From: Eledone cirrhosa
Lineage: Eukaryota
DNA length: 64,000 nt
Reading direction: 5' to 3'
Assembly (NCBI GenBank): GCA_964016885.1
Contig: OZ024753.1
Location: forward strand, 11,160,001-11,224,000
Under the pieces are notes generated by a model, which searched no databases, was not told the origin of the DNA, and saw only the letters and a list, made by a program, of their open reading frames with translations. Below, piece after piece: positions 1 to 64,000 of the stretch. The translations under genes and the position numbers were made by a program. The stretch's first letter is position 1, and every line of letters begins with the position of its first letter.

Positions 1-31957: not shown

Positions 31958-32144
31958 CACTATCCAGATGGCTTCCAAAAATAATGGTTGCATTTTAAAA
32001 GGGTACGTCAAAGCTTATTTGTAAAACTGTTATATATTGTATTTTGTCTGATGAAGGCACACCATAATTTAATTTGGTATCCCTGACATATGTATAATGA
32101 AATAAATATGGTTTTATAAATATAGTTTCCATTTATTAATATCG
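31958..32144 (+). mobile_element. Family C module with mutated hammerhead (GAAA to GACA)
   Basis: attttgt-CTGATGA-...-GACA-tatgta-TA-atgaaat; collinear with 9190-9359 and the reverse complement of 60808-60990. Confidence 0.7.
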
Positions 32145-32209
32145 TATATATATATATATATATATATATAGTGTTAAAACGATCAAATTTTAGTTTAGAA
32201 CATTTATTA

Positions 32210-32254
32210 GCCGACAATTGTTTCTTCCAGAGGGAAGTCTGGAATCATCGGAGC
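32210..32254 (-). ncRNA. Hammerhead-like motif with a core substitution (probably inactive)
   Basis: Minus strand gct-CCGATGA-ttccag acttccct ctggaa-GAAA-caattg-TC-ggc; 6-bp stem II. Confidence 0.5.
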
Positions 32255-32523
32255 ATAAGGAATGAATGTCGAAAACGTTTAACTACAATCCTCGTCATTT
32301 AGAACATTTAGGGTACATAGTTGTTATTGGTTTCAAAGGCATCATGTGGTGTGTCAGGAGTTAAAAAGTTGTCCTGCTTGAAATAACACAGCTACAGGCG
32401 GCACTGGTTCGAAGTGTAATAGGTATAAGTAAAAGCAAAAATCACAAGCAAAAAAAAAATCAGAAGCAAAAAAACACAAGGAAAGAAGTTATAAGCAAGT
32501 ACAATGGTGTACAATGCAGGTCA

Positions 32524-32703
32524 ATAATTGTTTCTACTTTTGGCACAAGGCCAGCAATTATTCCAGTATATTACTGGTACTTTATTTTATCGACCCCGTA
32601 AGGATGAAAGGTAAAGTTAACCTCGGCGGGATTTGAACTCAGATCGTAAAGGGACGTAACTATGCTGGAAAGCATGTCCGACACTCTACCGATACTGCCA
32701 ATT
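32524..32703 (-). mobile_element. SINE family 1
   Basis: Same body and boxes. Confidence 0.85.
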
Positions 32704-32909
32704 CAGGTCAATGCAGGTCAATGCAGGTCAATAATGCATGTATAATATATGTGCATATATATATATATTAAAGTGTTAAACAATATTCAATGATTATGTA
32801 AACAAATGAGTTTTACAGTAGATTGGAAGCACTCAACGGTAAAATAATTTTCTGGAGTTAATAATATTCTTAACCATTTACCATCTCAGGGTATGTCATG
32901 TATCATTAT

Positions 32910-32962
32910 ATTTTGTCTGATGAAGACCTACTGTTGTAAATCCGAAATATGTATAATAAAAT
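32910..32962 (+). ncRNA. Putative type I hammerhead ribozyme
   Basis: attttgt-CTGATGA(32917-23)-...-GAAA(32944-47)-tatgta-TA-ataaaat; stem II weak. Confidence 0.5.
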
Positions 32963-33049
32963 GTAATTGATCAAAAGAACATCTATTTTATTAATACTTA
33001 TATTTTAATATTTAATATATATATGAGTATGTATGTATATCTATATGGA

Positions 33050-33121
<72 letters not shown>

Positions 33122-33549
33122 TATGTATGTGCATATATATATATATATGAGTATGTATGTGCATATATATATGTATATATATATATATGAGTATGTATGT
33201 ATATATATATATATATATATGAGTATGTATATATATATATGAGTATGTATATATATATATATATATGAGTATGTATGTATGTATATATATATATATATGA
33301 GTATGTATGTATGTATATATACATATATATGAGTATGTATGTATATATATATATATGAGTATGTATATATATATGGATATAAGTGTGTATATATATATGT
33401 ATATATGAGTATGTATGTGCATATATATATATATATATATGAGTATCTATGTGCATATATATGTATGTATATATATATATATATGAGTATGTATGTATAT
33501 ATATATATATATATGAGTATGTATGTATATATATATATATATGAGTATG

Positions 33550-33603
<54 letters not shown>

Positions 33604-33762
33604 TATGTATGTATGTGTGTATATATATATTCACTGACACTGATATATATTCACTGACACTGATAGCTTGTAAATATGTACATATATGTGCTGACATATA
33701 TTTATCTTTCTATTTGTTTATCTACCTACCCATCTACACCTATCTATCTATCTATCTATCTA

Positions 33763-37889
<4,127 letters not shown>

Positions 37890-38732
37890 AGGAGGACGAA
37901 CTGACCAGCCTGTTCGGTAGGACATTCAGCCCGGGACCTATGGACAACTTCCAGAAGTCCCTGGCCTGGCAGTGCTACCGAGGGGCTTTACCCGTTCGAG
38001 AAAGGCTCTACAGACACGGGCGCCCGGGAAGGGACCCCGCCAAAAAGATCTGTCCCAGATGCGTGTGCGACGAGGAAACCGTTGCACACGCATTGGTACA
38101 CTGCTCGGGCGTAGCCGATCTGTGGGGCTATGTCGAACAACTGCTGTCAAGGGTGGAACCGATCCGGTTGACCACCGAGTCTATTGTAATGATCAAGCCG
38201 CCTCCCCCCTTCAAAGATGAAGCAGAGGCGGTGTTTCTGTGCGTAATAGCCATGGCGAAAGAGGTTGTATGGTGGACGCGTCTGAAAGGACTGAGGTCAG
38301 GCACCTTTCTCTCTGGCCAACAACTGGTCCGTTTCTTCCGATATCATTTCGGAAGAAGGATCAGGATGGAGAGAGAGGTGCTGCACCCCAGCCGTTTCTA
38401 TGAAAGATGGGTGAAAGTGGCGAGAATGGCCCGTGTGAATGGGCCTTCACTCTACATCAGACTATAGGTGAGGAAGATGAAAGACCAAGGGAGCACCCCT
38501 TCTCTGTGCTCCTGAGGAGAAGGGTTGCACACTTTTTTCGGGGGTGTGTGCGACCCCCCAAGGCGCCTCCTCTCTATTGAGGATTTTGTTAAAAAATTTT
38601 ATTTTTTGTTATATCTTATTTTATTTTTATATTTTGTTATTGCCTCCTCCTTATTGAGGACGCCTTTTTGTGTAAACTCCCCCCTTTGTACTTGTCCCAC
38701 TTTTGATGCCCTAGTGGCAAATAAAAGAAATA
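37890..38732 (+). mobile_element. Tx1 copy 2, 5'-truncated (843 bp)
   Basis: Near-identical 3' end; (TATC)n on both sides. Confidence 0.95.
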
Positions 38733-38875
<143 letters not shown>

Positions 38876-39820
38876 TGGCAGGCGGATCCGGTTATCAGTG
38901 GAGACTCCACCGCAACATTCTATAGAGGGCTGGTACGCAGCAGGTGCGACGACGCCCTCGGAGAAGCCCTAGACATGGAGGAGGACGAACTGGCCAGCCT
39001 GTTCGGTAGGACATTCAGCCCGGGACCTATGGACAACTTCCAGAAGTCCCTGGCCTGGCAGTGCTACCGAGAGGCTTTACCCGTTCGAGAAAGGCTCTAC
39101 AGACACGGGCGCCCGGGTAGGGACCCCGCCAAAAAGATCTGTCCCAGATGCGTGTGCGACGAGGAAACCGTTGCACACGCATTAGTACACTGCTCGGGCG
39201 TAGCCGATCTGTGGGGCTATGTCGAACAACTGCTGTCAAGGGTGGGACCGATCCGGTTGACCACCGAGTCTATTGTAATGATCAAGCCGCCTCCCCCCTT
39301 CAAAGATGAAGCAGAGGCGGTGTTTCTGTGCGTAATAGCCATGGCGAAAGAGGTTGTATGGTGGACGCGTCTGAAAGGACTGAGGTCGGGCACCTTTCTC
39401 TCTGGCCAACAACTGGTCCGTTTCTTCCGATATCATTTCGGAAGAAGGATCAGGATGGAGAGAGAGGTGCTGCACCCCAGCCGTTTCTATGAAAGATGGG
39501 TGAAAGTGGCGAGAATGGCCCGTGTGAATGGGCCTTCACTCTACATCAGACTATAGGTGAGGAAGATGAAAGACCAAGGGAGCACCCCTTCTCTGTGCTC
39601 CTGAGGAGAAGGGTTGCACACTTTTTTCGGGGGTGTGTGCGACCCCCCAAGGCGCCTCCTCTCTATTGAGGATTTTGTTAAAAATTTTATTTTTTGTTAT
39701 ATCTTATTTTATTTTTATATTTTGTTATTGCCTCCTCCTTATTGAGGACGCCTTTTTGTGTAAACTCCCCCCTTTGTACTTGTCCCACTTTTGATGCCCT
39801 AGTGGCAAATAAAAGAAATA
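38876..39820 (+). mobile_element. Tx1 copy 3, 5'-truncated (945 bp)
   Basis: Near-identical 3' end; (TATC)n on both sides. Confidence 0.95.
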
Positions 39821-40052
39821 TATCTATCTATCTCTGGGATGGACACACGCGTATAACTTGCTGAGTAAGTTCTGTTTAAATTTCTATAGAAATTCTTGTC
39901 TGATAACTTTAATTTTTGTACCATTTTGTAGAGGGACTGCCAGGTCAAACTTTGATCTGGTCAGTCTCTCAAAATATTCTACGCCTTTAGGCGAAATAGT
40001 TAAAAAAAAAAAAAAGTTTTTTTTTCTTGTTGAAAAGTCAATATTTTTTTAA

Positions 40053-41840
40053 ATGGCCGAAGCTTCTTCACCAAAATTCGAAGGAGGAAAGGGGAAGATG
40101 AACTTACAGCTTCCCCCTGCCACTGTCACAGTAGCAGAGGTCAAGAAGATAGGTCAGCCAGAGGAAGAATTCTCTCCACCTGTTAACCGACAACTTGACG
40201 TTGCCATGGCAACTACCCAAAGAACCAGCAGCAACAGCAACAACAACAACAATGCGACGGACGAAAGCAACACCAATAACAATAACAATAACAACAACAA
40301 CACCAATAACGGTGACAACAACAACAATGATAACAACAACACCACCAACGACAACAACAACACAAACAAACAAAATTTCTCCTTCGCCGAGACGACAAGG
40401 AAAACCCTCGACTATCTGCCAGTAGATATAACAAAAGCGAAGGAGCTACTGGCGGATGCGAAAAAATATATAGTGTACGGGGAAAATGGTTCATTCACAA
40501 TCCATTCCCCCCCGGAACTAAAAAGCCAGAGACTCCTAAACACGGTCATGTTTAGGACAATTTCGAACAAAAGTAAAAAACCAGCTCAACCATCACAGAG
40601 CGAGATAGAGCTGGTTTTAAAAGACGTCATGAAGGACATCACCTTCATTCAGAAGGATAGACTCTACGGGAGTCTATCCATTCTCATGAAGGACAGGGAC
40701 ACAGCAGTGAAACTGTCCATCAAACCAATCACATCCACCGCATACACCTTCTACCCTACGTACATGGGTAGAAGAACACAAAAAATAAAAATCCACACCA
40801 TCCTGCCGATTATGGACATATGGTGGGTTTTGACAGGTTTTCTGGACCTGGAGGATGACATGCTGGTGTCCATGGGAAAGGCATCGGGTGACGCGTTCAG
40901 TGGAACGAGCCTCGAACTTGTAGTTCAAATGAGGCCCGAAAGGATCGCCCAGATCCCTGAACGCGTCATACTGGATGATCTAACCTTCATCAACATTACC
41001 GTTGAGGGTAGACGGCCCTCGTGTTACCTCTGCGGAACCAGAGGTCACCTGAGGGCTGTCTGTCCCCAACTTAATAAGAAAACCCCAATCCTGCCTACAC
41101 CACCAACAACTGCACAACCAACACAATCACCACAACTACTACTACAAAAACAACCACCACAGCTCAAACCAAAACAAAACAATGTCCAACCCATCCCCTC
41201 CACCCAAAAAACAAAAACAATTTCCAAAACACCCGTACCGCAAACACAACCCGAAAATATACCCCTCCCCTCCAACGCGGAAGATGACCCTAGTTCGTCG
41301 TCAGACGAGGAGGAGCACTTCCACACAATCAAAAGAAAAAAAAGAAAACACACCTCAGACACACAAATGAAAACAACCCCTCCCCAAAACATAACACTGA
41401 CACCAACACAAAAGAGCTCACAACAGCAAACAAAAAACACCACACAAAAACAAAAACATGCATACACATACATAAATACAAGAAACAAAAAACTGTTAAA
41501 CATTGTGTACAACAACAATCTAATAAAAACACAAGGGCCTAACTTCACCCAGGCAGGGGATTTCCCCCACCTCAAAATGATTAAGGCCCCACAGGACACC
41601 TATAAAACTTTAAAAAACAATTTTAAAGAGGACGTGGGTCCCCCCTGCGTCGGGCCCATTAACCGCGTCCTCCTAAAAAACTATCCCACCCCCTCCCCAA
41701 ACACCCTCACAACTCCAAGCTCCCCAACCACACAACACACTGATGCCCCCACACTTCCACAAACCACCACCCCACCCAACAACCCATCCCCCACCCTAAT
41801 GGAAATTGTGCAGCCCGATACCCGGGACGCAGAGAGGTAA
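40053..41840 (+). CDS. Tx1 ORF1 nucleic-acid-binding protein, 595 aa
   Basis: Zinc knuckle CYLCGTRGHLRAVC (CX2CX4HX4C), Asn-rich tract, Pro/Thr/Gln-rich region, SSSSDEEE followed by basic KRKKRK. Confidence 0.9.
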   Translation: MAEASSPKFEGGKGKMNLQLPPATVTVAEVKKIGQPEEEFSPPVNRQLDVAMATTQRTSSNSNNNNNATDESNTNNNNNNNNNTNNGDNNNNDNNNTTNDNNNTNKQNFSFAETTRKTLDYLPVDITKAKELLADAKKYIVYGENGSFTIHSPPELKSQRLLNTVMFRTISNKSKKPAQPSQSEIELVLKDVMKDITFIQKDRLYGSLSILMKDRDTAVKLSIKPITSTAYTFYPTYMGRRTQKIKIHTILPIMDIWWVLTGFLDLEDDMLVSMGKASGDAFSGTSLELVVQMRPERIAQIPERVILDDLTFINITVEGRRPSCYLCGTRGHLRAVCPQLNKKTPILPTPPTTAQPTQSPQLLLQKQPPQLKPKQNNVQPIPSTQKTKTISKTPVPQTQPENIPLPSNAEDDPSSSSDEEEHFHTIKRKKRKHTSDTQMKTTPPQNITLTPTQKSSQQQTKNTTQKQKHAYTYINTRNKKLLNIVYNNNLIKTQGPNFTQAGDFPHLKMIKAPQDTYKTLKNNFKEDVGPPCVGPINRVLLKNYPTPSPNTLTTPSSPTTQHTDAPTLPQTTTPPNNPSPTLMEIVQPDTRDAER

Positions 41841-41864
41841 GTGCCTTTTCTCTTCACCACCAAC

Positions 41865-44800
41865 ATGGCTATGCTAAGAGTAGGCTGTTTAAATGCGCGT
41901 GGCCTGGGCTCAACTTGGAAGCAAGCAATGCTTCTAAATGACCTCAGGTCACAACGTATAGATGTGATGGTTATTTGCGAGGCCCGGATCAGCAACGTGC
42001 GACAGCTGGCCCCCACCTTTGATGACTTTGAGATGCACGCATCTCTCTGTCAGCCCGGAGGTGGGGGTGGAGTTGTCGTTCTGCTGCAAAAACATCTGGG
42101 TCTCGCAACACAGATGGTACATTTGGACCCGGAGGGTCGACTAGTGGTTCTGGACCTTGGCAGTGGTAAAGGCGGAGCGTTTAGGTTGGTAGCCGCCTAC
42201 GGCCCTTTCGGGTCAATGCGGCCGGACTTCTTCCATCGTCTGGAGACTTTTCTAGGGACGTCCCGCTCCTTGCTATTAGTGGGGGACTGGAATGGTATCC
42301 TAGATGCACGCTGGGACTACGTAGGGGCCTGCCCCGATAGAGAGGGGTGTAATAGCCTCAAAGGGTTAATCGGTCGATTTGACCTGGCCGATAGATATCG
42401 ACTAGATTTTCCGACTGCGCCAACCTGGACTTGGGCAAATCGTAGCGGATCATCTAGGTCGTACCTAGATAGGTTCTTAGTTAGAATTAAGGATAAGGAC
42501 TTTTTAAGTTGTCCAAAAATGCGCATTGTTGGCTATTCAGACCACAAATTAGTGACCTGCATGGTCAACCTTGACAGAACTCATAGACAGGGCCCCGGTT
42601 ACTGGAAGCTCAACTTGTCCTTGCCGGCAAGTAGAGCCTACAGGAATCGGATTAGTACGTTAGTTAAGGAACGGTTGACTGGAGCGATCGTCAACAGCAG
42701 GTGGTGGGTATCTCTAAAGAGAGAGATTAGAGTAGTCTCGATAGAATTTAGTAAGGTTCTAGCTGCGGATAGGAATAGGAAGGAAAGGGAGCTAATAGAT
42801 AGAGTAGAAGAGGCAATTAGAAGCGGCGACGTGGCCAGAGTGCTAGCGTCGAGAACGGCGTTGAGCCAGTTTTTCGACGCGAAGCACGAAGGCTGCGTTG
42901 TCCGAAGTAAAATACGTGCTCTAGGGAACGAGGGGACCAAAGCTGTTAGCTGGGCCCGCGTGACAGAGGCCAACAGTGGAACTAAATCCACCATCCGGTC
43001 TTTGCAAGTCCTGGATGGACGGGCGATTCTTGAGCCTAAGCAGATGTGTGAGGCCTTTCAAAGGCACTTTGCCCGACTGTTCGGGAGGGGCGGGGAGCCG
43101 GTTGGGAACGTGGACTTCGGTCCATACCTCGACGGCCTGCCGCGCCTCTCGGACAGGGAGGCGAAGTCCTGCGAGGAGCCGATTTCGGCCGCTGAGATAG
43201 AGGACGTGCTGAGCCAATGCGGCAAACGCAAATCCCCGGGTCTCGATGGTCTTCCTTACGAATTATATCTAGCTATGCCGGACTTGTTCCCCGATCTCCT
43301 CGAGGCGGTCTACTGCAACTGGCAACAGAACGGGAGAATTCCCTGTACTGTGACCAAGGGCGTAGTCACGCTAGTGAGGAAGGACGAGAACAAGGGGGAC
43401 GAAATAAGTAACTTCAGGCCCATAACACTGCTAAATACAGAGTTACAGATTTTGGCCAAGGTGCTAGCAAAGAGGTTGGCGCTTGTCGTGGGCAACCTGG
43501 TGGGAGATGCGCAGACATGCGCTATCCCGTCCAGGTCCATCCATGACAACCTCCACCTCATGCGATACATCATAGAGAGGGTTGGGAACGAACCCGGCTT
43601 TGGTGGGGCTCTGATCAACTTGGATCAATCTAAGGCGTTCGATAGGGTCGACCATGGTTACCTGGATGCGGTGCTAGCGGCGGCAGGCTTCGGACCCGTT
43701 TTCAGGGGCTGGATCACTGCTATGCACAGCAGCCGCATCTGCTCTAGGGTCAAGGTGAACGGCTACCTCTCGGAGCCGTTCAAAATCGCGCGGTCCATCC
43801 GACAAGGGTGCCCTCTCTCCTCCCTTCTGTATGTGTTGACTCTCGAGCCACTACTGCGGAAGTTGGAGTTGTTGCAGGGCATCCCTTTGGAACCGGGATT
43901 GCGGAAAGCGGTGTCGGCCTACGCCGATGACGTGACAGTAATGGTGTCGACGGCCTCCGAAATCGAGGCGGTCGGCACCTTACTGGAGGAGTACGAAAAG
44001 TTCACAGGGGCTAAGCTGAACCGGGACAAGTCGATCGGTTTGCAACTCGGCACGTGGAGGGGCAGACCGATGCCCTCCGATAGCGTCGTCGGACGCTGGA
44101 CGGAGGGCCCGGTGAAGTTGCTCGGGGTCTGGTTCGGACCGGACCTCCAGGTGGAGAAAAACTGGGCGGAGGTTACGAACAGGGTGTTTGCACTGACCCA
44201 GAAGTGGGCCAGTTGCAAACTATCCCTGAAAGGTCGGGCGGAGGTGGCGAACACCTACATAGCGTCCGTCATCTACTACCGCCTGACCGTAGTGCCCTGC
44301 CCAAGGGAAACCCTCACCAAGATGGAGCGCGCGCTCTTCCAATTCCTTTGGAAGAGGCGGGCTCCTATGGTGAGGAGATCCATCTGCTGTCAACACCCTT
44401 CGAAAGGAGGGCTGGGGATGCCGTGGCTAATGATGCGTAAACACGCATTAAGGCTACGGCACCTCTACGTATTCCTCACCGGACAACCGGTGTGGGCCTC
44501 GTTTGTGAGACGAACCTTTCCCAAACTCGTCTCACTCACCGAGCTGCAATCCTGGGTCAAGCAAAGACCGAGAAAACTGGGCGCCTGGCACACTGAGTGT
44601 GCCCAGGCGCTCACCGCCCTCTGGCAGGCGGATCCGGTTATCAGTGGAGACTCCACCGCAACATTCTATAGAGGGCTGGTACGCAGCAGGTGCGACGACG
44701 CCCTCGGAGAAGCCCTAGACATGGAGGAGGACGAACTGGCCAGCCTGTTCGGTAGGACATTCAGCCCGGGACCTATGGACAACTTCCAGAAGTCCCTGGC

Positions 44801-45302
44801 CTGGCAGTGCTACCGAGGGGCTTTACCCGTTCGAGAAAGGCTCTACAGACACGGGCGCCCGGGTAGGGACCCCGCCAAAAAGATCTGTCCCAGATGCGTG
44901 TGCGACGAGGAAACCGTTGCACACGCATTAGTACACTGCTCGGGCGTAGCCGATCTGTGGGGCTATGTCGAACAACTGCTGTCAAGGGTGGGACCGATCC
45001 GGTTGACCACCGAGTCGATTGTAATGATCAAGCCGCCTCCCCCCTTCAAAGATGAAGCAGAGGCGGTGTTTCTGTGCGTAATAGCCATGGCGAAAGAGGT
45101 TGTATGGTGGACGCGTCTGAAAGGACTGAGGTCGGGCACCTTTCTCTCTGGCCAACAACTGGTCCGTTTCTTCCGATATCATTTCGGAAGAAGGATCAGG
45201 ATGGAGAGAGAGGTGCTGCACCCCAGCCGTTTCTATGAAAGATGGGTGAAAGTGGCGAGAATGGCCCGTGTGAATGGGCCTTCACTCTACATCAGACTAT
45301 AG
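41865..45302 (+). CDS. Tx1 ORF2: APE endonuclease, reverse transcriptase, C-terminal zinc finger (1145 aa from the first ATG)
   Basis: LNARG, ICE, GDWN, LDRF, SDH; KSPGLDG, FRPITLLN, DQSKAFDRV, QGCPLS, YADD; CPRC..ETVAHALVHC. Confidence 0.96.
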   Translation: MAMLRVGCLNARGLGSTWKQAMLLNDLRSQRIDVMVICEARISNVRQLAPTFDDFEMHASLCQPGGGGGVVVLLQKHLGLATQMVHLDPEGRLVVLDLGSGKGGAFRLVAAYGPFGSMRPDFFHRLETFLGTSRSLLLVGDWNGILDARWDYVGACPDREGCNSLKGLIGRFDLADRYRLDFPTAPTWTWANRSGSSRSYLDRFLVRIKDKDFLSCPKMRIVGYSDHKLVTCMVNLDRTHRQGPGYWKLNLSLPASRAYRNRISTLVKERLTGAIVNSRWWVSLKREIRVVSIEFSKVLAADRNRKERELIDRVEEAIRSGDVARVLASRTALSQFFDAKHEGCVVRSKIRALGNEGTKAVSWARVTEANSGTKSTIRSLQVLDGRAILEPKQMCEAFQRHFARLFGRGGEPVGNVDFGPYLDGLPRLSDREAKSCEEPISAAEIEDVLSQCGKRKSPGLDGLPYELYLAMPDLFPDLLEAVYCNWQQNGRIPCTVTKGVVTLVRKDENKGDEISNFRPITLLNTELQILAKVLAKRLALVVGNLVGDAQTCAIPSRSIHDNLHLMRYIIERVGNEPGFGGALINLDQSKAFDRVDHGYLDAVLAAAGFGPVFRGWITAMHSSRICSRVKVNGYLSEPFKIARSIRQGCPLSSLLYVLTLEPLLRKLELLQGIPLEPGLRKAVSAYADDVTVMVSTASEIEAVGTLLEEYEKFTGAKLNRDKSIGLQLGTWRGRPMPSDSVVGRWTEGPVKLLGVWFGPDLQVEKNWAEVTNRVFALTQKWASCKLSLKGRAEVANTYIASVIYYRLTVVPCPRETLTKMERALFQFLWKRRAPMVRRSICCQHPSKGGLGMPWLMMRKHALRLRHLYVFLTGQPVWASFVRRTFPKLVSLTELQSWVKQRPRKLGAWHTECAQALTALWQADPVISGDSTATFYRGLVRSRCDDALGEALDMEEDELASLFGRTFSPGPMDNFQKSLAWQCYRGALPVRERLYRHGRPGRDPAKKICPRCVCDEETVAHALVHCSGVADLWGYVEQLLSRVGPIRLTTESIVMIKPPPPFKDEAEAVFLCVIAMAKEVVWWTRLKGLRSGTFLSGQQLVRFFRYHFGRRIRMEREVLHPSRFYERWVKVARMARVNGPSLYIRL

Positions 45303-45566
45303 GTGAGGAAGATAAAAGACCAAGGGAGCACCCCTTCTCTGTGCACCTGAGGAGAAGGGTTGCACACTTTTTTCGGGGGTGTGTGCGACCCCCCAAGGCG
45401 CCTCCTCTCTATTGAGGATTTTGTTAAAAATTTTATTTTTTGTTATATCTTATTTTATTTTTATATTTTGTTATTGCCTTCTCCTTATTGAGGACGCCTT
45501 TTTGTGTAAACTCCCCCCTTTGTACTTGTCCCACTTTTGATGCCCTAGTGGCAAATAAAAGAAATA

Positions 45567-45832
<266 letters not shown>

Positions 45833-45860
45833 CATCTACACCTATCTATCTATCTATCTA

Positions 45861-46363
45861 CGAGACAAGCTCTACAGACATGTGCGCCCGGGCAGGGACC
45901 CTGCAAAAAAGATCTGTCCAAGGTGCATGCGAGACGAAGAAACCGTCGCGCACGCATTCATACACTGCCCGGGCGTCACCGACCTGTGGGGCTATGTAGA
46001 ACGACTATTGTCGCGGGTGGGACCAATCCGGTTGACCACCGAGTCGATTGTCATGATCAAACCGCCACCCTCCTTCAAAAACGAAGGAGAGGCGGTTTTC
46101 CTTTGTGTGATAGCTATGGCGAAAGAGGTTGTATGGTGGACAAGGTTGAAAGGGCTGAGGTCAGACACCTTTCTCTCCGGCCAACAACTGATTCTTTTTT
46201 CAAATACCACTTTGGAAGAAGAATCAGGATGGAGAGGGAGGTGCTGTATCCCAGCAAGTTTCATGAAAGGTGGGTGAAAGTGGCGAGAATGGCCCGAGTG
46301 AATTGTCCTTCTCTCTATATCAGCCTGTAGGTTGAGGAAAAGGAGGAGAGGAAAGGAGTACAA
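45861..46363 (+). mobile_element. Tx1 copy 5, diverged subfamily 3' fragment with frameshifts
   Basis: KKICPRCMRDEETVAHAFIHC...; 3' UTR start gttgaggaaaagg resembles copy 0; follows (TATC)n. Confidence 0.88.
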
Positions 46364-46381
46364 ACTCCTCCAGTAAGGTGC

Positions 46382-47932
46382 GATCGGCACCTTACTGGAG
46401 GAGTACGAAATGTTGACAGGAGCTAAGCTGAACCGGGACAAGTCGATCGGTTTGCAACTCGGCACGTGGAGGGGCAAACTGATGCCCTCCGATGGCGTCG
46501 TCGGACGCTGGACGGAGGGCCCGGTGAAGTTGCTCGGGGTCTGGTTCGGACCAGACCTCCAGGTGGAGAAGAACTGGGGTGAGGTTACGATCAGGGTGTT
46601 TGCACTGTCCAGAAGTGGGCCAGTTGCAAACTATCCCTGAAAGGTCGGGCGGAGGTGGCGAACACCTATATAGCGTCCGTCATCTACTACTGCCTGACCG
46701 TTGTGCCTTGCCCAAGGGAAACAATCGCCAAGATGGAGCGCGCACTCTTCCAATTCCTTTGGAAGAAGCGGGCTCCTTTGGTGAGGAGATCCAGCTGCTG
46801 TTAACACCCTTCGAAAGGAGGGCTGGGGATGCCGTGGCTAATGATGCGTAAACACGCATTAAGGCTACGGCACCTCCACGTATTCCTCACCGGTCAACCG
46901 GTGTGGGTCCCGTTTGTGAGACGAACCTTTCCCAGACTCGTCTCACTCACCGAGCTGCAATCCTGGGTCAAACAAAGACCGAGAAAACTGGGCCCCTGGC
47001 ACACTGAGTGTGCCCAGGCGCTCACGGCCCTATGGCAGGTGGACCCGATTATCAGTGGAGACTCCACCGCGACATTCTATAGCGGGCTGGTACGCAGCAG
47101 GTGCGACGACGCCCTCGGAGAAGCCCTAGACATGGAGGAGGACGAACTGGCCAGCCTGTTCGGTAGGACATTCAGCCCGGGACCTATGGACAATTTACAG
47201 AAGTACATGGCATGGCAGTGCTTCTGAGGGGCTCTACCCGTTCGAGGAAAGCTCTACAGACACGGGCGCCCGGGTAGGGACCCCGCCAAAAAGATCTGTC
47301 CCAGATGCGTGTGCGACGAGGAAACAGTTGCACACGCATTGGTACACTGCTCGGGCGTAGCCGATCTGTGGGGCTATGTCGAACGACTGCTATCACAGGT
47401 GGGACCGATCCGGTTGACAACCGAGGCCATTTTAACGATCAAGCCGCCTCCCCACTTCAAAAATTAAGGAGATGCGGTGTTTCTGTGCGTAATAGCCATG
47501 GTGAACGCGTCTGAAAGGACTCAGGTCAGGCACCTTACTCTCTGGCCAACAACTGATCCTTCTTCCGATATCACTTCGGAAGAAGGATCAGGATGGAGAG
47601 AGAGATGCTCAACCCCAGTCGTTTTTATGAAAGGTGGGTGAAAGTGGCGAGAATGGCCCGTGTGAATGGGCCTTCTCTCTACATCAGCCTGTAGGTGGAA
47701 AAGAGGAAGGAACGAGGGAGCACCCTCTCTCTGTGCTCCTGAGGAGAAGGGGCTGCACACTTTTTTAGGAGGAGGGTGGGTGGGTGGGGGGACCCTCCCA
47801 ACGCCCCCTCCCTATTGAGGACTTTATTGTTAATTTTATATTTGTTATTTGTTTTCTTTACTCGCCTTTTTGTGTAAACTACCCCCTTGTATTTGTCCCC
47901 TTCTTTTGCGCCCTCGTGGCAATAAATAGAAA
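46382..47932 (+). pseudogene. Tx1 copy 6, degraded 5'-truncated copy
   Basis: Collinear with ~43971-45566 but with frameshifts, stops and small deletions; ends gtggcaataaatagaaa-TCTATCTATCTAT. Confidence 0.9.
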
Positions 47933-48167
47933 TCTATCTATCTATTCACCCACCCATCCCTCCCTCTGTGTCTATATCAGTGTGTACACACTCACCTAAT
48001 AATCATGAATGCTATTATCAATGACATAGTTAAGCAATTTTCGCTGATCACCCATCGATTCCCATCTCGTAATTCATTCCTGAACGAATGAATGAACAAC
48101 GTATATTAATGTCTCATTACATGAGTCTACTTACACTGCCATAAAGTAGCTGGAGCATCCCTTGGAA

Positions 48168-48468
48168 ATAATGGTTTCTACTCTAGGTACAAGGCCAGCA
48201 ATTTAGGGGGAGGGAAAAGTCGATTAAATCGACCCCAGTGCGTGACTGGTACTTTATTTTATCGACCCCGTAAGGATGAGAGGCAAAGTTAACCTCGGTA
48301 AGATTTGAACTCAGATCATAAAGGGCCGTAACTCTATACTGCAAAGCATGACCCCCCGTAAGGATGAAAGGCAAAGTTAACCTCGGCGAGATTTGAACTC
48401 AGATCATAAAGGGCCGTAACTCTATACTGCAAAGCATGTCGTCAGACTCTCTACCAATACTGCCAATT
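48168..48468 (-). mobile_element. SINE family 1 with internal partial duplication
   Basis: ccccgtaaggatga...ctgcaaagcatg present twice. Confidence 0.8.
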
Positions 48469-49470
48469 AATACACCGCATCTCTTTCTGTTTGCTAAATT
48501 TTCAGTGTCTGTACATCCATGAAGGCGTCAATTGGTCAGAATAGTTGGAACGTTGGATAAAATGATATGCAAGATTCGTACTCGCTCTCTGCGCCCTGAG
48601 TTCAAATTCCGTCGAGGTCAACTCTGCATTTAATCCTATCGAGTTCGTTAAAAAGTTACTAGTTTAGTTTTGGGGTTAACCCCCACCCCCCTCTCTCTCT
48701 ATATATATATATCTTTCTTTCTCGGGAAGAAATCGGCTCTATTCAGACCTGGAGAGGAACTGTGGGTTCCGCCATGTTTAAAAATGGCCTAGAAATACCG
48801 TGTGTCATTACTGAACTCCAGTGATTCCATTAGGAGGTACGGGTACAAAAGCAAATACATGCATGCTTCTACAAAGTTTGGTTTGTCTTGGTAAGATGGA
48901 ATTTGTCTCCTAGTTAATACCTGCCTAATTACAATAATAATTCTAATATTAATACGTTAACCGATTGCTCCTGAAATTAAATCTTATATCTTCTACAAGC
49001 TGTTCATTAGCAGTTGAAAACAACTACAATTAATTACTATTTCCGAAATAAAAAAATACAGACCGTATTTTCCGAGAGAGAGAAAATGACCTACGAACAT
49101 TATTAGTTTCGAAAGTCACTTTAATTATAAATACACCAGTAAAAACAACATAAATAAAATCCCACGAGATGGTAAGGAAGATAGGGAAAAATATAAACAA
49201 TTACCATAAAACAACAACAGTGATGTCAGCATGATAATTAACATAAAAACAACAAAAATGGCAATATGATCGTTAACAAAAACAAATGTTTCAGTAAAAG
49301 ACAAACAAATATATATACAAAACAAATATATATACAAAACAAATATATATACAAAACAAATATATATACAAGGAAATGAGGCTTGGTTTCTTAAATATGA
49401 AACAACTTAGCCTAAAGTAATGTTCGTTAAAATTACAGCAAATTATGAATACATTAATTAAACATTCTGA

Positions 49471-49473
<3 letters not shown>

Positions 49474-49508
<35 letters not shown>

Positions 49509-50879
49509 TGATATCTAAATCTATTTACAATCCTCCATATACAATATATATAAATATATATATATATATGTATGTATATATATATGTATGTATATATATA
49601 TGTATGTATATATATATGTATGTATATATATATGTATGTATATATATATATGTATGTATATATATATATGTATATATATGTATGTATATATATATGTATA
49701 TATGTATATATGTATGTATATATGGATATATATATGTATATATGTATATATGTATGTATATATGTATGTATATATGTATATATGTATGTATATATGTATA
49801 TATATATGTATATATGTATGTATATATGTATATATATATGTATATATATATGTATATATATATGTATATATATATGTATATATATATGTATATATATATG
49901 TATATATATATGTATATATATATGTATATATATATGTATATATATATGTATATATGTATATATATATATGTATGTATATATGTATATATATATATGTATA
50001 TATATATATATGTATATATATATGTATGTATANNNNNNNNNNNNNNNNNNNNNNNNNNNNNNNNNNNNNNNNNNNNNNNNNNNNNNNNNNNNNNNNNNNN
50101 NNNNNNNNNNNNNNNNNNNNNNNNNNNNNNNNNNNNNNNNNNNNNNNNNNNNNNNNNNNNNNNNNNNNNNNNNNNNNNNNNNNNNNNNNNNNNNNNNNNN
50201 NNNNNNNNNNNNNNNNNNNNNNNNNNNNNNNNTGTATGTATATTATGTTATATATGTATGTATATATGTATATATATATGTATATATGTATGTATATATG
50301 TTATATATATATGTATATATATATGTATATATATATGTATATATATATGTATATATATATGTATATATATATGTATATATATATGTATATATATATGTAT
50401 ATATATATGTATATATATATGTATATATGTATATATATATATGTATGTATATATATGTATATATATATATGTATATATATATATATGTATATATATATGT
50501 ATGTATATATATATGTATATATATATGTATATATATATGTATATATATATATGTATATATATATGTATGTATATATATATGTATATATATATGTATATAT
50601 ATATGTATATGTATATGTATATATATATGTATATATATATGTATATATATATGTATATATATATGTATATATATACGTATATATATGTATATATATATGT
50701 ATATATATATATATATATGTATATATATGTATATATATATGTATATATATGTATATATATATGTATGTATATATATATGTATGTATATATATATGTATGT
50801 ATATATATATGTATGTATATATATATGTATGTATATATATGTGTATGTATATATATATGTATGTATATATATATGTATG

Positions 50880-50911
<32 letters not shown>

Positions 50912-50912
50912 C

Positions 50913-50946
<34 letters not shown>

Positions 50947-51269
50947 GTATGTATATATATATGCATATATATATGTATATATATATGTATGTATATATAT
51001 ATATGCATATATATATGTATGTATATATATATATGTATATATATATGTATGTATATATATATATGTATATATATATGTATGTATATATATATATGTATAT
51101 ATATATATGTATATATATATATGTATATATATATATGTATATATATATATGTATATATATATGTATATATATATATGTATATATATATGTATGTATAGAT
51201 ATGTATATATATATATGTATGTATAGATATGTATATATGTATAGATATATATATATGTATATATATATG

Positions 51270-51326
<57 letters not shown>

Positions 51327-51509
51327 GTATATATATATATATATATGTTTATATATGTATATATATATCTATGTATATATATATATGTATATATATATGT
51401 ATGTATGTATATCTATATATGTATGTGTGTATAAATATGTGTATGTATATATATATATGTGTATGTATATATATATGTGTATGTATATATATATATATAT
51501 ATATGTATG

Positions 51510-51560
<51 letters not shown>

Positions 51561-51589
51561 GTATGTATATATATATATATATATGTATG

Positions 51590-51642
<53 letters not shown>

Positions 51643-51768
51643 GTGTGTATGTATATATATATATGTATTTACATATATATATGTATTATGTACATATATA
51701 TACATATGGACATATATATGTATGTAAATGTATGTACATATATATGTATGTATATATATGTATATGTC
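49474..51768. repeat. (TA)n/(TATG)n satellite spanning an assembly gap
   Basis: Seen directly. Confidence 0.95.
50033..50232. other. Assembly gap (200 N)
   Basis: Run of n. Confidence 1.
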
Positions 51769-52360
51769 AGGTTGGTGCTACTGGTAACATGTATCCCAGT
51801 ACAACCTGACTCATGGTCAGGTCGTTGGCGACTAAACTGGCAACCCCACCAAGGCTTCTTGGTGAGGAGGGTGACTTTGGACATCCTGCAGGACTAAAAA
51901 CAAAACCTGCCAAAGGGCAAAAGAGCTCTTAAAAGTCAATGGCCATCCAAAATCACCGGGAGAGATGACCCCTTAGCCTTTGTCAAGGCAGAATTCTAGG
52001 AGAAGGAAAACTCTGATATAACACCTGCAACCCTGATGGTATCCAATGATGTTGACTTGTTCTTTTTGGTAAATATCATCTTGGTTAGAGAGTGGGACTG
52101 GCTTTGTGCAGTGCCTTTGCTCACTATAAAAGCTTCACGGCACAGGCATTGCTTTATATCTGGAGATCTCTCTGCACTTGTCGTGACATGGTAGCATGGG
52201 CCCAGCACTAAGTGTCAAAAATTGTTACAAGTGTAGTGTTTGTACCAGAGTTTTCAAGTCAATGGCTGGACTAAAAAGTCATATTCGTCCAGCGTTTCGG
52301 TAGGGGTTCTCCTACATGGATATAAAGTAGTGGCCGCACTCGAAAACGAATTAGCAGCCA

Positions 52361-52362
<2 letters not shown>
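51768..52362. mobile_element. Longer copy (~595 bp) of the 11019-11471 repeat, inserted in TA satellite
   Basis: Collinear from aagggcaaa.gagctctt to gcagccac; about 145 bp extra on the left. Confidence 0.7.
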
Positions 52363-59756
<7,394 letters not shown>

Positions 59757-60167
59757 ACACAACCACGGGGGTGGGACCAATATTTGCACGTGGACATCTA
59801 AGCATGTTTTCACAATTATGCTACAGTAACAGCTATAATTACCAATTATAGACGAACACACGAGGAAGACATTCACTTCCTATTAAATTATTTGTCTGTT
59901 TTATTTCTTCTATAGATATTTACTTTGCATGAAATAAAGTTTTCCTTCTTAATTTATTGAGTTTTATACATCAACGAATCATATTCTCAACCATAACCTC
60001 CAACCCACGCAAACATTAATCTACTCCTATCTACTGTTCCTAATTGGATTAAATTTTATTTTCATGATGTGGACAAAAAGTGCAATATTTCGGGAATATA
60101 TCGTTTATCGGAAAGTATAATGATTGTATATATATATATAGTATATGATTATATATATATATATATA

Positions 60168-60368
60168 GTGAAGGCGTGTGGCTGAGTGGTTAGAGAATTG
60201 GATTCGCAATCGTAAGGTTGTGATTTTGATTCCTGGACCAAGGCGATGCGTTATGTCCTTGGGCAAGACACTTTATTTCACGTTGCTCCTACCTGGATTT
60301 GCGACCGATAGATAGTATTAGCAATTGGAAAGACCAATGGAAACATTGTTCCCTCGGTCCGATTTGAC
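60168..60368 (+). mobile_element. SINE family 2 (CORE-like)
   Basis: gtgaaggcgtgtggctgagtggttag...tgtccttgggcaagacacttt; collinear with 28775-28978. Confidence 0.75.
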
Positions 60369-60522
60369 GAAAGTTGATCGTCTTCCATATATATATATAT
60401 ATAACACTTTGAGGGCGGCTGGCTGTGAAGCTAGTTGGTCAGCCGCTCTCTCCGTATCTGGTTTCTCGGAGCCATGGTTTTTCGGACCCATGGCTTTTTA
60501 CATATTCCTTTGTTATATTCCA

Positions 60523-60580
60523 ATACCTGATGATATCACCGGATTCATATGGAACCCGGTCATTGAAATGATCATAGTAT
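60523..60580 (+). ncRNA. Intact type I hammerhead ribozyme, family B module (60404-60630)
   Basis: atac-CTGATGA(60527-33)-stem II accgg/ccggt-GAAA(60565-68)-tgatca-TA-gtat; palindromic stem III ATGATCAT. Confidence 0.75.
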
Positions 60581-60647
60581 AATAAACCTTTCAAGGATTT
60601 ACACCAGTCCAGCCTCCTGTTATTTCATTTATATATATATATATAAT

Positions 60648-60793
60648 AGGAACCGGTAAGACCCCGACGGCTGAGCTCAAGCCGTTTCGACGGCTAATTC
60701 GCACCAACTAATTATTACCAACTCTACTACCCCAAGTATTGAGTACTTTGGTGCGTTATGGTCCACCTGGTTCTTTACCACATTTCCTTCGTT
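60648..60793 (+). mobile_element. Family A module lacking most of the second arm
   Basis: Left arm and tail nearly identical to those of 5121-5291. Confidence 0.75.
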
Positions 60794-60847
60794 ATATATA
60801 TATATACGATATTAACAAATGGAAACTATATTTATAAAACCATATTT

Positions 60848-60910
60848 ATTTTATTATACATATTTCAAGGATACCATGTTAAATTATGGTATGCTTTCAT
60901 CAGACAAAAT
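60848..60910 (-). ncRNA. Type I hammerhead ribozyme, family C module (60808-60990)
   Basis: Minus strand attttgt-CTGATGA-aagcataccat..atggtatcctt-GAAA-tatgta-TA-ataaaat. Confidence 0.7.
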
Positions 60911-61305
60911 ACAATATATACCAGTTTTATAAATACATTTTAACATACCCTTTCAAAATGCAACCGTTAGTTTTGGAAGACATCAGGATATTGGATTTGT
61001 TTATCTTAGTAAGTCATTGTGTTACGGAGAAGGAAAAAAACGGAGAGAGAGAGAAAAACCGAGAGAGAGAAAAGTATATGTAAAAGGTAAACAGAAATAA
61101 CAACACAATCGGTACAGTATATGGAAGGGTTATATTAGTTTAACGCTTGAAATAGCAGGAAGAGAGTCTCTGAGATCGTTACATTTGCTAAGGTAAGATT
61201 CGTTTGTAATCATGGCAACTTAATCTTCACAACGCATTGTTTTGGTCTCTAAAATTTAAACTCATATATATATATATATAATATATATATAATATATATA
61301 TATAT

Positions 61306-61611
61306 ATAATTGTTTCTACTTTAGGCACAAGGCCAGCAAATTACCCAGTACATTACTGGTACTTTATTTTATCGACCCCGTAAGGATGAAAGGCAAAGTT
61401 AACCTAAATATATATATATATATATAATTGTTTCTACTTTAGGCACAAGGCCAGCAATTACCCAGTGCATTACTGGTACTTTATTTTATCGACCCCGTAA
61501 GGATGAAAGGCAAAGTCAACCTCGGCGGGATTTGAACTCAGATCGTAAAGGGACGTAACTATGCTGGAAAGCATGGCGTCCGACCCTCTACCGATACTGC
61601 CAATCCACCGC
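61306..61611 (-). mobile_element. Partial plus complete family 1 SINEs
   Basis: 61306-61405 is a 3' half; 61424-61611 is complete. Confidence 0.85.
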
Positions 61612-61614
61612 CTC

Positions 61615-61704
61615 TGCTTGGCTTGGTTTGGTTTTCGCTTCCGTATATTTTATAGGAACCAACCTGAACCAAACAGTGAGTGTGTTTTATTATATATTTC
61701 TAGC

Positions 61705-61750
<46 letters not shown>

Positions 61751-61910
61751 GCTAGAATAATATAATAAAACACACTCACTGTTTGGTTCAGGTTGGTTCC
61801 TATAAAATATACGGAAGCCCAAACCAAACCAAGCCAAGCAGTGAGTGTGTTTTATTATATATTTCTGGCAATTTTATAACAATATTACCCTCCCCAAATA
61901 TAACAATATT
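61615..61910. repeat. ~95-bp inverted repeat around (TA)n plus a direct partial third copy
   Basis: gcttggcttggtttgg...ctagcaatatt (TA)n aatattgctag...ccaaaccaagccaagc, then cagtgagtgtgttttattatatatttct again. Confidence 0.85.
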
Positions 61911-61920
61911 ATATATATAT

Positions 61921-62108
61921 GGGCGGTGAATTGGCAGTATCGGTAGAGGGTCGGACGCCATGCTTTGACGCATAGAGTTACGGCCCTTGCCATTCTGAGT
62001 TCAAATCCCGCCGAGGTTAACTTTGCCTTTCATCCTTACGGGGTCGATAAAATAAAGTACCAGTAATGTACTGGGTAATTGCTGGCCTTGTGCCAATAGT
62101 AGAAACAA
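61921..62108 (+). mobile_element. SINE family 1
   Basis: Complete copy, same variant as 8687-8879. Confidence 0.85.
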
Positions 62109-62149
62109 ATAAATAGAGAGAGAGAGAGTATAATAAAGAAACTATGTCG

Positions 62150-62435
62150 CTGGTGCTATCAGCAGCGAAAACAAGGCATAACCTGGAAGACAACGTGCTC
62201 CGACAGGTTCTGTGCCTTTAGCCTTGTGGCAAACCCGGACTCCCCCCCCCATGGAGAAGAGAATTAGATAACCTAATACTGGGCTTGGCCAACAGCTTCC
62301 CTTTCGTACCTATCGCCTTGGAGACCACAATGTCTTCACTCCTATTTTCCTCTACTCGTTCGAGGAAGTAGCCCTTTAAGATAGGTTGGCTGCTGCACCG
62401 AGTGTTGTTGGCCATTCTCAACTGCAATCCAGGTG
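62150..62435 (+). mobile_element. Second, heavily decayed CRE-like endonuclease relic
   Basis: Fragments TTCSDRF, FVPIALET and GWLLHRVLLAILNCN parallel ATCSDRF, VVPLAVET and KWLFQCISLTTLRGN at 12.6-12.9 kb. Confidence 0.5.
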
Positions 62436-63501
62436 AAGCTGAAGCATGCCGCTCAGGCTGGGGTGAGCAATCTCTCGCTTCGTTCCCAATTCTCATTTCT
62501 TTCGATGCTCAATTTCTTTTTGATTTTTCCTTTCCTTATTTGAAATATATTATTGTTATACAGACTAAACCATCGATCGCCAATATATCGGACCTCACGG
62601 ACCATTACATTTATAATTTTAAACCCCGCGAACCACAAATATGAATCTTTTTAAAAAGAACCACCAATCATTTCTCTCGGGTCACTGGTTGGTGATCGCT
62701 GGACTAAACAATGACTAACAAGGTATATTGTTAAGAAAATATGGCGATAAAACAATTAATCACAACCTCTCCCTTTATTGTTAAAAGAAAGTAAATTGTA
62801 AAACAAGTGAAAGGTGTAGCTTATTCGTTTCGAAAATAATAAATCTTTTAATGACCTCGTCCTTATTGTCGCTATCATTACACTAAGAAAATATAACCCC
62901 AGATATTGCAATATGCTGAAGAAGTTCACATTGCAACTCAGTTATTCCGAGTTCTATCACATTCTGCGACGAAGAAAACATTTTTTTTCACTTTATAGAC
63001 TTCTAAAACTGGTTATCTCTCGCATTTCAGTTCTGATCAGGCAAACTTATAATCAAATATTCCCAGCAGGACAATCCCTTCATTATTCTGATTGTACAGA
63101 GCGTTACAGTAACGAGTGTATTTCCACTAAAGATGCTGGTTATGGGGTCTGTAAAACGAGGTATATTTAGCTGCTATTTTCAGGTTTCAGCTTTAGATAT
63201 TACACTAGAGACTTCATTAGTTTTAAAAGACACTATTGCAACAGAGTGGTGTGTGTTGCGTGGTGTGCGTGTGTGGAATAGACCATTTTATGCATTGATT
63301 TCGACCAAATTGGTAGTATAAAATCACTCTCACCCATTTTTACGCGTGATACAATTGATACAGAAATAGCTTATTGAAAGTTTTAGTGGGAAATTGGCCA
63401 AAAATTGTTCCCCAAATTTAATAATTTTTTATTTTTAGATAATCAGCAATATGTTGTTCAATATTACTGAAATTTTAAAAAGTGGTGGATTCTGACAAAC
63501 A

Positions 63502-63749
63502 TTGGCAGTATCGGTAGAGGGTCGGACGCCATGCTTTCCAGCATAGTTACGTCCCTTTACGGTCTGAGTTCAAATCCCGTCGAGGTTAACTTTACCTTTG
63601 ATCCTTGCCGGGTCGATAAAATAAAGTACCAGTAATGAACTGGTACTTTAACTAAAGTACCAGTAATGAACTGGTACTTTAAATAAAGTACCAGTAATGA
63701 ACTGGTACTGGTAATTGCTGGCCTTGTGCCAAAAGTAGAAACAATTATA
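63502..63749 (+). mobile_element. SINE family 1 with an internal triplicated 31-bp palindromic unit
   Basis: aaagtaccagtaatgaactggtact at 63623, 63654, 63685. Confidence 0.85.
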
Positions 63750-63925
63750 ACGACATATCTAGCAGTATATATTTACAACCATTTATGTCGTGAGTTCAAA
63801 TCCCACCAATGTTGTCTTTGCTTTCCATCCTACTGGAATGAAATGATAAATAGCAACCACGTACAGTGGGTGATGTAGTTCTCTGTTACTTCCAACCATA
63901 TCAAATATAGTCTTGTGTAAGAAAA

Positions 63926-64000
63926 TAATTGTTTCTACTTTAGGCACAAGGCCAGCAATTATCCAGTGCATTACTGGTACTTTATTTTATCGACCCCGCA
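63926..64000 (-). mobile_element. SINE family 1, cut by the window edge
   Basis: ataattgtttctactttaggcacaaggccagc...ttatcgacccc. Confidence 0.8.

Follow-up and report, generated by a model that had tools for sequence, protein, structure and literature searches.

LINE families that settle in microsatellites have been described in the Tx1 clade: Kibi occupies (TC)n, Koshi (TTC)n, and crocodilian families (TTCC)n/(TTTC)n (PMC4494074, PMC3812793). How APE-type LINEs single out such repeats is said to be poorly understood (PMC3812793), and one of these reports calls a family target-specific when the target is found in >20% of its flanks (PMC4494074). The element analysed here, a two-ORF LINE copy (FL), resembles these families by description, being APE-type and lying in a pyrimidine-rich microsatellite, but they have fish or crocodilian hosts, and TATC/GATA is not among the targets given for them in the portions cited (PMC4494074, PMC3812793). 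Tandem sequential insertions around a duplication, like the array found here, are described for SINEU-3, which is Tx1-mobilised (PMC4494074, PMC3812793). Xenopus Tx1L shares with FL an L1-group APE endonuclease, a hairpin loop flanked by conserved Thr and Ser anchors, and site-preferring insertion; it targets a DNA transposon, however, and the specificity of its endonuclease was shown in vitro, whereas for FL we infer a preference for a microsatellite (PMC1950540). In Octopus vulgaris, 13 L1-Tx1 families with 421 recently active insertions are listed (PMC13282606, Table 1); FL and its siblings fall within the ≤2% divergence yardstick of that study, whose families carry no stated target preference in the part cited, whereas FL sits in TATC/GATA.

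Human LINE-1 ORF2p (PDB 8sxt, 1vyb) is the nearest solved protein in both sequence and fold, with the same domain order and catalytic residues, and human LINE-1 likewise has its two ORFs in one frame. Endonuclease identity between the two is ~18-19%, and FL differs in having an apparent CCHC knuckle in ORF1, a shorter ORF2 with a zf-RVT-type end, a clustered target, and, like the rest of its family, none of the 3′ poly(A) that marks mammalian-type L1. A literature search, which covered papers rather than repeat-database entries, returned no GATA/TATC-targeting LINE, and a prior description is possible. We regard FL as a probable addition to the known microsatellite-targeting type, with a target unit (TATC/GATA) absent from the published lists searched.

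FL occupies positions 39833-45566 (forward strand) of the 64-kb window, the whole stretch of Eledone cirrhosa DNA that was analysed, and is organised as follows:

39833-40052, forward strand: 5′ UTR, 220 nt; contains an 18-pair hairpin (~39931-39970); putative 5′ end
40053-41840, forward strand: ORF1, 595 aa, with an N-terminus rich in Asn, a central domain, a single CCHC knuckle (~41019-41069) and a C-terminus of low complexity
41841-45302, forward strand: ORF2, 1153 codons stop to stop, first ATG at 41865, in the frame of ORF1
41865-42569, forward strand: APE-type endonuclease domain of ORF2; model pLDDT 94.8, best Foldseek E 2e-18, TM ~0.79
43398-44129, forward strand: reverse transcriptase (RT) core of ORF2; YADD at 43920-43931, Pfam RVT_1 E 5e-26
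44790-44960, forward strand: C-terminal cysteine/zinc region of ORF2; zf-RVT E 4e-5, below cut-off; C, C, H, C retained in close relatives
45303-45566, forward strand: 3′ UTR, 264 nt, with AATAAA at its end and the TATC tract immediately after; no poly(A)

Both ORFs are free of internal stops, as an earlier note on this DNA had stated, while the longest stop-free frame reached in 200 shuffles of FL was 255 aa. The 5′ UTR folds more stably than expected (z −4.03; equal stability in 0/200 shuffles), and an Rfam scan of it gave nothing at the gathering score (best E 0.94, chance level). This UTR could be incomplete, since among the copies in the window FL alone extends to the 5′ end, and the "full-length" of the earlier note is to that extent provisional; FL is also the only copy that covers ORF1. 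The fold of the 3′ UTR is less marked (z −1.78), and a search for conserved 3′-end RNA structure gave three pairs with no covariation among the three sequences aligned. The CCHC knuckle of ORF1, a domain typical of ORF1 in the Tx1 clade, is visible by eye and falls below the Pfam cut-off (E 0.051). No relatives of ORF1 were found by sequence search; its look-alikes in the structure atlas are eukaryotic zf-CCHC and RRM-like clusters (0.89-0.92), and its single-sequence structure model is unusable (pLDDT 32).

ORF2 is far better anchored. Pfam matches the endonuclease to Exo_endo_phos (E 4e-8), and the best 12 Foldseek matches to its model are all L1 endonuclease or ORF2p entries; querying the PDB with the endonuclease sequence by itself was uninformative. 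Against solved proteins, in a narrow comparison because the PDB holds few LINE clades, the RT matches L1 ORF2p (E 9e-48) ahead of R2 (E 3e-19). Counting codons from 41841, the residues N18, E47, D149-x-N151, D210, H235, R526, D595, D696/D697 and C1016/C1019/H1028/C1033 are all present and are identical in all of 10 close relatives wherever each position is covered, which bears out the APE (N, E, D-x-N, D, H), RT (YADD) and zinc motifs that the earlier note had reported. No RNase H family appeared in the Pfam scan at E up to 0.1. FL is an L1-group APE-type non-LTR retrotransposon, with the endonuclease, RT, two ORFs and cysteine-rich end of that group and no RNase H. It probably belongs to the Tx1 clade; the 30-row tree carries no labelled Tx1 reference, and none of the relatives matched in protein searches bears a Tx1 family name. 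The nearest named relatives of ORF2 are Argonauta hians proteins GAB1601854.1, GAB1606090.1 and GAB1599396.1 (59-65% identity), and the tree groups FL with GAB1606090.1 (support 97/99); the ESM Atlas returned generic LINE clusters without taxa.

FL is one of seven same-strand pieces, of four sequence types (~75%, 84%, 94% and >98% identical to FL), that share one (TATC)n site:

33730-33758, forward strand: left copy of a 29-bp exact duplication, part of a pre-existing degenerate TATC site
33760-34155, forward strand: c0, short, 5′-truncated, of a distant type (~75% to FL); followed by (TATC)112
34606-37855, forward strand: c1, 5′-truncated sibling, 99.66%; followed by (TATC)8
37890-38732, forward strand: c2, 5′-truncated sibling, 98.8%, two alleles in common with c6; followed by (TATC)35
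38876-39820, forward strand: c3, 5′-truncated sibling, 99.5%; (TATC)3 lies between it and FL
45567-45831, forward strand: (TATC) tract after FL, ~66 units, with a 2-nt phase slip at 45727-45728
45832-45860, forward strand: right copy of the 29-bp duplication, identical to the left
45861-46363, forward strand: c5, 5′-truncated, another type (84%), with a 1-nt deletion; 3′ UTR lost at the junction with c6
46364-47933, forward strand: c6, decayed, 94% in its coding part; four in-frame stops, three coding deletions, and a short TATC run at its end

All ORF2 homology in the window and all eight TATC runs of at least three units are confined to 33.7-47.9 kb; a SINE-like repeat, unlike the ORF2 homology, is scattered through the window on both strands. 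Pfam gave no credible match for 61 of the 64 candidate open frames (two weak matches, below cut-off; the other three frames overlap a repeat or the array). At this one locus TATC lies directly 5′ of six of the seven pieces and directly 3′ of six of the seven. Six pieces are 5′-truncated, at six different start points, and six of the seven share a common 3′ terminus; poly(A) follows none of the six preserved 3′ ends. Truncated copies with a common 3′ end and a target-site duplication (here seen once) are in keeping with the L1 group. The first repeat unit is the same variant in all four young copies and plain in c0 and c6, a pattern consistent with an RNA that extends into the beginning of the tract; the variant could equally be the last two bases of the element. 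The 29-bp duplication encloses five of the seven pieces, including the 75%-identical c0; its 11-nt head has five mismatches against a TATC run, and the sequence occurs only twice in the window. It is probably a target-site duplication.

We consider it likely that FL is a young L1-group (probably Tx1-clade) insertion of a family that inserts repeatedly into (TATC)n/(GATA)n, and that it is a sibling of c1-c3. Read through established LINE biology, what was observed of the element (its anatomy, fold and catalytic residues) and of the array (its layout, duplication and allele pattern) suggests the following course. A bicistronic RNA would give ORF1p and ORF2p; the endonuclease would nick the GATA strand, and the RNA 3′ end, running into UAUC repeats, would pair with the nicked strand and prime reverse transcription, so that no poly(A) need be copied. 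Reverse transcription would usually halt early, leaving 5′ truncations, and a staggered second nick would produce a duplication, invisible within pure repeat and visible at an imperfect site (11-29 bp). Since each insertion would be flanked by TATC on both sides, the target would be renewed and a head-to-tail array built up, probably beginning with c5/c6, followed by c0, which came with the duplication, and finally by c2, c1, c3 and FL in the tract that the duplication encloses, with FL and c1-c3 made as siblings by source copies elsewhere. As each tail is a fresh target, the seven pieces cannot be counted as seven separate tests of specificity; we infer GATA specificity from one locus, in a window that holds neither an empty TATC site nor an outside copy as control.

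A competing reading, which we think rather unlikely, denies the endonuclease any true specificity: the TATC would be the elements' own tails, and the clustering would reflect either the pairing of RNA tails at nicks of weak specificity or passive persistence in DNA rich in repeats, a proposal made for Drosophila Waldo-A/B (PMC3812793). It gains from the lack of any TATC run of at least three units in the window away from the copies, from a tail start that appears RNA-templated, and from grafting of L1 endonuclease loops, according to which recognition can be structural and loose (PMC1950540). However, the degenerate TATC run that bounds the array on the left precedes the first copy and so is not a tail of these copies; and four types, up to 25% apart, share this one site, while kilobases of TA repeat nearby, which dominate the repeat content of the flanks, stand empty. 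It is also suggestive that the 5′ junctions of c0, c1, c2, FL and c5 would all fit a single break phase, with c3 one base off. Were this reading correct, the targeting mechanism would change and the rest of our preferred explanation would be left intact.

The earlier note had also called FL recently active and a source element. The neighbours are indeed close, with 11 substitutions over 3250 bp in c1 (the note had counted about a dozen over 3.2 kb), nine substitutions and one insertion over 843 bp (10/843) in c2, and five differences over 945 bp in c3; being under 1.2%, these differences support recent mobility of the family. The young copies differ at 18 points, of which 17 are substitutions (12 of these being transitions); among 14 coding differences only six alter an amino acid, where a share of 0.71-0.76 would be expected (P 0.007-0.025), and dN/dS against c5 and c0 is 0.10. 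The synonymous excess points to several live source copies.

That FL is itself a live source, which produced c1-c3 and still transposes, appears improbable. At 45017, 45314, 45345 and 45480 c1, c2 and c3 share an allele that FL lacks, so that FL's own allele is found in 0/3 of the supposed daughters and FL looks, on these alleles, like a sibling rather than a parent of c1-c3. Older copies carry the neighbours' alleles at 45314 and 45345, as they do at 44524 (where c1 is the one overlapping neighbour); at 45017 FL matches the older c5, a misfit to a simple tree. Two alleles in common with the older c6 suggest that c2 came from a different or earlier template. Private alleles number 4, 0, 6 and 1 among the young copies in the shared 842 bp, which only weakly rejects equal age (P 0.04), so that a parental FL that acquired its own changes afterwards keeps a small probability. 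We therefore doubt that FL made its neighbours.

Whether FL could still transpose is a separate matter, on which we put the balance slightly against it. In its favour are the open ORFs, the intact catalytic residues, the AATAAA and the structured 5′ UTR; its three amino-acid differences from c1 (389, 390, 895) all lie in variable columns. Open ORFs are, however, the default for a young copy with 8-15 changes (P 0.55-0.73), and 4-7 private changes are expected in 39833-42316, a stretch covered by no sibling. Two rare residues lie in the endonuclease stretch that no sibling covers: A48, beside catalytic E47 (T in 78/100 relatives), and G121, beside catalytic Y120 (A in 99/128). H629 (Y in 143/152) and a one-residue insertion are missing from close relatives and common to FL and c1. 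Among conserved ORF2 columns FL departs at 12/114 (10.5%), against a median of 7% and an upper quartile of 11% in its relatives (155 of 156 chosen proteins aligned, with P0011-P0053, 13 weaker matches and 30 cluster members, omitted). Position 536 is K in 149/153 relatives and corresponds to K541 of L1, a primer/template contact (PMC10830420); Q536 was rejected as proof of a defect and looks tolerated, being found also in c1 and one Argonauta protein. S661 (usually P), common to close relatives, and C792, also in c1 and c6, were likewise rejected as defects. Animal genomes contain numerous, scattered GATA repeats; with insertions here mostly truncated, and activity and specificity both matters of prediction, FL is a weak candidate for the GATA-repeat integration tool that the earlier note had envisaged.

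It is very improbable that the four young copies arose in a single event, by template jumping between RNAs during one reverse transcription. The head-to-tail order and the mere ~12-14 nt between c3 and FL would suit such an event, and the c5/c6 junction, with its lost 3′ end and an 18-bp fold-back at the start of c6 (46364-46381 / 46387-46404), indicates that such joins occur here; yet the spacers of 8, 35 and 112 units, the unequal private-allele counts, the different allele type of c2 and the enclosure of the 75%-identical c0 within the duplication all argue against it. Local DNA duplication, gene conversion or assembly error, which would make the identities uninformative on recent transposition and for which a very repeat-rich region with a 200-N gap (50033-50232) might speak, is least likely of all, since the 5′ break differs in each copy while the 3′ end is the same, 17/18 differences are substitutions with a synonymous excess and 12 transitions, and recombination between TATC tracts would duplicate entire units.

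By itself the intactness of FL is ordinary, because octopus has abundant L1-Tx1 copies that are young and undamaged (421 in O. vulgaris; PMC13282606). On a bolder account, which we hold to be improbable, FL would be a live member of a LINE lineage present throughout octopods, with an endonuclease truly specific for GATA repeats and a UAUC primer-pairing RNA tail, in which every insertion, tail-only aborted ones included, would renew and lengthen the target, so that the family would be a main maker of GATA microsatellites in octopod genomes, like a small telomerase. If that were true, the pure tracts of 112 and 66 units, together with the phase slip at 45727, would be scars of this activity, and microsatellite recognition by APE-type elements could be tested on FL as a live copy. 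On the preferred explanation, of repeated insertion by a young family, the array records at least four insertion waves at one site, and the near-intact FL, with its unlisted target unit, would be a substrate with which to separate endonuclease specificity from RNA-tail pairing.

The element at 39833-45566 on the forward strand (FL) is a real, young, structurally whole LINE, one of seven pieces of its family that lie on a single strand between 33760 and 47933:

33760-34155 (+), c0, older copy, 75% to FL
34606-37855 (+), c1, young copy, over 98% to FL
37890-38732 (+), c2, young copy, over 98% to FL
38876-39820 (+), c3, young copy, over 98% to FL
39833-45566 (+), FL, young two-ORF LINE element
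40053-41840 (+), ORF1 of FL, 595 aa
41841-45302 (+), ORF2 of FL, in the frame shared with ORF1, first ATG at 41865
45861-46363 (+), c5, older copy, 84% to FL
46364-47933 (+), c6, older, decayed copy, 94% to FL

The two uninterrupted ORFs and the catalytic motifs described in an earlier note were borne out by an ORF scan (the longest stop-free run in shuffled FL is 255 codons at most, 200 trials), by Pfam matches in ORF2 (RT, E 5e-26; endonuclease, 4e-8; zf-RVT, 4e-5; the zinc knuckle in ORF1 is sub-threshold) and by alignment, in which all the catalytic residues it listed are found and agree with the close relatives covering them. Its neighbours with few differences were likewise recovered (11/3250 bp in c1, 10/843 in c2, and 5/945 in c3, versus FL). 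The description “full-length” holds for both ORFs and is limited to them, because no other copy extends to the 5′ end. Within the 5′ UTR (fold z -4.03) there is an 18-pair hairpin at 39931-39970, for which no Rfam family was found. A (CAA)-type repeat in ORF1 (40232-40362) encodes an Asn-rich stretch, where a length change would preserve the frame. The sole exact splice-donor word in FL, near-perfect, spans the ORF1 stop codon (41835-41842) and may be chance; splicing to the nearest in-frame acceptor would remove a 42-nt intron, which is probably below the workable length.

Among proteins of solved structure, human L1 ORF2p comes closest (E 9e-48, vs 3e-19 for R2), and L1 endonuclease entries rank above cellular AP endonucleases for the endonuclease model (pLDDT 94.8; for the loops see PMC1950540). 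The closest named sequences to ORF2 are Argonauta hians proteins (59-65% identity), which cluster with it in the tree (support 97/99) and make an octopod the probable host; sequence searches found no relative of ORF1. The family is likely a member of the Tx1 clade (for the Tx1/L1 grouping see PMC3747384), as suggested by its size, by the zf-RVT end and the knuckle in ORF1, by 3′ ends without poly(A), and by insertion into a microsatellite.

TATC lies directly 5′ of six of the seven pieces and directly 3′ of six; it is missing only where c5 meets c6, on either side of that junction. There, c5 lacks its 3′ UTR and c6 starts with an 18-bp perfect fold-back (46364-46404), which suggests self-priming or template switching. 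The array holds all of the ORF2 homology and all eight TATC runs of at least three units in the 64-kb window, and no element copy lies inside the window's kilobases of TA repeat. These degenerate TA arrays, with strong strand skew and up to 9.5 kb long, are at 14125-17843, 21683-24712, and 50249-59754. The window also holds a 200-N gap (50033-50232); minisatellites of 92 bp (559-1963; 15.5 copies, 96%) and 28 bp (20634-21201; 20 copies, 90%); and a dispersed SINE-like repeat on both strands (75-96% alike, some tandem), seen at 48170-48345 and at some 15-18 further sites (7718-8877, 20396, 28325, 30086-30438, 32526, 61308-63998), which presumably resembles an octopus SINE and had no match in the literature search.

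A 29-bp sequence that occurs just twice, starting at 33730 and at 45832, encloses c0 to FL; its 11-nt head is not TATC. The pair is best read as a target-site duplication of c0, of 11-29 bp, and the four young copies would have inserted later into c0's tail. None of the six preserved 3′ ends has poly(A), AATAAA just upstream notwithstanding. In all four young copies the first repeat unit is a variant one, absent from c0 and c6, which would fit an RNA that runs into the TATC tract; the variant could also simply be the last two bases of the element. Downstream of FL the TATC tract is pure except for a 2-nt phase slip (45727-45728), which may be slippage, sequencing error, or an aborted-insertion scar.

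Anatomy, fold, array, duplication, and alleles are observed. Target-primed reverse transcription is an established process, from which we infer the insertion steps: the GATA strand would be nicked, the UAUC end of the RNA would pair with it, 5′ truncation would be frequent, the second nick would be staggered, and each insertion would renew the TATC target. One break phase fits the 5′ junctions of five of six copies, a sample too small to test; junction microhomology is 3 nt in c1 and none in c2 and c3. The endonuclease itself may read GATA, or RNA-tail pairing may do the selecting; that pairing or passive clustering alone is responsible we consider less likely than not.

FL and c1 diverge by 0.34%; on an octopus calibration (JC 0.09 = 25 My; PMC13282606), and assuming an octopod host and only post-insertion changes, the copies are roughly 0.2-1.3 My old at most. 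Only 6/14 coding differences are non-synonymous (71-76% expected; P 0.007-0.025), and dN/dS to c5 and c0 is 0.10, so some changes predate insertion. Such a pattern suggests that the copies stem from several selected source lineages, so the family was recently mobile. Recent activity, as proposed earlier, fits the family by substitution pattern and low divergence; it is not proof that FL is the source. That claim is unsupported, since c1-c3 jointly disagree with FL at four sites: older copies back c1-c3 at 45314 and 45345, are uninformative at 45480, and split at 45017, where c5 has the FL allele. Also, c2 has two alleles in common with c6. FL could still be the parent of its neighbours, mutated afterwards; private-allele counts are 4, 0, 6, and 1, and equal age is rejected only at P 0.04. 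CpG in ORF2 (41865-45302) is at 0.86 of expectation (left flank alike, 0.88), and therefore shows little sign of methylation decay.

Judged on its reading frames and residues, FL itself is possibly retrotransposition-competent, with our view leaning slightly against. In its favour, it deviates at 12/114 conserved columns, inside the relatives' range, and its amino-acid differences from c1 are all at variable sites. Q536, at the position of L1 K541, which contacts primer/template (PMC10830420), also occurs in Argonauta and c1. Against competence, H629 with a one-residue insertion is not seen in close relatives but is present in c1. A48 and G121, neighbours of the catalytic residues E47 and Y120, are likewise uncommon in relatives and fall in the 2484 bp uncovered by siblings (c1-c3), where 4-7 private changes are expected. 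Frames would stay open after 8-15 random changes with P 0.73-0.55, so their openness is weak evidence of competence.

The excerpts of published work describe microsatellite-targeting Tx1-clade families, Kibi (TC), Koshi (TTC), and crocodilian ones (TTCC/TTTC) (PMC4494074), and ACAY, AC, TAA, and TG targets in other clades (PMC3812793, PMC4640811); the TATC/GATA unit of the FL family is in none of the Tx1 families named. Within the papers searched, no GATA/TATC-targeting LINE came to light, and the excerpts of PMC9635652 and PMC3124438 hold nothing bearing on the target. Use of FL as an integration tool for GATA repeats, raised in the earlier note, is speculative. In coleoids, L1-Tx1 elements are already described as an expanded class with recent activity (PMC8967140, PMC13282606); the kind of element is known, and its target unit, TATC/GATA, did not turn up in the papers searched.
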